Source of the DNA: Parasphingorhabdus sp.
GTDB lineage: Bacteria; Pseudomonadota; Alphaproteobacteria; Sphingomonadales; Sphingomonadaceae
Assembly (NCBI RefSeq): GCF_034669745.1
Contig: NZ_JAXMOP010000002.1
Length of the DNA stretch: 64,000 bases
Strand: one strand, 5' to 3'
Shown: piece after piece, positions 1 to 64,000 of the stretch
Numbering within the stretch: the first letter of the stretch is position 1
Layout of the letters: every line of letters starts with the position of its first letter
Position numbers and translations under genes: made by a program
The notes under the pieces: model-generated
The model's input: only the letters and a program-made list of their open reading frames with translations
What the model was told of the DNA's origin: nothing
The model's database searches: none

Positions 1-524
1 ACCGGATCGCTGCCCTGCCGCCGATATTGCGTCAGCATATTACCGGATTTGCCGATATGTCGGCGACCGAGGTTTCAAAGGCCACCGGTCTCGGGTTGCC
101 CGAGTCACAGCTCGCCAAGCAACGGGAAGCATCGGAACCGTTTCTGTGGTCGGGATCGGCTGCAGCTCTGGAAGAGCTGAGGGCGATCATGGCCGATGCC
201 GATATCCGGATCCAGCGTGGCGGGCGCTTTTATCATTTTACCGGTAATGCGACCAAGCAGCAGGCAATGGCACGCTTGAAAAGCACATTTGTCGAGGAGA
301 TGACCGCATTCGAGATCGTCTCGATTGCTCTGGGTGATGGACCAAATGACCTGAAGATGATCGATGCCGCCGATTTTGGCGTGATCATGCCCAACCCCGA
401 CGGCGTGACTATCCAGACAAGCCAGCCCCGCGTTCGCGTCGCTAAAGCTCCCGGTCCGGCAGGCTGGGTTGCAGCGGTCCGGCAAATATTTGCGGAATTG
501 GGTTTGCTCCTGCCCGAAAGCTGA
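1..524 (+). CDS. HAD-IIB sugar-phosphoglycerate phosphatase (mannosyl/glucosyl-3-phosphoglycerate phosphatase family); 5' end lies outside the window
   Basis: The frame is open from nt 3 to the stop at 522-524; the track ORF 27..524 begins at an internal TTG. The translation carries the C-terminal HAD-IIB motif ALGDGPNDLKMIDAADFGVIM and an MpgP/YedP-like cap region. It lies 35 nt upstream of a GpgS-like glycosyltransferase. Confidence 0.7.
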   Translation, partial: RIAALPPILRQHITGFADMSATEVSKATGLGLPESQLAKQREASEPFLWSGSAAALEELRAIMADADIRIQRGGRFYHFTGNATKQQAMARLKSTFVEEMTAFEIVSIALGDGPNDLKMIDAADFGVIMPNPDGVTIQTSQPRVRVAKAPGPAGWVAAVRQIFAELGLLLPES

Positions 525-559
525 TTAGGCAGGCTGTTCCGGAAACTGCAGAGAAACCT

Positions 560-1774
560 ATGGCTGACTTTCATCAAAACGGCATTATATCAAGCCTTCA
601 CAATCTAACCGACCGCACCACAGAATCTCTGGAAGCCGAATTGATGGGGTTCCGGTCTTCGAACCCGATGGCCCTGGTTCTGCCGAGCCTGTTTTCGGAA
701 CTCGAAGGACCGGCGCTGGCGCATATTGTCGATGAACTGAGTGCAGTGCCCTATCTTGATGACATCATCATCGGCCTCGATCGCGCAGACAAAGAGCAGT
801 TCAAATTTGCAAAGGAATATTTCTCCCGCCTGCCGCAGCGCCATCACATCTTGTGGAACAGCGGGCCGCGCCTGACCACGCTCGACGAAGAATTGAAGGA
901 ACATGGCCTGTCACCAGCGGAACCGGGCAAGGGGCGCAACGTGTGGTTCTGCTTCGGCTATTTCCTGTCTGCAACGAACGCCCAGGTGGTTGGGCTCCAT
1001 GATTGCGATATTCTGACCTATGACAGAGCGCTGCTCGCGCGGTTGATGTATCCCGTAGCCAACCCAAGCTTCCCCTACGTTTTTTCAAAAGGCTATTACG
1101 CCCGGACGACCGAACAGAAGTTCAACGGCAGAGTTGTCCGCTTGTTGATCGGACCGTTGCTGGCAGCGCTCAAGAAAGTGTGCGAACCCAATGATTATAT
1201 CATCTATTTGAACAGCTTCCGCTATGCGCTGGCTGGTGAGTTCGCGATGGGGCGACAGGTGGTCAAGAATCTCCGGATTCCATCGGATTGGGGTCTGGAA
1301 ATCGGCGTTCTGTCCGAAGTGTGGCGCAACCAGTCGACCCAGGCAATATGTCAGGTCGAGATAGCCGATAATTATGATCACAAGCATCAATCGGTTTCGC
1401 ATGAAAATCCCGACGCCGGACTGTCGAAGATGAGCATCGACATTACCAAATCAATCTTCCGGAAACTTGCCACCGATGGTCAGATTTTTTCGCACGGCAC
1501 GTTCCGAACGCTCAAGGCAACCTATTTCCGGATCGCCCTGGACCGCATTGAAGCCCATCATAATGATGCGGTGATGAACGGGCTTACGCTGGACCGGCAT
1601 GAGGAGGAAACCACGGTCGAACTCTTTGCCCAGAATATCATGAAAGCCGGCGAAGTGTTCCTGGAGTCGCCTAATGAAACGCCTTTCATGGCCAACTGGA
1701 CAAGGATCAATAGCGCCATTCCCGATTTTTCGGACCGCTTCAAGGAAGCCGTGCGCCTCGACAATGAAGACTAG
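560..1774 (+). CDS. glucosyl-3-phosphoglycerate synthase-like retaining glycosyltransferase (about 400-aa GpgS/MpgS type)
   Basis: 404-aa ORF. The N-terminus MADFHQNGIISSLHNL and the length resemble the long GpgS enzymes, as recalled from memory. Context supports the call: a phosphoglycerate-sugar phosphatase sits upstream, and a GH13_18 phosphorylase and glycerate kinase are adjacent. Donor and acceptor specificity cannot be decided from sequence. Confidence 0.6.
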   Translation: MADFHQNGIISSLHNLTDRTTESLEAELMGFRSSNPMALVLPSLFSELEGPALAHIVDELSAVPYLDDIIIGLDRADKEQFKFAKEYFSRLPQRHHILWNSGPRLTTLDEELKEHGLSPAEPGKGRNVWFCFGYFLSATNAQVVGLHDCDILTYDRALLARLMYPVANPSFPYVFSKGYYARTTEQKFNGRVVRLLIGPLLAALKKVCEPNDYIIYLNSFRYALAGEFAMGRQVVKNLRIPSDWGLEIGVLSEVWRNQSTQAICQVEIADNYDHKHQSVSHENPDAGLSKMSIDITKSIFRKLATDGQIFSHGTFRTLKATYFRIALDRIEAHHNDAVMNGLTLDRHEEETTVELFAQNIMKAGEVFLESPNETPFMANWTRINSAIPDFSDRFKEAVRLDNED

Positions 1775-3549
1775 ACGGCGACCGGTGCGCGATTGCTGAT
1801 CCAGACGGTCTGATAGGGTGACAGCGAAAAATAGCTTTCAATATCGACAATGATCTGGCCGGAAATCAAGTCCCACCAATTGTCACCGGCGATCAGATTT
1901 ATGTCTGACAACGACAGCATCTTGTCTTCCTTGGTGACGTTGGTGATCGCAAAGATGCTCTGCTTGCGTTCTCGGCTTTGTCTCCAGACACCGAACAGAC
2001 CCTCGGGCAGAGCGAGTGTGAACTGCACGGCATTGGGATGAAAGGCCTGCTGCTTTTTCCGGATTGACACCAGCGACAGCAGACGAGAGAATACTTGCGC
2101 CTCGACCGTCACCGGATCGGCGAGTTTTGCGCTGATATCGTCAAAATCCAGTTGCCTCCGGTTGATCGAGCGGTTGCGGCCGGTGAGATTGACTTCCTCA
2201 TATCCGTTCGGCGTCGCCAGCAGGCTGTGAATATAGATGGCCGGTATGCCCTCTAGCGCCAGCATGATCGCCATCGCGGCCATGAACCGATTGATTTGAT
2301 GCTCGTCCGGGCCGTCCAGCGTCCCCTGCATGGCTTCGAAGTAGGAGATATTCATCTCATAGGGCTTTTCCGTACCGCCCGGACCGCGGCGCATGGAAAC
2401 CCGTCCGCCAAAGCCCTGTATGGCGGCGAGCATCTGATCGACTTCACCCTGCGGCAACGCGCCCTCCGTCGGACGCAGTCCGATCCCGTCATGGCTGGCG
2501 GTGAAATTCAGATAGGTACAGCCAATCAACGCCGGCGGATTGCTGCGCGTCAGTCGTTTCAGATAGAGCGCATTGCCGGTCAGCAGCGCGTGTGTCAGCA
2601 GCGGAGGCAGCGAGAAATTGTAAATGACATGCGCTTCGTTCTGGTTGCCGAAATAGGTCAGATTTTCATGGTTGGGGATATTGGTTTCGGTGATGATGAT
2701 CAGCGTTTCCGCATGGTGATCCATCAGGGTCCTGAGCAGCCGGATGATCTCGTGGGTTTCGTCGAGATTGATCGATGGCGTGCCGATTTTTTTCCATAGA
2801 AAGGCGACCGCATCGAGCCGGAATATCCGGACGCCATGGTCAATATAGGCCGCGATAATCTTGATAAATTCGAGCAGTACTTCGGGGTTGGTAAAATCAA
2901 AATCGACCTGGTCGGTACTGAATGTACTCCAGACATGGCGATCACCGGACGCGGTACGAAACGGGGTAAGCAAGGGATGTGACCGGGGACGGACGACCTG
3001 TCCAAGATCAGCCGCCGGATCCGCTGTATAATAATAGTCCTTGCCCGGGGCTTCGTCCGACAGAAACTGTTGGAACCATGCAGATTTGCTTGACCCGTGG
3101 TTGATGACGAGGTCAGCCATAAGACGATAATCCCCGGCGATGGCTTCAATATCAGACCAATCGCCAAGATTTTCATCGACCTGAAGATAGTCGATCACCC
3201 CAAAACCGTCGTCTGAACTATAGGGGAAAAACGGCAGGATATGCACAGTACCGATCGTCTGTCCAATATGCTGCTGCAAAAAGCGGTGCAGCGTCCGCAG
3301 CGGCCTTTCACCTTCTGACCGGAACGTGCCACCATAAGTTATGAGCGCGATGTCGCTCTCATCCCACAAATGTTTGTCGACGATTTTCCTGCGCTTGATC
3401 ATCTTGCCCCTATCGGGCCAGAACAGATTGACGATACGTTCCGCTAGGCCGTCGCAATCATCATCAGGGTAAAGAGCCCCCAAATGGGCTGACAGGCGTT
3501 GCAGAAGATGGGTGATAGTAGCGCGATCATTCATGATTTGGTTTGTCAC
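1771..3549 (-). CDS. GH13 subfamily-18 (sucrose phosphorylase family) glycoside phosphorylase, probably glucosylglycerate phosphorylase
   Basis: 592-aa ORF with alpha-amylase-family catalytic regions (FRLDAVAFLWKK, ITETN, NFTASHDGIGL) in a sucrose-phosphorylase-like layout. Neighbouring GpgS-like, phosphatase and glycerate kinase genes point to glucosylglycerate as the substrate (inference). Confidence 0.75.
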   Translation of the reverse strand: MTNQIMNDRATITHLLQRLSAHLGALYPDDDCDGLAERIVNLFWPDRGKMIKRRKIVDKHLWDESDIALITYGGTFRSEGERPLRTLHRFLQQHIGQTIGTVHILPFFPYSSDDGFGVIDYLQVDENLGDWSDIEAIAGDYRLMADLVINHGSSKSAWFQQFLSDEAPGKDYYYTADPAADLGQVVRPRSHPLLTPFRTASGDRHVWSTFSTDQVDFDFTNPEVLLEFIKIIAAYIDHGVRIFRLDAVAFLWKKIGTPSINLDETHEIIRLLRTLMDHHAETLIIITETNIPNHENLTYFGNQNEAHVIYNFSLPPLLTHALLTGNALYLKRLTRSNPPALIGCTYLNFTASHDGIGLRPTEGALPQGEVDQMLAAIQGFGGRVSMRRGPGGTEKPYEMNISYFEAMQGTLDGPDEHQINRFMAAMAIMLALEGIPAIYIHSLLATPNGYEEVNLTGRNRSINRRQLDFDDISAKLADPVTVEAQVFSRLLSLVSIRKKQQAFHPNAVQFTLALPEGLFGVWRQSRERKQSIFAITNVTKEDKMLSLSDINLIAGDNWWDLISGQIIVDIESYFSLSPYQTVWISNRAPVAV

Positions 3550-3598
3550 TCCGAAAATCTTCTTGACCCCGGCAGAACAATCGGGCCCTTATTGTGCA

Positions 3599-4873
3599 GT
3601 GCATCAAACAACAAATCCCGATTCAATAAAAGCTTTTTTAAAAAACCTGTACCAACAGGCGCTGGCACCGGCACTGCCCGGGAATGCGATGCGCACTCTG
3701 CAATGGCCGGCGGTCCCGGGCCGGACCTATATTTTATCAGTCGGCAAGGCAGCGACGCAGATGGTTGCAGCCATTCAGGACCGCCTGCCGCAATCGGCAG
3801 CAGGGCTGATCGTAACCCGGCGCGGCTATGTCCATTCCGGATTTCTGCCGGGCAATATGGAGATCATCGAGGCATCCCATCCGGTGCCTGATGATGCCGG
3901 AGCAAATGCCGCGCAAATGGCGCTGGCGGCAGCGGATAGGCTGGGCAAAGATGACCTTCTGCTGGTGCTGATGTCTGGCGGCGCCAGCGCGCTGCTTCCC
4001 GCACCAGCGGACGGCATGTCCCTCGCAGAGAAACAGCAAATTACCAGGGCATTGCTGCTGAGCGGCGCCGCGATCCATGAAATGAATATTGTCCGCAAGC
4101 ATCTGTCCGCAATCAAGGGTGGCCGACTGGCTGCACGAGCATGGCCGGCAGCTACCCACATGATAGCCATTTCGGATATTCCCGGTGACGACATTGCAAT
4201 GATCGGCTCGGGACCTACTGTTGCCGACAGCTCGACTTGTGCTGAGGCCCTTTCCATTATCGAGAAATATGCAATCGCCCTGCCCGCATCAACCCAGGCA
4301 CAACTGGCCAGTGGCCTTCTGGAAACGCCAAAGTTCGACGATCCGAAACTGCAGCGAGCGACTGCCGAAATTTGCGCCCGTCCCGCAGATATGTGTGCGG
4401 CGGCTGGTCGGGCCGCGCAGCAATCAGGCTATGAAGTGATCATGCTTGGTGACGCGCTGGAAGGGGATGCTCTGACCCTCGGGAAAGAACATGCGTTGCA
4501 AGCGCTTGCCCTGAAAGCAGAAGGACGAAAGGTGGCGCTTGTTTCGGGCGGCGAAGCGACGGTGGCGGTCCGCAATCCCGATGGTCGCGGCGGTCGATGC
4601 ACTGCCTATCTCCTCGCCTGTGCACTGAGCCTGGCGGGCGAGCCCGACATATGTGGCTTTGCCGCAGACAGCGATGGTATTGACGGCTCCGAAGATAATG
4701 CAGGTGCGTTTTTGTGGCCCGGCATTTTGCAAGAAATGGGCGGCCCGGGTCCGGCCCGGCAATTCCTGGAACTGGATAACAGCTATCTTGCCTTTCAAAA
4801 GGCCAAGGGCCTGTTGATGACCGGGCCGTCGGGAACCAATGTCAATGATCTGAGAGTGCTGCTCGTTGGATGA
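3599..4873 (+). CDS. glycerate 2-kinase / hydroxypyruvate reductase-like protein (DUF4147 + MOFRL domains)
   Basis: The track ORF is 3512..4873. Starting at the ATG at 3512 would overlap the divergent phosphorylase start by 38 nt. An in-frame GTG at 3599 (VHQTTNPDSIKAFLKNLYQQAL...) avoids that overlap and fits the usual N-terminus. Typical motifs are present: SVGKAA, LVLMSGGASALL, ISDIPGDD, GGEATV, TGPSGTNVNDL. Confidence 0.8.
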   Translation: MHQTTNPDSIKAFLKNLYQQALAPALPGNAMRTLQWPAVPGRTYILSVGKAATQMVAAIQDRLPQSAAGLIVTRRGYVHSGFLPGNMEIIEASHPVPDDAGANAAQMALAAADRLGKDDLLLVLMSGGASALLPAPADGMSLAEKQQITRALLLSGAAIHEMNIVRKHLSAIKGGRLAARAWPAATHMIAISDIPGDDIAMIGSGPTVADSSTCAEALSIIEKYAIALPASTQAQLASGLLETPKFDDPKLQRATAEICARPADMCAAAGRAAQQSGYEVIMLGDALEGDALTLGKEHALQALALKAEGRKVALVSGGEATVAVRNPDGRGGRCTAYLLACALSLAGEPDICGFAADSDGIDGSEDNAGAFLWPGILQEMGGPGPARQFLELDNSYLAFQKAKGLLMTGPSGTNVNDLRVLLVG

Positions 4874-4972
4874 AATGAACGCTTTTGGCCTGGAATAGTC
4901 AACGCCGATGCGCCGCGATCCGGCTGCGCAACGGAAACTGGCGGTGCTACTCCCTCACCCCGAAAACATGAA

Positions 4973-7384
4973 TCACGCGGACAGCCGCGCCTCTTCCATT
5001 ACGCTGTCCAGCCAGATCGCTTCAAAAACATCGGGTGTAACGGGTTTTGAGATATGCCAGCCTTGACCGATATCGCACCCGTATCGGGTCAGCAGTTCCA
5101 GACATGGTTGATCTTCGATGCCCTCGGCCACGATCTTGAATCCTAACGCATGAGCCATTTTAATGGTGGATTTTACCATCACGCGATTGGCATTGTCGGT
5201 GGTCATGGTTTTGACGAAGCTTTGGTCCAGTTTGATTTCGCTGACAGGCAGGCGCTGCAAATAGCTCATCGTCGACTGGCCGGTACCATAATCATCGATC
5301 GACACTCTGATCCTCGCATTCTGGATAAGTTTCAGAGCGAAAGCTGATCGTTCCGGATCCGACATCGTTGCTGTTTCCGTGACTTCAAATACGATCTGTG
5401 CGTTGTCGACCCGGGCTTCTTCAACCATCGCAATCGCCCGGTGGACAAAGTCCTTGTCAGCCAAAAGTGTGGCCGAAATATTGACCGAGCAGGTTAGCCC
5501 TGGCCGCCGCCCACTCCAGCTGGCCACATCATCCAGCGCCAGCTGTAAAACATGATAGGTCAGTCCGTCGATCCGGCCGGCTTGCTCCAGCAAGGGAATG
5601 AAAATATCTGGGCTGATAATGCCACGCTCGGGATGATACCAGCGAACCAGTGCCTCCGCGCCATCAAGTCGATTTGCCGAAAGATCCCATTTGGGTTGAT
5701 AGACCACGCCAAGGTGCCCGTCTTCGAGTGCCTGATCCAGTTCAATCAGAAGATCATGCTTTTGTCCGATTGCATGATCGAATTTGTGATCGTGCCAAGT
5801 CCATCTGATTCCGGAGGCCAGTGCCTGCTCCGATGCGATTTTGGATTCATCCAGGGTCTGGCTGCTAATACCGAAAGTCATATCGACCTTGATCTTGGTT
5901 TCTTGTGCCATGATCGGAGCTTGTAGCAGCGCCGATGCGGTATCGAAATGACCCGGAATATTGGAAGTATATTCTTTCTTCACAAGCCATGCGATCATAT
6001 CTGAATCTACATGATAAATACTCTCGGATTGGGCGAGAAAACTAAAACGGCTAGCAAGATTTTGAAACAGATCATGGCGCGATTCCCTGTTGGTCAACAC
6101 CAGCAATTCACGGAAATTTACAAGCCGAGCTGCTGCGATATAACCAAAATCGCTCGTATCTATGATTTTTTGCAGGGCCGCTTCATTTGGCAGTCCGCTT
6201 ATTTCATTGACATATTGACTGGTTTTAAGCGCTGTTGTGGTGGTCAGCAATTTTTGCGAAAGCATGTAAACCGAGAGGAAGAAAAAGGCCGGAACATTGG
6301 AAAATGTGAACAGCCGTAAATATTCAACCAGAAGCAATAAGCCTACCAGTACGAAAATCGAGACAAAAGCAATCCAGATCAAGCCACGGGACGAGATTTT
6401 TCTTGTTGTTATGCAGACCAACATCAGGATGGCAGAGAGCAAGAGCGCAGGAAATTTTCCCAGGTCCCCCAAATTTGTTCCACTGATCAACGTTTCACTC
6501 GCCAACGCCTGTATAACAACGCCAGGGAGCACGCCAAAGCGGCTCATCGGATATCGATCACCCAATTCTATCGCGGTGGCACCAATCAGTATCTTTTTGC
6601 CCCGCAACTCGGGTGGCAAGTCATTCGAGTTGATCAGATCAACAAAACTTAGCCGCGGAATGGTTGTCGGATCGATGGATTGATCGATTGCAAAACTTTG
6701 ATCGATGTTGCCCGCTACTTCGGCGATCATGCTCGCCAGCGATGGACGCGTTGTCCCAGCTGTGGTCGTGCCATAGCTGTAGCGGTTCAGTTGGCCCCGA
6801 CTGTCCGGAGACACATTGACAGACGCCAGAAATGCATTTTTCTGCAAGACATCTATCGGCAGACTTTCAACAAATTCATGCTGTCCGTTTGAGGCGCGCT
6901 GGCGGAACGTAGGCAATATCACCGTTGCATCGGATTTATCTATCGCATCCGCTAGCAGCTGATCTTCGGTCTCGGTTGAGCGCGATGAGAAGTCTATATC
7001 GAATGCGATTAGCGTTACACCGGCATCATTCAGCTTTTCTATGGCTTTGGCATAATATGCGCGAGGCCACGGCCAGCGGTCTACCATTTCCAAAGATTTT
7101 GCGTCAATTTCGGCAATATAGACCTGACCGGATGCGGGCTTGGCGAGAATATTGGCCCGCACATCGCCCAATCTTTCTTCAACATCGAGGCCAACGTTGA
7201 CTGAGACCAGTGCAAGACCGGCCGTCAATGCCAATATCCATGGCAAGAATGTGAGGCGGAAGGCTGTTGCCCGGATAGAAGTTAATAAAGTCTTCAACAG
7301 TGTCTCCGCTCGTCGACCAGCGGCGCTTGTAATCCAGACCCATCTATTTTGCGTTAATGCAAATAATTCCTGAGTTTCAGGCAA
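4973..7384 (-). CDS. CHASE2 sensor domain / degenerate GGDEF / EAL c-di-GMP phosphodiesterase membrane protein
   Basis: 803 aa. An N-terminal TM helix is followed by a periplasmic CHASE2-like region (IAEIDAKSLE..WPWPR..IAFDIDFS), then three to four TM helices. The middle domain has SGLPNEAAL, but HVDSDMIAW replaces the GG(D/E)EF motif. The C-terminal EAL domain has intact motifs: EALVRW, EVTE, DDYGTG, KLD, EGIED, QGW. The start is a TTG without an obvious SD, so the start position is uncertain. Confidence 0.85.
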   Translation of the reverse strand: MPETQELFALTQNRWVWITSAAGRRAETLLKTLLTSIRATAFRLTFLPWILALTAGLALVSVNVGLDVEERLGDVRANILAKPASGQVYIAEIDAKSLEMVDRWPWPRAYYAKAIEKLNDAGVTLIAFDIDFSSRSTETEDQLLADAIDKSDATVILPTFRQRASNGQHEFVESLPIDVLQKNAFLASVNVSPDSRGQLNRYSYGTTTAGTTRPSLASMIAEVAGNIDQSFAIDQSIDPTTIPRLSFVDLINSNDLPPELRGKKILIGATAIELGDRYPMSRFGVLPGVVIQALASETLISGTNLGDLGKFPALLLSAILMLVCITTRKISSRGLIWIAFVSIFVLVGLLLLVEYLRLFTFSNVPAFFFLSVYMLSQKLLTTTTALKTSQYVNEISGLPNEAALQKIIDTSDFGYIAAARLVNFRELLVLTNRESRHDLFQNLASRFSFLAQSESIYHVDSDMIAWLVKKEYTSNIPGHFDTASALLQAPIMAQETKIKVDMTFGISSQTLDESKIASEQALASGIRWTWHDHKFDHAIGQKHDLLIELDQALEDGHLGVVYQPKWDLSANRLDGAEALVRWYHPERGIISPDIFIPLLEQAGRIDGLTYHVLQLALDDVASWSGRRPGLTCSVNISATLLADKDFVHRAIAMVEEARVDNAQIVFEVTETATMSDPERSAFALKLIQNARIRVSIDDYGTGQSTMSYLQRLPVSEIKLDQSFVKTMTTDNANRVMVKSTIKMAHALGFKIVAEGIEDQPCLELLTRYGCDIGQGWHISKPVTPDVFEAIWLDSVMEEARLSA

Positions 7385-7408
7385 ACGGGAGTATTCTGCA
7401 AACTGCGG

Positions 7409-8800
7409 CTAGTTTTCCATTTTTTTGCCGTTTCCGCCGCCATTGCCGTTTCCGCCGCCATTGCCGTTTCCACCGCCGTTGCCGTTTCCGCCGCCATTGC
7501 CGTTTCCGCCGCCATTGCCGTTTCCACCGCCATTGCCGTTTCCACCGCCGTTGCCGTTTCCACCGCCGTTGCCGTTTCCGCCGCCATTGCCGTTTCCACC
7601 GCCATTGCCGTTTCCACCGCCGTTGCCGTTTCCACCGCCGTTGCCGTTTCCGCCGCCATTGCCGTTTCCGCCGCCATTGCCGTCTCCGCCGCCATTGCCG
7701 TTTCCACCGCCATTGCCGTTTCCACCGCCGTTGCCGTTTCCACCGCCGTTGCCGTTTCCACCGCCGTTGCCGTTTCCACCGCCATTGCCGTTTCCACCGC
7801 CGGTATCGATTGCGCCGCCGTTGCCATTGCCACCGGCATTGCCATTACCATTGCCACCAGCATTGCCATTGCCGTTATCACCGGCATTGCCGTTACCATT
7901 CCCTCCAGCATTGCCATTGCCGACGTCATCCCCGCTGAAAGGATTTCCATTACCATTTCCTACCGCGCCCGGATTGCCATTGTTCAAACCGTTACCACCA
8001 CCCGCAAAGCCCGGTATAGATGGGTTCGATTCAGCCAATTTGGCCAAAACGTTTGCAGATTCACCATTGGTCACCAGACCACCGGTCAGATGGCTGAGCG
8101 AAACAGGAGTTTCCAGAACAGGTGCCGTGATGGTTCCTTCAAAAGCACCGTTGGCGATTTCGAGCAATGCGGTTTCATCCATGGGTTCCGGTGTGTCGGC
8201 ACTCCCGGCAGGAGCATTGGGTGAATCAATCGTCCGTGATTCAGATCCGGCGATGGTCAGACGAAATTGCTGGTCGCGATTGACCATACCGATCATTCCC
8301 GGAGACAATAATTGGGTCGCGCCGCCGTCGAGGGTAGATACCTGCACAGCGCCTTCGGTGACCTGAACTGCCGTCCCGGTTTCCGAAACAGTGACGCTGA
8401 ACGTCGTGCCTTTGACTACAGCTGCGAGATAGGGAGTATTTACACCGAAATGCGGTGTAGCCTTCTTGTCGATCCGAAACAGGACATTGCCGATTTCTTC
8501 AAAAAATTGAACAACACCGCCACTTTGCTTCGGTGCGCTTATTCGCAGTCGGCTGTTGGGTGAAACAACAACATATTCCTGTCCACGGACCAGAACCGCC
8601 CGGCTTTTATTCCCTGTGGTAACGATGTCGCCCGCGTTCAGACTGCCGCCGCTGATCGCAATTTGTGAAACGCCGGAGCGCAGAATATTAACTGTTCCGG
8701 TTCGTTCGGAAAGCTTCCACTCCGGAGTTCCCGCATGGGCAGTACCCGCCGCCATGATTGCGACAATTGCGAGGAATTTGTTCATTTTCTGTATCTTCAT
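7409..8800 (-). CDS. secreted FecR-domain protein with a very long Gly/Asn repeat tail, (GNGNGG)21
   Basis: 463 aa. It has a signal peptide (MKIQKMNKFLAIVAIMAAGTAHA/GT) and a FecR-like beta-rich domain (GDIVTTGNKSRAVLVRGQEYVVVSPNSRLRI ... VKGTTFSV..VTEGAVQV). From about residue 265 to 459 the protein is almost only G and N. It lies 24 nt upstream of the CHASE2-EAL gene on the same strand. Confidence 0.8.
   Translation of the reverse strand: MKIQKMNKFLAIVAIMAAGTAHAGTPEWKLSERTGTVNILRSGVSQIAISGGSLNAGDIVTTGNKSRAVLVRGQEYVVVSPNSRLRISAPKQSGGVVQFFEEIGNVLFRIDKKATPHFGVNTPYLAAVVKGTTFSVTVSETGTAVQVTEGAVQVSTLDGGATQLLSPGMIGMVNRDQQFRLTIAGSESRTIDSPNAPAGSADTPEPMDETALLEIANGAFEGTITAPVLETPVSLSHLTGGLVTNGESANVLAKLAESNPSIPGFAGGGNGLNNGNPGAVGNGNGNPFSGDDVGNGNAGGNGNGNAGDNGNGNAGGNGNGNAGGNGNGGAIDTGGGNGNGGGNGNGGGNGNGGGNGNGGGNGNGGGNGNGGGDGNGGGNGNGGGNGNGGGNGNGGGNGNGGGNGNGGGNGNGGGNGNGGGNGNGGGNGNGGGNGNGGGNGNGGGNGNGGGNGNGGGNGKKMEN
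7427..7804 (-). repeat. 18-bp tandem repeat x21 (GCCGTTTCC[G/A]CCGCC[A/G]TT), coding for GNGNGG units; a degenerate continuation runs to about nt 8010
   Basis: I aligned the units by hand at 7427, 7445, 7463 ... 7787. Three synonymous unit variants occur, plus one G->D unit at 7679-7696. The last unit has diverged. Confidence 0.95.
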
Positions 8801-8951
8801 TTGATCTACTCTGGTCAGTTTTAAAGCACTATTCCTGCTTATATGACGCTTTTATAGCTGCTCTATATGCTGATACCGTTTAGAAATAGGCTGAATATTC
8901 TGTAAACAACCAGACGCTAAGGAATTCCTAAGGATTTGACGCTAGAGCGAA

Positions 8952-10619
8952 TTGTTTTGTGTCCTGGAGTTGTTTGTGCATTCAGAAATAAAAATAGCGA
9001 TATGGACTCTGCTATTCTGCAGTTCTTCTGCCGCTTTTGCTCAGCAAGCCGGGAATCCCTTCGAAAGCGTGAGCAATCAGGGCGAGTGGACTGTTGGCGT
9101 GCCACCCGGAAATGATGTGGTAGCGCCGATCGTAGTCCGGGACGATAGTTTTCAACCCACCAGCGAAACACGTTCCATCACTATCGGTGCCGTCGCCGTA
9201 AAATCCGGACCTCAAATCCCGGCCGATGTGCTTGCCAGAAGTTACGAAAAATTCATCGGATTAGAAGCCAATGAAGATGTGCTCAGGGATCTCGCGAGTG
9301 CCGTATCGACCGCAGCCAGGAACAAGGGTTATATTTTCGCCAGCGCCCAAATTCCATCACAAGCGGTCAAAATAGGTATTGTCGAAGTCCTGCTGGATCC
9401 CGGCGCGATTGATGAAGTTCGGATCATCGGGTCACAGAATGGACGGCTCAGAAAAATTCTGGACAAGTTGCGCAGCCCGGCCGCCGTCTCACAAATCGTC
9501 GAACGACAATTATTACTCGCAGGCGACCTGCCCGGCATAACTCTGCTCAATACAAATTATCAGCGGGAAGATGGCAAAGGCGTGCTTATCGTTTCGGTGC
9601 GCGAAGACAAGGCCAGAGGGCATGTAGCTCTCGACAATTACGGTCCGGAAACTCTCGGTCCGGTCCGTATGCGTCTCGATCTGGACCTGACCGGCCTGTT
9701 GAGCGATAGCGATGTGCTGACCACCAATGTCATCAGCTCGGTTTTGCAACCGAAAGAACTGACCTATATATATTCGCGATATGCCATGACGCTTGGAGAC
9801 GGCGGAACAGTGATCGGACTGGCTGGTGCTGCCGGACGAACCCACTCTGGTGGCAATCTCGGTAATTTGGGCTTCCGGGGTCGAAATCGATACGCATCGA
9901 TCTTTGTCAATCATGCTGTGCAACGCAGCAACGACTTCAATTTGTGGCTCAACGCCGAACTTGCCTATCTTGATGTTGAACAATCACAAAATGGATCACC
10001 GTTCCAGGATGATCAGATCGCGACCGCTGCAGTGAATTTTTCAGGCAATTATAATGTCGGCATTGGCAGAATCTACGGTGGAATCGGCGTAACCCGGGGA
10101 TTGGGCATATTGGGCGCGAGCAGAAGCGGCGATCCCCTGAATTCCCGCACCGATGGCAGCGGTGAATTCACCAAGGCCAATTTTTGGCTCAACTCGATTC
10201 TGAACATGGGAGACGGTTTTGGCATGCGGTTGGCGGGCAATGCGCAAATAGCATCACGGCCATTGCTGTCTGCGCATGAGATCTCAATTGGCGGTGCCTA
10301 TTTCGGCAAAGGCTATGATTTCAGTGAACGATTTGGCGATGAAGGCATCCTCGGCCTGGCTGAATTGCGCAAGGAGTTTAACGACGTCAATCCATGGCTG
10401 GACTGGTTCCAGCTCTATACATTTGTTGACGGCGGTTATGTTTCCAATATCGGAACAGGATTTGGTGACGGGTCGCTGCTATCTGCTGGCGGCGGCTTGC
10501 GCTCCCAGATCGGCAGATTCGATCTGGGTATCGAAGCTGCCGCTCCGGTGGGCACCGATCGTTTTGAAAGCGGCGACCGGTCACCGAAAATCAATGTTCA
10601 AGTCGGATTACGCTTCTAG
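8952..10619 (+). CDS. ShlB/FhaC/HecB-family (TpsB-like) POTRA-containing outer-membrane beta-barrel
   Basis: 555 aa from the TTG at 8952. An in-frame GTG at 8976 gives a cleaner signal peptide (HSEIKIAIWTLLFCSSSAAFA/QQ). It has a POTRA-like region (IVEVLLDPGAIDEVRIIG...RQLLLAGDLPGI), a ShlB-type barrel, and a C-terminal ...VQVGLRF with terminal Phe. It is divergent from the FecR gene. Confidence 0.8.
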   Translation: MFCVLELFVHSEIKIAIWTLLFCSSSAAFAQQAGNPFESVSNQGEWTVGVPPGNDVVAPIVVRDDSFQPTSETRSITIGAVAVKSGPQIPADVLARSYEKFIGLEANEDVLRDLASAVSTAARNKGYIFASAQIPSQAVKIGIVEVLLDPGAIDEVRIIGSQNGRLRKILDKLRSPAAVSQIVERQLLLAGDLPGITLLNTNYQREDGKGVLIVSVREDKARGHVALDNYGPETLGPVRMRLDLDLTGLLSDSDVLTTNVISSVLQPKELTYIYSRYAMTLGDGGTVIGLAGAAGRTHSGGNLGNLGFRGRNRYASIFVNHAVQRSNDFNLWLNAELAYLDVEQSQNGSPFQDDQIATAAVNFSGNYNVGIGRIYGGIGVTRGLGILGASRSGDPLNSRTDGSGEFTKANFWLNSILNMGDGFGMRLAGNAQIASRPLLSAHEISIGGAYFGKGYDFSERFGDEGILGLAELRKEFNDVNPWLDWFQLYTFVDGGYVSNIGTGFGDGSLLSAGGGLRSQIGRFDLGIEAAAPVGTDRFESGDRSPKINVQVGLRF

Positions 10620-10681
10620 ACAGTTCCACGAACCGACCGCCGCGGCAAAATATGCCAGCTATATCGCGGTCAGCCTGTCAG

Positions 10682-11035
10682 TTAATCCTTCACGGGCCGT
10701 GTGTTGGAACTGGCATAGCCGGCATAGCCGTCGGTAAAGGAGAACAGCACTCCATCGGCTTCTTCCGTGGCATAGCTTGTTGCTTCGCTTTCCGAACTGC
10801 CAAATCCCATTTCGTCTTTTTTCATTGCCATGATCATCGCGTTGCGTTCGTCAGAGCAAGCCGTGGTGGCGGCTTTCTTGAAAGCGCTGGTTCCGATTTT
10901 TTCGTCCAACTGGGCCGTCGTAAATTCGGTCAAGCAATTGGAATAGGCCAGCCGTGCGGTGTCCGCATCGGCGATGGTGGCGGCTGATACTGTGCTGAAT
11001 AAAGCAAAACTTAAAAATGCAATCATCTCTATCAA
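10682..11035 (-). CDS. small secreted hypothetical protein
   Basis: 117 aa with an N-terminal signal-like segment (IAFLSFALFSTVSAA), two Cys residues and an acidic C-terminal half. I recognise no family. Confidence 0.45.
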   Translation of the reverse strand: MIEMIAFLSFALFSTVSAATIADADTARLAYSNCLTEFTTAQLDEKIGTSAFKKAATTACSDERNAMIMAMKKDEMGFGSSESEATSYATEEADGVLFSFTDGYAGYASSNTRPVKD

Positions 11036-11261
11036 TCCTCAAATAAGGGTCCCTTATAGCATGATTGGATTTCGGGAGCGAAGCAGATTCATGAATTGTC
11101 TGATCAGAAAATATCGTTTGGAATCAGAGGGATATGCGCAATTTCAGAGTGTTGATTTTTTGCCCGCTCGATATATCAGCGGCTACCGGCTTCGACTCGC
11201 GGCCAAAATCATATTGGGGGTTGCATCCGGATCGAATTTAGGAGAATGAAGCGCCAGATAT

Positions 11262-11440
11262 CGGGTTTCTCTTAATTGAGAATTCAAAGGGAAATCGGTG
11301 AGGAAAGGGTTTGCGCCCAATTCAAATCCGGTACTGCCCCCGCAACTGTAAGCGGCTAGCCGATATGCCACATGCCACTGGATCTCACGATCTGGGAAGG
11401 CGGCATATCTGCAGCGATCCGCAAGTCAGGAGACCTGCCC
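11262..11440 (+). promoter_or_regulatory. cobalamin (B12) riboswitch upstream of btuB
   Basis: The conserved core is readable: AAAGGGAAATCGGTGAGG...CAAATCCGGTACTGCCCCCGCAACTGTAAGCGG. The B12 box GCCACTGG is followed by CTGGGAAGGCGGC and a 3' ...GTCAGGAGACCTGCC. It ends about 95 nt before the btuB ATG. The boundaries are approximate. Confidence 0.85.
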
Positions 11441-11535
11441 TATGTCGTCGTTCTTCAGCCGGACGGGGTGTGTCGGGTGAACGGGGTTTTCCCCTGCGTA
11501 GCGGCAATTTATGTCGTTAACAAAAGGGAATCCTA

Positions 11536-13431
11536 ATGTATAAATACCGAATTTTCGTCACATTGATGGCATCCTCTGCATATTGCTGCGCGGTTCCGGC
11601 CGTGGCCGCTGATGACGATCGCGAGATCATCGTTACCGCCACCGGCATCGAACAGGATATCGAGGATACCGGCGCTGCAATCTCGGTCCTGACCGAAGTC
11701 GATATTCGCGATCAGCAATCCATCACCCTTTCCGCGATCCTGCAGGAACTTCCAGGCGTCAACGTCACCCAGAGCGGTGGATTGGGTTCGCAGGCATCGG
11801 TTCGTATCCGCGGGGCAGAAAATGACCAGACGCTGGTGTTGGTCAATGGCATAAGGGTCAATGATCCCTCGACACCCGATGGCTCTTTCGATTTCGGTAA
11901 CCTGCTCGCCGGCAATATCGAACGTGTCGAAGTGTTGCGCGGTGCGAGCGGCGTGACCTGGGGAAGCCAGGCGGTTGGCGGCGTGGTCAATATCACCACC
12001 AAAAGACCGACCGAAGATCTTACCCTGTTTGCTCAAGGTGAATATGGCGCGAACGATACGGTGCGGCTGGTCAGCAATGCCTCGGGCAAATTCGGACCGG
12101 TTGGACTGAGCATCGGTGGTGGCTATGCCCGAACCGACGGCATCAGCGCATATTCCGGCGGTTCCGAACCGGACGGGTATCGCCAATATTCGGCTTCAGG
12201 TCGCTTGCTCGTCGATATCACCGATGCCATCCGTTTCGAAGCCAGCGGCTATTACGCCGACAGCAGAGTCGACAATGACAACGTCTTCCCGCCGTATAGT
12301 TCCGATGACAGCCAGTTTTCGCTGGCACAGGAAGTCTATGGCAACGCCAGCATTCATGTTGCTGCGCTGGACGGGCGTTTCCAGAATCGATTTGCCTTCA
12401 GCATTGCCGACATCAACCGTGACATCATCAGCCCCTCTTTCACTTCCCGCCCCAGAGGACGGACGGAGCGGTTCGAATATCGTGGCGATCTGGCCGTGAT
12501 CGAGCAATTGCGCCTGGTCTTCGGGGCGGAAAAGGAAGACAGCCGCTATGAAAACAGCGGTGTGTCGGACTCGACCGGGATCGATTCCTTCTTCTTCCAG
12601 GCCGTGCTCAAACCGGCTGACGGACTCACTCTGACCGGCGGGATCCGGCACGACCAGCATGCGGATTTCGGCGGCAATACCAGTCTGGCTGGCAATCTGG
12701 CCTATCGGCTTGGCGCAGATGGTCCTACCATCCGGGCGAGCTATGCTGAGGGCTTCAGGGCTCCTTCCCTGATCGATCTTGACGACCGCCCGTTCGGCTA
12801 TGGCACGCCGGATTTGGTGCCGGAAACCGCAAAATCTTACGAGATCGGTATTGATCAGTCACTGATCGGACAGGCGGTGCAGGTCGCGGTGACGCTTTTC
12901 CAGCGGGACACGCTCAATCAGATTGCCTTCGCTGCTTGCCCGGTCGCACCGGATCCTGCGCCGGAAGTCTGCACGAACGGCAGTCGGCCCTACGGCACGA
13001 CCTTGAATATCGAGAGCAACCGCACCCGCGGCGTGGAGGCGATCTTGTCGATTGCTCCGTTTGAACGACTGCGGATCGACGCCAATTATACCTGGCTGGA
13101 CACCGAGAACCGGTCTGCCGGTGCCAATTTCGGCAATGAACTGGCGCGACGGCCAGCGAGCAGCCTCTATCTCAATGCCAGCTATCAAACCAGCTTCGGG
13201 CTGAGCCTTGGTGCGGACCTGCAGATGATCGGCGACAGTTTCGATGATCTGGCCAACAACCGCCGCCTCGATGGCTTTGCGCTTGCCGGAGTCCGGGCGA
13301 ACCTCCCGCTGACCGAGGGCATCGAAATTTTCGGACGTATCGACAATCTGTTCGATGTAAACTATGAAACGGCCACTGATTTTGGCTCTCCGGGACGTTC
13401 GGCTTATTTGGGAGCGCGGGCGCGTTTCTGA
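11536..13431 (+). CDS. btuB: TonB-dependent outer-membrane vitamin B12 receptor
   Basis: 631 aa with a signal peptide, a TonB box (DREIIVTATG), a plug domain (VRIRGAENDQTLVLVNGIRVND) and a barrel ending in ...YLGARARF. It lies directly downstream of a cobalamin riboswitch. Confidence 0.85.
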   Translation: MYKYRIFVTLMASSAYCCAVPAVAADDDREIIVTATGIEQDIEDTGAAISVLTEVDIRDQQSITLSAILQELPGVNVTQSGGLGSQASVRIRGAENDQTLVLVNGIRVNDPSTPDGSFDFGNLLAGNIERVEVLRGASGVTWGSQAVGGVVNITTKRPTEDLTLFAQGEYGANDTVRLVSNASGKFGPVGLSIGGGYARTDGISAYSGGSEPDGYRQYSASGRLLVDITDAIRFEASGYYADSRVDNDNVFPPYSSDDSQFSLAQEVYGNASIHVAALDGRFQNRFAFSIADINRDIISPSFTSRPRGRTERFEYRGDLAVIEQLRLVFGAEKEDSRYENSGVSDSTGIDSFFFQAVLKPADGLTLTGGIRHDQHADFGGNTSLAGNLAYRLGADGPTIRASYAEGFRAPSLIDLDDRPFGYGTPDLVPETAKSYEIGIDQSLIGQAVQVAVTLFQRDTLNQIAFAACPVAPDPAPEVCTNGSRPYGTTLNIESNRTRGVEAILSIAPFERLRIDANYTWLDTENRSAGANFGNELARRPASSLYLNASYQTSFGLSLGADLQMIGDSFDDLANNRRLDGFALAGVRANLPLTEGIEIFGRIDNLFDVNYETATDFGSPGRSAYLGARARF

Positions 13432-13460
13432 CAACCAATAGCAAAAGGGAATATGATCAT

Positions 13461-14006
13461 ATGCAACTCGTTCAATCTTCATCGTCTGTCCAGAACATCT
13501 GGGCCGGTGTGCTGGCAATTTCGTCGGTGCTGGGCAGCCTTGCTCTCGCATGCATGTTCCCTTTTGCCGCCATCGCGACCTTGCTGGCGGCAACTTTGCC
13601 GTTCCGCAAGGCAGCGGTCTGGATGGGCGCTGCCTGGTTTACCAACCAGCTGATCGGCTATCTGGTGCTCGGCTATCCGCAGACCGCGAATAGCTTCGGC
13701 CACGGACTGGCCATCGGGGTTACCGCACTCGCCACGCTGGGGGTGGCAAAGATGATATTCACGCTGCGCGGCGACCAGTCGCTGGTCTCTTCTATATTGG
13801 CCTTTGGCGGAGCCTTTGTCGCTTTCGAGGCATTGCTTTATGTCGCAGCGCTCTATCTTGGCGGTGTCCAGAATTTCGCACCATCGATCGTCTGGATGAT
13901 CGCGCAGAACGACATCCTGTGGTTCGCTGGTCTGGGCGTCCTGTATCTGGTGCTTGACGGCACATTGTTTGGACGGATTGGAAAGCAGGCCAGCGCGCAA
14001 GGCTGA
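13461..14006 (+). CDS. small polytopic inner-membrane protein of unknown function, co-transcribed with btuB
   Basis: 181 aa with 5-6 hydrophobic segments. It starts 29 nt after the btuB stop and has an AAGGGA SD-like sequence upstream. I recognise no family. Confidence 0.6.
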   Translation: MQLVQSSSSVQNIWAGVLAISSVLGSLALACMFPFAAIATLLAATLPFRKAAVWMGAAWFTNQLIGYLVLGYPQTANSFGHGLAIGVTALATLGVAKMIFTLRGDQSLVSSILAFGGAFVAFEALLYVAALYLGGVQNFAPSIVWMIAQNDILWFAGLGVLYLVLDGTLFGRIGKQASAQG

Positions 14007-14016
14007 GCTGACCGCG

Positions 14017-14754
14017 CTACAATCTGATCCGCATCTCGGAGAGCTTTTCATAGGCATCGCGGCATTGATCCGCGATCGCCTGCTCTCTGGCTCCGAGTTC
14101 GGGTATGGCGCTTTCCGCCTGTCCAAATCCTGTTGTTTCGATGACCCGACCATACCAGTGCGATGCCCATATTCCATCGCTTTCGCGAGCACCGGCTTCC
14201 CACTTGAGCATGCCCGCGTCCCAGGGAATCTCCATCGCTGAGCACAACGCCTGCAAATGCGTTTCCGGATCGCGCAATATATCGGCGCTATCCAGGATGA
14301 TCGGCGCTTTACCGGTCATCTGTGCAGCCTGGTCGACATAGTCCAGCTGCCGCGCATAGCCGAGATCATCGGCGGTCACCTCGACCCGTTTGGCGGCATA
14401 GCTCGCCACAACCCGATCCGGATCGCGGATCAGGAAAGCATGGCGATGATCCGGAAAATCGGCGATCGATATATCGGCGACCATATGGTGCGGCATATGT
14501 TTCTGGTACCAGAGCGCTTTGCTGTCCGGTACCGGTCCGCGCATCGCTTCGGCCACGGATTGCCAGTCACAGTCCATCGACGCGATGACTTCATCGGCCA
14601 TCGGTTGGCGCTGGCCGGTGGTCTTCAGAAAGGCACCGTAAAAAGGTTCATCGCTAACCGCGCAATCGCTGCGCCCGCCAAAGCTGCGCATCATCGCGGT
14701 CGAGATATTGCGCGGGCCGGACCACATGGCAATGCGGATGGATTTTGGCTTCAT
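14017..14754 (-). CDS. sulfotransferase-fold / P-loop-like protein, function unknown
   Basis: The track ORF is 14017..14778; the likely start is M9 (MKPKSIRIAMWSGPRNISTAMMRS...). The N-terminal WSGPRN(I)S(T) loop and overall pattern resemble uncharacterised sulfotransferase-like families (recalled from memory, not searched). It lies downstream of the class IV aminotransferase on the same strand. Confidence 0.45.
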   Translation of the reverse strand: MKPKSIRIAMWSGPRNISTAMMRSFGGRSDCAVSDEPFYGAFLKTTGQRQPMADEVIASMDCDWQSVAEAMRGPVPDSKALWYQKHMPHHMVADISIADFPDHRHAFLIRDPDRVVASYAAKRVEVTADDLGYARQLDYVDQAAQMTGKAPIILDSADILRDPETHLQALCSAMEIPWDAGMLKWEAGARESDGIWASHWYGRVIETTGFGQAESAIPELGAREQAIADQCRDAYEKLSEMRIRL

Positions 14755-14841
14755 ACTATCACTCCGGTCCGTTCGCATCGAGCGAAGTCGAGATGCCCGC
14801 GAACATAATCTGTGTCTCGACTGCGCTCGACACCAACGGGA

Positions 14842-15756
14842 CTAGGCAACATCACGCTCGATCAGTTCCTTATAAAGCCCCTGCAGTCGCTCCACCATCG
14901 GTCCCCTGCCCTCGGTCAATATCCGGCCATCCACTTCGGTTGCCGGCACCACCCCGGCAAAGGTTCCCGTAACAAAGGCTTCGTCGGCGCCATAGACATC
15001 GGTGAGCGAGAAATTCTTTTCGAACACCGGAATGTCATTCTCCCGGCAAATCCGGATGACATTCGCCCGCGTGATCCCGCCGAGGCAATAGTCACCGCTA
15101 GACGTCCACACTTCGCCCTTGCGGACGATGAAGAAATGGGTGCTGTTGCAGGTTGCGACAAAACCCAGGGGATCGAGCATCAGCGCTTCGTCCGCGCCGG
15201 CCTGGGTCGCCTGGATGCATGCGGTGATGCAATTGAGCTTGCTGTGCGAATTGAGCTTCTGGTCCTGCACCGCCGGGTCGCCGCGCCGGACATGGACGGT
15301 GAACAGGCGGATGCCATTCTCGACCGTGCTTGGCAAAGCTTCCTTATATTCCGGGATGATCACGATCGTCGCCGGGGATATCACCACCCGCGGGTCCTGA
15401 TAAGGCGTCGAGCGGATACCGCGGGTCACCATCAGGCGAATGTGCACGCCTTCCTGATCGGCCATGCCGTTGCTGCTGATCGTCTCGTAGAGCCGTTCGA
15501 CCAATGCGTCCCGCGTGATGCCGATATCCATCGCGATCGCCTTTGATCCTTCGAACAGGCGGTCGAGATGGGCGTCGAGAAAGGCGATCTTTCCCTTGTG
15601 CACACGCAGCCCTTCCCACATCCCGTCGCCGAGCATGAAGCCGCTGTCAAACACCGAAACCACCGCCTCGGCGCGCGGCGTCATCACGCCATTGACGTTG
15701 ATCAAAATATTCGCGTTGCGCGGATCGGCGGTAAAGTCATGCGTGCCCTTAGCCAT
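14842..15756 (-). CDS. PLP fold-type IV aminotransferase (branched-chain amino acid / D-amino acid aminotransferase family)
   Basis: 304 aa with motifs typical of class IV aminotransferases: DSGFMLGDGMWEGLR, HLDRL, the SHSKLNCI lysine region, and GITR..V. Confidence 0.8.
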   Translation of the reverse strand: MAKGTHDFTADPRNANILINVNGVMTPRAEAVVSVFDSGFMLGDGMWEGLRVHKGKIAFLDAHLDRLFEGSKAIAMDIGITRDALVERLYETISSNGMADQEGVHIRLMVTRGIRSTPYQDPRVVISPATIVIIPEYKEALPSTVENGIRLFTVHVRRGDPAVQDQKLNSHSKLNCITACIQATQAGADEALMLDPLGFVATCNSTHFFIVRKGEVWTSSGDYCLGGITRANVIRICRENDIPVFEKNFSLTDVYGADEAFVTGTFAGVVPATEVDGRILTEGRGPMVERLQGLYKELIERDVA

Positions 15757-15940
15757 GGAATCTAACTTTCTGATTTATAGGAATTATGGTGGGTGAACTT
15801 TACAAACTTTACAGTGTCTAAAGAAAAGAAACACTTTGGCCCGAATGGCGCCTGTTTCGGGCGTATAACTGGTCTGGAAACAAAGTTGTTCATGGCGGTC
15901 AGGCTAGCGCAAATGGGGGCATGTAGGAAAGTGATTTGTG

Positions 15941-16004
15941 CCCCGCCGAAGGGCGGGGTCCAGAACTGTCCAGCGCGATCGTCTGGCCCCCGCCCTGCGG
16001 CGGG
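15941..16004. repeat. two GC-rich stem-loops, CCCCGCC-N4-GGCGGGG, 46 nt apart and downstream of lpdA
   Basis: Hairpin 1 is at 15941-15958 (loop GAAG) and hairpin 2 at 15987-16004 (loop CTGC). Hairpin 2 lies 10 nt past the lpdA stop and probably acts as its terminator or an RNA-stabilising structure. Confidence 0.55.
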
Positions 16005-16013
16005 GAACCGCGA

Positions 16014-17426
16014 CTACATATGCAAAACGCGTCCGTAGGCATCGAGCACGCTCTCGTGCATCATCTCGCTGAGTGTCGGATGCGGGAAGACCGTGTTTAT
16101 CAGTTCCGCCTCGGTCGTTTCCAGCGTCTTGCCAATCGTGTAACCCTGGATCAGTTCGGTCACTTCGGCACCGATCATGTGAGCACCGAGCAATTCGCCC
16201 GTCTTGGCGTCAAACACGGTCTTGATGAAACCCTCGGTCTCTCCGAGCGCGATTGCCTTGCCATTGCCGATAAACGGGAATTTGCCGACCTTGACGTCAT
16301 GGCCCGCTTCTTTCGCTTTCGCTTCGGTCAGGCCGACGCTGGCGATCTGAGGATGGCAATAGGTGCAGCCGGGAATATTGTTCACATCCATCGCATGCGG
16401 ATGGCCGTCCTTGCCCATCGACTGGGCGATGGTCTCTGCCGCAATGACGCCTTCATGGCTCGCCTTGTGCGCCAGCCAGGGACCAGCGGTACAGTCGCCA
16501 ATCGCATAAATACCGTCGATATTGGTCCGGCAATATTCGTCGGTCTTGATATGAAAGCGTTCGTCCGGTTGCACGCCTAGTTCGTCAAGACCGATGGTTT
16601 CGATATTGGGCATGATGCCGACAGCGACAATGACATGGCTGAAGTCATGGCTGTCTTTCTTGCCCTTGCTGTCCTCAATCTCCGCCTTGACGCCCTTGTC
16701 GCTGACATCAATGCTCTTGACGCCGGCACCGGTCATGATCGTCATCCCCTGCTTTTTCAGGGACTTCTCGAGGAACTTTGAGATTTCCTCATCCTCTACC
16801 GGCACGACCCGATCGAGCATTTCGACGACCGTCACATCGACGCCGATGTCGTTGTAGAAGCTGGCAAATTCTATGCCGATCGCGCCTGAACCGATGACCA
16901 GCAATTTGGTCGGCATTTCCGGTGGCGTCATGGCATGACGATAGGTCCAGATGCGCTTGCCGTCGGCCTTGGCAAATGGCAGATCGCGAGCGCGGGCGCC
17001 GGTGGCGATGATGATATTCTTGGCGGTGAGTTCCTCGTCGCCCTTGTCGGTCTTTACGGTCATCTTGCCGGGCGCGGTGATCTTGCCATCACCCATGACG
17101 ACATCGATCTTGTTCTTCTTCATCAGGCCGGTGACGCCCTGGTTAAGCTGCTTGGCGACGCCGCGCGAGCGTTTGACAATGGCGTCAAGATCGGCGCTGA
17201 TTTTCTCAGCCACCAGACCATAGTCCGCGGCATGTTTCATATTATGAAACACCTCGGCCGAACGCAGCATCGCCTTGGTCGGGATACACCCCCAGTTAAG
17301 ACAGATTCCACCCAGATTTTCGCGTTCGACAATCGCGGTTTTGAGCCCCAGCTGCGAAGCGCGGATCGCGGCGACATAGCCGCCAGGGCCGGAACCAAGA
17401 ACGATGAGGTCATATCCGTTTGCCAT
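16014..17426 (-). CDS. lpdA: dihydrolipoyl dehydrogenase (E3)
   Basis: 470 aa with the FAD motif GSGPGGYVAA, the redox disulfide GGICLNWGCIPTK and a C-terminal HPTLSE. Confidence 0.93.
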   Translation of the reverse strand: MANGYDLIVLGSGPGGYVAAIRASQLGLKTAIVERENLGGICLNWGCIPTKAMLRSAEVFHNMKHAADYGLVAEKISADLDAIVKRSRGVAKQLNQGVTGLMKKNKIDVVMGDGKITAPGKMTVKTDKGDEELTAKNIIIATGARARDLPFAKADGKRIWTYRHAMTPPEMPTKLLVIGSGAIGIEFASFYNDIGVDVTVVEMLDRVVPVEDEEISKFLEKSLKKQGMTIMTGAGVKSIDVSDKGVKAEIEDSKGKKDSHDFSHVIVAVGIMPNIETIGLDELGVQPDERFHIKTDEYCRTNIDGIYAIGDCTAGPWLAHKASHEGVIAAETIAQSMGKDGHPHAMDVNNIPGCTYCHPQIASVGLTEAKAKEAGHDVKVGKFPFIGNGKAIALGETEGFIKTVFDAKTGELLGAHMIGAEVTELIQGYTIGKTLETTEAELINTVFPHPTLSEMMHESVLDAYGRVLHM

Positions 17427-17447
17427 GTTATTCCTTTTCGATAATCT

Positions 17448-17831
17448 TTAGTCGCGTGAGGGCACCTGCACCGGCTTGCCATCACCGTCCACCGCCACAA
17501 ATGTGTAGACGCCCGACGCAGCTTTGGTCATTTCATCCTCGTGCCGGTCACGCCGGAAAGCTTCGACCTGAACAGTCATCGAGCTACGGCCGATTTTGGA
17601 AAATTCGGCATAGACCGACAATTCATCACCGATCTCGACCGGATGCCCGAAACGGACATCATTGGCGCCGACAACGACCGACTGATGCTTGCTATGCTTT
17701 GCCGCCAAAGCGCCGCCAGCCTGTGCCATCTGGCCCATAAGCCAGCCACCGAAAGCGACTCCATAGGGATTGCCCTCGGTCGGCATGACGATGGTGCGGA
17801 TGGCGGGGATTTTCTTGGTCAGGTCGGTCAA
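17448..17831 (-). CDS. hotdog-fold acyl-CoA thioesterase (YciA-like)
   Basis: 127 aa with [19 protein letters not shown] and the hotdog core. Its start overlaps the pdhC stop by 4 nt (ATGA). Confidence 0.8.
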
Positions 17832-19156
17832 GCGAGCATCCCCAGCGGGTTTTCAACGGTTTCCTTGAACGCCTTCATAAAGGCCGCACCAGTCGCACCA
17901 TCGATGGCGCGGTGATCAAAGCTGCCGGTTGCGGTCATGATGGTCGCAATCTGGACGCTGTCATCGATCACCACCGGCTTCTTGATACCGGCGCTGATCG
18001 CCAGGATCATGCCCTGCGGCGGATTGATCACGGCGTCGAAGGTGGTGACGCCGAACATGCCCATATTCGACAGGCTGGCGGTGCCTCCCTGATATTCGTG
18101 CATCTTGAGCTTGCCGGCCTTGGCGCGCTCGGCAAGATCTTTCATCTCGGTGGCAATGGCGCTGAGCGACTTGGTGTCGGCGCTGGTGATGATCGGGGTG
18201 ATCAGACCGCCGGGGATGCTTACCGCCACCGCGATATCGGCGCGCGAATAGCGGATCAGATTTTCCTCGGTGTAACTGACATTGCTGTCCGGTGCCTGCA
18301 TCAGCGCAACGGCCTGCGCCTTGATCAGCAGATCATTAACCGACAGCTTGATGCCGCGCGCTTCCAGCGAAGCGTTGAGCTCGCCGCGCAATTTCAGCAG
18401 CTTGTCGATATTGACATCGATGCTGACCCGGTAATGCGGAATCGTCTGCTTGGCCTCGGTCAGGCGGCGGGCAATGGTCTTGCGCATGCCGGAGAGTTTT
18501 TCTGCGGTGTGCGGAATGTCGAAATCGCTGGAGCTGGAGGCAGGTTTTGGAGCGGATGCTGCCGCTGGAGCAGCACTTGGCGATGGTGTTTCGCTCTTCG
18601 CTGGTGAGGTCCCGCCTTCCGCTGCGTCAATATCGGCCTTGATTATCCGACCATTGGGACCAGAACCCGAAACAGCGGCTAGATCAACGCCTTTCTGCTC
18701 TGCCAGACGGCGAGCGAGCGGGCTGACCTTCAGTCGCTCATCGTTCGATTCCGATACGCCCTTGGCCGCCGGTGCAGGGGATGCGGGCGCGGCTTCCGCT
18801 TCAGGCTCTGGCGTAGATTTTGGTGCAGGCGTCGGCGCTTCTGCCTTGGCTTCGGGTTTGGCTGCCGTTTTTGCTTTCGACGCAGCCGGCGCTTCAATAT
18901 CGCCAGCATCTTCGCCTTCTTCGGCGATGATCGCGATCACGGCACCGACTTTCACATTCTCGGTGCCTTCAGCAACAACAATCTTGGCAATCACACCTTC
19001 GTCAATCGCTTCAAACTCCATCGTCGCCTTGTCGGTCTCGATTTCAGCCAGCAAATCACCGGATGACACGCGATCACCTTCCTTTACCAGCCATTTGGAA
19101 AGCGTCCCTTCTTCCATTGTCGGGGAGAGCGCAGGCATTTGGAGATTGATGGGCAT
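17828..19156 (-). CDS. pdhC: pyruvate dehydrogenase complex E2, dihydrolipoamide acetyltransferase
   Basis: 442 aa. It has an N-terminal lipoyl domain ([17 protein letters not shown]...[12 protein letters not shown]), an Ala/Pro-rich linker, a subunit-binding domain (SPLARRLA) and a catalytic domain (DHRAIDGA). Confidence 0.9.
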
Positions 19157-19292
19157 GGCCGATGATCTTTCCTGAATAAGTCCTGTTTTCGCCTAAAGCT
19201 GTCCAACATTGCGCCCATGGCGTCAAGGGCGCTCGCTTGCCTTGCGGCCATTTTTATCGCAACAGGTAATTCTGACAGGGCGAGGAGGGTTC

Positions 19293-19748
19293 ATGCGTAC
19301 ATATCTTGTGGTGATCGACGAGACCGACGAGGCCAGTCTGGCGCTGCGTTTTGCGTCGCGCCGGGCGATGAAAACGAACAGCGCGCTGCACATTTTGGCG
19401 CTGGTCGAGGCCGAGGATTTTGTCGCCTGGGGCGGCGTGCAGGCGACGCTCGAGGAAGAAGCAAAGAACCGGGCCGAGGCGCTGGTCTCCGGTGCCGCCG
19501 GCAGCCTGTTCGAGGAAACCGGGATCCGGCCCTCGATCACTGTCAAACAGGGCAAGGGTCCAAAAGTCGTGCGGGCGATGATGGATGACGTGGACGGTCT
19601 GGCGGCGCTGGTGCTCGGCGCGGCTGCAACCGGCGCTCCGGGTCCGCTGGTCAGCCATTTTGCCGCGACCGAAGCGGGCTCCCTGCCCTGCCCGGTGATG
19701 GTGGTGCCGGGTTCGCTGAGCAAGGAAGAGATCGACCGGCTAAGCTGA
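19293..19748 (+). CDS. universal stress protein family protein
   Basis: The track ORF starts at 19209. The ATG at 19293 is preceded by GAGGAGG and gives MRTYLVVIDETDEASLAL..., ending with the USP-like ...VMVVPGS motif. Confidence 0.75.
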   Translation: MRTYLVVIDETDEASLALRFASRRAMKTNSALHILALVEAEDFVAWGGVQATLEEEAKNRAEALVSGAAGSLFEETGIRPSITVKQGKGPKVVRAMMDDVDGLAALVLGAAATGAPGPLVSHFAATEAGSLPCPVMVVPGSLSKEEIDRLS

Positions 19749-19752
19749 CGCG

Positions 19753-20274
19753 CTAGGCCAGCGCGCCGCGCGCGGGATATCCGGACTCGATCGCATAATC
19801 GATGCCCTGCAGCAACTGTTCGAGCGAAGGTCGGGTAAACGGCATGCTCTGGACACTGGCGAAATAGAGCGTCTGGTCCGGCTTGACGAGCAGCAGCGCC
19901 GGCTCGGAGAAAATCGACGGTTCAGCGCCGCCCGGACGTCCGGATGAAATATAGAGACCGAGGTCACGAGCGAGGCCTTCACCGAGACCATAGCCGATCA
20001 TCAGATCATCAACGCCCCATTCTTCAGCCGATTTCTGGGCTCGATCCTTGCTGTCCATGCTGATCGCAACCACGGTAATGCCGCGCTTGGCGAAATCCCC
20101 AAGATGGCGTTGCAGATCACGCAGCTGCATTTTGCAGATCGGGCAGTGCATACCGCGGTAAAATAGCAGCAGGGTAAAATAGTCGCCGAGACGCTGGCTC
20201 AGTTGAAACTTGCCCCCGTCGGTCATCGGTAAGGTAAAGTCGGGCACGGCTTTGGCGGGGAGGAGTCGGGACAT
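19753..20274 (-). CDS. peroxiredoxin-like (AhpC/TSA / redoxin family) protein
   Basis: 173 aa with FYRGMHCPICKMQL (a CxxC in a thioredoxin-fold context). It converges on the USP gene with a 4-nt gap. Confidence 0.75.
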   Translation of the reverse strand: MSRLLPAKAVPDFTLPMTDGGKFQLSQRLGDYFTLLLFYRGMHCPICKMQLRDLQRHLGDFAKRGITVVAISMDSKDRAQKSAEEWGVDDLMIGYGLGEGLARDLGLYISSGRPGGAEPSIFSEPALLLVKPDQTLYFASVQSMPFTRPSLEQLLQGIDYAIESGYPARGALA

Positions 20275-20344
20275 TCGAAAATCCTTTTCTGCTAACCTGA
20301 TAAACCTTGTTCGAGCGGAATGGTCACCGGTTTACATCCAGATA

Positions 20345-22639
20345 TTATTTTCGCCTAGCCTTGCCCATATGACCCCGGACATTCGCAGGCCGCCCCGTCT
20401 TGCCCTTGCGGTGCGGCTTTCCCTTGCCGGCGCGGTGGGGAGCGGGGCGGCCCGGCATATGGTTGGCGCCTTCGGCCAGCTCGAACAACAGGCTGCCAGT
20501 CGCAGCATTGGCCTCGACCAGGCGCAGTTCGATCTTCTGACCGATATTATAGGTGACGCCGCTATCCGAACCCGTGAGCTGCTGTTTCGCCTCGTCATAA
20601 TCAAATCGCTCGGCACCCAAGGTGCGGACCGGCACCAGGCCATCGCCGCCCAGGTCATCGACGGTGGCGAAAAAGCCGAAATTCTGAACGCCGGTGATCC
20701 GGCATTTCACGACTTCGCCGACCCGGTTCGCCAGATGCGCCGAGATATAGCGGTCGATGGTTTCCCATTCCGCTTTCATCGCGCGGCGCTCAAGCTTGGA
20801 GATTTTCTCCGAAATCAGTTCGAGACGCCCGGCTTCCTCTTTGCTCAGCCCTGAATATTCAGGGATGGATTCATTCTCCGGCACCGGCTGCTCGAGCTTG
20901 CAGGCGCTGACCAGGGCGCGGTGCACGACCAGATCGGCATAGCGCCGTATCGGGCTGGTGAAATGGGCGTAGCTGCCCAGCGACAGGCCGAAATGGCCCA
21001 TATTGGTGTGGCCGTAATAAGCCTGGGTCTGGCTGCGCAATATCTGTTCCATGACCAGCGGCAGCAACAGTTCGTCGTCAACCTGCTCAATCAGCCGGTT
21101 GAACACGGCGGGCTTGATCACCTGGCCCATGGCAAAGGCCATGTCGAAGGTCTTGAGATAGTCTTTCAACGCGATCAGTTTTTCGCGCGAGGGCGTTTCG
21201 TGGACCCGATAAATCACCGGTGATTTTTTCGATTCCAGCATCCGCGCGGCCGCAACATTGGCGACGATCATATAATCCTCGACCACCCGGTGCGCGTCGA
21301 GCCGTTCGCGGATCGCGATCTCGACAATCTTGCCCTGATCGTCCAGCACCACCCGTTTTTCGGGCAGATCGAGATTAAGCGGCTCGCGTTCGTCGCGCGC
21401 CTTGGCGAGCAGCTTCCAGCAAGCCCACAGATGTTCAAGCGCCTTGCTCTTCAGCGGATGGTCCAGTTTCCCGTCCATCGCCGCCTGGGCATCTTCATAA
21501 GCGATATTTCCGGCCAGTTTGACTATCGCCCGGGTAAAGCGGGAGGCAATCACCTGCCCTTTTGCATCGATCGTGACGTGACAGACCAGCGACGCCCGGT
21601 CGACGCCCTGCTTCAGCGAACAGACATCGGTCGACAAGGCTTCCGGCAGCATCGGCACCACCCGGTCGGGGAAATAGACGCTATTGCCGCGCTTATAGGC
21701 TTCACGGTCGAGCTTGCTGCCCGAACGGACATAATAAGAGACATCGGCAATGGCGATCAGCGCCTTGAAACCGCCCTTGTTGTCCGGACTGTCGTCCGGC
21801 TCGGCCCAGATCGCGTCATCATGGTCGCGGGCATCGGCCGGATCGATCGCGACGATCGGCAGATGGCGCAAATCCTCGCGCTTCTCTTCAGAAATCTCCA
21901 GCCTGGCCGCCTGCTCGGCTTCCGCGATCACCGCATCGGGAAAATGCAGCGGGATTTCGAACTTGTGAATGGCGATCAGGCTGAACGACTTGGCGGCGAA
22001 CGGATCGCCCAATATTTCCTTCACCCGCGCCTTGACCTCGGCGCCGCGCTTGAGCGGTTCGGCCAGCACCAGATTGCCCGGCTGCGCATCGCCCAGTTCG
22101 ATAATCGGGGTGCTGCGACGGATCTTGCGATCGACCGGCTTCAGCCAATAGCGGTCGCGCTCGTCTTTCTCGACGATCCCGAGCAGCATTTCGTTGCTCT
22201 GGGCCAGTTTCTTCATCAAAAAGGCAATATGGCCCTGCCCGCGCTCTTCGGTGCGCGCCAGAATGCGATCGCCGATCGCCAGCGCGGCGCGACGGCCTTT
22301 TTCCTTGATCCTGATCTTTGGCGCCGGTGCGCTTTCTTCTTCCCATTTTTCAGGGATGCCAATCGCTTCATTGCCGTCAATCTCGACAATCTTGAGCACG
22401 GTTACCTTCGGAACGCCGCCCACCTTATGCAAAGCCCCGCCCGGTTCGCCGGCGAGCAGCCCTTCCTTGGTCATGTCCTTGAGCAACGCTTTGAGCGCGA
22501 TCTTGTCCGACCCCCGCAATCCGAAGGCTTTTGAAATCTCGCGCTTCCCTGCAGGCCGCTCCGATCGCTCGATAAAATCCAGTATCTGCTGGCGAGAAGG
22601 AACCTGTTTCGGTTTGTGAGATTTTTTGGGACCTGCCAT
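20345..22639 (-). CDS. rnr: ribonuclease R
   Basis: 764 aa with an RNB catalytic domain (AIDPADARDHDDA), cold-shock and S1 domains, and a basic C-terminal tail. Confidence 0.92.
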   Translation of the reverse strand: MAGPKKSHKPKQVPSRQQILDFIERSERPAGKREISKAFGLRGSDKIALKALLKDMTKEGLLAGEPGGALHKVGGVPKVTVLKIVEIDGNEAIGIPEKWEEESAPAPKIRIKEKGRRAALAIGDRILARTEERGQGHIAFLMKKLAQSNEMLLGIVEKDERDRYWLKPVDRKIRRSTPIIELGDAQPGNLVLAEPLKRGAEVKARVKEILGDPFAAKSFSLIAIHKFEIPLHFPDAVIAEAEQAARLEISEEKREDLRHLPIVAIDPADARDHDDAIWAEPDDSPDNKGGFKALIAIADVSYYVRSGSKLDREAYKRGNSVYFPDRVVPMLPEALSTDVCSLKQGVDRASLVCHVTIDAKGQVIASRFTRAIVKLAGNIAYEDAQAAMDGKLDHPLKSKALEHLWACWKLLAKARDEREPLNLDLPEKRVVLDDQGKIVEIAIRERLDAHRVVEDYMIVANVAAARMLESKKSPVIYRVHETPSREKLIALKDYLKTFDMAFAMGQVIKPAVFNRLIEQVDDELLLPLVMEQILRSQTQAYYGHTNMGHFGLSLGSYAHFTSPIRRYADLVVHRALVSACKLEQPVPENESIPEYSGLSKEEAGRLELISEKISKLERRAMKAEWETIDRYISAHLANRVGEVVKCRITGVQNFGFFATVDDLGGDGLVPVRTLGAERFDYDEAKQQLTGSDSGVTYNIGQKIELRLVEANAATGSLLFELAEGANHMPGRPAPHRAGKGKPHRKGKTGRPANVRGHMGKARRK

Positions 22640-24174
22640 TAATAAGCTTTACCTATGATTATCCGCTCGACCGCAGGCTTGCCTGTGAAGATACAGGACC
22701 CATCCGCGGCAGCCGCATCAACCGGCACATTGCGGATGGTCAACTTCAGTTTCTTGAGCCGCTCTTCGATCGCTTCCAGTTCATCGCCAGTGGCCTTGCA
22801 CCATTGCACTTCCAGCCAGCCCGGATATTTCTTGTTTTCTTTGTAGAACCGTTCGACGTCCGACCAATGTTCGACGCCGCGCGTGATATTACCGTCGAGG
22901 CGCTGCTTGGCTTCGCCGTGCATTGCGGACTGGATTTCTGCCAGCAAGGCCGGAATTTCGGGCAGAAATTCTGCCTTGGCAAGAAATTTCGTGTCGAGCT
23001 TGCCGCTGTCCTGATAGAGTGCATCCCGGCGGATCATCGCCACCTTGTCCTCGGCCATGTCACGTGGTCCGATTTCAAGAATGATAGGCGCGCCTTTCTT
23101 GATCCACGACCAGCGTTTGGCTTGGGTTTTGGCACCGGAGATATCGACCTTGACCCGAACCGGTTCGTCAAAGGCTCTCAGTCCGGCAATTTCCTTTGCC
23201 AGCGCCTTGCAATACTCCAGCACCTCTTCATCTTCTGGCTTGTCGCGCAGCATCGGCACGATCACCACCTGATAGGGGGCAATCAGCGGCGGAACCCGCA
23301 TGCCGTCATCATCGCCATGGGTCATGATGACACCGCCGATCAGACGGGTCGAGGTGCCCCAGCTGGTGGTATAGGCGAACTGGAATTCGCCGTCCTTGTC
23401 CTGAAAGCGGATATTCTGCGCCTTGCTGAAGGTCTGGCCAAGGAAATGGCTGGTTCCGGCCTGCAAGGCCTTGCCATCCTGCATCATCGCTTCGATCGAA
23501 TAGGTCGCATCGGCACCGGGGAAACGTTCATTTTCCGGCTTCTCTCCGGCAACGACCGGCATCGCCAGCACGTTTTCAGAAAACGCGCGGTACATTTCCA
23601 ATATATTCAGCGTTTCTTCCATCGCTTCGGCTTTCGACGCATGCGCCGTATGGCCTTCCTGCCACAGAAATTCGCTGGTCCGCAGGAACATTCTGGTGCG
23701 CATTTCCCAGCGCACGACATTTGCCCACTGGTTGATCATCACCGGCAGATCGCGCCAGCTTTGCACCCAACGCGCAAAGGCAGTGCCGATCACGGTTTCC
23801 GATGTTGGCCGAACCACCAGCGGCTCTTCCAGTTTGGCATCCGGATCAACGACCAGCCCACCATCTTCGCTTTTCATCAACCGATGATGCGTGACAACCG
23901 CCATTTCCTTGGCAAAGCCTTCAACATGCTCGGCTTCCTTGGCGAAATAGCTGAGCGGAATGAACAGCGGAAAATAGCAATTTTCATGGCCCGTCGCCTT
24001 GATCCGCTGGTCCATCAGATATTGCACCCGTTCCCAGATGCCATAGCCCCACGGCCGCATGATCATACAGCCGCGCACCCCGGATTCTTCTGCGAGATCG
24101 GCTTCGGCAATTACTTGTTGGTACCATCCCGCGAAATCGTCTGCGCGGGTGATGGAAAGAGCATTTTTCTTCAC
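22639..24174 (-). CDS. proS: proline--tRNA ligase, archaeal/eukaryote-like type
   Basis: 511 aa with N-terminal DFAGWYQQVI..A.L, class II motifs, no INS editing domain, and a C-terminal extension ending ...IIGKAY (conserved terminal Tyr). Its stop overlaps the rnr start by 1 nt (TAATG). Confidence 0.92.
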   Translation of the reverse strand: MKKNALSITRADDFAGWYQQVIAEADLAEESGVRGCMIMRPWGYGIWERVQYLMDQRIKATGHENCYFPLFIPLSYFAKEAEHVEGFAKEMAVVTHHRLMKSEDGGLVVDPDAKLEEPLVVRPTSETVIGTAFARWVQSWRDLPVMINQWANVVRWEMRTRMFLRTSEFLWQEGHTAHASKAEAMEETLNILEMYRAFSENVLAMPVVAGEKPENERFPGADATYSIEAMMQDGKALQAGTSHFLGQTFSKAQNIRFQDKDGEFQFAYTTSWGTSTRLIGGVIMTHGDDDGMRVPPLIAPYQVVIVPMLRDKPEDEEVLEYCKALAKEIAGLRAFDEPVRVKVDISGAKTQAKRWSWIKKGAPIILEIGPRDMAEDKVAMIRRDALYQDSGKLDTKFLAKAEFLPEIPALLAEIQSAMHGEAKQRLDGNITRGVEHWSDVERFYKENKKYPGWLEVQWCKATGDELEAIEERLKKLKLTIRNVPVDAAAADGSCIFTGKPAVERIIIGKAY

Positions 24175-24207
24175 TTGGTTTTCCTGCGGATTAGTAGCTT
24201 TCGATAG

Positions 24208-24825
24208 TCAGCTATCGAGCTTGTCAATTTTGGACTGGATATCAGCCAGCTGCTTTTTCAGATCCATGATCTCGGCGTCTTTTTCTGACGGAGTCTCTTC
24301 AGATGAATCGTCTGATTCCGACCCGCCATTGTGGCCAAGACTGAGCGCTTTTTCAAACACGCCGGCCAGCGGACTTGCCTTCAGGGCATTTTCGACGGCT
24401 TCCTGAAACTGCTTCTGGTTCTTGACCGCCATCTGTCCCAGCGGGTTTTTGTTGAGCGCGCCTTCGACCGCTTCCTGAAATTGCTTCTGGTTCTTGCGGA
24501 AATTATCCATCGACGCTTCCAGATAGGACGGCATCAGCGACTGCATGCTGTTGCCATACATCGAGATCAGCTGGCGCAGAAATTTGACCGGCAGCATCTG
24601 CTTGCCGCTGCTTTCCTCATCAACGATGATCTGGGTCAGCACATTGTGCGTGATATCTTCGCCGGTCTTGGCATCGACGACGACAAAATCCTGATCATTG
24701 CGGGTCATCTCGGCAAGAAAGTCGAGCGTGATATAGCTCGACGTCTGGGTGTTGTAGAGACGGCGATTGGCGTATTTTTTTATCGTGATCGGATCGCCTG
24801 GATTATTATGCTTGGACTTGGCCAT
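24208..24825 (-). CDS. phaR: polyhydroxyalkanoate synthesis repressor PhaR
   Basis: The likely start is the ATG at 24825, with GGAG 5 nt upstream; the track ORF starts at 24873. The N-terminal ITIKKYANRRLYNTQTSSYITL DNA-binding motif is followed by duplicated PHB_acc-type segments. Confidence 0.88.
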   Translation of the reverse strand: MAKSKHNNPGDPITIKKYANRRLYNTQTSSYITLDFLAEMTRNDQDFVVVDAKTGEDITHNVLTQIIVDEESSGKQMLPVKFLRQLISMYGNSMQSLMPSYLEASMDNFRKNQKQFQEAVEGALNKNPLGQMAVKNQKQFQEAVENALKASPLAGVFEKALSLGHNGGSESDDSSEETPSEKDAEIMDLKKQLADIQSKIDKLDS

Positions 24826-25001
24826 ATCAGCTCCAGATGGGTTAGAATTGTTGAAAGTCTCAAGACCTTCCAACCATCAAATATTAAATGTTGCACAAGC
24901 ACTAAACCTATTTGTGCATCGCCGCAACTTCTGTTGTTATGCAGCATTTTTGCGCAGCATTCTTATTTTGTGCAACTGCGTCGATGTGTTTTCCTGGGCC
25001 G

Positions 25002-26057
25002 CTATGTCCACTCTCGAGCCAAACGATTGCCGAGGCCGGTGATCAACTCATATTGCGACAGGCCCGATTGCGCTGACGCTATTTCCAGATCATATTCGCA
25101 AGCAACCCAGTCCCCTTCTGCAAGATAGGGAGCTGCCGAAAGATCAATGGCGATCAGGTCCATCGAGACCCGGCCCAGCACGGGAAGCACAATATCCTCA
25201 TGCATGAACATGCCGCTGTTCGAAAATCCCCGCAAATATCCGTCGGCATAGCCCATCGCCAATATCCCGACATTGTGGGGCTCAGCTGCGATATATTGTG
25301 CGTTATAGCCAAGCCTGTCACCCGCACGAAGTGCGCGGACCTGAATTATTTCTGCTTGCGGGATCGCCACCTGCCTGATGACGTCTACTAGCGCGGGACG
25401 TTGAATGCCGCCGTAGAGCGACAGGCCGGGACGCGTAACATCGAAATGATATTCACTACCCAGCGCGATCCCGGCGCTATTGGCCAGGCTGGTTCGCTTG
25501 CCCAGCACGATTGCCAGAGCAGCTTTAAACTGCTCGAGTTGCGCTGCGTTCTGCGGAACATCTTCATCGGCGGAGGCAAGATGGCTCATCACCATATCCA
25601 CGGACATTCCTCTGACAAGACTGGAGTCGAGATCGTCCAGATTGATGCCGAGCCGGTTCATCCCGCTGTTGATCATGATATCGCATGGCCTGCCGGACGA
25701 CTTCCAGCGCTGCACTTGTTCCAGACTGTTGAGCACCGGCTTGGCCGGAGACTGAATCGCAAAGGGCAAATCTGCCTTTCGGACGCCATTGAGCACGGAC
25801 ACCCCTGCTTTGCCGGCGGTCAGGTCTTCAATCTCCTGCGCTTCCTGCCAGTTAGCGACGAAAAAATCCTTACAACCCACTGCCATCAGCCTTTGCACAA
25901 CTTCGCGCACGCCAAGGCCATAAGCATTGGATTTTACCGCGGCTCCTGCTTTCGCCTGCCCTGACATTTGGTCAAGAGCGCGCCAGTTTGAAACCAGCGC
26001 ATCGGAATCGAGCCTGACGGTCGCGGTCGGCGGTATGATCAGTTTTGCGTCACTCAT
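25002..26057 (-). CDS. alr: alanine racemase
   Basis: The track ORF extends to 26204 and would overlap the upstream MFS gene. The internal ATG at 26057 (MSDAKLIIPPTATVRLD...) fits the family N-terminus. The PLP-lysine region AVKSNAYGLG and the C-terminal YEL..GLG.R are present. Confidence 0.88.
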   Translation of the reverse strand: MSDAKLIIPPTATVRLDSDALVSNWRALDQMSGQAKAGAAVKSNAYGLGVREVVQRLMAVGCKDFFVANWQEAQEIEDLTAGKAGVSVLNGVRKADLPFAIQSPAKPVLNSLEQVQRWKSSGRPCDIMINSGMNRLGINLDDLDSSLVRGMSVDMVMSHLASADEDVPQNAAQLEQFKAALAIVLGKRTSLANSAGIALGSEYHFDVTRPGLSLYGGIQRPALVDVIRQVAIPQAEIIQVRALRAGDRLGYNAQYIAAEPHNVGILAMGYADGYLRGFSNSGMFMHEDIVLPVLGRVSMDLIAIDLSAAPYLAEGDWVACEYDLEIASAQSGLSQYELITGLGNRLAREWT

Positions 26058-26076
26058 GAACCGAGCGATACGGCCT

Positions 26077-27714
26077 TTATGGCGCTTCGTCGAGAGCCGC
26101 TTCGGGGTCATTGGGAATGCCCCACCATGCAACAATGACCCCGAATGCGACCACGACCCATGTGTACCAGAGACCGGCATAGATATCGCCGGATCGAGCG
26201 ACAATATATCCGGCGATCAGCGGCAGGAAGCCACCCAGATAGCCTGCCCCGATATGATAGGGTATCGACATGGAGCTGTAGCGGATTTTGGCCGGAAACA
26301 TTTCAGACAGCAAAGCGGCAACCGATCCATAGGTCAAGGCGCTCAAGCCACCCAATACCAGCAAGATCGCGACAATCCCCAATATGCTAATCATGCCTGG
26401 TTGCTGTTTGGCAAAATCATAACCGTACATCGAAAGCGACTTGCGAACGCCGCTACTGCGAGCATCGCCATCCACCAGCCATGCAGGATCAATGGCGATC
26501 GCATTGCTCCCGGCGCTGAGGCTCAATTCACTGGATTCAGTCAGCGTGTAGGAAACGCCAGCGGATGTCAGGGTCTCCAATATTTTACCGCAATCGCTCT
26601 GTTCTCTACTGAAGAGTTCGGCAAAAGGATCAGTGCTACAGCCACTGCCCTCAACCCGCACCGGATTAGCCTCCGCTGCTTCGGTCAGTCCAGGGTTGGC
26701 AAAATGGCCCAGTGCCCAAAATGCCGGAAATAATAATAACAGCGAGAGCAGAGCGCCAACGATAATCGGCTTCTTGCGGCCGACCCTGTCCGACCATTTG
26801 CCGACAACAAGATAGAATGACATGGCGATCAGGCCGGAGACAAACAAAATAATGTCGACGGTCCGCGCCTCCATATTCATCGGTCCGCGCAGGAACGACA
26901 TGCCCGAGAAAAAGGCGGTGTACCAGATGGTCGTCAATATGCCGGTGATGCCGAAAAGAGCCACGAAGATGCGCTTCTTGTTTCCGGGATAAGTGAAGCT
27001 TTCGACAAAGGGATTGCCGGCAGTTTCACCTGCCGCTTTCATCGCCTGAAATACCGGGCTTTCATTGAGTTTCAGCCGCATCCACAGCGATATCGCCAGC
27101 AGGATGATCGAAAGAAGAAACGGTACCCGCCAGCCCCATTCGTTAAAGGCTTGCTCCGGGATCAGGAAGCGACAGGCCAATATGACGCCGATCGAAAGGA
27201 CAAATCCGCCGGCGACGCTGGCCTGGATATAGCTTGTATAATAGCCGCGCTTTTCGGTGGGTGCATGTTCGGCCACATAAATGGCTGCGCCGCCATATTC
27301 GCCGCCGAGGGCAAGACCCTGCAATATCCGCAGGAAGATCACGATCAGCGGAGCCGCCAGCCCGATTGTCTCCGCGCTCGGAATGAAGCCGACACCGGCG
27401 GTCGCAATGCCCATCAGAGTGACCGTGACAAGAAATGTATATTTGCGTCCGAGCTTGTCGCCAAGAAAACCGAAAAGGATCGCACCGACAGGACGGAAGC
27501 CGAAGCCGATGGCAAAGGTCGCCCATACCATCAAAACTTCAAGTGTCGGATTTCCGCTTGGAAAGAAGGTCGGCCCAATAATATAAAATAATGTGCCGTA
27601 AATGAAAAAATCATACCATTCGAAAATGGTGCCAGCGGACGAGGCCGCGATGACCAGCCTGATTTCTTTCGCGGTCGGTTCGCGCTGTCCCGCCGCTGCA
27701 ACTTCACTGGCCAT
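26077..27714 (-). CDS. MFS transporter of the metabolite:H+ symporter type, with an insertion of about 100 aa in the TM9-TM10 loop
   Basis: 545 aa with 12 predicted TM segments, GDKLGRK and DRVGRKK motif-A-like loops, and a hydrophilic insert at about residues 337-440 containing two Cys. Confidence 0.85.
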   Translation of the reverse strand: MASEVAAAGQREPTAKEIRLVIAASSAGTIFEWYDFFIYGTLFYIIGPTFFPSGNPTLEVLMVWATFAIGFGFRPVGAILFGFLGDKLGRKYTFLVTVTLMGIATAGVGFIPSAETIGLAAPLIVIFLRILQGLALGGEYGGAAIYVAEHAPTEKRGYYTSYIQASVAGGFVLSIGVILACRFLIPEQAFNEWGWRVPFLLSIILLAISLWMRLKLNESPVFQAMKAAGETAGNPFVESFTYPGNKKRIFVALFGITGILTTIWYTAFFSGMSFLRGPMNMEARTVDIILFVSGLIAMSFYLVVGKWSDRVGRKKPIIVGALLSLLLLFPAFWALGHFANPGLTEAAEANPVRVEGSGCSTDPFAELFSREQSDCGKILETLTSAGVSYTLTESSELSLSAGSNAIAIDPAWLVDGDARSSGVRKSLSMYGYDFAKQQPGMISILGIVAILLVLGGLSALTYGSVAALLSEMFPAKIRYSSMSIPYHIGAGYLGGFLPLIAGYIVARSGDIYAGLWYTWVVVAFGVIVAWWGIPNDPEAALDEAP

Positions 27715-27738
27715 CCATTGCCCTCCCCAAGGCGATAA

Positions 27739-29708
<1,970 letters not shown>

Positions 29709-29709
<1 letters not shown>

Positions 29710-29960
29710 TAAGTCTTGTCTTTCGTCATGTGGCGCACGAGCAGAACGCCTCCAATAAATAGCAGAATCGGTAAAACGGGAAATGCAATAAACTTGGCTA
29801 CGCCGTCATTTTCACAACCGGATCCGTCGGGGTTAGGCGCACAATGGCTGAGCGCTGAAAATAAAATTCCGAAAACACCAACGACAATCGCAGAAAGGGA
29901 ATAGATGGAGCAACCAAGCTTTTGAGCAACGGTCAGCCCCGGTTGTTCGGTAAAACTCAC
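29709..29960 (-). CDS. small two-TM membrane protein, unknown function
   Basis: 83 aa. Its GTG start overlaps the bioB stop (GTGA) and its stop overlaps the pccA start (TAATG). Two hydrophobic helices flank a Cys-containing loop ([14 protein letters not shown]). Confidence 0.45.
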
Positions 29961-31045
29961 TCAGCAGCCTCCAGCTCAACATTCCGCTGCTCTGCCGCCA
30001 TCGGCACCAGCCCCAGCTTGGCAAACATTGCCTCATCGGCATCATCGCCGGCATTGCCGGTGGTCAGCAATTTGTCGCCGGTGAAGATGCTATTGGCGCC
30101 GGCAAGGAAGCACAACGCCTGCGTGCTTTCGCTCATGCTTTCGCGGCCAGCGGACAGGCGCACCATCGACGCCGGCATGGTGATCCGTGCCACCGCGATC
30201 GTGCGGACAAATTCGATATCGTCGATCTTCGCCAGCGGCGTGTCGGCCAGCATATCGCCGAGCACGGTACCCTTGACCGGCACCAGAGCATTTACCGGAA
30301 CGCTTTCCGGATGCCGCGGCAAGGTCGCCAGCGCATGGACAAAGCCAACCCGGTCTTCGCGGGTCTCGCCCATGCCGACGATACCGCCGGAACAGACATT
30401 GATGCCGCTGTTCCTGACATTCTCCAGCGTTTCGAGCCGGTCCTCGAAGGTGCGCGTGGTGATTACCTTCTCATAATGTTCCGGCGAGGTGTCGATATTG
30501 TGGTTGTAATAGTCCAGCCCCGCCTCGGCGAGCATCTGCGACTGTTTCTCGGTCAGCATGCCCAGAGTCATGCAGGTTTCCATGCCCATCTGCCGCACGC
30601 CCTGAACCATCTCGATAATCGCCGGCATATCGCGATCCTTGGGATTGCGCCACGCCGCGCCCATGCAGAAACGCGACGACCCGCGATCCTTCGCCTGCGC
30701 TGCGGTTTGCAGCACGGTCCGCACGTCGAGCAATTTTTCCGCCTTCAGTCCGGACTTCGCGCCAGCCGACTGGTTGCAATAGCCGCAATCTTCCGGACAG
30801 CCGCCGGTCTTGATCGACAGCAGGGTCGACATCTGCACCTGCCCCGGTGTGTGATTGGCACGGTGCACAGTTGCTGCCTGAAAGACCAGGTCATCAAACG
30901 GCAGGTCGAACAGCGCCGCGATTTCCTCGCGGGTCCAGTCGTTGCGGACATTGTTCTCCGGCGAAGGCCGGAGTCCAGTCGATAGATCAGGATCATTCTG
31001 GGCCCCGGCCTGCGCCGGGGAACTGATATTTTCGTCCAAACTCAT
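29957..31045 (-). CDS. bioB: biotin synthase
   Basis: 362 aa with the radical-SAM motif CPEDCGYC plus YNHNIDT and GGIVGMGE. It has a hydrophilic N-terminal extension of about 40 aa. Its start overlaps the mutase stop (ATGA). Confidence 0.92.
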
Positions 31046-33177
31046 TCCGCAGCTTTCTCTTCGGGAGGCATATTATGCCCCAGCAATCTCAATATGTCCG
31101 CGGCACATTCCACAATATTGCTGCCCGGTCCATAGATTCCGACCACCCCGCTCTTGCGCAGAAATTCATAATCCTTGGCCGGGATAACACCGCCAGCAAA
31201 AATCTTGATATCGCCGCGCCCGGCTTCTTTCAGCAGGTTGATCAATTCGGGGATCAGGGTCTTGTGACCCGCCGCAAGGCTGGACGCGCCGACCGCATCA
31301 ACATTTTCCGCCAGAGCGAGATCGCGCGTTTCGCCGGGCGTCTGGAACAAAGGTCCGGAAACCACGTCAAAGCCCATATCGGCAAAGGCGCTGGACACGA
31401 CATTGGCGCCACGATCATGACCATCCTGCCCCATTTTCGCGACCAGGATTTTTGGTTTGCGGCCCAATCGCTGCGACACGGCGTCGACGCCTTCGATGAC
31501 CATAGCATAGCGGGCATTGCCCTCATAAGCAGCGCCATAAATGCCTTTGACCGGCGTCGGACGCGTTTCGTAGCGGCCAAAGACCGCTTCCATCGCGTCG
31601 GATATTTCACCGAGCGAAGCCCGCTTCCGCGCAGCATCAACCGCGAGCGCCAGCACGTTGCCGCTACCTTTCGCGCCTTCGGTCAGCGCCTTGAGCGCTG
31701 CCTGACAGGCTGCTTCGTCACGATCTGCGCGCATTTTCTCAAGCCGCTTGATCTGACCATCGCGAACCATCGCATTGTCGATATCCAGCGTTTCCATCGC
31801 GTCTTCTTCGGCCAGACGATATTTGTTCACCCCGACGATCACCGCATCGCCCTTGTCGACTGCGGCCTGTCGACCGGCAGCGGCTTCCTCGATCATCGCT
31901 TTCGGCCAGCCATCGGCAACCGCCTTGGCCATGCCGCCCTCGGCATCGACGCGTTCGATAATCTCCCAGGCTTTTTCGACCAACTCGTCGGTCAGCGCCT
32001 CGACATAATAGCTGCCACCGAGCGGATCGACGACCTTGGTGATACCGGCCTCTTCCTGCAGCACGATCTGGGTGTTGCGGGCAATACGGGCACTAAAATC
32101 GGTCGGCAGTGCAATCGCTTCGTCGAGCGCATTGGTGTGCAGCGACTGGGTTCCGCCCAAAGTCGCAGCCATCGCCTCGATCGTTGTGCGGATCACGTTG
32201 TTATACGGATCCTGCTCGGTCAGCGACACGCCCGATGTCTGGCAATGGGTGCGCAGCATTTTCGATCGCTCGGATTGCGCGCCAAGATCGGTCATCACGC
32301 GATGCCACAAGGTTCGGGCGGCCCGCAGCTTCGACACTTCCATGAAGAAGTTCATGCCGATCCCGAAAAAGAAGCTCAAACGCCCAGCAAATGCATCAAC
32401 GTCAAGACCGGTCGCCATCGCCTGCTTGGCATATTCCCGGCCATCGGCAATCGTAAACGCCAGTTCCTGCACCGCCGTCGCACCGGCTTCATGCATATGA
32501 TAGCCGCTGATCGAAATGCTGTTGAACTTTGGCATATGCTCGGACGTGTAGCCGATAATGTCGGAAATGATCCGCATCGAGGGCGCGGGCGGATAGATAT
32601 AGGTGTTGCGGACCATGAACTCTTTCAGAATATCATTCTGGATCGTGCCGGAGAGCTTCTCCTGAGAAACCCCCTGCTCTTCTGCTGCAATGATATAGAA
32701 AGCGAGACACGGGATCACCGCGCCGTTCATTGTCATCGAGACCGACATTTCGTCGAGCGGAATCTGGTCGAACAGGATTTTCATATCCTCGACGCTGTCA
32801 ATCGCCACACCCGCCTTGCCAACGTCACCGACGACGCGCGGATGATCGCTGTCATAACCGCGATGGGTAGCGAGATCGAACGCAACCGACAGACCCTTTT
32901 GCCCTGCCGCCAGATTGCGGCGATAGAAAGCATTGGATTCCTCGGCGGTCGAGAATCCGGCATATTGCCGGATCGTCCAGGGCCGTCCGGCATACATGCT
33001 GGCCTTGACGCCACGGGTGAACGGCCCGAAGCCGGGCAATCCCGGATCACCGGCATCCTCCGCTGTATAGAGCGGCTTGACGGCAATGCCTTCCGGGGTT
33101 TGCCAGGTCAGGTCGCGGCCTTTGACTTCCTTGTCAGCCAGTTCCTGCCAGTCTTTGATTGTTGGTTTATCGGTCAT
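31042..33177 (-). CDS. scpA: methylmalonyl-CoA mutase, single-chain large form (B12-dependent)
   Basis: 711 aa with a substrate-binding TIM barrel ([31 protein letters not shown]) and a C-terminal B12-binding domain ([10 protein letters not shown]). Confidence 0.93.
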
Positions 33178-33240
33178 AATATCGCCATCGTGATATGAAG
33201 AGAGAAATCCATCACTTATATAAGGTAGTTATACAAGTCA

Positions 33241-34023
33241 TCAATTGCCTTTGAATTCGGACTTGCGCTTCTGCAGGAACGACAGAGCGCCTTCCCTTGC
33301 GTCTGCGCTATCGCCAGCAACTCTCTGCCCCTCTGCTTCACGCAGCAAGGCGGTGGCATAATCGCATTCCAGCGCTTCGGTTAGATTTTTGCGCATGATT
33401 CCCAGAGCCACGGTCGGACCGCTGGCAAGCCGCTTTGCCAGGCTCATCGCTTCGTCGATCAGCGCGTCCGGCTCGACAACCTTGTGGATCGCGCCCCATT
33501 CCAGAGCTTTTGCCGCAGGCAGCTTCTCGCCGAGCATCATCATCTCGGTGGCGCGTGCCTTGCCAACCAGCCGGGTCAGCATCCAGCTCGCGCCACCGTC
33601 GGGAACCAGCCCGATATTGACGAAAGCCTGCAGAAAATAAGCTTTCTCGCTGGCGATCACGAAATCCGGAGCCAGTCCGATCGAACAGCCGACGCCGGCA
33701 GCGGGTCCGTTGACCGCGCTGATCGTCGGAATATTCAGCTTGTGCAGTTTGAGCAGCATCGGATTATAATGGCGGGTCAGCGCCTTGTAGCTGCCCTGGC
33801 CACCGGAAATCTCGCTATCGCGGCCGCCCTGCAAGTCGGCTCCGGAGCAGAAACCCTTGCCTTCGCCGGTGATCACCAGCACCCGTGCATCACCGAGATG
33901 ATCCATGGCATTGTTGATATCATCGGCCATGTCCAGTGAACAGGCGTTGAGCCGTTCCGGCTTGTTGAGCGTGATGGTTGCCACCTGATCGGCGATGTCA
34001 AACTTGATGTTTTCGAATTCCAT
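33241..34023 (-). CDS. enoyl-CoA hydratase/isomerase (crotonase) family protein
   Basis: 260 aa with the crotonase fold motifs GKGFCSGADL and AVNGPAAGVG. Confidence 0.85.
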   Translation of the reverse strand: MEFENIKFDIADQVATITLNKPERLNACSLDMADDINNAMDHLGDARVLVITGEGKGFCSGADLQGGRDSEISGGQGSYKALTRHYNPMLLKLHKLNIPTISAVNGPAAGVGCSIGLAPDFVIASEKAYFLQAFVNIGLVPDGGASWMLTRLVGKARATEMMMLGEKLPAAKALEWGAIHKVVEPDALIDEAMSLAKRLASGPTVALGIMRKNLTEALECDYATALLREAEGQRVAGDSADAREGALSFLQKRKSEFKGN

Positions 34024-34049
34024 ATTTGGTCCTTTTGAACTGAAACGTA

Positions 34050-34091
34050 ATCCTGAACTTGTTTCAGGAGGTCCTGAAACAAGTTCAGGAT
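34050..34091. repeat. perfect 20-bp inverted repeat (ATCCTGAACTTGTTTCAGGA gg TCCTGAAACAAGTTCAGGAT), a REP-like palindrome
   Basis: The arms are at 34050-34069 and 34072-34091 with a 2-nt spacer. Each arm is itself internally palindromic (TCCTGAA...TTCAGGA). It lies between the mce stop and the enoyl-CoA hydratase start. Confidence 0.9.
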
Positions 34092-34104
34092 GACGATCCT
34101 ATGA

Positions 34105-34539
34105 TTAATGCCCTTTGGGCGTTTCCATGATTTCGGTTAGCATCCCGCCCATATCCTTGGGATGCACAAAAAAGATAAGCGTGCCATGTGCACCGATGCG
34201 GGGTTCACCAAGCACTCGCTTGCCCATCGCTTCGAATTCCTCCTTGGCGGCATGAATATCCGGCACTTCGAAACATATATGGTGCTGTCCGCCGAGCGGG
34301 TTTTTGGTGAGAAAGCCGAATATCGGACTGTCTTCGCCGAGCGGCTCGATCAGTTCGATCTGGGTGCCGTTGGTTGGCCCTTCGGCCGGGGTGTCGACGA
34401 AACAGACCTTCACACCCTGCGCAGGCAGATCGAACGGTTCGCCAATCGATGTAGCGCCCATGACATCGCGCCAATGGGCGATGCTGTCGGGAATCGATGG
34501 CGTCACCACGCCGATATGGTTCAGTCTACCCAGTTTCAT
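34105..34539 (-). CDS. mce: methylmalonyl-CoA epimerase (VOC/glyoxalase fold)
   Basis: 144 aa with MKLGRLNHIGVV and HHICFEV metal ligands, in methylmalonyl-pathway context. Confidence 0.88.
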   Translation of the reverse strand: MKLGRLNHIGVVTPSIPDSIAHWRDVMGATSIGEPFDLPAQGVKVCFVDTPAEGPTNGTQIELIEPLGEDSPIFGFLTKNPLGGQHHICFEVPDIHAAKEEFEAMGKRVLGEPRIGAHGTLIFFVHPKDMGGMLTEIMETPKGH

Positions 34540-34556
34540 TCCATTTCTCCGTTGCC

Positions 34557-34637
34557 GTCATTGCGAGCGCAGCGAAGCAATCCAGGGCGTCGCTTGCCGC
34601 TCTGGATTGCTTCGTCGCTGTCGCTCCTCGCAATGAC
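34557..34637. repeat. 81-bp compound palindromic element (GTCATTGCGAG...CGAAGCAATCCAG / CTGGATTGCTTCG...CTCGCAATGAC), REP/MITE-like
   Basis: The outer 11-bp stem pairs 34557-34567 with 34627-34637. The inner 13-bp stem pairs 34573-34585 with 34602-34614. I recall this sequence type as a dispersed intergenic repeat in alphaproteobacteria. Confidence 0.85.
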
Positions 34638-34662
34638 GAAATGATCATTCATATCCATTGTT

Positions 34663-35607
34663 TCAGTGCCCCTCTCCATGCGGCATGAATCGGTGCGCCA
34701 GCGGCGCTATCCCGGCTCCCACCAGCACGCCGAGTATCCCCGACAAAAGCGCAAAGGCTATCCCGCCGACCATCAACTTTGCTGAGGCCGGGAACAGGCC
34801 AAGCAGTGGATGCGACAGCCAGTCGATCAGATGTTCCGGCCCGTGCCAGCCCAGCGCCGCCAGATTGTGGACCAGCAATCCGCCACCGACCCAGGCCATG
34901 GCCAGCGTGCCGATGATCGACAAGGCGGCGAGCAGTTTCGGCATCAGCCGGACCAGACTGCAGCCGAAGCTTCTCAACACGCCATCATTATTCTGCGCGA
35001 TATGCAGGCCGATGTCATCCATCTTCACGATCAGCGCGACCGCGCCGTAGACGGCGACGGTGATCACGATGCCGATGATCGCCAAGATGATCGCTTGTTC
35101 CCACCAGACCTGATTGGTCAGTTCCGACAGGGCAATGGCCATGATCTCGCCGGACAGGATCAGGTCGGTGCGGATCGCGCCCGAAACCATATCTTCCTCG
35201 CGGCCAGGCCCTTCGATAATCGCTGGCTGGTCATGTTTTGTGGACTCGTCGACATGGAAAAGCTCGAGCACTTTTTCGGCGGCCTCGTAACAGAGGAACA
35301 AACCGCCGAAAATCAGGATGATCGGTATCAAAAAGGGCGCAAATTGCCCCAAAAGCACCGCTGCCGGTAGCAAAAACACCAGCTTGTTCTTGAACGACCC
35401 CTTGGTGATTTTCCAGATCATCGGCAATTCGCGCGACGGATCGAAACCGGTCACATAGGTCGGCGTAACCGCCGCGTCATCAATCACCACGCCGGCCGAC
35501 TTGGTGCCGGCCTTGGTCGCGGCGAGCCCAATATCGTCAACCGATGCGGCTGCGACTTTCGCAATGGCCGCGACGTCGTCGAGGAGGGCTACTAGGCCTG
35601 TTGGCAT
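34663..35607 (-). CDS. DUF808 (YedI-like) inner-membrane protein
   Basis: 314 aa. The N-terminal LLDDVAAIAKVAAASVDD... segment and the polytopic body are typical of the DUF808 family. Confidence 0.75.
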   Translation of the reverse strand: MPTGLVALLDDVAAIAKVAAASVDDIGLAATKAGTKSAGVVIDDAAVTPTYVTGFDPSRELPMIWKITKGSFKNKLVFLLPAAVLLGQFAPFLIPIILIFGGLFLCYEAAEKVLELFHVDESTKHDQPAIIEGPGREEDMVSGAIRTDLILSGEIMAIALSELTNQVWWEQAIILAIIGIVITVAVYGAVALIVKMDDIGLHIAQNNDGVLRSFGCSLVRLMPKLLAALSIIGTLAMAWVGGGLLVHNLAALGWHGPEHLIDWLSHPLLGLFPASAKLMVGGIAFALLSGILGVLVGAGIAPLAHRFMPHGEGH

Positions 35608-35972
35608 TACTGTCTCTTTTCCCCGCTGGTTTTGAACTCTGCTCGTACCGAATCAATCACGGTATCGTATGCCTTGCTCCATAGTTGCCGGCCTTCGACA
35701 TTATCTTTAAGCACCCGGTTCATGTTTAATCCGTCCTGTAGCAAGACATGGAAATTAGACTGATGTCCCCATTCAACATCGCATTCCCGCCATTCTTTTA
35801 TGAACTGTTGTCGCCATTGAAGCGGATGCTCTGTTGCAAGAGATTTAATCGCTGAATCTTCATTTTCATAAAATACCGATTGGTCTTCATTCCAAACCCA
35901 AGAGATACCTTCAAATAGCGTCGGCCAACGTTCTTCGGCCTCTAATCGTAATTCTCGTCGACGTCGGCTCAC
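35607..35972 (-). CDS. hypothetical cytoplasmic protein (Trp- and acid-rich), no recognisable family
   Basis: 121 aa. Its GTG start overlaps the pccB stop (GTGA) and its stop overlaps the DUF808 start (TAATG). It looks visibly AT-richer than the flanking genes. Confidence 0.5.
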
Positions 35973-37495
35973 AACGGAATATTATCATGCTTCTTCCACG
36001 GGTTCTCCAGCTGCTTGTTCCGCAGTTTCCGTAATCCCAAAGCCACCCGACGCCGGGTCGAATGCGGCAGGATCACTTCGTCGATAAAGCCTTTTTGCGC
36101 CGCGATAAACGGGTTGGCAAAACGCGCTTCATATTGCGCCGTACGCTCGGCAATTTCTTCCGGCGTCTTGCCGCGGAAAATGATCTCCACCGCGCCCTTT
36201 GCGCCCATCACGGCGATTTCGGCGGTCGGCCAGGCATAGTTGAGATCGCCGCGCAGATGCTTGGACGCCATCACGTCATAAGCGCCGCCATAGGCCTTGC
36301 GAGTGATGATGGTGATTTTCGGTACCGTCGCTTCGGCATAGGCAAAGAGCAGCTTCGCGCCGTGTTTGATGATGCCGTTATGCTCCTGTGAGGTGCCGGG
36401 TAGGAAGCCGGGAACGTCGACCAGAGTCACGATTGGGATATTGAACGCATCGCAATAGCGGACAAAGCGCGCCGCTTTCTTGGACGCGTTGATATCCAGG
36501 CAACCGGCGAGCACCATCGGCTGGTTGGCGACGACACCGACGGTCGAGCCTTCCATCCGGCCAAAGCCGCAGATGATATTGCCGGCATGGGCCGGCTGGA
36601 CTTCAAAGAAATCGCCTTCATCAACCATCTTGCGGATGACTTCGTGCATGTCATAAGGCTGGTTGGCGTTATCCGGGATCAATGTGTCGAGGCTTTCCTC
36701 GAGCCGGTCCCACGGATCGGCGGTGGGCCGTTCGGGTACTTCTTCGCGGTTGGAAAGCGGCATGAAGTCGATGAAGTCGCGTGCTGCGAGCAACGCCTCG
36801 ATGTCATTTTCATAAGCGACATCGGCGACGCTGGTCTTGGTCGTATGCGTTACCGCGCCGCCCAGTTCTTCCTGCGTCACGATTTCGTTGGTCACGGTCT
36901 TGACCACATCGGGGCCGGTGACGAACATATAGCTGCTGTCCTTCACCATGAAGATGAAGTCGGTCATCGCTGGCGAATAGACCGCACCGCCAGCGCAGGG
37001 TCCCATGATCAGGCTGAGCTGCGGCACCACACCGCTGGCCAGAACATTGCGTTGAAACACGTCGGCATAACCGCCCAGCGAGGCGACGCCTTCCTGAATC
37101 CGCGCACCGCCACTATCATTGATGCCGATCACCGGAGCGCCAACCTTCATCGCATTGTCGAGCACCTTGCAGATTTTCTCGGCATGGCGCTCGGATAGCG
37201 ACCCGCCAAAGACGGTGAAGTCCTGGGAGAAGACAAAAACCAGGCGGCCGTTGATCGTTCCGGAGCCGGTAACGACACCGTCACCGGGAATATGCTGCTC
37301 GTCCATCCCGAAATCGACGCAATTATGTTCGACATACATGTCGATTTCTTCAAACGAATCTTCGTCGAGCAGGATATCGATCCGCTCGCGTGCGGTCAGC
37401 TTGCCCTTGGCGTGCTGGCTATCGATCCGCTTTTGCCCGCCGCCGAGCATGGCTTCGGCGCGCTTGGCTTCTAATTGTGCGATTATGTCTGACAT
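35969..37495 (-). CDS. pccB: propionyl-CoA carboxylase beta subunit (carboxyltransferase)
   Basis: 508 aa with a typical carboxyltransferase N-terminus ([25 protein letters not shown]) and C-terminal half. Confidence 0.93.
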
Positions 37496-37623
37496 GCATC
37501 CCCCGGCTGTGAATCACTTGGTGCGATAGGCCCTAGCCAATGCACAGCCGGTTAGGCAATCGTCAATAGTAATTAATCACGCGATTAAACCTGAGCTATG
37601 GCCGAGTATGCCGTAGCGTCAGC

Positions 37624-38973
37624 CTATTTGAACAGGACGAGCTCCTCGGCCATGCTGGGATGCAGCGCGACCGTATCGTCAAATGCCTGTTTGGTCAGGC
37701 CGGCTTTCACCGCAATCGCCGCTGCCTGCAATATTTCCGGCGCGTCCGGGCCGATCATGTGCAATCCCAATATCTTCTCGGTCGGGTGCTCGACGATCAT
37801 CTTGTAGAGACTGCGTTCGGCCCGATCCGCAAACACATTGCGCATCGCCCGGAAATCGGAAGAATAAACTTTGATATTGCCATATTTTTCCCGCGCTTCG
37901 CTCTCCGTCAGGCCGACGGATGCAATCGGTGGCTGAGAGAATACCGCTGACGGGATGTTGTCATAGTCAACGGTGCGCGGATTGCCGCCGAACACCGTAT
38001 CGGCAAAGGCCTGGCCTTCGCGGATCGCGATCGGCGTCAGCTGGACCCGGTCGGTGACATCGCCGACGGCGTAGATACTTTCGACATTGGTCTGGCTATA
38101 TTCATCGACCATGATTGCGTCTCTGCCATTGGTCGCAACACCGGCATGTTCCAGCCCCAAACCGTCAACTTTTGGTCGTCTTCCGGTCGCTGCGAGCACA
38201 ATATCGGCACGAACCGGCACATTTTTGCCGTCCATATACACATCAAGCGCGCCATCTTCCCGCTTCTCGATCTTGTCGAAGGAGCAGTTGAACTTGAAAC
38301 TGATTCCCTTGGCCAGAGATATCTGGATCAGCCGGTCGCGCACGCTTTCATCGTAACCGCGCAGGATGATGTCGGAGCGGTTCACCACCGTAACATCGCT
38401 ACCTAACCCATTGAATATACCAGCAAATTCATTGGCAATATAGCCACCGCCGGCAATGATGATATTTTCGGGCAGCTTCTCCAGATGAAACATGTCGTTG
38501 GAAGTCGACATCAGTTCGCTACCCGGAAAATCCGCCACAGCGGGCCAGGCACCAACCGCGATCAAGATATATTTCGCGGTCACCGTCTTGCCGCTCGCCA
38601 GTTTGATCTCATGCGGTCCAGTCAGCTCTGCGCGCTCGAGAATGATCTCAACCCCATGATTTTTAAGGGTTTCGGTATAGGCATTGTTCAGCCGGTCGAC
38701 GTCCTTGAGGACATGGTCGCGCAGTCTCGCCCAGTCAAATTTGGCATTGTCCCAGGTCCAGCCAAAATTCTTGCCATCTTCCAGCTCTTCCGAGAAATGC
38801 GAGCCGTAAACCAGCAGCTTCTTCGGGACGCAGCCGCGAATGACGCAGGTGCCACCAACCCGATATTCCTCGGCCACAGCAACTTTTGCACCATAGGATG
38901 CCGAAACCCGGGCGGCACGTGTTCCGCCGGAACCTGCTCCGATAACGAACAGGTCATAATCAAACTCAGCCAT
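37624..38973 (-). CDS. gor: glutathione-disulfide reductase
   Basis: The likely start is [21 protein letters not shown] at 38973. The redox-active GGTCVIRGCVPKK and the C-terminal HPSMAEE are present. Confidence 0.9.
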   Translation of the reverse strand: MAEFDYDLFVIGAGSGGTRAARVSASYGAKVAVAEEYRVGGTCVIRGCVPKKLLVYGSHFSEELEDGKNFGWTWDNAKFDWARLRDHVLKDVDRLNNAYTETLKNHGVEIILERAELTGPHEIKLASGKTVTAKYILIAVGAWPAVADFPGSELMSTSNDMFHLEKLPENIIIAGGGYIANEFAGIFNGLGSDVTVVNRSDIILRGYDESVRDRLIQISLAKGISFKFNCSFDKIEKREDGALDVYMDGKNVPVRADIVLAATGRRPKVDGLGLEHAGVATNGRDAIMVDEYSQTNVESIYAVGDVTDRVQLTPIAIREGQAFADTVFGGNPRTVDYDNIPSAVFSQPPIASVGLTESEAREKYGNIKVYSSDFRAMRNVFADRAERSLYKMIVEHPTEKILGLHMIGPDAPEILQAAAIAVKAGLTKQAFDDTVALHPSMAEELVLFK

Positions 38974-38989
38974 CTGTAATTCCTTGTTG

Positions 38990-40489
38990 TCAGGCTCCAA
39001 AGGCCCGCCTTTTCAATTCTTCGGTCGATGCGTCCAATCGGTTACCATCCTCGGCCGCCAGCTTGTTCGCCATTTGCTTGCCAAGCTCGACCCCAAATTG
39101 ATCGAATGGATTGATGTTCAGCAAAACCGCATTCACAAAAGTACGATGCTCGTAAAAAGCCAGCAGCGCACCCAGTGAACGTGCTTCCAATTCTTCCAAT
39201 AATATGGTGACCGATGGTCTGTCACCCTGATAGTTTCGATGACTGTCATCGGATTTTTTGCCCGCCATCAATGCCGCACCCTGAGCGAAGCAATTCAGCA
39301 GCAGGCCATTATGATGAGCGGGACTGAGGGAATCTCCCGGTTCGATAACCGCGAGAAATTCGACCGGCACCAGATGGCTTCCCTGATGGAGCAGCTGGAA
39401 AACGGCGTGCTGCGCATCGGTTCCGACACCGCCCCAGACGATCGGGCTCGAATTAAGCGACAGCGGTTCACCGTCGACCGTCACGGACTTACCGTTGCTC
39501 TCCATCTCCAGTTGCTGGAGATAGTCGGGAAGCAGACCCAGGCGTTCGTCATAGGCAAAGACAGCCCTCGTCTCGCATCCGCGAACCTGAGCATAATATT
39601 GATCGGCAAAGGCAGCGAGGACGGGAATATTCTGGTCCCACGGAGCCGCTTGAAAATGCTCGTCCATTGCAGCGGCGCCAGCCAGTAAATCAGCAAAAAC
39701 ATCATGGCCCAGCGCGAGAGCAACGCTGAACCCGATCGAGGACCATAAGGAATAGCGTCCGCCAACCGTCTCGGAAAACGGCAAGATCCGAGTTTCATCA
39801 ACACCCCATTGCACAGCCTGTTCCGGATCAGCGGTCAGTGCGACGACTTGCCCCAGTGGATCGACAACCCCCTGCTCCCGCATCCAGTCGAGTACCGATT
39901 GGGCGTTCAGCAAGGTTTCTGCGGTGGTGAATGTCTTTGAGGCAATGACCAGCAGCGTCTTTTCAGCTGTGAAACGCTCCAATACCGGCTCAAGCGCGGT
40001 GCCGTCGATATTCGACACGACCGCCAGTTCATATTTTTCATCTCCAAGCTTCAGTGCCTGATGCAGCATTTTCGGACCCAGCGCCGAGCCGCCGATGCCA
40101 AGATGAATGATCTGGGTGAATTCGCCGAGAGCGCCAGAGTCGATAATCTCGATCAGGCTTTTCATGCGCCGGTGCAGCGCCTGTGCATTGTCGACACTCG
40201 CCGGATCGCCAGTGCCGCGTTCGGCGCAATGTTCTGCTGCCCGACCTTCGCTGATATTGACTGGCTCGCCCGATAGCAGCGCGTTCATTTTAGCTGGCAG
40301 TCCGACATCACCGGCAAGTTCTTGAAAGGCCTGGATCGCCTGTTGATTCAGATGTGTTTTCGACAAGTCAAAATAAATACCCGACTGCTCCAGGCCCAGA
40401 TACTTCAATCGATCGGCATCTTCCTCGAACAGCTGGTTTAGCGATACCTGCGGAAGCGCCTTGATAGTCCGCCAATGGTCTGAAGTCAT
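38990..40489 (-). CDS. pgi: glucose-6-phosphate isomerase
   Basis: The track ORF extends to 40570; the likely start is M28 (MTSDHWRTIKAL...). PGI motifs are present: IGIGGSALGP and FDQFGVELGK. Confidence 0.9.
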   Translation of the reverse strand: MTSDHWRTIKALPQVSLNQLFEEDADRLKYLGLEQSGIYFDLSKTHLNQQAIQAFQELAGDVGLPAKMNALLSGEPVNISEGRAAEHCAERGTGDPASVDNAQALHRRMKSLIEIIDSGALGEFTQIIHLGIGGSALGPKMLHQALKLGDEKYELAVVSNIDGTALEPVLERFTAEKTLLVIASKTFTTAETLLNAQSVLDWMREQGVVDPLGQVVALTADPEQAVQWGVDETRILPFSETVGGRYSLWSSIGFSVALALGHDVFADLLAGAAAMDEHFQAAPWDQNIPVLAAFADQYYAQVRGCETRAVFAYDERLGLLPDYLQQLEMESNGKSVTVDGEPLSLNSSPIVWGGVGTDAQHAVFQLLHQGSHLVPVEFLAVIEPGDSLSPAHHNGLLLNCFAQGAALMAGKKSDDSHRNYQGDRPSVTILLEELEARSLGALLAFYEHRTFVNAVLLNINPFDQFGVELGKQMANKLAAEDGNRLDASTEELKRRAFGA

Positions 40490-40641
40490 TCTATCATCCG
40501 ATCTTGAAAGTCTGAATTGCGCGGCCCCGTTGACTGGCTCTGCCCTATCTGCCGGACAGTCGTGTCTCAAGTTGAAAATCGCCGCGATCAGGAGTTAGCA
40601 AGAAATCTTGACGCCAAAGCCATTGTCAGCGAAGGGGCGCC

Positions 40642-41445
40642 ATGACGCGAAACAAAGCAGAACGATCGGAAACCCGCGACTTTGTCGCGTTCCTTGTAAA
40701 ACTGGCTCTATTCATACTGATATTGCGCAGTTTCATTTTCTCGCCATTTAATATTCCCTCGGAATCGATGCAACCGCGACTGGTCGTCGGGGACTATTTG
40801 CTGGTCGCCAAATGGCCCTTTGGTTTCTCGCAATACAGCCTGCCGTTCAGCGCTCCCCTGATCCCCGGACGCATATTGCCGCATTCGCCAGAACCGGGGG
40901 ATGTGGTGGTGTTCAAGGCTCCTCCAAACGCCCATGACGATTATATCAAGCGGGTGATCGGACTGTCTGGCGACATCATTCAAGTCACCAATGGGATAGT
41001 CTCGATCAACGGCACACCGGTCGAAAAGAAAAGAATCGACGATTTCGAACTTCCTGTAACGCCGAATAGCCCCTGCTACCGTTCCGAATTTGAATCGACG
41101 TCTCAAAATGGTGGCACGATCTGCCGCTATCCGCAGTTTCAGGAAACGCTGCCCAATGGTGTTACGTATCGCGTCCTGGACGTTGACCAGAATTCCGAAG
41201 GCGATAACACGCAAGCTTTTGTGGTACCGGAAGGGCATATGTTTTTGATGGGTGACAATCGCGACCGCAGCGCCGACAGCCGCTTCCCTGCTCAGGAAGG
41301 TCAGGCCATTGGCATGGTGCCCGAGGAAAATCTGGTTGGCAAAGCGCTAATTTCCGTATTCTCGACCGATGGATCGGCTGAATGGATCAAACCATGGACG
41401 TGGTTTACCGCTGCGCGCTGGGACCGCATTGGAGAAGGATTTTGA
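40642..41445 (+). CDS. lepB: signal peptidase I
   Basis: 267 aa with the catalytic IPSESMQP Ser region plus VFKAP..YIKRVIGL and GDNRDRSADSR. Confidence 0.9.
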   Translation: MTRNKAERSETRDFVAFLVKLALFILILRSFIFSPFNIPSESMQPRLVVGDYLLVAKWPFGFSQYSLPFSAPLIPGRILPHSPEPGDVVVFKAPPNAHDDYIKRVIGLSGDIIQVTNGIVSINGTPVEKKRIDDFELPVTPNSPCYRSEFESTSQNGGTICRYPQFQETLPNGVTYRVLDVDQNSEGDNTQAFVVPEGHMFLMGDNRDRSADSRFPAQEGQAIGMVPEENLVGKALISVFSTDGSAEWIKPWTWFTAARWDRIGEGF

Positions 41446-42110
41446 ACCGCCCGGACTTTCTGGAATGGATCGCCGAGATCACAGCCGAACAGCCTGTGAC
41501 ACCCGAGCTTTACATAAGAGCAGCAACCCACGGCAGCCATGGAGAAGAAGATTATCAGCGCCTGGAATTCCTCGGCGACCGGGTGCTGGGACTGGTAATC
41601 GCAGATCATCTCTACCATCAATTCCCGCAGGAGCCGGAAGGGCAATTATCGCAACGGCTCAACGGTCTGGTATCAGGCCCGGTGTGTGGCGATGTCGCCA
41701 AGCATATCGGTGTTGGCAATCATATCCTGCTGGGTAAGCAAGCGCGCGACGATGGCGCCCGGCACAGTGTGAAAGTTCTGGGCGATGTCATGGAATCCCT
41801 GATCGGCGCGGTCTATCTCGATCACGGCATGGAGGCGGCTCGCAATTTCATTCTACGTCATTGGGAAAGCCGGGTGTCGGCAACAGTTGCCGATATCCGG
41901 CATCCAAAATCCGCCTTGCAGGAGTGGGCCGCTGCCAATAATCGCAAGGTTCCGGCCTATGAATTGATTGAAAAAAGTGGCCCTCATCACGATCTGAAAT
42001 TCACCGTTCGGGTGAGTGTCAGCAATATTGGCGAGGTTGAAGCAACGGCTTCCGCCATTCAGGCAGCCGAGACCGAAGCGGCAAAGAAATTTCTGGAAAA
42101 ATTCACATGA
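41442..42110 (+). CDS. rnc: ribonuclease III
   Basis: The track ORF starts at 41382 inside lepB. An in-frame TTG at 41442 overlaps the lepB stop (TTGA). The RNase III signature QRLEFLGDRVL and a C-terminal dsRBD are present. Confidence 0.88.
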   Translation: MNRPDFLEWIAEITAEQPVTPELYIRAATHGSHGEEDYQRLEFLGDRVLGLVIADHLYHQFPQEPEGQLSQRLNGLVSGPVCGDVAKHIGVGNHILLGKQARDDGARHSVKVLGDVMESLIGAVYLDHGMEAARNFILRHWESRVSATVADIRHPKSALQEWAAANNRKVPAYELIEKSGPHHDLKFTVRVSVSNIGEVEATASAIQAAETEAAKKFLEKFT

Positions 42111-43000
42111 CACAAAAATGCGGCGTAGTGGCATTGATTGGCGCCCCCAATGCCGGCAAATCAACCCTGATCAACGCGCTTGTCGGACAGAAAGTCGCGA
42201 TCACCAGTTCCAAACCGCAAACCACCAGAACGCGGCTATTGGGTATCGCGATTGAGGCTGATACCCAGCTTCTGCTGGTGGACACGCCGGGGATATTCGA
42301 ACCGCACCGTCGCCTGGACCGCGCGATGGTGTCCGCGGCCTGGGAAGGCGCGGAAGATGCCGATATTATCGTGATGCTGGTCGATGCGAGAGCGGGACTC
42401 GGTACGAAGGTCACCTCGATAGTCGAACGGATCAAGCATCGGTCAGAGAAGACCATATTGGTGATGAACAAGGTTGATATTGCCGCGAAGGACAAGATGC
42501 TCGGTCATGTCGTCAAGCTGCACGAGCAAGCCGATTTCGACGAAACCTTTTTTGTCAGCGCCAAAACCGGTGACGGACTGGAAGAACTGAGAGCCTATCT
42601 GACGCAGGCGATGCCCGAAGGGCCGTGGCATTTCCCCGCCGATCAAGTGTCAGATGCCAGCGAGCGGATTCTTGCTGCGGAAATTACGCGCGAGCAGGTG
42701 TTCCGGCAGTTGCATGCGGAATTGCCTTACGCGACTGCAATCGCGATGGAACAATATAAGGAGCGACCCGATGGCTCGCTCGAAATTCATCAGCAGATCC
42801 TCGTCGAAAAGGCCAGCCAGAAAGCCATCATCCTTGGCAAGGGTGGTCATCAGATCAAGGAAATCGGCGCCAAAGCCCGTGCTGAACTGTCCGGAATTTT
42901 GGGAAAGCCGGTTCATCTTTATCTGCATGTCAAAGTCAGTGCCAATTGGGATGAAGACAGAAGTCTCTATCAGGATATGGGTCTGGATTGGGTTAAATAG
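42107..43000 (+). CDS. era: GTPase Era
   Basis: 297 aa with G1 (GAPNAGKST), G3 (DTPG), G4 (NKVD) and a C-terminal KH domain. Its start overlaps the rnc stop. Confidence 0.93.
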   Translation: MTQKCGVVALIGAPNAGKSTLINALVGQKVAITSSKPQTTRTRLLGIAIEADTQLLLVDTPGIFEPHRRLDRAMVSAAWEGAEDADIIVMLVDARAGLGTKVTSIVERIKHRSEKTILVMNKVDIAAKDKMLGHVVKLHEQADFDETFFVSAKTGDGLEELRAYLTQAMPEGPWHFPADQVSDASERILAAEITREQVFRQLHAELPYATAIAMEQYKERPDGSLEIHQQILVEKASQKAIILGKGGHQIKEIGAKARAELSGILGKPVHLYLHVKVSANWDEDRSLYQDMGLDWVK

Positions 43001-43174
43001 CTGAAACTGTCAGGTTTTTGGCCACGATCATCGCTACCGATAGGTAGTATACCGGATAGGCGAAAACCGTGCTTGCGAATATTCGGGACTGGAAAGGCGG
43101 TGGACTGGGCTGATTTACGGACCTTGCCCCACGCGCATTTGACTCAATGAACCAATCGCAACAAAGGACCATCT

Positions 43175-43423
43175 ATGAGCCACGTCTTGCACGATCTCCA
43201 TGCCGAATTTCCGGACCACAGCGACATTCTGCACGAACTGAAAGTTTCGGATCGACATTTCCGGACCCTTGCCGACCGGTATCACGATATTAACAAGGAA
43301 ATTCACCGCATTGAATCGGAAGTCGAAGCCGCTTCCGACGAACGGAGCGAGGACTTGAAAAAGCAGCGCCTGCATATTCTGGACGAAATCGCTGCGATGA
43401 TTTCCAAAGCAAAAGCGGCCTGA
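43175..43423 (+). CDS. DUF465 (YdcH-like) small protein
   Basis: 82 aa with the L..L...D.HF..L...YH.....I..IE pattern typical of DUF465. Confidence 0.7.
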   Translation: MSHVLHDLHAEFPDHSDILHELKVSDRHFRTLADRYHDINKEIHRIESEVEAASDERSEDLKKQRLHILDEIAAMISKAKAA

Positions 43424-43442
43424 ACAAGAAATCGGATCAAGA

Positions 43443-43474
43443 AAGAGTGAGGTTCAGCAACCTCACTCTTTTTA
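43443..43474. terminator. bidirectional rho-independent terminator between the DUF465 gene and topA
   Basis: AAGAGTGAGG-ttcagcaa-CCTCACTCTT forms a 10-bp stem. It is followed by TTTTA on the plus strand and preceded by an A-rich run, which gives a U-tract on the minus strand. Confidence 0.65.
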
Positions 43475-43486
43475 TCCACAGCAAGC

Positions 43487-46081
43487 CTATTCGGCTTTGG
43501 CTTTCGTGGGCGCCTTCTTGGCCGCAGGCTTCTTTTTGGCAGCAGGCTTTTTCTTCGCCGCCGGCTTTTTCTTGGCAGCCGGTTTTTTCTTGGGGGCCGC
43601 TTTTTTCGCCCGCTTTTTTGCCGGGCCTTTGGCTGCGCGGTCATCGATCAGCTGAGCTGCTTCTTCCAAAGTCAGCTGATCCTTGTCGACTGTTTTTGGC
43701 AAAGACGCATTGGTGGTGCCATCGGTAACATAGGGGCCATAGCGGCCATCCATCAGTTTGATCTCGGACTCGGTGCGCGGGTGATTGCCCATGATCTTGA
43801 GCGGTTCCATCTTGCCACGACCACGACCACCACCATTTTTTGCCGCATCCGCCAGCTTGGCAACCGCTGCGTTCATGCCGATTTCGAACACTTCCTGAGT
43901 ATTTTCCAGCCGTGCAGAGCTGCCATTGTGGCTCAGATAGGGACCATAGCGGCCGATTTGTGCCATCACGGGCTCGCTGGTTTCCGGATGGATACCGACT
44001 TCACGAGGCAATGACAGCAATTTTACAGCCCATTCGAGACCGAAATCTTCTGCCGGAATATCCTTGGGGATTGACGAGCGCTTGGCTTCCTTGCCTTCGC
44101 CTTTTTCGACATAAGGTCCAAAGCGCCCCACTTTTTTGGTAATTTTTTCATCGCTGTCCGGATCGACACCCAGTTCCTGCGGTCCCTCATCCTCGTCAGC
44201 ATTGGCGCCACCACCCTGCGCAAAACGCCGGGTGAATTTGCATTCGGGATAGTTGGAGCAAGCGACAAAAGCGCCGAAGCGGCCACCGCGGAGGGCGAGC
44301 TTGCCTTCGTTGCACCGCGGACAAAGCCGGGGATCACTGCCATCTTCCTTTTCCGGAAAAAGATAAGGCTCCAGGAATGTATCCAGTTCCGCCGTAACTT
44401 CTGACGGCAATTTTTCCATCACTTCGACGGTCTTCGGCTTGAAGTCATGCCAGAATGCTTCGAGAATGGCCTGCCATTGCGCGCGGCCACCGCTGACTTC
44501 GTCGAGTTCATCCTCGAGCCCGGCGGTATAGTCATAAGCTACATAACGATCGAAAAAACGCTCGAGAAATCCCGTCAGCAACCGTCCGCTCTCCTCTGCG
44601 AAGAACCGGTTTTTTTCTATCCGGACATAGGCGCGGTCTTTCAGCGTCTTGATGATCGAGGCATAGGTAGATGGTCGGCCGATACCCAATTCTTCCATCT
44701 TCTTGACCAGACTGGCTTCGCTGTAGCGCGGCGGTGGCTGGGTAAAATGCTGGGTCGCATCAACGGCTTTCTTGGCCGGGCTGTCGCCCTTGGACATGGC
44801 CGGTAGCAGACCACCATCTTCGTCCTTGTCGTCATCCCGGCCTTCTTCGTATAGCGCCAGGAATCCTGGGAATTTCACAACCTGTCCATTCGCTCTCAGG
44901 CCCGTTTTGCCGGTCCCATCAAGCATTTCAACGGTGGTTCGTTCGAGGCGGGCCGAAGCCATCTGGCTGGCCATCGCCCGCTTCAGAATGAGATCATAGA
45001 GCTTGGCATGATCGCCACTGCCGACGCTCCGTTTCGTGAAACTGGTCGGGCGGATCGCTTCATGCGCTTCCTGCGCGTTCTTTGCCTTGGTCTTGTAGAT
45101 GCGCGGGCTGTCCGGGACATAGCTTGCGTCATAGCGATCAGCGATCGCCTTGCGCGCAGCCGAAATCGCGCTGCCATCCATTTGCACGCCGTCGGTCCGC
45201 ATGTAAGTAATCGCGCCATCTTCATAAAGTTGCTGAGCAATGCGCATCGTGTGACTGGCTGAATAGCCAAGCTTGCGCGCCGCTTCCTGTTGCAGCGTCG
45301 AAGTCGTGAATGGCGGTGGTGGATTGCGGGTCAGCGGTTTGGTTTCGATCGATTCAATAGTGAACAGCCCGTTTTCAACCGCAGTTTTGGCCAGCATCGC
45401 CTGATCTTCGTTGGCCAGATCCATTTTGCCGAGTTTTTTCCCGTCGTGAATCGTTAGTCGCGCCTCAAAGGCCTGGCCGCCCTGCTCCATTTGGGCCGTA
45501 ACCGACCAATATTCCTGCGGCCTGAACGCTTCGATTTCTCGTTCCCGCTCGACGATCAGCCGCAGCGAGACCGATTGCACTCGCCCTGCGGATTTAGCGC
45601 CGGGAAGCTTGCGCCACAACACCGGTGACAAAGTAAATCCGACCAGATAGTCCAGCGCCCGCCTTGCACGATAAGCGTCGATCAGATCATCATCCAGCGC
45701 GCGCGGGTGCGCCATCGCCTCGGTCACCGCCGCCTTGGTAATCGCATTGAAGGTCACCCGGTCTACGATATCGGGCAGCGCCTTCTTGTTCCGTAACACT
45801 TCCTGTACGTGCCAGCTGATTGCTTCCCCTTCCCGGTCAGGGTCGGTCGCGAGGATCAGTCGTGTGGCTTTTTTCGATTCGGCAGTAATCTCTTTGAGCT
45901 GTTTTGCCTTGTCGGCATAATTCTGCCAGGTCATGGCAAAACCATCCTCCGGATCGACCGAACCATCTTTCGGTGGAAGGTCGCGAATATGGCCGTAGGA
46001 TGCCAAGACCTTGAAATCCGATCCGAGATATTTTTCAATGGTTTTGGCTTTGGCGGGTGACTCAACAATAACTAGCTGCAT
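43487..46081 (-). CDS. topA: DNA topoisomerase I
   Basis: 864 aa with a Toprim N-terminus (LVIVESPAKAKTIEKYLG), the catalytic Tyr region, C-terminal Zn-ribbon motifs (CPRCNEGKL...CSNYPEC) and a Lys/Ala/Pro repeat tail. Confidence 0.95.
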   Translation of the reverse strand: MQLVIVESPAKAKTIEKYLGSDFKVLASYGHIRDLPPKDGSVDPEDGFAMTWQNYADKAKQLKEITAESKKATRLILATDPDREGEAISWHVQEVLRNKKALPDIVDRVTFNAITKAAVTEAMAHPRALDDDLIDAYRARRALDYLVGFTLSPVLWRKLPGAKSAGRVQSVSLRLIVEREREIEAFRPQEYWSVTAQMEQGGQAFEARLTIHDGKKLGKMDLANEDQAMLAKTAVENGLFTIESIETKPLTRNPPPPFTTSTLQQEAARKLGYSASHTMRIAQQLYEDGAITYMRTDGVQMDGSAISAARKAIADRYDASYVPDSPRIYKTKAKNAQEAHEAIRPTSFTKRSVGSGDHAKLYDLILKRAMASQMASARLERTTVEMLDGTGKTGLRANGQVVKFPGFLALYEEGRDDDKDEDGGLLPAMSKGDSPAKKAVDATQHFTQPPPRYSEASLVKKMEELGIGRPSTYASIIKTLKDRAYVRIEKNRFFAEESGRLLTGFLERFFDRYVAYDYTAGLEDELDEVSGGRAQWQAILEAFWHDFKPKTVEVMEKLPSEVTAELDTFLEPYLFPEKEDGSDPRLCPRCNEGKLALRGGRFGAFVACSNYPECKFTRRFAQGGGANADEDEGPQELGVDPDSDEKITKKVGRFGPYVEKGEGKEAKRSSIPKDIPAEDFGLEWAVKLLSLPREVGIHPETSEPVMAQIGRYGPYLSHNGSSARLENTQEVFEIGMNAAVAKLADAAKNGGGRGRGKMEPLKIMGNHPRTESEIKLMDGRYGPYVTDGTTNASLPKTVDKDQLTLEEAAQLIDDRAAKGPAKKRAKKAAPKKKPAAKKKPAAKKKPAAKKKPAAKKAPTKAKAE

Positions 46082-46143
46082 ATGTTCCGATTTTCATTTT
46101 TCTCACGTATACGCGCGAGGCTGTGGCAGGGATTGGGGGTAGG

Positions 46144-46728
46144 TCAAGTTTTTTCACGTTCAAACTTAGTGAGCCGAATGTAAATAAGCGGAAAGACGAT
46201 CCACGGCACCATGATCGCGAAACTGGCCAAACTTTCAAAAATAGTCATGTATATTAGTGGGTCGACCAGTTCGAAAGAAACAAAACCGAAAGCAACAGCA
46301 GCTCCAAATAGCGCAAAAATCGGCAGCAAAATTAATAGCAGATCAACAAATTTGCCATCGGTAAGCTTCCAGCTTTCTTCAATGCTGTCCGCAATGCTTT
46401 TATCACCGGCAATCATCGCAGGCACAGCCAAAGACCATCGCAAGGCGATATAGATGCCAGGAAAAATGAAGCAGACAAAACGTAATCCGACTGCCAAAAA
46501 ATAGACAATCTGAATGCCAAACAGCCCGGCAAGCCGATTGCTATCGGTTTCGGACCAATTCAGATCTGCATAAACCATCGGAACAGTGTTGATCAGGAAA
46601 ACGAGACAGAGCAGCGGGATCATCGCCTTTGAATGGATCGCCGCGTCATGATATACGCGGCTAAATGCCATTTCGGCTGATTTTACCTCCGGCATGTCTC
46701 GTGATCTTTCCGGCAAGTTCGAATTCAA
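46144..46728 (-). CDS. hypothetical polytopic membrane protein
   Basis: 194 aa from the ATG at 46728, which overlaps the dprA 3' end by 68 nt. Internal Met codons at 46695, 46671 and 46623 are alternative starts. It has 4-5 hydrophobic segments, is visibly AT-rich, and belongs to no family I recognise. Confidence 0.5.
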   Translation of the reverse strand: MNSNLPERSRDMPEVKSAEMAFSRVYHDAAIHSKAMIPLLCLVFLINTVPMVYADLNWSETDSNRLAGLFGIQIVYFLAVGLRFVCFIFPGIYIALRWSLAVPAMIAGDKSIADSIEESWKLTDGKFVDLLLILLPIFALFGAAVAFGFVSFELVDPLIYMTIFESLASFAIMVPWIVFPLIYIRLTKFEREKT

Positions 46729-47785
46729 GGAGCAACAACTGCAATTGTGCGAGTGTCATTCCGGATTGCCTGACAATTTCATCCACTGCAACCGGTGTAT
46801 TGCTGAGCAAGTTCCATACGGAATCGTATTGATCACCGGTATTTTCGACATTTTCAACCACAGGTTCGCTGCCTTGGAAATCATTTTCAAACGGTTGCGG
46901 CAAAGCATCCACATCCTCTACCCGGTCATCGAAATGGCGGATCATTTCCAGAACGTCATCGACCGACTGCACCAGTGTTGCCCCTTCGCGGATCAGCAAG
47001 TTGCATCCCCTTGATCGCGGGTCTAGCGGCGAGCCCGGGACGGCCATGACCTGCCTGCCCGCCTCCGCGGCGAGCCTCGCTGTGATAAGCGACCCGGAAC
47101 GCGGTGCGGCCTCGATCACAACCGTGCCTCTGGCCAATCCGGCGATGATACGGTTGCGATAGGGAAAATGCCGGGCGCGTGGCTCCGTTCCAGGCGATTG
47201 CTCTGCCAGCAACAGACCGCGTTGAGCGATCTCTGTCTGCATTTCCTCGTTCTCCGGCGGATAAAAAATATCCAGTCCACCCGCGATAACCGCAATCGTC
47301 GCCTTTCCAATCGAACCGCGGTGGGCTGCGGTATCGATTCCTTTCGCCAGTCCCGAAACAACCGAGACACCGGCCTCCACCAGATCATTGGCCAGATTTT
47401 GAGCAAAGCGGCAGGCCGCAGCCGAAGCGTTCCTGGCACCGACCATTGCCACCATCGGGCGCTCGATGAGTTCCAGCCTGCCCTGCCAGAGCAATAGCGG
47501 CGGTGCGTTGCCGAGCTCACCCAGCAATCCGGGATAGGCGGAGTCGCCAAGAAATAGCATTCGGGCACCGAGTTTCCGGATAGCTGCAATTTCAGAGTGG
47601 ATTTGCTGTGCATCTGAAAGACGAGGCGATCGTCCGCCCCCTCTGGCCGCCAGTTCGGGAATCGCCGCCAGCGCGCGCGCCGCAGAACCGAATCTCCCCA
47701 TCAAATGCCGGTACGTCACAGGCCCGATATTCTCGGATCGGATAAGCCGAAGTCGGTCAAACACTTCCTGGCTTATCCCATCCAC
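46661..47785 (-). CDS. dprA: DNA-processing protein DprA (Smf)
   Basis: 374 aa with the Rossmann-like DprA core (VVSGLAKGIDTAAHRG, GTVVIEA...SGSLITA) and a C-terminal winged-helix-like domain. Confidence 0.88.
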   Translation of the reverse strand: MDGISQEVFDRLRLIRSENIGPVTYRHLMGRFGSAARALAAIPELAARGGGRSPRLSDAQQIHSEIAAIRKLGARMLFLGDSAYPGLLGELGNAPPLLLWQGRLELIERPMVAMVGARNASAAACRFAQNLANDLVEAGVSVVSGLAKGIDTAAHRGSIGKATIAVIAGGLDIFYPPENEEMQTEIAQRGLLLAEQSPGTEPRARHFPYRNRIIAGLARGTVVIEAAPRSGSLITARLAAEAGRQVMAVPGSPLDPRSRGCNLLIREGATLVQSVDDVLEMIRHFDDRVEDVDALPQPFENDFQGSEPVVENVENTGDQYDSVWNLLSNTPVAVDEIVRQSGMTLAQLQLLLLEFELAGKITRHAGGKISRNGI

Positions 47786-47786
47786 T

Positions 47787-48380
47787 TCAAGCCCTTTTTT
47801 TAGCGCCTACCTTCGGTTCTTCGCCTGCGATCAACCGTTCGATATTCGAACGATGTTTCCAAAGGACCAGCAACGCCAATCCGATAAACATCGGCATCAT
47901 GGCATATTCTCCCAAGGCGAAGACCGCTATCGGTACCGAGATAGCGGCCAGCATTCCTCCTACGGAAGAGTAGCGCCAGAGCGCAAGCGAACCGAGCCAG
48001 GTGACCGCAAATATCAACCCCGCAGTCGGAACCAGGGCGGACACCACACCCAGCAAAGTAGCAACGCCTTTGCCGCCATTGAATTTGAGCCAGACAGGAT
48101 AAAGATGACCAAGAAAGGCACCCAATCCAGCCAGAACACCCAATCCGCCGGAAATCTGCAAAGCAATGAAAACGGCGGCATAGCCCTTACCAATATCGAG
48201 CAAAAGGGTCAGCGCAGCGAGGCCCTTGTTGCCGGTGCGCAAGACGTTGGTGGCGCCAATATTGCCGGACCCCGTCTGGCGCAGGTCACCTCCACCGCTG
48301 AGGCGCGTCAACACCAGCCCAAAGGGTACCGAACCCAGCAAATAGCCGAGCAATAACGCCAAAATTGGTTCTACCCACAT
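47787..48380 (-). CDS. plsY: glycerol-3-phosphate acyltransferase PlsY
   Basis: The likely start is MWVEPILALLLGYLLGSVPFG at 48380; the track ORF extends to 48476. The motifs SGNIGATNVLR and NGGKGVAT are present. Confidence 0.9.
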   Translation of the reverse strand: MWVEPILALLLGYLLGSVPFGLVLTRLSGGGDLRQTGSGNIGATNVLRTGNKGLAALTLLLDIGKGYAAVFIALQISGGLGVLAGLGAFLGHLYPVWLKFNGGKGVATLLGVVSALVPTAGLIFAVTWLGSLALWRYSSVGGMLAAISVPIAVFALGEYAMMPMFIGLALLVLWKHRSNIERLIAGEEPKVGAKKRA

Positions 48381-48533
48381 AGACTGCACTGCAAATACCC
48401 CTTGTTGCGTTCGCGCTATATTCACTGTCGATGATGAGCAAGTATCACTTTGCAAAAAACGGCCAAGGTCAAACACCCGTCAGACGAACCGAAGCAGTTG
48501 CCGTCGCCATGCTATTCTGGCTATGGGAAAAGC

Positions 48534-49346
48534 ATGACCAAAGCGCAGATTGGCAAATGCCCCCCCTTGTTATTTTTTGATACCGGTGTCGGGGGACTGT
48601 CGGTGTTGAGCGAGACGATAAAATTGCTGCCAAATGCTCCCATCGTCTATGCTGCAGATTATGCAGGCCTGCCTTATGGCATGAAGTCTGAAGCGGAGCT
48701 GGCGGCGAGGGTACCGGCGCTGCTCGGCCGTCTGGTCGAGCGCTACAAGCCGGTCCTGGCCACCATTGCCTGTAACACGGCATCGACAATTGCACTCGAT
48801 CACGTTCGCTCGGCTTTGGACATTCCGGTCGTGGGAACCGTGCCGGCGATCAAGCCGGCCAGCGAACTGACCCGAACCGGAGTGATTGGCCTGTTGGGCA
48901 CCCGAGCAACGATCCGGCAACCCTATGTCGACCGGCTCGCCGCCGATTTTGCCTCGGACAAGATATTGCTTCGCCATGCTGCCCCAGAACTTGTTTATGC
49001 AGCAGAGGCCAAGTTGCGAGGGGAAACACCAGACCCCGATGTAATCCAGCAAGCATTGTCCGGATTGCTCGATCAGGCCGGAGGGGAACGGATTGATACC
49101 GTCATACTCGCCTGCACCCATTTCCCGCTGTTGCGCGAGGAATTGGCCGAAGCAGCGGGTAGGCCGATCCAGTTCATCGACGGCGCAAAGGGCATTGCCC
49201 GCAGAATTGCCTATCTGACCAAGGACATGTCCTGGCCCGTCGATAGTCAGGATGGAATATTTGTGACAACCTCAGAATTGGCCGACATCGCTCCCTATCG
49301 CTCCGCCTTCGAAAAATATGGCATCACACAATTTGAAAAGCTGTAA
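48534..49346 (+). CDS. murI: glutamate racemase
   Basis: The likely start is the ATG at 48534 (MTKAQIGKCPPLLFFDTGVGGLSV). The catalytic-Cys motifs ACNTAS and LACTHFP are present. Confidence 0.9.
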   Translation: MTKAQIGKCPPLLFFDTGVGGLSVLSETIKLLPNAPIVYAADYAGLPYGMKSEAELAARVPALLGRLVERYKPVLATIACNTASTIALDHVRSALDIPVVGTVPAIKPASELTRTGVIGLLGTRATIRQPYVDRLAADFASDKILLRHAAPELVYAAEAKLRGETPDPDVIQQALSGLLDQAGGERIDTVILACTHFPLLREELAEAAGRPIQFIDGAKGIARRIAYLTKDMSWPVDSQDGIFVTTSELADIAPYRSAFEKYGITQFEKL

Positions 49347-49464
49347 ACCGATCGCAAGCCATTCTTATTGCGAGTAGTTCGCGCTGGAAATTTCAAGAAA
49401 AGGGCGCTAAGAGCCCGTGCAACACGACCGCAAGAACAGATTTGAATCAGGATTTGGTGACATA

Positions 49465-50685
49465 GTGGACTACGACAAGATTTTTTCACAGGCGATTGAT
49501 CGTCTGCACACGGAAGGCCGCTACCGGGTCTTTATCGATATTTTGCGGAACAAGGGTTCGTTCCCGAACGCTCGCTGCTTCGCGCACCACAATGGACCAC
49601 AACCGGTTACTGTCTGGTGCTCGAACGATTATCTGGCGATGGGCCAGCATCCCGATGTGATTGAAGCAATGGAAGAAGCGCTGCACAATGTCGGTGCCGG
49701 CTCTGGCGGAACCCGCAATATCGGTGGCAACACCCATTATCATATCCAACTCGAACGGGAACTGGCCGATTGGCACGGCAAGTCCGGTGCCTTGCTGTTT
49801 ACCTCCGGCTATGTATCGAACGAGGCCACACTCTCGACGCTGACCAAGATTCTGCCGGGATGCATCATCTTTTCTGACGAACTGAACCACGCTTCGATGA
49901 TTGCCGGGATCAAGAACAGCGGCTGCGAAAAGCGGGTTTTCCGGCATAATGATCTGGAACATCTGGAAGAGTTGCTGGCCGCCGAAGATTCAGAAGTGCC
50001 CAAGCTGATCGCGTTTGAAAGCATTTATTCGATGGATGGCGATGTCGCGCCATTGCACGCGATTTGTGATCTGGCGGACAAGTATAATGCGCTGACATAT
50101 TGCGATGAAGTCCATGCTGTCGGCATGTACGGCAACCGCGGTGGCGGCATTTCCGAGCGCGACTCCGTTGCCGACCGGATAACGATCATTGAAGGCACGT
50201 TGGCCAAGGCCGTCGGTGTCATGGGTGGTTATATTACTGCGGATCAGAAAATCGTCGACGTGATCCGCTCATATGCCCCAGGCTTCATTTTCACCACCAG
50301 CCTGTCGCCGGTTCTGGTTGCTGGTGCACTGGCCAGTATCCGTCACCTGAAGCAGTCGACCGCAGAACGCGATGGGCAGCAGGCAGCGGCCCAGACGCTC
50401 AAGGATTTGTTCGCAGAAGCCGGATTGCCGGTGATGGACTCATCGACTCATATCGTTCCGTTGCTGGTCGGCGATCCAATCAAGGCCAAGAAAATCAGCG
50501 ATATATTGCTGGCCGAATATGGCGTCTATGTGCAGCCGATCAACTATCCCACCGTCCCGCGCGGAACCGAGCGGTTGCGGTTTACACCGGGACCGGCGCA
50601 CAGCGAAGCGATGATGGTCGATCTGACCAAGGCGCTGGTCGAGATCTGGAGCCGGATGGACATGGAACTGGCCATCGCGGCCTAG
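49465..50685 (+). CDS. hemA: 5-aminolevulinate synthase
   Basis: The likely GTG start at 49465 gives (M)[25 protein letters not shown], the canonical ALAS N-terminus. The PLP-Lys region is GTLAKAVG. Confidence 0.92.
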
Positions 50686-51109
50686 TTTCCAAAGTTAGTC
50701 AAAGTTAGGGCCAATGAGCGGTTTTGCGTGAGTCCAATTTGTCCTGCTTCTTGGGGAAGTGAGGCAGATTATGTGGCTCGCTTTTCGGTCCAACTTGCAC
50801 CCAATTGATTAGACACTATGGCAGGAGATGGGCCGTGAAGCGAGTCACGCGCCTCGCTTCACCTTTCGCAGAGGTACAAAAAACAAAAGCTTTACAGAAA
50901 AGGGCTGTTTTATTTTCCGTGACCTTTGCCCTAAAGCTGCAGATGTCCTGCCTTCAGCGACTGCCGGTAATGCGCCGAGTGTGACCTTCCAGGGGACGGG
51001 TGGTAGCGCCGTTTTTATCCATATTGTCAAAGAGCCTGTCCTGCGTTTGTTACAGGAGCAGTGAGGACGATACGCGATCGGGGTGCGTGTAGGAAAGGAC
51101 AATCAGGCT

Positions 51110-52093
51110 CTAACCGCCAGCGATAATTCTCGCATAGAGCTGATTGTCGACATTGCCGCCGGACAGGGTGATGGCGGTGTGATCGGTCAGAGGTATCTTT
51201 CCAGCCAAAATTGCCGCCAGGGCGACCGCGCCGCCGGGTTCCACGACCAGATGCAATTTCGCAAAGGCGACTCGCATGGCATGATGCACTTCCGCCGGTG
51301 ACACGGACAGGCCCAGAGCATTGCGGGCCTTCAAAATATCAAAGGTGATCGGAGCGACCTGGAGCGTTTGCAGCGCGTCGCATTCGGTTGCCGGAGGATT
51401 GTCGCCTACGGGAACGATTGTTCCGCATGCGAGCGACTGTTTCATATCATCCCAGCCGTCCGGCTCGACCACCACGATCCGCGCCTCGGGATTGGCCAGA
51501 GCGGAGCCGCTGGCGAGACCACCACCGCCGCAGCAGACGACGATCTGGTCGGGCTCTGATCCGGTCAGGGCCAGCATCTGCTGGCGAATTTCAAGGCCGC
51601 AACTGCCCTGCCCTTCGACAATCCACGGGTCATCGAAGCTCGGGACCACCACCGCGCCGGTTTTTTGAGAAATATCGGCAGCCAGTTGTTCGCGCGAACC
51701 GCTCATCCGGTCGTAGGTGATGATCTCAGCGCCGAGCGCTCTTGTGTTGTCCAGTTTCGCTTTCGGCGCATCTTCCGGCATGATGATCGTCGCTGGCACG
51801 TCCAGTCTGCGTGCGGCCCAGGCCACGCCCTGCGCATGATTGCCGCTGGAAAATGCGACGACACCATGGATTCTCTGATCGTCAGTCAGATCCGTCAAGC
51901 GATGCCAGCCACCGCGAATCTTGAATGCGCCGATCGGTTGCAGGCATTCCGCCTTGCACCAGATTGTCGTGCCGTCGATTTCCAGCGGCAACAAGGGCGT
52001 GGCGGGCAGAATAGCCGCGATTTTCTTGGCCGCTCGTTCGACGCCAGCCAAAGTTGGTTGCCGGTCAGGGTCCATCAGGTATTGCTCTGTCAT
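51110..52093 (-). CDS. PLP-dependent threonine/serine dehydratase (short form without ACT domains)
   Basis: 327 aa with the PLP lysine motif (QPIGAFKIRGG), SSGNHAQG and a GGGGL loop. Confidence 0.8.
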   Translation of the reverse strand: MTEQYLMDPDRQPTLAGVERAAKKIAAILPATPLLPLEIDGTTIWCKAECLQPIGAFKIRGGWHRLTDLTDDQRIHGVVAFSSGNHAQGVAWAARRLDVPATIIMPEDAPKAKLDNTRALGAEIITYDRMSGSREQLAADISQKTGAVVVPSFDDPWIVEGQGSCGLEIRQQMLALTGSEPDQIVVCCGGGGLASGSALANPEARIVVVEPDGWDDMKQSLACGTIVPVGDNPPATECDALQTLQVAPITFDILKARNALGLSVSPAEVHHAMRVAFAKLHLVVEPGGAVALAAILAGKIPLTDHTAITLSGGNVDNQLYARIIAGG

Positions 52094-52146
52094 GCTCTCT
52101 CCCTATATGCGGGACTCACATTTCTCCAGCATTTAGAGTGAAAAAT

Positions 52147-53364
52147 ATGGGTAAGATATTGGTGATCGGCGCAGGTGGCGTCAGTTCGGTGGCGGTGCAC
52201 AAAATGGCGCAGCTGATCGCGGCGGGAAACGGGACTTTTACCGAGATATTATTGGCGAGTCGGACTTTGCCGAAATGCCAAGCAATTGCAGAATCGGTGA
52301 AACAGCGCACCGGCGTCCAAATCACGACGGCGCAGATTGATGCCGATGATGTTCCGGCGCTGACCGCGCTGATCGAAAAGGAAAAGCCCGATCTGGTGGT
52401 CAATCTGGCGCTGCCCTATCAGGATTTGCCGATCATGGATGCCTGCCTGGCGACCGGAACCGATTATCTCGACACCGCCAATTACGAACCGCGCGACGAA
52501 GCCAAGTTCGAGTATAAATGGCAGTGGGATTATCAGGACCGCTTCAAGGAAGCTGGGATCATGGCGCTGCTCGGCTCAGGCTTTGATCCTGGTGTGACCA
52601 GCGTGTTCACTTGCTGGCTCAAGAAACATCATTTCGACCGGATCGACACGCTCGACATTCTCGATTGCAACGGTGGCGATCATGGCCAGCATTTTGCGAC
52701 CAATTTCAATCCCGAGATCAATATCCGGGAAGTCACCGCCAATTCGCGGCATTGGGAGAATGGCGGCTGGGTAGAAGGCCCGCCACTGACCCAGAAACAG
52801 AAATTTGATTTCGAGGCGGTCGGCCCGAAGAACATGTATCTGATGTATCACGAGGAGATTGAATCGCTCAAGACGCATCTCCCGGAAATCCAGCGGATTC
52901 GCTTCTGGATGACCTTTGGCGACGCTTATCTGACCCATCTGGAAGTGCTGCAGAATGTCGGCATGACCCGGATCGATCCGGTGATGTACGAAGGTCGCGA
53001 GATCATCCCGCTGCAGTTCCTGAAAGCGGTGTTGCCAGAGCCTGCGAGCCTGGGTGAAACAACCAAGGGCAATACCAATATCGGCGTGATCGCAACAGGC
53101 GTGAAAGACGGCGTTCAGAAGACCCTCTACGTCAAGAATATCTGCAGCCATGAAGCGGCTTTCGAGGAAACCGGCAATCAGGGCGTCAGCTATACCACCG
53201 GCGTGCCGGCGATGATCGGCGCGGCGATGATGTTGTCCGGCCAGTGGCAGGGCAAAGGCGTTTTCAATATGGAAGAGTTCGATCCCGACCCGTTCATGGA
53301 GATGCTGAACCAGCACGGATTGCCATGGACATTGGAAGAGTTGGAAGCACCTTTGGCGTTCTGA
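52147..53364 (+). CDS. carboxynorspermidine/carboxyspermidine dehydrogenase (saccharopine dehydrogenase family)
   Basis: The start ATG at 52147 gives MGKILVIGAGGVSSVAVHK, a Rossmann fold. The length of 405 aa and the adjacent nspC are typical of CANSDH. Confidence 0.85.
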   Translation: MGKILVIGAGGVSSVAVHKMAQLIAAGNGTFTEILLASRTLPKCQAIAESVKQRTGVQITTAQIDADDVPALTALIEKEKPDLVVNLALPYQDLPIMDACLATGTDYLDTANYEPRDEAKFEYKWQWDYQDRFKEAGIMALLGSGFDPGVTSVFTCWLKKHHFDRIDTLDILDCNGGDHGQHFATNFNPEINIREVTANSRHWENGGWVEGPPLTQKQKFDFEAVGPKNMYLMYHEEIESLKTHLPEIQRIRFWMTFGDAYLTHLEVLQNVGMTRIDPVMYEGREIIPLQFLKAVLPEPASLGETTKGNTNIGVIATGVKDGVQKTLYVKNICSHEAAFEETGNQGVSYTTGVPAMIGAAMMLSGQWQGKGVFNMEEFDPDPFMEMLNQHGLPWTLEELEAPLAF

Positions 53365-53365
53365 G

Positions 53366-54535
53366 ATGGAGACCAAAGCAGGCGATCCCGGCGCTTTTGC
53401 GCATTTTAATTTGGCTCGAGTGCCCTCGCCTGCTTTTGTCGTCGACGAAGTGGCTGTGCGCCGCAATCTGACGATTCTGGCGGATATCAAGCAACGTTCC
53501 GGGGCAAAGATCCTGTTGGCGCTGAAAGCCTTTTCGATGTGGTCTCTGGCGCCGCTCATCGACCAATATCTGGATGGCTATTGCGCATCAGGCCTGTGGG
53601 AAGCGCGGCTTGCCAAGGAGCGTTATAACAGGCCGATCAGCACCTATTCTCCGGCCTATAAAGCGGATGACTTGCGCGAATTATGCGCGATATCTGAGCA
53701 TATAACCTTCAATAATCCAGAGCAGATTGCTCGGTGGAAAAGTGATTTTAATCAGAATCTTGCACTCAATAATTCAGAAATTGGTTTAAGAATAAATCCG
53801 GAAATAGCGCTGGGCGAGACGGAGAAATATGATCCGAGCCAACCGCATAGCCGATTGGGCTTTCCGCTCAGTCATTTGAAACCCGAAGATTTCCAACATC
53901 TGACCGGCATTCACTTCCACAATTTGTGCGAACAGGGCTTCGATGCGCTCCAGAAGACCTGGGAGAAGGTGGAGCCGGTGATCGCACCGCATTTCGACAC
54001 TCTGAAATGGATAAACCTCGGCGGCGGACATCATATCACGCGCGATGATTATGATCGCGAGGCGCTGGTCGATTTTCTGAAAGCGCTCAAGGCGCGATCC
54101 GACTGCGAAATCTATCTGGAGCCGGGCGAAGCGGTTGCGCTGGATGCCGGTATCCTGGTGGGCGAGATTCTGGATGTCTTCGACAATGGCATGCCGGTCG
54201 GGATCACCGATATTTCGGCGACCTGCCATATGCCCGACGTGATCGAGGCGCCCTACCGTCCGGCCATGCTGCGCGAACGCAGCGACGGGCCAGCGATCCG
54301 TCTTGGCGGGCCGAGCTGTCTGGCTGGCGATATTATTGGCGACTATGTCCTGCCGGACGAGCCGCATATCGGCCAGCGGATCGGCTTTCTCGACCAAGCG
54401 CATTATTCGATGGTCAAGACCAATACATTCAACGGCGTGCCGCTGCCTTCAATCTGGCTGTGGAACAGCGAGAGCGATGCGCTGCGTTGCGTCAAATCCT
54501 TCGACTGGACTGCCTTCAGGGATCGGCTCAGCTAA
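53366..54535 (+). CDS. nspC: carboxynorspermidine/carboxyspermidine decarboxylase
   Basis: 389 aa starting 2 nt after the CANSDH stop. The N-terminal PSPAFVVDE..RNL and ALKAFSMW PLP-Lys region are typical of the CANSDC family. Confidence 0.88.
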   Translation: METKAGDPGAFAHFNLARVPSPAFVVDEVAVRRNLTILADIKQRSGAKILLALKAFSMWSLAPLIDQYLDGYCASGLWEARLAKERYNRPISTYSPAYKADDLRELCAISEHITFNNPEQIARWKSDFNQNLALNNSEIGLRINPEIALGETEKYDPSQPHSRLGFPLSHLKPEDFQHLTGIHFHNLCEQGFDALQKTWEKVEPVIAPHFDTLKWINLGGGHHITRDDYDREALVDFLKALKARSDCEIYLEPGEAVALDAGILVGEILDVFDNGMPVGITDISATCHMPDVIEAPYRPAMLRERSDGPAIRLGGPSCLAGDIIGDYVLPDEPHIGQRIGFLDQAHYSMVKTNTFNGVPLPSIWLWNSESDALRCVKSFDWTAFRDRLS

Positions 54536-54680
54536 AAAATGCTGTCGTTCAGCTTCTGTAAGGACTTCGGTCTTTACAGAGCGATCAAGTGGCCATATAG
54601 CCGCGCCTTGCTGCCCCATGGCCGCTTGCGTATCCGCAAGGCAGCTCAATCGATCTTAGCCTATAAGGGGGTCCCTTGAG

Positions 54681-55880
54681 TTGCACCATTATCTTGATGC
54701 TGAGGAGCTGACGAAGGCTCTAAGCCCAGACATTCCAGTTTTGTTGAACCGGCCACACGCAGCGCGTCGCGCGGCGCGTTATTTCGTTGAGCAATTTCCC
54801 GGTAAATCGCTTTATGCGGTGAAGGCGAATCCATCGCCTGCCCTGCTGCAATTGCTGTGGCAAGAAGGTGTTACCCATTTCGACGTGGCTTCGATCGACG
54901 AAGTTCGTCAGGTGCGCGCGGCCTTGCCCGAGGCGACGCTCTGCTACATGAATCCGGTCAAGCAATTGGCATCGATCCGCGAAGCCTATCAGGACCATGG
55001 CGTGCGGATATTTTCGCTCGACAGCATCGAGGAACTGGAAAAAATCGAACTGGGGACCGCGGGTGCAGACGATCTGACCCTGTGCGTTCGACTCCGGGTT
55101 GCGTCGGAATTTGCGGAAATCAGCCTTGCCGCAAAATTTGGTATCGATGTCGATGAATCGGCACAACTGCTGCAACGGACGCGGCAACTGGCGGACAGCC
55201 TCGGCATCTGCTTCCACGTCGGCAGCCAGGCGATGACGCCGCTTGCCTATGTTCATGCGCTGGAACGCGTCCGCACCGCTATTGTCGGTGCGTCGGTCAC
55301 TGTTGATATCGTCAATGTCGGCGGTGGTTTTCCGTCGATCTATCCGGATCTGGAACCGGTATCGCTCAACCATTATTTTACCGCGATCGACCGGACCTTC
55401 GAGGATCTGCCGATCAGCTATTCCGCCGAACTCTGGTGCGAGCCTGGCCGCGCGCTGTCGGCCGAATATAGCTCGCTGGTGGTCAAGGTGGAGCGCCGCC
55501 GCGGAACCGAACTCTATATCAATGACGGCGCCTATGGCACCTTGTTCGATGCTGCCCATATCGGATGGCGCTTCCCGGTGCGCCAGATTGGCGCGGACAG
55601 CGAGAACGCGACCACCACCGGGTTCAGCTTTTACGGTCCAACCTGTGACGACATGGATTTCATGGCCGGGCCATTCAATCTGCCCGACAGCATAAAGGCC
55701 GGCGATTATATCGAGATCGGCATGCTCGGCGCTTATGGCTCGGCGATGCGGACCAAGTTCAACGGCTATGGCAGCAGCGACGAATATGATGTCACCGATG
55801 AACCGATGGCAAGCCTTTACGTTGGCGACAATCTGGATCGCTCCGATCGCGACAATGTGGTGTCTTTTCCGCGGGTTTGA
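54681..55880 (+). CDS. ornithine (or lysine/ornithine) decarboxylase, alanine-racemase-fold PLP enzyme
   Basis: 399 aa from a TTG start (start uncertain). The motifs YAVKANP, HVGSQ, GGGFP, EPGR and GPTCD are all present. Confidence 0.85.
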   Translation: MHHYLDAEELTKALSPDIPVLLNRPHAARRAARYFVEQFPGKSLYAVKANPSPALLQLLWQEGVTHFDVASIDEVRQVRAALPEATLCYMNPVKQLASIREAYQDHGVRIFSLDSIEELEKIELGTAGADDLTLCVRLRVASEFAEISLAAKFGIDVDESAQLLQRTRQLADSLGICFHVGSQAMTPLAYVHALERVRTAIVGASVTVDIVNVGGGFPSIYPDLEPVSLNHYFTAIDRTFEDLPISYSAELWCEPGRALSAEYSSLVVKVERRRGTELYINDGAYGTLFDAAHIGWRFPVRQIGADSENATTTGFSFYGPTCDDMDFMAGPFNLPDSIKAGDYIEIGMLGAYGSAMRTKFNGYGSSDEYDVTDEPMASLYVGDNLDRSDRDNVVSFPRV

Positions 55881-55953
55881 GCGGCAAACTAGGTTGCAAT
55901 TGACAATCAGTTTCGTCTGACGCAGTTTCTCCCTGTTTGGGAGGACAAGAATC

Positions 55954-56385
55954 ATGGATATTGCAATATTGGCGCCAGCGGCTGTGCTGGTTTTATGGTC
56001 ACTCATCATGCTGTTCTGGATGGCCGGCACCAGATTTCCGGCCATGGCGAAATCCGGAGCCGACCTTGCCAATGCCCAGCCTGGTGGCCGGGGCAGCGAC
56101 CTGGAAGGTGTCATACCCGACAAGGTCAACTGGAAGTCCCATAATTACACGCATTTAATGGAACAGCCGACGCTGTTTTATGCCACTGTCGTCATTCTCG
56201 CGCTCGCCAATGCGGGCCATGGGCTTAATCTCTATCTGGCCTGGACCTATGCGATCATCCGGATCGTGCACAGCATCTGGCAAGCCACCGTAAACCTGGT
56301 CAAGGTCCGCTTTCTGCTGTTCATAGCGTCAACAATCTGCCTGCTCATCATGGCTATCAATGCCCTGTGGGCCACGCTTTTCTAG
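55954..56385 (+). CDS. MAPEG-family membrane protein (paralogue 1)
   Basis: 143 aa with 4 TM segments. The conserved WKSHNYTHLMEQPTLFY and R(I/V)xHS segments are shared with the next ORF. Confidence 0.65.
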   Translation: MDIAILAPAAVLVLWSLIMLFWMAGTRFPAMAKSGADLANAQPGGRGSDLEGVIPDKVNWKSHNYTHLMEQPTLFYATVVILALANAGHGLNLYLAWTYAIIRIVHSIWQATVNLVKVRFLLFIASTICLLIMAINALWATLF

Positions 56386-56415
56386 AATTACAATAATATA
56401 TGGGGAGAAATTATC

Positions 56416-56844
56416 ATGGAAAATAGCCCATTGCTGCAGCCGATGGTTGCGCTGATCTTGTGGACGATGCTGATCTGGTTGTGGATGTATGTCACGCGGA
56501 TTCCGGCGATGAACAAAGCCAAGATCGATACCGCCAATCTGGTCGGCGGCACCGGCGGCAATCTCGACGAACTGCTGCCTCCCCAAGTCCAGTGGAAGGC
56601 GCATAATTATAACCATTTGTTGACCGAACCGACGCTTTTTTACGCTATTTGTGTCGTTTTGATCCTTTCCGGGCAGGATTTTGGTCTGAACGTGACCATC
56701 GCCTGGCTCTATGTTGGCCTGCGGGTCCTGCACAGCCTGATCCAGGTTACGGTCAACCGGGTGATGTTCCGCTTCATGGTCTTTGCGCTGTCAAGCCTGT
56801 GCATCATCGCGCTGACGATTCACGCGGCGCTTGCGGTCTTCTAA
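56416..56844 (+). CDS. MAPEG-family membrane protein (paralogue 2)
   Basis: 142 aa, clearly paralogous to 55954..56385 (WKAHNYNHLLTEPTLFY, LRVLHSLIQVTVN). Confidence 0.65.
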   Translation: MENSPLLQPMVALILWTMLIWLWMYVTRIPAMNKAKIDTANLVGGTGGNLDELLPPQVQWKAHNYNHLLTEPTLFYAICVVLILSGQDFGLNVTIAWLYVGLRVLHSLIQVTVNRVMFRFMVFALSSLCIIALTIHAALAVF

Positions 56845-56858
56845 TAATCCCGGTTCGA

Positions 56859-58067
56859 TTAGCGGCTGAAGCTGGAAACAATCTCGACATGGGTCGACCA
56901 TAGAAACTGGCCCACGGGCCAGACTTGCCGGAGCTTGTAGCCAGCGTCGCAAAGCTGTTTCGCGTCCCGGGCAAAGCTGGCTGGATTGCAACTGATGTAG
57001 CAGATTTTTGCGACATCGGATTGCGCCAGCTGCAGCACTTGCTCGCGTGCGCCAGCACGGGGCGGATCGAGGATGACGGCGTCAAAGCGATTGAGTTCCT
57101 CCGCGCTGAGCGGCCGGCGGAACAGATCGCGATGTTCGCAGAATATCTGGCGGGTGGAATGATTGGCTGCCATTTTCAGCGCGCCAATGGCATCGCGGGC
57201 GCCTTCCGCCGCATAGATTTTCTGATCCTCGGCGAGCGCCATGGTGAAGGTCCCGAGGCCGGCAAACAGATCGGCAACCAGACGGGCGTCACCAACCGCT
57301 TCGCGCATTGCAGAAATCAGAACCTGCTGCCCCTCGTGCGTCGGCTGCAGAAAAGCGCTGTGCGGAAATGCGACAGGCGTCCCACCCAGCGTGACCGTCA
57401 CCGGTTCCGGTTCCCACTGGGTTTCCGGGCCATAGCCGCCATCGACGGACAGGCGTGCCAGACCATTGGCTTTGGCAAAATCCGAAAGGGCTTCGCGCTG
57501 CTCCAGACCTTCTGGCTCGTAATTGCTGATCAGCAGGTCGATGCCCTGATCCACCAAAGTCATCTCGATATTCATGTCATGCTTGCGGCGGGCAGCGGTT
57601 TTGAGAAAGGTCCGCAAGGGTGCCAGCAGATCAAACAGTTCGGGTGCCATGATCTCGCATTGCTGCAGGTCGACGATCCGGTGGCTGCCGGCCCCGCTGA
57701 ACCCCAGCTTGAATTGATCGCCGAGTCTGGCAGCCCGCAAGCTGGCGCGGATCCGGGTTTTCGGCCGGGAGACCTGGGGCGGGTGCAGCAGTTCTGCGGC
57801 GAGGCCCTGCCCTTCCAGTGCGTAGGCCACCCGGTCGGTAAGAAACTGGGAGTAGCTCTCGGCATCCAGGTGCTGCAGGCTGCAACCGCCGCAGGACTGA
57901 AAATGCTGGCACGGAGCCTCGACATGATGCGGGCCCTTGATCAGGCCGCCGTCCTCACTCAGCCGGTCCAGTGGCGCGGAAAAGGCGACATGGCGGCCAT
58001 CCGCGGTCACACCATCACCCTTGGCGGCAACGCGCAGGATCAGGTCGGGATCAATAGTCGCGGTCAT
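56859..58067 (-). CDS. RumA/RlmD-like 23S rRNA (uracil-C5)-methyltransferase with a 4Fe-4S Cys cluster
   Basis: The likely start is the ATG at 58067, which overlaps the nnr stop (ATGA); 58073 is an alternative, and the track ORF extends to 58160. It has the CQHFQSCGGCSLQH cluster, the SAM motif DLFAGLGTF and a C-terminal catalytic YISCNP. Confidence 0.8.
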   Translation of the reverse strand: MTATIDPDLILRVAAKGDGVTADGRHVAFSAPLDRLSEDGGLIKGPHHVEAPCQHFQSCGGCSLQHLDAESYSQFLTDRVAYALEGQGLAAELLHPPQVSRPKTRIRASLRAARLGDQFKLGFSGAGSHRIVDLQQCEIMAPELFDLLAPLRTFLKTAARRKHDMNIEMTLVDQGIDLLISNYEPEGLEQREALSDFAKANGLARLSVDGGYGPETQWEPEPVTVTLGGTPVAFPHSAFLQPTHEGQQVLISAMREAVGDARLVADLFAGLGTFTMALAEDQKIYAAEGARDAIGALKMAANHSTRQIFCEHRDLFRRPLSAEELNRFDAVILDPPRAGAREQVLQLAQSDVAKICYISCNPASFARDAKQLCDAGYKLRQVWPVGQFLWSTHVEIVSSFSR

Positions 58068-59467
58068 AAGCATTCCTGCAAGCTGGCGGGGAGTTGGTCG
58101 ATGAGCATTTCCGGCGTGAATGCAGGGCCGGCCAATTGTCCGGCCCGGCTGTGCAGCCATTGGCCTTCGCAGGCCGCCATATAACCACTGATGCCGGTTG
58201 CCAAGCGACTTGCGATAACCCCGGCCAGCACGTCACCGGTTCCGGCTGTGGACAGCCAGGGACAGGTTTGCGCAGATATCGAAGCTTTGCCATCCGGGCT
58301 GACGATCACGGTGTCGGCACCTTTCAGCAGAATATTGCATCCAGATTGCCCGGCCAGTTTGCGGCTGCCTTCCAGCCTGTGGTGCACATCCTCGGACATC
58401 AGGGTGGCAAACTCTCCCGCATGCGGTGTTGCGATCGTCTCGGCAGTGCGTGCTTTGACCAGATCGCTGAACTGCGCTGCAGCTACGGTCAGCGCATCGG
58501 CATCCAGCACCAGCGGCGCATCGGCGGCGAGCACGGCACTCAACAAATCTTTCGCGCGGTCATCGCGTCCCAGTCCGGGCCCGATGACAATCGCCGAAAT
58601 ACGATGGTCCGACAGTTTTTGCTCGAGCGCGGGAATATCCGCCACGGTCTCAACCACGATGCTGGGGTGCGGCGATACAAGTCCGGGCGATGCAAAGACT
58701 TTGACGTAGCCTGCTCCCGATTTCTGGGCGGCCATCGCGGTTAGCTGCGCGGCGCCGGTCATTGCGCCCGCGACCACTGCTACCAGTCCGCGGCTATATT
58801 TATGATCCTGCGAACCGGGTACGGATATAAAAGGCTTCGGCAAAATCCGAAAATCGCTGTCTGCCTCGATGCCAATATCGATCCCGACCAGATTTCCCAT
58901 TTTCGAGCGCGCCGGTTCGATAAAATGGGACGGTTTGAATGCGCCCAGCGCTATGCTTGTATCAAATTGTCCGATCGGATTGAGCAGTTCACCATGATCT
59001 GATTCGACACCCGTCGGCAGATCGATCGCCACGCGTCGTTTTGCACCAGCGAACAAACGCATGAAATGGCCGAACCAGTCGTCGCCGACGGCGCGGGTCA
59101 ATCCGGTCCCGAACAGACAATCAACGAATTGCGGTGCCGGCTGTGCATCGGCCAGAGCTATTGTATTGCCGCACCACAGCGATTTTGCATGCTGCGCTGC
59201 ATCGGTGGTCGGTTCGAGCGGCGCTGCGACGCAGACTTCTACGCCTTTTTCGAGCAGCCATTGCGCGATGACATAGCCGTCGCCACCATTATTGCCCGGC
59301 CCGCACAGCACCAAAGTCGGCAGATCAGCAGAAATACGCCAGATCATCTGCGCCGCACCCTGTCCGGCCCGGCGCATCAATGCCTCAACCGAGACCCCGG
59401 AGTCGATCAAAGCCTGTTCCGCCAGCTTCATTTCAGCGGCGGTCAATATTTTCCCGTGATTGAGCAA
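58064..59467 (-). CDS. nnr: bifunctional NAD(P)H-hydrate repair enzyme (epimerase + ADP-dependent dehydratase)
   Basis: 467 aa with an N-terminal YjeF_N domain (CGPGNNGGDGY) and a C-terminal carbohydrate-kinase-like domain (GTGDVLAG). Confidence 0.88.
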   Translation of the reverse strand: MLNHGKILTAAEMKLAEQALIDSGVSVEALMRRAGQGAAQMIWRISADLPTLVLCGPGNNGGDGYVIAQWLLEKGVEVCVAAPLEPTTDAAQHAKSLWCGNTIALADAQPAPQFVDCLFGTGLTRAVGDDWFGHFMRLFAGAKRRVAIDLPTGVESDHGELLNPIGQFDTSIALGAFKPSHFIEPARSKMGNLVGIDIGIEADSDFRILPKPFISVPGSQDHKYSRGLVAVVAGAMTGAAQLTAMAAQKSGAGYVKVFASPGLVSPHPSIVVETVADIPALEQKLSDHRISAIVIGPGLGRDDRAKDLLSAVLAADAPLVLDADALTVAAAQFSDLVKARTAETIATPHAGEFATLMSEDVHHRLEGSRKLAGQSGCNILLKGADTVIVSPDGKASISAQTCPWLSTAGTGDVLAGVIASRLATGISGYMAACEGQWLHSRAGQLAGPAFTPEMLIDQLPASLQECL

Positions 59468-59475
59468 GTGCGCCT

Positions 59476-59922
59476 CTAGTTTCCGGCTTGCGCCGGGTCT
59501 TTGCTGGCTGCGGGCGCCGTCGCAGCGGTCTTTGCATCAGCTTTGATTTGAGCGGGCAGCAGATATTGATCGGGTCCAACGCTGACCAGAATCTTGCCAT
59601 CCTCGACGATGGCTATCTTCGCCTTGTCGAATCCGTCGGCAGCTTCCAGACCACGGCCGTCGGTCAGCACGTTGAATCGGCGAAATCCGCCATCCGGGTG
59701 CCGGATGATCATTGTCACGCCGCCTTCACCGCTCAATTTTTCGGTATAACAATCGCGGGTGAAGGCGCTGGCACCATTGATCGCGCATTCGATTTTGCCG
59801 TCATCACCCGCATGCGATGCAGCCCGCTCTTCCGCGTCCGCAAGCACGGCATTATCCGGCCTGTTCTCGCAGGCGGTCAGCAGCAGGGTCAGACCAACAA
59901 TATTAGATATCCGCATAGACAT
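59476..59922 (-). CDS. hypothetical lipoprotein
   Basis: 148 aa with the lipobox LLLTAC after a short basic N-terminus. Its start overlaps the ilvD 3' end by 14-20 nt. Confidence 0.5.
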
Positions 59923-61624
59923 GTTTTTCAGCCTTGGCTCCCGGATGGGTCACCGCTCCCTGATAGGCCGGCCCCACATTCTGCGCATAGCGCCACAATG
60001 CTCCTGAACCATAATCGGTTTCGCGTCGTGTAAATTTTTTCCGGCGCTCCGCCATGATGGTCTCATCGACTTCCAGATCGATGATGCCCTTTTCGGCATC
60101 GATATTGATCATGTCGCCCTCTTCGATCAGGCCAATTGGCCCGCCATCGGCGGCTTCGGGGCCAATGTGACCGATACAAAAGCCGCGGGTTCCACCGGAA
60201 AAACGACCATCGGTGATCAGCGCCACTTTTTCGCCCATTCCCTGTCCGTAGAGTGCAGCCGTGGTGGCGAGCATTTCGCGCATGCCGGGGCCGCCCTTTG
60301 GTCCTTCGTTGCGAATGACAAGGACCGCGCCTTCCTTGATTTGGCGCTGCTCGACAGCGGCATAGGCATCTTCCTCGCACTCGAAGACCTGCGCAGGACC
60401 GCGGAATTGCAGGCGCGCCATCCCGGCGACCTTGACGATCGCACCTTCCGGCGCGAGCGAGCCGCGCAGGCCGACAACACCGCCGGTTGGGGTGATCGCA
60501 TGCTGGACATCATAGATAACCTTCTGGTCCGGGTTCCAGGTGATTTCCTCGATATTTTCGCCAAGCGTCTTGCCAGTCACGGTGATGCAGTCGCCAATGA
60601 TCAGGCCATTGTCCATCATCGTCTTCATCAGCATGTAGACACCGCCGGCCGCGTGCATATCCTTGGCGACATATTTGCCGCCCGGTTTCAGATCTGCCAG
60701 ATAGGGTGTGGTTTTGAAAATCTCTGCGACATCGAACAGATCAAATTCTATTCCCGCCTCGCTGGCCATCGCGGGCAGGTGCAGGGCGGCATTGGTCGAT
60801 CCGCCGGTGGCGGCAACCACGCGGGCCGCGTTGATGAACGCGTCTCTGGTACAAATATCGCGGGGGCGCAAATTGAGCTCGATCAGGTTCATGATCTGGC
60901 GGCCCGCTGCCCGCGCCATGTCGTCGCGGGTATCATAAGGTGCTGGCGCCATATTGCTGTTCGGCAGCGAAAGACCAATGGCTTCGGCGACGCAGGCCAT
61001 GGTGTTGGCGGTGAATTGACCGCCACAGGCACCGTGGCCCGGGCAAGCGACTTTTTCCAGTTCGATCAGTTCCTGCAACGGGCAATTGCCGGCGCTATGC
61101 TGGCCCACCGCTTCGAAAACATCGACAACGGTCACGTCATGGTCATGGAACCGTCCGGGCAGGATCGAGCCGCCGTAAACAAAGATCGACGGGACGTTGA
61201 GCCTCAGCATCGCCATCATCATGCCGGGCAGACTCTTGTCGCATCCGGCATAGCCGATGACCGCGTCATAGCAGTGGCCGCGGACGCTCAGTTCGACGCT
61301 GTCGGCGATTACTTCGCGCGAGACCAGCGAGGCTTTCATGCCTTGATGGCCCATGGCAATGCCGTCGGTGACGGTGATCGTGTTGAACCGCCGGGGTGTG
61401 CCGCCGGCTTCGATCACGCCCTCACGGGCCATATCCGCCTGTACATCGAGCAACGTGTTGCACGGCGCGCTGTCATTGCCCGCCGAAGCGATTCCGACGA
61501 AGGGTTTCGCGATATCCTCTTCGGTCATGCCCATCGCATAATAATAGCTGCGCTGGGGAGCGCGCTCTGGTCCGACGCTGACGTGACGGCTTGGCAGGAG
61601 GGACTTGTCGAATCTGTTGGTCAT
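59903..61624 (-). CDS. ilvD: dihydroxy-acid dehydratase (IlvD/Edd family, short form)
   Basis: The likely start is [15 protein letters not shown]... at 61624. The motifs CDKSLPG and GACGG, and the C-terminal TDGRFSGGT, are present. A sugar-acid dehydratase specificity cannot be excluded. Confidence 0.82.
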
Positions 61625-61675
61625 TCTGGCTTCCAATATGGCAATTTCCGGATCGTCCTTCCAAAACTCCGGCGG

Positions 61676-62404
61676 TTAAGCAAGAGCCGTTCTTATTTTA
61701 TCGCAACTACGCAATAAAATATCAGCAAAACGGCGTTGTCCGACTGGCTCCATGATCAGGTCCTGCCGCAATTCTGCGCCAAAATAAGGCTGACCCAAAG
61801 CTTCGCAATGGCGATCCATGGTCGCATTCAGCTCTTTTCCCGAATAGGGCAGCTGATCACCGACATTCAGCATCCCCTCCGCTTCGAGAAACTGGATCGC
61901 GAAACGGGAGGCTGTTTCATATTGATTATATAAAATGCCGACATCCCAAGGGCGCTGCAGCTGCGGGTTGCTGCGCAGCGTTGGCGAGAAGCTGTGCAGT
62001 GAAAGGACCAGCGCCGGCTTCAAATCCAGCACCAGCGCATGCACCCGGTCGTGATAGGGTGTGAAATAGCGATCCAGCCTCGTCTGCCTTTCGGCTGCTG
62101 ATATCTGGTTGCCCGGAATTTCGACGCCATCGCTGCGTTCCGGGATCACGGAATGTTCGTCTGGAAAGCGATTGCAATCGACGACCAACCGCGAAACCGT
62201 GCTGAGAATCGCTAGATAGCCGCTATTTTCTGTCATCATACGGGCAATCGCTGCCGTACCCGGATCGAAGGCGATGTGATCTTCGAAATATCGCGGAGAA
62301 ATGCCGAGATCGATATCGTCCGGCACATGATTGGAGGCATGATCGGCCACGATCAGTACACCGCCTTCCGACGGAACGCCGGATATTTCAAAAGCTTCCT
62401 TCAT
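61676..62404 (-). CDS. N-formylglutamate amidohydrolase family protein
   Basis: The likely start is the ATG at 62404 (MKEAFEISG...), which overlaps the ispE stop (ATGA). The LIVADHASNHVP and SLHSF motifs are typical of the FGase family. Confidence 0.75.
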   Translation of the reverse strand: MKEAFEISGVPSEGGVLIVADHASNHVPDDIDLGISPRYFEDHIAFDPGTAAIARMMTENSGYLAILSTVSRLVVDCNRFPDEHSVIPERSDGVEIPGNQISAAERQTRLDRYFTPYHDRVHALVLDLKPALVLSLHSFSPTLRSNPQLQRPWDVGILYNQYETASRFAIQFLEAEGMLNVGDQLPYSGKELNATMDRHCEALGQPYFGAELRQDLIMEPVGQRRFADILLRSCDKIRTALA

Positions 62405-63255
62405 CGAAACCTCCCGATCATTGTCCATATTTCTCCGAAAGCGGCGCGACAGCGTCGCTCGGCATTTTCAGCCTCCGCCCGACTGTCGAACAAGGCAAAG
62501 CAGGTTGCACCAGACCCGGACATCCGGGTCAGTCGAGGCTGGCAATGTTCCAGCAGATCCAGAACATCTGTCAATATCGGTGCCAGCGCAACCGCCGGTT
62601 TCTGCAGATCGTTTCTGCCGTTTCGCGCCGCCGACATAACACGCCCCTCCTGAAGCGCGCCGCGATCCACACCATCCCAGGCCGCAAATATCTTTGCCGT
62701 CGAAACCGGAACCAGCGGATTGATCAACAGCGCGACGCAATCCCGCAAGTCATCATCGGGAATCGGGGTCAGGTCCTGACCGATTCCTGTGCCCCGGCAG
62801 GTCTGGCTGGTCACACAGGCCGGTACGTCGGCACCGAGCGGCCGCGCGATCTCGGCCAGGGCAGAGATCGAATGATTCAGTCGCCAGAAACGGTTGAGGA
62901 GCCGCAGCGTCGCCGCAGCATCGGCCGAGCCGCCACCAATTCCCGAGGCAACGGGTAGCCGTTTCTCAAGATGCAGCTGCGCGCCAATCTTTACTTTCGA
63001 TGTCTCCGCAAGCCGATTGGCAGCCTGCAAAACCAGATTGTCGGTTGCGCTCAATCCATCCGCAAATGGCCCGCTGATCCGCAAATCAATGCCCTCACCC
63101 GGTTCTGCTGCAATCACATCACCCTGATCCAGAAAGGCAAAGATTGTTTCAATCTGATGATAGCCATCGGGCAGTCGCTTGCGGACATGGAGCGCCAGAT
63201 TTATTTTCGCATAGGCTGTTTCGCTGTCCGACACGCCCGAAACCGAACCAGACAT
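62401..63255 (-). CDS. ispE: 4-diphosphocytidyl-2-C-methyl-D-erythritol kinase
   Basis: 284 aa with AKINLALHV at the N-terminus and the GHMP kinase motif (PVASGIGGGSADAAA). Its start overlaps the upstream TPR gene stop by 1 nt. Confidence 0.88.
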   Translation of the reverse strand: MSGSVSGVSDSETAYAKINLALHVRKRLPDGYHQIETIFAFLDQGDVIAAEPGEGIDLRISGPFADGLSATDNLVLQAANRLAETSKVKIGAQLHLEKRLPVASGIGGGSADAAATLRLLNRFWRLNHSISALAEIARPLGADVPACVTSQTCRGTGIGQDLTPIPDDDLRDCVALLINPLVPVSTAKIFAAWDGVDRGALQEGRVMSAARNGRNDLQKPAVALAPILTDVLDLLEHCQPRLTRMSGSGATCFALFDSRAEAENAERRCRAAFGEIWTMIGRFR

Positions 63256-64000
63256 CAGGGCGATACGAGTTCGGGCCGGAGACCCAGATCAATCTTGCTG
63301 GCGAGTCGCTGCACATCGTCACCCTCGGCGAATAGCTTCGCCGATTTCCATGCATAGCGCGCTTCATAGAGGCGACCCACCGTCCAATAGGCGTCGCCGA
63401 GATGCTCATTGATCGTGGGATCCTGTGGCTGGCCTTCCAGCGCGCTTTCCAGATAGGTCACGGCACGATCATGCTCACCGGTGACGAAATAGGCCCAGCC
63501 GAGGGAATCGGTAATCGCCGGCGAGTCGGAGCGCAGTTCATGCGCGCGCTTGATCGCGGCAACGGCTGCTTGCTGGTTCTCCCGCCGTTCGAGCTGGGCG
63601 TAGCCAAGATAGTTCAGAATGGTCGGCGAATCGGGCAGCAATTCATTGGCTTTTTGCAGCGACTGCAAGCCGCCTGGCCAGATTCCGGCCTGCTCCTGGG
63701 CTCCGCCCAGTGCCAGCCAGTAATTGGCCATCAGCATATCGGACCGCTGCAACTTGTTGCCCAGTTCGATTGCCGATTCAAAAGCGGCAGCCGCCGCCTT
63801 GTTTTCGCCCTGCGCCTGCAGCGACTGGCCCTTCAAAATATACAATTCGGGGGAGTCGGGATCGGCCGCCAGCGCACTGTCCAGCCGGACGATCGCCTGA
63901 TCAAAATCGCCATTGGTCACGAAACTCGCGATCTGCGAACTCAGTCCGATCAGATAATAAGGACTTTCAGGACCGATGCGGGCAAATTCGGCGATCGCAA
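63255..64000 (-). CDS. TPR-repeat protein; 5' end lies outside the window
   Basis: I checked by hand that the frame stays open from 63920 (an internal GTG in the track) to the window edge at 64000. It has multiple 34-aa TPR-like repeats (AL..DP....A...LG.AY...G....A). Confidence 0.7.
   Translation of the reverse strand, partial: AIAEFARIGPESPYYLIGLSSQIASFVTNGDFDQAIVRLDSALAADPDSPELYILKGQSLQAQGENKAAAAAFESAIELGNKLQRSDMLMANYWLALGGAQEQAGIWPGGLQSLQKANELLPDSPTILNYLGYAQLERRENQQAAVAAIKRAHELRSDSPAITDSLGWAYFVTGEHDRAVTYLESALEGQPQDPTINEHLGDAYWTVGRLYEARYAWKSAKLFAEGDDVQRLASKIDLGLRPELVSP

Follow-up and report, generated by a model that had tools for sequence, protein, structure and literature searches.

In cell-surface signalling of the Fec and Pup type, the periplasmic domain of FecR/PupR is in contact with a protein of the outer membrane and passes the signal on to the inner membrane. 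In the RcsF-BamA/OMP-IgaA system of enterobacteria, part of a small exported protein is disordered and passes through a barrel in the outer membrane, and the folded domain of this protein can contact an inner-membrane sensor upon outer-membrane disturbance. The TpsB barrels of two-partner secretion export unfolded proteins, and variable tandem repeats are typical of surface-exposed proteins. The closest precedent for the locus described here is the NsrA system of Sinorhizobium meliloti (Garnerone 2018; Sorroche 2020, PMC7529298), where the CHASE2 cyclases CyaK, CyaD1 and CyaD2 need NsrA for signalling (PMC7529298, PMC13001267) and uL2, a basic protein, has been proposed as a ligand of the acidic loops of the NsrA barrel. 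In addition, the pairing of FecR with CHASE2 has previously been reported in Burkholderia and Campylobacterota (PMC5192318, PMC9239204).

The window analysed here is a stretch of 64,000 nucleotides from Parasphingorhabdus sp. A sequence-only reading had described in it a secreted FecR-domain protein, a CHASE2/degenerate-GGDEF/EAL membrane protein and a divergently encoded outer-membrane barrel as a candidate undescribed sensory module. The ORF coordinates it gave for the three genes were correct, and its CHASE2, FecR, POTRA_2/ShlB and EAL domain calls were confirmed by Pfam (Table 1).

Table 1. Features of the FecR, CHASE2-EAL and barrel locus (positions in the window)
Feature	Position	Strand	Basis or remark
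CHASE2-EAL sensor phosphodiesterase, inner membrane (predicted)	4973..7297	-	Longest ORF up to 7384
EAL domain	5042..5743	-	Pfam and catalytic motifs
Degenerate GGDEF domain	5765..6205	-	Profile against PDB; starts SGLPNEAAL
CHASE2 domain, periplasmic	6476..7210	-	Pfam; aa 59-303 of 803-aa ORF
Exported FecR-domain protein, 463 aa	7409..8800	-	Signal-peptide-like N-terminus; Pfam FecR
Gly/Asn low-complexity tail, aa 267-463	7412..8002	-	Composition
VSLSHLTGGLV motif, aa 233-243	8072..8104	-	Regex across FecR proteins
FecR-fold beta domain, aa 28-192	8225..8719	-	AF2 and Foldseek
Divergent AT-rich promoter spacer	8801..8975		GC 0.38 (0.383)
Direct repeat CTAAGGA-N4-CTAAGGA	8917-8934		Within the divergent spacer
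TpsB-type Omp85 outer-membrane barrel, 547 aa	8976..10619	+	Pfam POTRA_2, ShlB; AF2; Foldseek
Two POTRA domains of the barrel	about 9189-9569	+	
Beta-barrel, ~16 strands	9576-10616	+	
L6 motif GKGYDF	10305-10322	+	
Inner-wall motif FVDGG	10422-10436	+	

The CHASE2-EAL enzyme

In the 803-aa ORF, the Pfam matches were CHASE2 at E 1.7e-30 and EAL at E 1e-65 (aa 548-781). Hydrophobic segments were found at aa 13-33, 279-297 and 306-324 (774-aa numbering), together with a weaker fourth, and the order of elements is TM1, periplasmic CHASE2, three TM segments, degenerate GGDEF and EAL. Pfam gave no GGDEF match in this protein; a profile of the linker (aa ~394-540) matched GGDEF domains in the PDB (3mtk at 3.7e-7, 5m3c, TpbB and DosP), and DSDMI stands at the position of the GGDEF signature, so the earlier label of a degenerate GGDEF domain is correct. 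The set of EAL motifs in the window protein is complete (EALVR577, EVTE667, DDYGTG697, IKLD717, AEGIE753 and GQGW773). In a motif scan of 41 CHASE2-EAL proteins, mainly trio partners with three from barrel-less loci, four of the six motifs occurred in every protein, ExTE in 39 and QG in 40, indicating from sequence that the catalytic motifs are intact or near-intact across the set.

The most likely start codon of the gene is TTG 7297, which gives 774 aa, the length of most CHASE2-EAL homologues, and has a GGAG 6 nt on its 5' side. With this start, the gap between the FecR stop codon and the CHASE2-EAL gene is probably about 111 nt, rather than the 24 nt read previously.

The outer-membrane barrel and its surroundings

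The barrel protein matched POTRA_2 and ShlB in Pfam (6e-20), and its N-terminus consists of a signal peptide (AFA/QQ) followed by ~45 disordered residues. Foldseek of the AF2 model (pTM 0.72) gave CdiB (6wim, 2.3e-25, TM 0.64) and FhaC (4ql0, 3e-20) as the nearest structures, so that, as modelled, the protein is a two-POTRA TpsB; no plug helix was predicted with confidence at its N-terminus. Two starts, 8952 and 8976, had been left open, and GTG 8976 is the most likely one, with a product of 547 aa that matches the homologues and a GGAG 7 nt upstream. In a neighbour-joining tree, the trio barrels of Sphingomonadales and Bradyrhizobium were not united against canonical TpsBs (34/200 bootstraps). 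The canonical TpsB controls adjoin giant FHA-type genes. No TpsA was found in the locus, as the sequence-only reading had noted, and the ten other longest ORFs of the window (470-864 aa) all matched housekeeping or transport families, none of them of TpsA size.

The direct repeat in the spacer is exact and in the same position in five related loci, and occurs once in the window. The three genes had been called AT-richer than their flanks, which holds for the CHASE2-EAL gene (GC 0.499, the lowest 2.4-kb stretch in the 64-kb window; mean 0.560, sd 0.022), the barrel (0.527), the N-terminal part of the FecR gene (0.531) and the spacer, but not for the repeat tail of the FecR gene, which is GC-rich (0.612). 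The accessory origin suggested from this composition is weakly supported: GC is indeed lower, but the trio is surrounded by housekeeping genes, mobility genes are absent alongside, and conservation is order-wide.

Conservation of the gene trio

In 44 Sphingomonadales genomes, a divergent FecR gene was found beside 41 of the 43 barrels, and CHASE2-EAL was also present in 29/30 loci with at least 5 kb of upstream sequence. The genes flanking the trio vary from locus to locus. One genome carries two complete trios on a single 1.6-Mb contig, and the same arrangement was observed in Bosea and three Bradyrhizobium-type loci, where the enzyme is CHASE2-PAS-GGDEF-EAL. Two Sphingomonadales barrels (L041 and L050) stand alone in other contexts. 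The trio is a conserved unit that has been inherited and duplicated together in many alphaproteobacteria, and the proposal that the three genes form a module is clearly supported by this co-occurrence. Chance adjacency of the three genes is ruled out by the conserved synteny.

Eleven replicon loci were picked for spread, not at random, nine via CHASE2 and two via the barrel, and in nine of them the gene immediately upstream of CHASE2 encodes a FecR-domain protein. The FecR partners in these loci are LysM-FecR, FecR-TPR or FecR-G/N proteins, and the CHASE2 outputs are kinase, cyclase or EAL. FecR-CHASE2 pairs were also found without a barrel, and the FecR domain is therefore tied primarily to CHASE2. 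The term 'undescribed' fits the TpsB-containing trio, as no paper combining CHASE2 with ShlB, FhaC or POTRA was found, but not the FecR-CHASE2 pairing.

The exported FecR-domain protein

The FecR protein (Pfam FecR, E 3.7e-10) consists of a signal peptide, the FecR domain, a linker, the VSLSHLTGGLV motif, the Gly/Asn tail and a short basic tip, GKKMEN. The folded domain is N-terminal, as is the TPS domain in TpsA, and secretion of the whole protein is compatible with this order. In the AF2 model of the FecR domain, pLDDT is mainly 84-96, with a dip to 55-79 around aa 91-130, and Foldseek matched an anti-sigma factor periplasmic domain (4m0n, 1e-6) and the PupR C-terminal signalling domain (6ovk_R, 5e-5). 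By this model, the protein has the anti-sigma/PupR periplasmic signalling fold and not the TPS beta-helix fold. In NCBIfam, the FecR domain gave a weak match to Lsa33, a surface adhesin of Leptospira.

The VSLSHLTGGLV motif follows the FecR domain and precedes the hypervariable tail; the linker around it is variable and of low confidence in the model. Its pattern matched 49/50 barrel-linked FecR proteins and 0/8 barrel-less FecR partners, a correlation in which the pattern was set after the sequences were seen and which is confounded by relatedness; the background rate was 2 matches in 646,000 aa. Among the representative proteins that miss the strict pattern and were inspected, most carry a variant of the motif. 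The motif is kept from Sphingomonadales to Bradyrhizobium, while the neighbouring linker and tail are not. This motif of barrel-linked FecR proteins is a new observation, and we regard it as a candidate site for docking to the barrel or recognition by it.

The tail (G 45%, N 24%) is mostly (GNGNGG)n and is encoded by an 18-bp tandem repeat of 23.3 copies (7425-7843). Across homologues its length ranges from 115 to 659 aa, with low complexity in every one, and the Bradyrhizobium tails are also G/N-rich. Ten of the 44 genome contigs terminate within the FecR tail. In two Rhizobium loci (L010 and L056), the FecR protein has a G/N tail but lacks the motif, and no barrel gene is adjacent; the tail is therefore not strictly dependent on this barrel.

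Proposed mechanism

We give about an even chance to the reading that the trio is one envelope-spanning signalling module, a split, TpsB-based variant of the NsrA type with c-di-GMP hydrolysis as output; the trio probably relays a signal across the envelope, in an undescribed way. The CHASE2-EAL enzyme would sense via its periplasmic CHASE2 domain and hydrolyse c-di-GMP with its intact EAL domain, the degenerate GGDEF serving as a non-catalytic linker or regulatory domain, and the exported FecR protein, encoded just upstream, would be its partner. The POTRA domains of the barrel may recognise the VSLSHLTGGLV motif, and the barrel may hold or thread the unfolded Gly/Asn tail toward the cell surface, while the folded FecR domain would remain periplasmic and touch CHASE2. 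Events at the surface or outer membrane, such as tail binding, barrel-loop binding or export failure, would then alter the FecR-CHASE2 contact, shifting phosphodiesterase activity and a c-di-GMP-controlled behaviour. Each protein contact in this scheme is inferred, and so are the tail's topology, the kind of signal and which way the response goes.

Alternatively, the barrel may work as a normal exporter of the two-partner type, with the entire FecR-G/N protein as its secreted or displayed cargo, for example sticky or matrix material, and the CHASE2-EAL enzyme merely co-expressed; the enzyme would report periplasmic build-up of the cargo or tie c-di-GMP to its display, and no outside signal would pass via the barrel. 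We consider this unlikely. The TpsB structure of the barrel, the signal peptide and long unfolded tail from a variable tandem repeat, the TPS-like position of the folded domain and the weak Lsa33 match would all suit such a cargo, but the FecR domain lacks the TPS beta-helix fold and FecR partners go with CHASE2 even where the barrel is absent; in addition, the FecR domain of NsrA is joined to its barrel on the periplasmic side and acts in signal perception.

A receptor without export is likewise improbable. Here the loops or pore of the barrel would perceive or admit an external macromolecule, and a wholly periplasmic FecR protein would bridge POTRA and CHASE2, its G/N tail being a mere flexible spacer or a peptidoglycan/envelope ruler. 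The conserved L6 and inner-wall motifs of the TpsB-type barrel suggest genuine translocation instead, and the hypervariable tail length poorly suits a ruler of fixed span, although the uL2 binding proposed for NsrA, the retention of the tail in barrel-less Rhizobium proteins and the LysM or TPR of other FecR partners, which are periplasmic modules, speak for it. Very unlikely is mere adjacency, with a barrel that serves a distant TpsA or another role and is linked to the FecR/CHASE2-EAL operon only by a common divergent regulatory region: the orphan barrels of the same clade, the FecR-CHASE2 pairs without barrels and TpsB-like barrels beside other gene kinds (e.g. a serine hydrolase in Mesorhizobium) are compatible with it, but the divergent layout is retained in nearly all loci and across orders despite changing flanks, the trio is duplicated as a unit, the motif is common to barrel-linked FecR proteins and missing from barrel-less ones, and the 64-kb window yielded no TpsA.

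Comparison with known systems

The RcsF system offers only a working analogy to the window trio, with homology absent: RcsF is a lipoprotein, its barrels are general porins loaded by BamA, and its output is a phosphorelay. The Burkholderia 'BiofilmReg' and PA4035-type LysM-FecR and CHASE2 kinase pairs (PMC5192318) also have an exported FecR gene directly upstream, but carry a LysM peptidoglycan-binding module instead of the motif and G/N tail, have no outer-membrane barrel, and act through a kinase and response regulator. With FecA-FecR-FecI and PupB-PupR-PupI, the trio shares the fold of the FecR/PupR periplasmic domain. Unlike FecR/PupR, the window FecR protein is exported via a signal peptide and has neither a cytoplasmic anti-sigma domain nor a membrane anchor; the locus encodes no TonB-dependent transducer bearing a signalling domain and no ECF sigma factor, and the output is a second-messenger enzyme. 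Compared with two-partner secretion (type Vb; FhaC/FhaB, CdiB/CdiA, ShlB/ShlA), the two POTRA domains, ~16 strands, L6 (V/G)(R/K)G(Y/F) and the FxDxG inner-wall motif are alike, but the window barrel has no TPS-domain TpsA, adjacent or elsewhere in the window, and its sole exported neighbour has a FecR fold.

In NsrA-CyaK, as in the trio, one locus encodes a barrel of the outer membrane, a FecR domain and a CHASE2 enzyme of the inner membrane, the end of nsrA coinciding with the start of cyaK, and there the barrel protein is genetically required to perceive an external signal. The barrel of NsrA does not look TpsB-like: a barrel fragment from strain R11 matched the Pfam TonB-dependent-receptor barrel (4e-8), intact NsrA of strain 1021 gave no Pfam barrel match at E<=0.001, and pSymB was not among the tblastn matches of the window barrel. 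The two systems also differ in output, which is cAMP synthesis in NsrA-CyaK and predicted c-di-GMP hydrolysis in the trio, and in the TPRs that NsrA has where the window FecR protein has the motif and G/N tail. NsrA (1219 aa) joins FecR and TPR ahead of a C-terminal barrel in one polypeptide, while the trio has separate genes. The NsrA precedent cited in the sequence-only reading is therefore apt and closer than claimed, since this FecR-TPR-barrel fusion, the only studied precedent, has the same three-part logic.

Gene organization and composition of the locus

The three open reading frames of the sequence-only reading were recovered at the same positions (see table), and the domains it had assigned were confirmed by profile search, with Pfam CHASE2, EAL, FecR, POTRA_2 and ShlB all matched. 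Start codons for the barrel gene (GTG 8976) and the sensor gene (TTG 7297) were each favoured by homologue lengths and a Shine-Dalgarno-like GGAG box. With the sensor start at TTG 7297, the gap between the FecR gene and the sensor gene is probably about 111 nt instead of the 24 nt given earlier. A specific NCBIfam family was not found for any of the three proteins.

The sensor gene (GC 0.499) is the lowest 2.4-kb stretch of the window (mean 0.560), while GC was mildly low in the barrel gene and the FecR domain and 0.38 in the spacer. The AT-richness noted by eye is real, though unevenly spread. The window outside the trio encodes chromosomal housekeeping functions, including topoisomerase I, RNase R, ProRS and methylmalonyl-CoA mutase, and no mobility genes adjoin the trio, so that the accessory origin proposed from the composition is weakly supported. 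A cobalamin riboswitch and, just downstream of it, a TonB-dependent receptor gene represent B12-regulated uptake unrelated to the trio; the receptor gene was not kept beside the trio in other loci.

Features of the window and of loci fetched from other genomes
Feature	Sequence	Position	Strand	Description
Sensor ORF	window	4973-7384	-	803 codons; Pfam CHASE2 E 1.7e-30, EAL E 1e-65
FecR protein	window	7409-8800	-	463 aa; N-terminal signal peptide; Pfam FecR 3.7e-10; Gly/Asn repeat end
Tail DNA repeat	window	7425-7843		18-bp tandem repeat, 23.3 copies, 91% matches
Direct repeat	window	8917-8934		CTAAGGA-N4-CTAAGGA, about 40 bp before the barrel gene
Barrel	window	8976-10619	+	start GTG; Pfam POTRA_2 and ShlB
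Cobalamin riboswitch	window	11246-11456	+	Rfam RF00174, 126.8 bits, E 1.9e-32
TonB-dependent receptor gene	window	11536-13431	+	
CHASE2 cyclase and barrel genes	L005, Azospirillum ramasamyi plasmid	3779-8425		CHASE2 adenylate/guanylate cyclase gene, 27 nt, then ShlB-type barrel gene
ShlB-type barrel and flanks	L008, Mesorhizobium ciceri plasmid pMc1192	4600-12167		flanked by genes for a serine hydrolase, two AmpH-type peptidases and an M23 peptidase, not by TpsA
nsrA	L009, Sinorhizobium meliloti R11	2406-5956		frame split: 721-aa FecR-TPR ORF and 308-aa barrel fragment
nsrA	L068, S. meliloti 1021	2177-5836		one 1219-codon ORF

In the spacer between the divergent genes, the CTAAGGA direct repeat is the single occurrence in the window and was found exactly, at the same position, in five related loci (L012, L013, L016, L019 and L023); it looks like a site where a regulator of the two divergent promoters would bind. 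Immediately upstream of this repeat is another conserved block, CGTTTAAAA...CTGAATATTCTGTAAAC. Promoter and terminator consensus scans gave matches at chance level only, and no Rfam family was found within the trio or its spacer.

Conservation of the three-gene unit

The same gene order, with CHASE2-EAL and FecR genes on one strand and a divergent ShlB gene on the other, was found in three look-ups with 44-62% barrel identity and unrelated flanks. The locus scan covered one genome per species and used a narrower barrel alignment, a wider one (with Bosea, Azospirillum and one canonical TpsB) being too diverse for this use, and the loci obtained were then scanned with purpose-built HMMs. It returned 44 loci, all from Sphingomonadales; Sphingorhabdus and Parasphingorhabdus are the nearest relatives that bear a name. 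Where 700 bp or more of upstream sequence was available, a divergent FecR gene was present beside 41 of 43 barrels, and the CHASE2-EAL gene was also present in 29 of the 30 loci with at least 5 kb upstream, so the co-occurrence in other genomes that the sequence-only reading called for was found. The two barrels without a divergent FecR gene, L041 and L050, stand alone in different surroundings.

One 1.6-Mb contig holds two complete trios 650 kb apart, and in a second paralogous clade both the barrel and the Asp/Gly-rich tail are of a type of their own, indicating that the module duplicates and diverges as a whole. The two trios (L004 and L069) are on JBDWUT010000016.1 of GCA_039984275.1, an assembly labelled Marinomonas; its trio proteins are 59-62% identical to those of Sphingomonadales, and its label or binning may be wrong. 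The same divergent trio was also found in Bosea sp. Tri-49 and three Bradyrhizobium-type loci, where the sensor is CHASE2-PAS-GGDEF-EAL and the FecR proteins have G/N tails.

The A. ramasamyi locus (L005), which encodes a CHASE2 cyclase and a ShlB barrel, was not counted as the same trio because the 241-aa protein encoded upstream has no FecR similarity and the barrel groups with canonical TpsBs. FecR similarity was not detectable in this 241-aa exported protein, encoded ahead of the cyclase; in this locus a TpsB-like barrel may have been coupled to a CHASE2 enzyme independently.

The CHASE2-EAL enzyme

The sensor has one hydrophobic segment before CHASE2 (aa 13-33, in 774-aa numbering) and two strong segments (aa 279-297 and 306-324) plus a weaker fourth after it, which is the layout of a CHASE2 transmembrane sensor, with an N-terminal span, periplasmic CHASE2, three spans and a cytoplasmic output. 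The EAL catalytic motifs EALVR, EVTE, DDYGTG, IKLD, AEGIE and GQGW are present, as is the Asn (by eye, CSVNIS), and with this complete set the protein is predicted to be an EAL phosphodiesterase. Of the six motifs, four occur throughout the 41 CHASE2-EAL proteins scanned, while ExTE is present in 39 of these proteins and QG in 40.

The Pfam scan gave no GGDEF match in the sensor. When the 160 residues before the EAL domain of 14 homologues were made into a profile and searched against solved structures, solved GGDEF domains were matched (3mtk, 3.7e-7, and also TpbB and DosP). The stretch begins with the usual 'SGLPNE' and the GGDEF signature is replaced by DSDMI, in agreement with the degenerate GGDEF domain proposed before. 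Cyclase activity is therefore not expected, and without the GG(D/E)EF active-site motif the sensor does not class as a diguanylate cyclase.

Fold, motif and tail of the FecR protein

The AlphaFold2 model of the N-terminal part of the FecR protein was confident for most of residues 28-192, with a dip at about 91-130. Foldseek matched the FecR domain to an anti-sigma factor periplasmic domain from Bacteroidetes (4m0n, 1e-6) and to the PupR signalling domain crystallised with PupB (6ovk_R, 5e-5); as modelled, the folded domain is not a TPS beta-helix.

The linker between the FecR domain and the tail is variable and encloses a short conserved stretch, ETPVSLSHLTGGLV in the window and GEVRLNVHRVTHGLA in Bradyrhizobium. 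The pattern [VIL]x[VILF]xx[VILAMT][TS]xG[LM][VAI], devised after the sequences had been inspected, is present in 49 of the 50 FecR proteins linked to a barrel, 30-78 residues past the FecR domain, and in none of eight barrel-less FecR partners, two G/N-tailed Rhizobium proteins among them, against a background of 2 matches in 646,000 residues of other ORFs. The association of motif and barrel is suggestive only, since the pattern is post hoc and the two groups differ in ancestry. The conservation of the motif amid an otherwise free-running linker is solid. A search of 1.84 billion representative proteins gave 299 clusters at E<=1e-30, and the strict pattern was present in 78 of 137 long representatives of this wider family; the failures inspected were mostly variants such as LTGGLIEG.

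The tail in the window comprises about 197 residues of Gly/Asn repeats. In homologues it is always low-complexity, with a length of 115-659 aa and a G/N-rich, D/G-rich or P/A/V-rich composition depending on the clade, while a basic tip at its C-terminus is a trend only (28 of 40). Ten of the 44 assemblies end within the tail repeat (L012, L015, L020, L021, L026, L029, L035, L036, L038 and L042), so that many database entries of the FecR protein are partial; the repeat copy number is probably variable. The two Rhizobium loci, whose FecR proteins have a G/N tail but no barrel gene beside them, show that such a tail can occur without the barrel next to it.

The outer-membrane barrel

The AlphaFold2 model of the barrel (pTM 0.72) has two beta-alpha-alpha-beta-beta units (POTRA) and about 16 strands, and Foldseek ranked CdiB (2.3e-25, TM 0.64) and FhaC (3e-20) ahead of BamA and TamA. 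The L6 motif is GKGYDF in the window and FGRGYDF in most homologues, K replacing R in the window barrel and its closest relatives, and the inner-wall FxDxG motif is conserved as FVDGG. Model residues 13-65 at the N-terminus had pLDDT <50, and the plug helix H1 was not confidently predicted.

The absence of a TpsA was borne out, as the neighbour has a FecR fold and no TpsA-sized ORF lies within the 64-kb window; the ten other longest window ORFs (470-864 aa) encode housekeeping or transport proteins. Control canonical TpsBs adjoin giant FHA-type genes. That the whole FecR protein is cargo, exported in the ordinary manner with the enzyme as a co-expressed regulator, is considered unlikely. In the tree, the trio barrels of the two orders were not shown to be united apart from canonical TpsBs (34 of 200 bootstraps). 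The ShlB-type barrel of the M. ciceri plasmid (L008) is in another non-canonical context.

FecR-CHASE2 pairing and the NsrA system

Among eleven replicon loci picked for taxonomic spread, nine via CHASE2 and two via the barrel, a FecR-domain gene lies directly upstream of the CHASE2 gene in nine. These pairs comprise LysM-FecR proteins with CHASE2 kinases (Burkholderia, Ralstonia and Novosphingobium), FecR alone or FecR-TPR with CHASE2 cyclases (Microvirga, Methylocystis and Sinorhizobium), and FecR with a G/N tail with CHASE2-GGDEF-EAL (Rhizobium and Bosea). The FecR-CHASE2 pair is thus general and the barrel is an add-on. The pairing is known for Burkholderia and Campylobacterota (PMC5192318, PMC9239204); in the literature, nothing was found joining CHASE2 to ShlB, FhaC, POTRA or two-partner secretion, nor was the arrangement found for FecR with EAL/c-di-GMP, POTRA or two-partner secretion.

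The architecture of NsrA, the S. meliloti outer-membrane protein needed by CHASE2 cyclases, was reconstructed from the pSymB sequence and PMC7529298. In strain 1021 the nsrA ORF ends exactly at the cyaK start, and its product has FecR at aa 85-179 and TPRs at aa 397-606; the beta-barrel has been assigned to residues 600-1200 (PMC7529298). NsrA is a FecR-TPR-barrel fusion, and the three elements of the trio are therefore all found in the one CHASE2 system for which functional data exist; the NsrA precedent cited in the sequence-only reading is closer than was stated there, as NsrA itself carries the FecR domain. The barrel fragment of strain R11 has a TonB_dep_Rec_b-barrel Pfam match and tblastn with the window barrel gave no match on S. 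meliloti pSymB, so barrels of different families have been brought in on at least two occasions. The break in R11 nsrA is either a frameshift/pseudogene or a sequencing error. A receptor barrel of the NsrA kind, with the FecR protein wholly periplasmic, is an improbable reading of the trio, on a par with export as cargo.

The label 'heme:hemopexin-binding protein' is often given to two-partner-secretion components. In Caulobacter crescentus, the 'CHASE2 membrane receptor' CCNA_00635 is down-regulated with its neighbours CCNA_00636-00639, a hypothetical protein, a TPR protein and two genes with this label (PMC11724286, Table 1), and the group may be another CHASE2 link to two-partner secretion.

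Proposed mechanism and significance

A trans-envelope relay is judged most likely for the trio, with about an even chance of being right. The FecR domain would contact CHASE2, a step supported by the breadth of FecR-CHASE2 pairing and by the parallel with NsrA. The motif would dock onto the barrel at its POTRA domains, the barrel would either retain the unfolded tail or let it pass through, and the EAL domain would turn the state of this tail-barrel-FecR link into c-di-GMP hydrolysis. Co-regulation of the three genes and nothing more is very improbable.

Beside this relay, a further reading, rather unlikely, is that a TpsB-type barrel was recruited to signalling, recognises the short motif of a FecR protein without a TPS domain and exports no more than the disordered Gly/Asn tail, which would form a tether at the surface. 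The periplasmic FecR domain would sense the state of this tether (bound, pulled or unexported) and relay it to the CHASE2 phosphodiesterase. If this holds, CHASE2 sensing would have its first physical mechanism and the barrel would be the first TpsB to have a sensory role and a non-TPS substrate; the trio would extend TpsB roles past the export of TPS-domain proteins.

The CHASE2 domain was defined about 20 years ago; no direct ligand or mechanism is established in the accessible literature, and the sole functional lead is S. meliloti NsrA. At least two unrelated barrel families are found in combination with a FecR domain and CHASE2, and with different outputs, a recurrence that points to a general trans-envelope sensing principle. 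Since the trio is compact and present in culturable genera (Parasphingorhabdus, Bosea and Bradyrhizobium), its c-di-GMP output is easily measured and its motif is sharply defined and open to mutation, the CHASE2 question becomes directly testable.

Comparison with known systems

The window barrel shares two POTRA domains, an Omp85-type barrel of about 16 strands and the L6 and inner-wall motifs with TpsB transporters, whereas the TpsA partner with an N-terminal TPS domain, usually adjacent in those systems, is missing from the 64-kb window. The barrel is thus a TpsB by structure but not by partner, and, with a FecR fold in the neighbouring protein, the trio is not counted as a two-partner secretion system. 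The periplasmic FecR fold is common to the FecR/PupR sigma regulators, but these have a cytoplasmic anti-sigma domain, one span, an ECF sigma factor and a TonB-dependent transducer, all lacking for the window protein; a FecR-type sigma regulator was rejected, as the signal peptide is followed directly by the FecR domain and the locus has no sigma factor gene.

With NsrA-type co-receptors the trio shares a barrel adjoining the CHASE2 sensor and a FecR domain, but NsrA unites FecR, TPR and barrel in one polypeptide, while the trio has split genes and no TPR found by Pfam. The closest studied system is NsrA-CyaK, not two-partner secretion, and the trio is filed as a variant of the NsrA-CyaK kind with split genes, a TpsB-type barrel, a hypervariable tail preceded by a putative docking motif, and an output through c-di-GMP.

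Follow-up and report, generated by a model that had tools for sequence, protein, structure and literature searches.

A length-variable Gly/Asn repeat tail on a FecR-domain protein encoded beside CHASE2-EAL and ShlB-type genes in Sphingomonadales

Results

A three-gene module with an 18-bp in-frame array

We analyzed a 64,000-nt stretch of Parasphingorhabdus sp. (contig NZ_JAXMOP010000002.1, assembly GCF_034669745.1), hereafter the window, and focused on a minus-strand gene whose product joins a FecR domain to a Gly/Asn-rich tail. This gene forms a three-gene module with a gene for a predicted CHASE2-EAL c-di-GMP phosphodiesterase and a divergent gene for an outer-membrane barrel of ShlB/TpsB type. 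The features of the module are:

7409..8800, minus strand: gene for a predicted exported protein of 463 aa that joins a FecR domain to a Gly/Asn tail; the stop codon occupies 7409-7411 (open reading frame, translation, Pfam)
8732..8800, minus strand: predicted Sec-type signal peptide, residues 1-23 (MKIQKMNKFLAIVAIMAAGTAHA, followed by G), without a lipobox Cys (translation)
8342..8626, minus strand: FecR domain PF04773, residues 59-153 (Pfam E 3.7e-10, 40.5 bits, cut-off 24)
8051..8224, minus strand: conserved post-FecR segment, residues 193-250 (SPNAP...FEGxIxAPVxExPVSLSxLTGGLV; alignment A1)
7805..8017, minus strand: degenerate proximal Gly/Asn-rich tail, residues 262-332 (Tandem Repeats Finder rows 7817-7922, translation)
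7427..7804, minus strand: (GNGNGG)n array of 21 x 18 bp, residues 333-458 (Tandem Repeats Finder and 18-mer split)
7412..7426, minus strand: short C-terminal end KKMEN (translation)
4973..7384, minus strand: predicted CHASE2 sensor and EAL c-di-GMP phosphodiesterase, 803 aa (Pfam CHASE2 1.7e-30, EAL 1e-65)
8952..10619, plus strand: predicted ShlB/FhaC-type (TpsB-like) outer-membrane protein with a POTRA_2 domain, divergent (Pfam ShlB 6.3e-20, POTRA_2 1.6e-06)

Translation and Pfam confirmed the original prediction that the array occupies residues 333-458 of a 463-aa FecR-domain protein with the C-terminal sequence GNGKKMEN. The signal peptide is probably cleaved at residue 23, after a classical AxA motif whose position is kept among relatives (alignment A1), and the FecR domain sits within a beta-rich fold spanning residues 28-192 in an AlphaFold2 (AF2) model. 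Pfam detected a FecR domain in 10/10 relatives scanned, and a Foldseek search of the PDB with the N-terminal domain returned the periplasmic domains of FecR-type anti-sigma regulators as top matches (4m0n and PupR, 6ovk). A search with the first 265 residues recovered 453 homologues. Within the post-FecR segment, S193, P194, P197, I224, V233, G241 and L242 are invariant or nearly so in A1, and residues 202-250 have an AF2 pLDDT below 50.

Residues 270-463 make up 42% of the protein and are 88% G+N, in agreement with the original estimate that about 42% of it is mainly Gly and Asn; the array within them is 98.4% G+N. The degenerate Gly/Asn continuation that had also been noted reaches about nt 8017, and 24- and 48-bp sub-repeats in this proximal part encode GNGNGNAG-type units. 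The tail is nearly devoid of hydrophobic or charged residues, and it closes, as is common among members of the FecR-tail family, in a basic terminus after the repeats.

At the DNA level, Tandem Repeats Finder reported a repeat at 7425-7843 of the window (period 18, 23.3 copies, 91% matches, score 642), and splitting 7427-7804 into 18-mers gave the 21 consecutive minus-strand units anticipated from the sequence, 20 of them canonical and one an edge variant. These comprise GCCGTTTCCACCGCCGTT (8/21), GCCGTTTCCGCCGCCATT (7/21), GCCGTTTCCACCGCCATT (4/21), a single unit with GTC at 7679-7696, and a 21st unit that carries GGT at its end and has Thr in place of Asn. The unit at 7679-7696 had been described as a Gly-to-Asp change and is in fact Asn to Asp (AAC to GAC). 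The unit length is divisible by 3, and an 18-bp x 21 array cannot have arisen by chance. Differences among the 21 units reduce to 4 mutational events (two synonymous sites and two non-synonymous singletons), a number that gives no statistical power to the earlier suggestion of selection for the peptide. A recurring GA/AA/AG order of unit types had been proposed as well; array self-identity is 0.948 at a lag of 72 bp versus 0.924 at 36 bp, and shuffling the unit-type order gave a P of about 0.05 for the recurrence, so that the order stands only weakly and support for a higher-order repeat structure is marginal. An exact protein look-up returned no record, and no second full-length allele of the window's own array was found. 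A related locus (L086) has the same three DNA unit types, and its N-domain DNA is only 77% identical to that of the window. A promoter and terminator scan of positions 4800-11000 yielded counts not above those in shuffled sequence.

Tails are always present and diverge in sequence

We then compared tails across the family and found a low-complexity tail in 64/64 complete orthologous loci, with a minimum of 74 aa, a median of 252 aa and a maximum of 664 aa (typically about 150-400 aa). Among 85 longer representatives from an exhaustive profile search, tail entropy was 3.17 bits versus 3.84 bits for the N-domain, and grouping by the two commonest residues gave G/N, D/G, P/A/V, A with K/D/E, and G/S tails. 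Composition class varies among groups of relatives, the repeat unit among species, and copy number among alleles of 90%-identity clusters; orthologous tails have units of 2, 8, 17 or 25 aa, or D-rich, P/A/V or A/K/D/E compositions. Tail presence is thus conserved in Sphingomonadales and tail sequence is not. The tail had been implied to be unique, but at least nine further members of the FecR family, none characterised, bear the same hexapeptide array in 3-42 units, with examples in the isolates Stakelama marina (24 units) and Sphingomonas koreensis (42 units). Many relatives carry a short amphipathic/basic motif or a Cys-loop motif at the C-terminus, after the tail. In 10 diverse relatives, no Pfam family matched any tail, and the reading of a recurring NNGHGNDxDGxDDSNPG motif as a thrombospondin-type-3 calcium-binding repeat was rejected, as TSP_3 gave no match.

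Tail length had been expected to vary, and it does so by whole in-frame units among orthologue alleles of the same 90%-identity cluster: a 25-aa unit is present in 5, 4 or 3 copies, a GNGNGNPG tail measures 206 or 294 aa, and tails built from a 17-aa unit are 116, 99 or 82 aa long, these copy-number differences coming mostly from short-read metagenome assemblies, which can collapse repeats. A same-species TARA allele (L081), 98.3% identical in DNA sequence along 3.9 kb, carries an in-frame indel, with part of the proximal tail absent, on a contig that ends just inside the 18-bp array.

The FecR-tail gene keeps its two neighbours

Downstream, 24 nt past the stop codon of the FecR gene and in the same orientation, the CHASE2-EAL gene begins. 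Its translation contains the motifs EAL, DDYGTG and EGIE, and its EAL part is matched by NCBIfam phosphodiesterase models. The translation of the ShlB-type gene contains TRG, within GVTRGLG, as well as FVDGG, a fit to the FxDxG motif of Omp85 type. ShlB was matched at 72/80 related genome loci and CHASE2-EAL at 59/80, most of the loci without a match being short contigs. At some Sphingomonas loci CHASE2-EAL lies on the far side of ShlB, with the trio still together. Judged from these matches, the FecR-tail/ShlB-type/CHASE2-EAL module is conserved across Sphingomonadales. The wider family is large: at E <= 1e-3 the profile search collected 9,694 proteins, and at E <= 1e-30 it collected 750, every protein standing for one 50%-identity cluster. 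In the literature we found no papers combining CHASE2 and ShlB (0), nothing relevant on FecR with TpsB or on GNGNG, and no functional study of a periplasmic CHASE2 with EAL and c-di-GMP.

Given its FecR domain, we considered whether the protein could be an anti-sigma regulator of cell-surface signalling. It shares the Pfam FecR domain and its best structural matches with the FecR/PupR regulators. Those regulators have a cytoplasmic anti-sigma domain and a transmembrane helix, whereas the window protein has neither, beginning with a cleavable 23-aa signal peptide that is followed by the conserved fold from about residue 28, and unlike them it ends in a long low-complexity tail. The partner in cell-surface signalling is a TonB-dependent transducer, whereas the partner barrel here is of ShlB type. 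Pfam scans of the neighbouring open reading frames showed no ECF sigma gene (sigma-70 r2/r4 domains), and a nearby TonB-dependent receptor (11536-13431) has a Plug domain that begins at residue 42, leaving no space for a signalling extension. In view of the missing anti-sigma domain, transmembrane helix and ECF sigma gene, the anti-sigma reading was rejected.

Discussion

A candidate outer-membrane partner of a CHASE2 sensor

The CHASE2 sensor domain is widespread, and PMC5192318 describes the environmental factors that it senses as unknown. In the literature that we searched, NsrA of Sinorhizobium meliloti is its sole characterised outer-membrane partner. Papers that cite the original NsrA study describe it as an outer-membrane protein that has a FecR domain and a barrel (residues 600-1200) and is required for signalling to the CHASE2 cyclases CyaD1, CyaD2 and CyaK (PMC7529298; PMC13001267; PMC9239204), and in Burkholderia the gene for a LysM-FecR protein adjoins that for a CHASE2 histidine kinase (PMC5192318). 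Like the window module, NsrA with its cyclases brings together a FecR domain, a beta-barrel in the outer membrane and a CHASE2 second-messenger enzyme in the inner membrane, a likeness at the level of the domains described. The two systems differ in several respects. FecR and barrel are fused in NsrA, a single polypeptide of about 1200 aa, and are split between two genes in the window; the NsrA components are linked genetically and functionally, whereas the window trio is strongly linked by conserved gene neighbourhood; the output of the NsrA system is cAMP synthesis, whereas that of the window module is predicted to be c-di-GMP hydrolysis by the EAL domain; and NsrA is not reported to bear a Gly/Asn repeat tail, whereas the window protein has one.

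On balance, we favor the reading that the tail is a length-polymorphic, disordered tether or threadable segment, by which a FecR adaptor would reach to, or through, the ShlB-type barrel in a split NsrA-like CHASE2 system. The N-terminal FecR domain may dock on the CHASE2 sensor domain, on the POTRA domain of the barrel protein, or on both, by analogy with the FecR/PupR domains that bind their outer-membrane transducers; the C-terminal domain of PupR docks on a periplasmic domain of an outer-membrane protein, and structure 6ovk was solved with the partner. The tail would tether this domain to the ShlB-type barrel or thread into or through it, serving as a non-covalent substitute for the covalent FecR-barrel link of NsrA, and the module would make c-di-GMP hydrolysis responsive to what happens at the outer membrane. 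Such a tail would act by its bulk properties (length, flexibility and hydrophilicity) and not by a fold. In-frame units would be gained and lost via replication slippage or unequal recombination, the arrays being homogenised meanwhile. The idea of a flexible spacer of tunable length formed part of the original prediction, and the evidence is consistent with it.

Spacers that span the periplasm are familiar from TonB (Pro-rich) and TolA (an Ala/Lys/Glu-rich helix), in which composition and length vary and length matters. The window family likewise has P/A/V-rich and A/K/D/E-rich tails beside its G/N tails, although we know of no TonB or TolA spacer of G/N composition. TonB and TolA spacers link two folded domains, whereas the window tail is terminal; spacers usually connect two domains, and the mere KKMEN beyond the repeats counts against a tether. 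Another point of comparison is provided by the mycobacterial PE_PGRS proteins, which like the window protein have GC-rich coding repeats (Gly-Gly-Ala/Gly-Gly-Asn) and copy-number-polymorphic Gly/Asn-rich regions, and belong to the cell envelope. They differ from it in an unrelated N-terminal PE domain, type VII secretion, an unrelated phylum and other repeat units.

Alternative explanations for the tail

A different role for the same barrel, which we consider unlikely but worth taking seriously, is that the ShlB-type transporter exports the FecR-tail protein or its tail as a TpsA-like cargo, the tail then being a surface or matrix component such as an adhesin, hydrogel or decoy, with its hypervariability reflecting diversifying surface selection by phage, grazers or neighbours. 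The arrangement resembles TpsA/TpsB pairs (FhaB/FhaC, ShlA/ShlB), in which a ShlB-family POTRA-barrel gene neighbours one whose product bears a signal peptide, is conserved in its N-terminal part and varies in its C-terminal part: in the window family, about 250 conserved N-terminal residues precede the variable part, tails vary extremely among species and strains, and the Pfam scan of neighbouring open reading frames showed no other TpsA-type cargo gene near the ShlB-type gene. The FecR domain is also weakly similar to Lsa33 and LipL45, two surface proteins of Leptospira (E 1e-6, far under curated cut-offs), and a connection to c-di-GMP would suit control of surface or biofilm. The TpsB component is matched by ShlB and POTRA_2. 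However, a TpsA has an N-terminal TPS (haemagglutination activity) domain and a beta-helical passenger, whereas the window protein has a low-complexity tail predicted to be disordered and no TPS domain, which was absent both from it (Pfam found FecR alone) and from the neighbouring open reading frames scanned. In the closest characterised system, moreover, the FecR part is reported to be periplasmic, with barrel loops alone exposed (PMC7529298).

It is distinctly unlikely that the tail is a neutral runaway repeat, with a C-terminus that the protein can do without and arrays that persist as tolerated micro- or minisatellite expansions without a function of their own. Such drift would fit the absence of tail sequence conservation among lineages, the R/Q/W-rich tails of four family members (L032, L046, P0017 and P0249) that resemble frameshifted G/N repeat DNA, and unit differences that show no sign of purifying selection (4 events). 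Against it, none of the 64 complete loci has lost its tail, even the shortest retaining 74 aa; hundreds of codons stay open and in frame in all composition classes; tails are consistently hydrophilic and disorder-promoting; and many lineages keep the short C-terminal motif past the repeats.

We regard as very improbable that (GNGNGG)n adopts a folded Gly/Asn structure, whether the polar zipper, beta-solenoid or amyloid originally suggested or a polyglycine-II (PGII) or collagen-like bundle. GNGNGG does place Gly at each third residue (GNG-GGN), and a PDB sequence search with the tail therefore matched the G-X-Y chains of collagen, alongside dipeptide-repeat and circumsporozoite sequences; all were low-complexity matches, informative just for Gly periodicity. 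Snow-flea antifreeze protein and phage gp38 adhesins form PGII bundles from similar sequences. However, the tail lacks hydrophobic core residues, and AF2 gave it a pLDDT of 36 with zero secondary structure, a prediction from a single sequence that is weak evidence for disorder. The period of 3 is, moreover, broken in orthologous tails with units of 2, 8, 17 and 25 aa, and others are D-, P/A/V- or A/K/D/E-rich; given this diversity of units and compositions, no shared fold can be required.

That assembly created the array or distorted its copy number is barely credible: contigs do end within the tail (15/80 genome contigs and 3/9 metagenome contigs reaching the tail), as does the same-species TARA contig, but similar arrays recur in independent assemblies, including the Stakelama marina and Sphingomonas koreensis isolates, the open frame closes in a family-typical basic terminus, and variant units are scattered through the array. 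The array is real, and the exact count of 21 units is uncertain. Short-read assemblies break at such arrays, and many family database entries are partial for this reason.

Implications of a tethering tail

The locus belongs to a large uncharacterised family in which three proteins are co-inherited: a FecR adaptor, a TpsB-type barrel that is an orphan, and a phosphodiesterase of CHASE2-EAL type. The adaptor always has a fast-evolving tail that is probably disordered. If, as we favor, the tail joins the adaptor to the barrel or extends through it, the module would show a TpsB-type protein serving signalling and not secretion, and the family would offer a natural tail-length series with which to probe the influence of envelope geometry on c-di-GMP output. 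In a bolder form that we consider a long shot, the tail would pass through the ShlB-type barrel as a trans-envelope 'string' linking the periplasmic FecR domain, by mechanical or steric coupling, to the surface, and its strain-specific length would set the sensitivity of the CHASE2-EAL switch.

The chemistry of the tail raises a further, speculative point. Asn is followed by Gly at 53/61 tail Asn residues, and Asn-Gly is the dipeptide most prone to deamidation; the tail could age spontaneously to an Asp/isoAsp polyanion and so act as a built-in timer of protein age. A deamidated tail would come to resemble those relatives whose tails are D-rich or contain GDGNGG units.

An exported FecR-domain protein with a Gly/Asn array

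Cutting the sequence into units confirmed 21 head-to-tail 18-bp units at 7427-7804, encoding, as originally predicted, residues 333-458 of a 463-aa protein and consisting of 98.4% Gly and Asn. Tandem Repeats Finder (TRF) placed the repeat at 7425-7843 (period 18, 23.3 copies, 91% matches, score 642), and Gly and Asn make up 88% of residues 270-463. A Sec-type signal peptide (AHA|G) without a lipobox opens the protein, and a FecR domain follows at residues 59-153 (Pfam, E 3.7e-10). In an AlphaFold2 model built from 18 aligned sequences, residues 28-192 are beta-rich (mean pLDDT 60). The model's top PDB matches, FecR-type anti-sigma periplasmic domains 4m0n and the PupR domain 6ovk (E ~7e-3, probability 1.0), are weak but consistent with the FecR assignment. 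The domain also shows weak, sub-threshold NCBIfam likeness to the Leptospira protein Lsa33, a named surface adhesin (E 1.3e-6), and to the lipoprotein LipL45 (E 1.3e-3).

Features of the locus
4973-7384, minus: CHASE2-EAL protein, 803 aa, 24 nt downstream of the FecR-tail gene (Pfam CHASE2 1.7e-30, EAL 1e-65; EAL, DDYGTG and EGIE motifs in the translation)
7409-8800, minus (coding strand): FecR-tail gene, ORF of 463 aa ending ...GNGKKMEN
8952-10619, divergent from the FecR-tail gene: ShlB/FhaC-type protein with a POTRA_2 domain (Pfam)
11536-13431, plus: TonB-dependent receptor (Plug and barrel), ~900 bp past the ShlB-type gene; its Plug begins at residue 42, so this receptor is without an N-terminal signalling extension

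Among the neighbouring ORFs scanned, neither a TpsA-type cargo gene nor an ECF sigma gene turned up.

The FecR-tail gene belongs to a conserved trio

A search with the N-terminal 265 aa returned 453 homologues (best 87% identical), among them proteins of Parasphingorhabdus, Sphingorhabdus and Parasphingopyxis. Scanning species-representative genomes yielded 541 relatives, from which 80 loci were kept, nearly all labelled as Sphingomonadales. A ShlB match was present in 72 and a CHASE2-EAL match in 59 of the 80, and loci without one were mostly short contigs. The usual gene order is ShlB <- / -> FecR -> CHASE2-EAL; some Sphingomonas loci instead have CHASE2-EAL beyond ShlB, on its other side, with the trio still together. 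An exhaustive profile search, in which each protein represents one 50%-identity cluster, gave 9,694 proteins at a cut-off of E ≤ 1e-3, of which 750 also passed E ≤ 1e-30. Almost every one of the 150 best has its conserved domain beginning in the first few dozen residues. Two genomes carry paralogous FecR-tail loci, Sphingomonas koreensis S11.1Y (L036 and L053) and Sphingomonas sp. MA1305 (L061 and L065); the S. koreensis tails are very unlike (a 16-aa G/P/N unit versus (GNGNGG)x42), and neither ShlB nor CHASE2 is matched inside 6 kb of L061.

CHASE2 enzymes are repeatedly partnered by FecR-domain proteins. In Campylobacterota a FecR outer-membrane protein is clustered with a CHASE2 cyclase, in Burkholderia a LysM-FecR protein adjoins a CHASE2 histidine kinase (PMC5192318), and CHASE2 adenylate cyclases of Sinorhizobium meliloti depend for their signalling on NsrA, a FecR-domain outer-membrane barrel protein (PMC7529298, PMC13001267, PMC9239204). 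The FecR domain would be the constant element of these systems, and the attached part would anchor it in the envelope, LysM to peptidoglycan and a fused barrel to the outer membrane. Unlike the NsrA-type fused barrel, the family here has a long disordered tail on the FecR domain, and its barrel is a separate ShlB-type protein. On these grounds we propose that the tail tethers the FecR domain to the ShlB-type barrel or threads it through the barrel, in which case the selected property would be length, not sequence. The most apt description of the module would be an NsrA-type FecR/barrel/CHASE2 arrangement in split form, with c-di-GMP output; the partners of NsrA are adenylate cyclases. Our literature search found no description of the FecR-tail/ShlB-type/CHASE2-EAL trio or of the Gly/Asn tail.

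The heaviest of four rival explanations, which we nevertheless consider unlikely, is that the tail protein is exported as a TpsA-like surface passenger.

Tails vary in composition across the family

A low-complexity tail is a family trait: each of the 64 loci whose ORF is complete has one, from 74 to 664 aa long (median 252), and the window's array is one case of a widespread, so far uncharacterised feature. G/N tails occur in its closer relatives (N-domain identity ~59% or more), D-rich tails, for example (DDQGD)n, in relatives ~50% identical, P. cellanae and P. litoris among them, P/A/V-rich tails in other lineages, A/K/D/E-rich tails in many Sphingomonas, and G/S and G/P tails in a few members. 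TonB and TolA have periplasm-spanning spacers, which the P/A/V and A/K/D/E classes recall.

Within the G/N class, species differ in repeat unit; GNGNGNPG x ~29, (GN)x92 and units of 25 or 19 aa are examples. A check for GN-rich tails on other FecR-domain proteins found the window's hexapeptide array in at least nine, with 42 units in S. koreensis L053, 31 in L089, 28 in L086, 24 in Stakelama marina L029, 15 in L088, 13 in L073, 9 in L032, 7 in L016 and 3 in L083. L088 and L089 share a non-repetitive extension after the array, (M/I)AEPAF..R..P.ESLARPAINPK, that is absent from the window.

The three main unit types predicted for the window were recovered (8, 7 and 4 copies), differing only at two synonymous third-codon positions. 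The variant unit, read earlier as Gly->Asp, is instead AAC->GAC, Asn->Asp, and the last unit has Thr in place of Asn. The proposed recurring order of unit types is weakly supported, with identity 0.948 at a 72-bp lag versus 0.924 at 36 bp (shuffle test, P ~0.05). L086 shares all three DNA unit types with the window, yet its N-domain DNA is just 77% identical, which points to a shared array homogenised by unit turnover; convergence via limited codon choice may also account for the likeness. Because only four mutational events separate the units, the selection for the peptide suggested originally cannot be inferred from their differences. That the tail is a neutral runaway repeat, second of the rivals by weight, is in our view quite unlikely.

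Several members carry other C-terminal sequences. R/Q/W-rich tails (e.g. WRKRQRWRKRQR; loci L032 and L046, profile-search proteins P0017, P0223, P0239 and P0249) look like G/N repeat DNA read in a shifted frame and could reflect sequencing or assembly indels or genuine frameshift alleles; L032 holds N runs, and the record name of L046 suggests a long-read assembly. A C-terminal mini-motif that places two Cys within a few hydrophobic residues (e.g. GICLLGLICIG, LSICVLGICLG), often with an Asp run after it, recurs in P0171, P0194, P0208, P0210, P0217, P0225, P0228 and L071, and an amphipathic/basic C-terminal motif in other lineages (e.g. DLLKGK or LLKRIQIAAQQLAANRKGN); both kinds of motif are absent from the window's protein. 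Conserved islands, NNGHGNDxDGxDDSNPG(K/R)G (1-3 repeats) and PNYGGDQPDGTCNGVPNCxSG, interrupt the tails of P0036, P0038, P0042, P0053, P0058 and L020-L025, and also P0006, P0009 and P0049. Neither island has a Pfam family match, and the TSP_3 calcium-binding repeat we suspected gave no match in the Pfam scan.

A common fold for the tails is unlikely

A single-sequence AlphaFold2 run on the tail alone, itself weak evidence, gave pLDDT 36 and no secondary structure. The tail's matches in a PDB sequence search were all low-complexity, collagen G-X-Y chains among them, a reflection of Gly at every third residue of GNGNGG; orthologous tails do not retain this periodicity. No Pfam family matched the tails of ten diverse members, and hydrophobic and charged residues are almost absent from the window's tail; a common fold is therefore unlikely. 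A folded Gly/Asn structure, third among the rivals, is highly improbable to us, and the amyloid or solenoid reading put forward earlier is unsupported, as is a PGII reading.

Tail length is polymorphic among close relatives

The predicted length variability was borne out in relatives, where members of one 90%-identity cluster have tails that are longer or shorter by whole units. The 25-aa unit occurs in 5, 4 or 3 copies within one cluster, the GNGNGNPG tail measures 206 or 294 aa (11 units' difference), and 17-aa-unit tails measure 116, 99 or 82 aa. Tails in a cluster with a 15-aa repeat measure 100, 115 or 91 aa, and other within-cluster differences are +7 aa or one or two GN dipeptides. The same-species TARA scaffold L081 (98.3% DNA identity over 3.9 kb, N-domain protein identical to the window's) has an in-frame deletion of part of the proximal degenerate tail, and then stops within the 18-bp array. 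Since short-read metagenome assemblies are the source of many of these sequences, and 15 of the 80 genome contigs end inside the tail, each single copy number is provisional, the window's 21 among them. The in-frame, whole-unit pattern is consistent, and an array that is merely an assembly artefact, the last of the rivals, is scarcely credible.

Two further repeats were noted in the window. A 22-bp x 2 short tandem repeat occupies 20110-20151 (TRF score 61), and the other is coding:
43515-43607, minus: second 18-bp coding tandem repeat (TRF, 5.2 copies), inside ORF 43487-46081
The encoded (KKPAAK)n is an ordinary lysine-rich tail, the C-terminus of an 864-aa protein whose sequence looks like that of DNA topoisomerase I.
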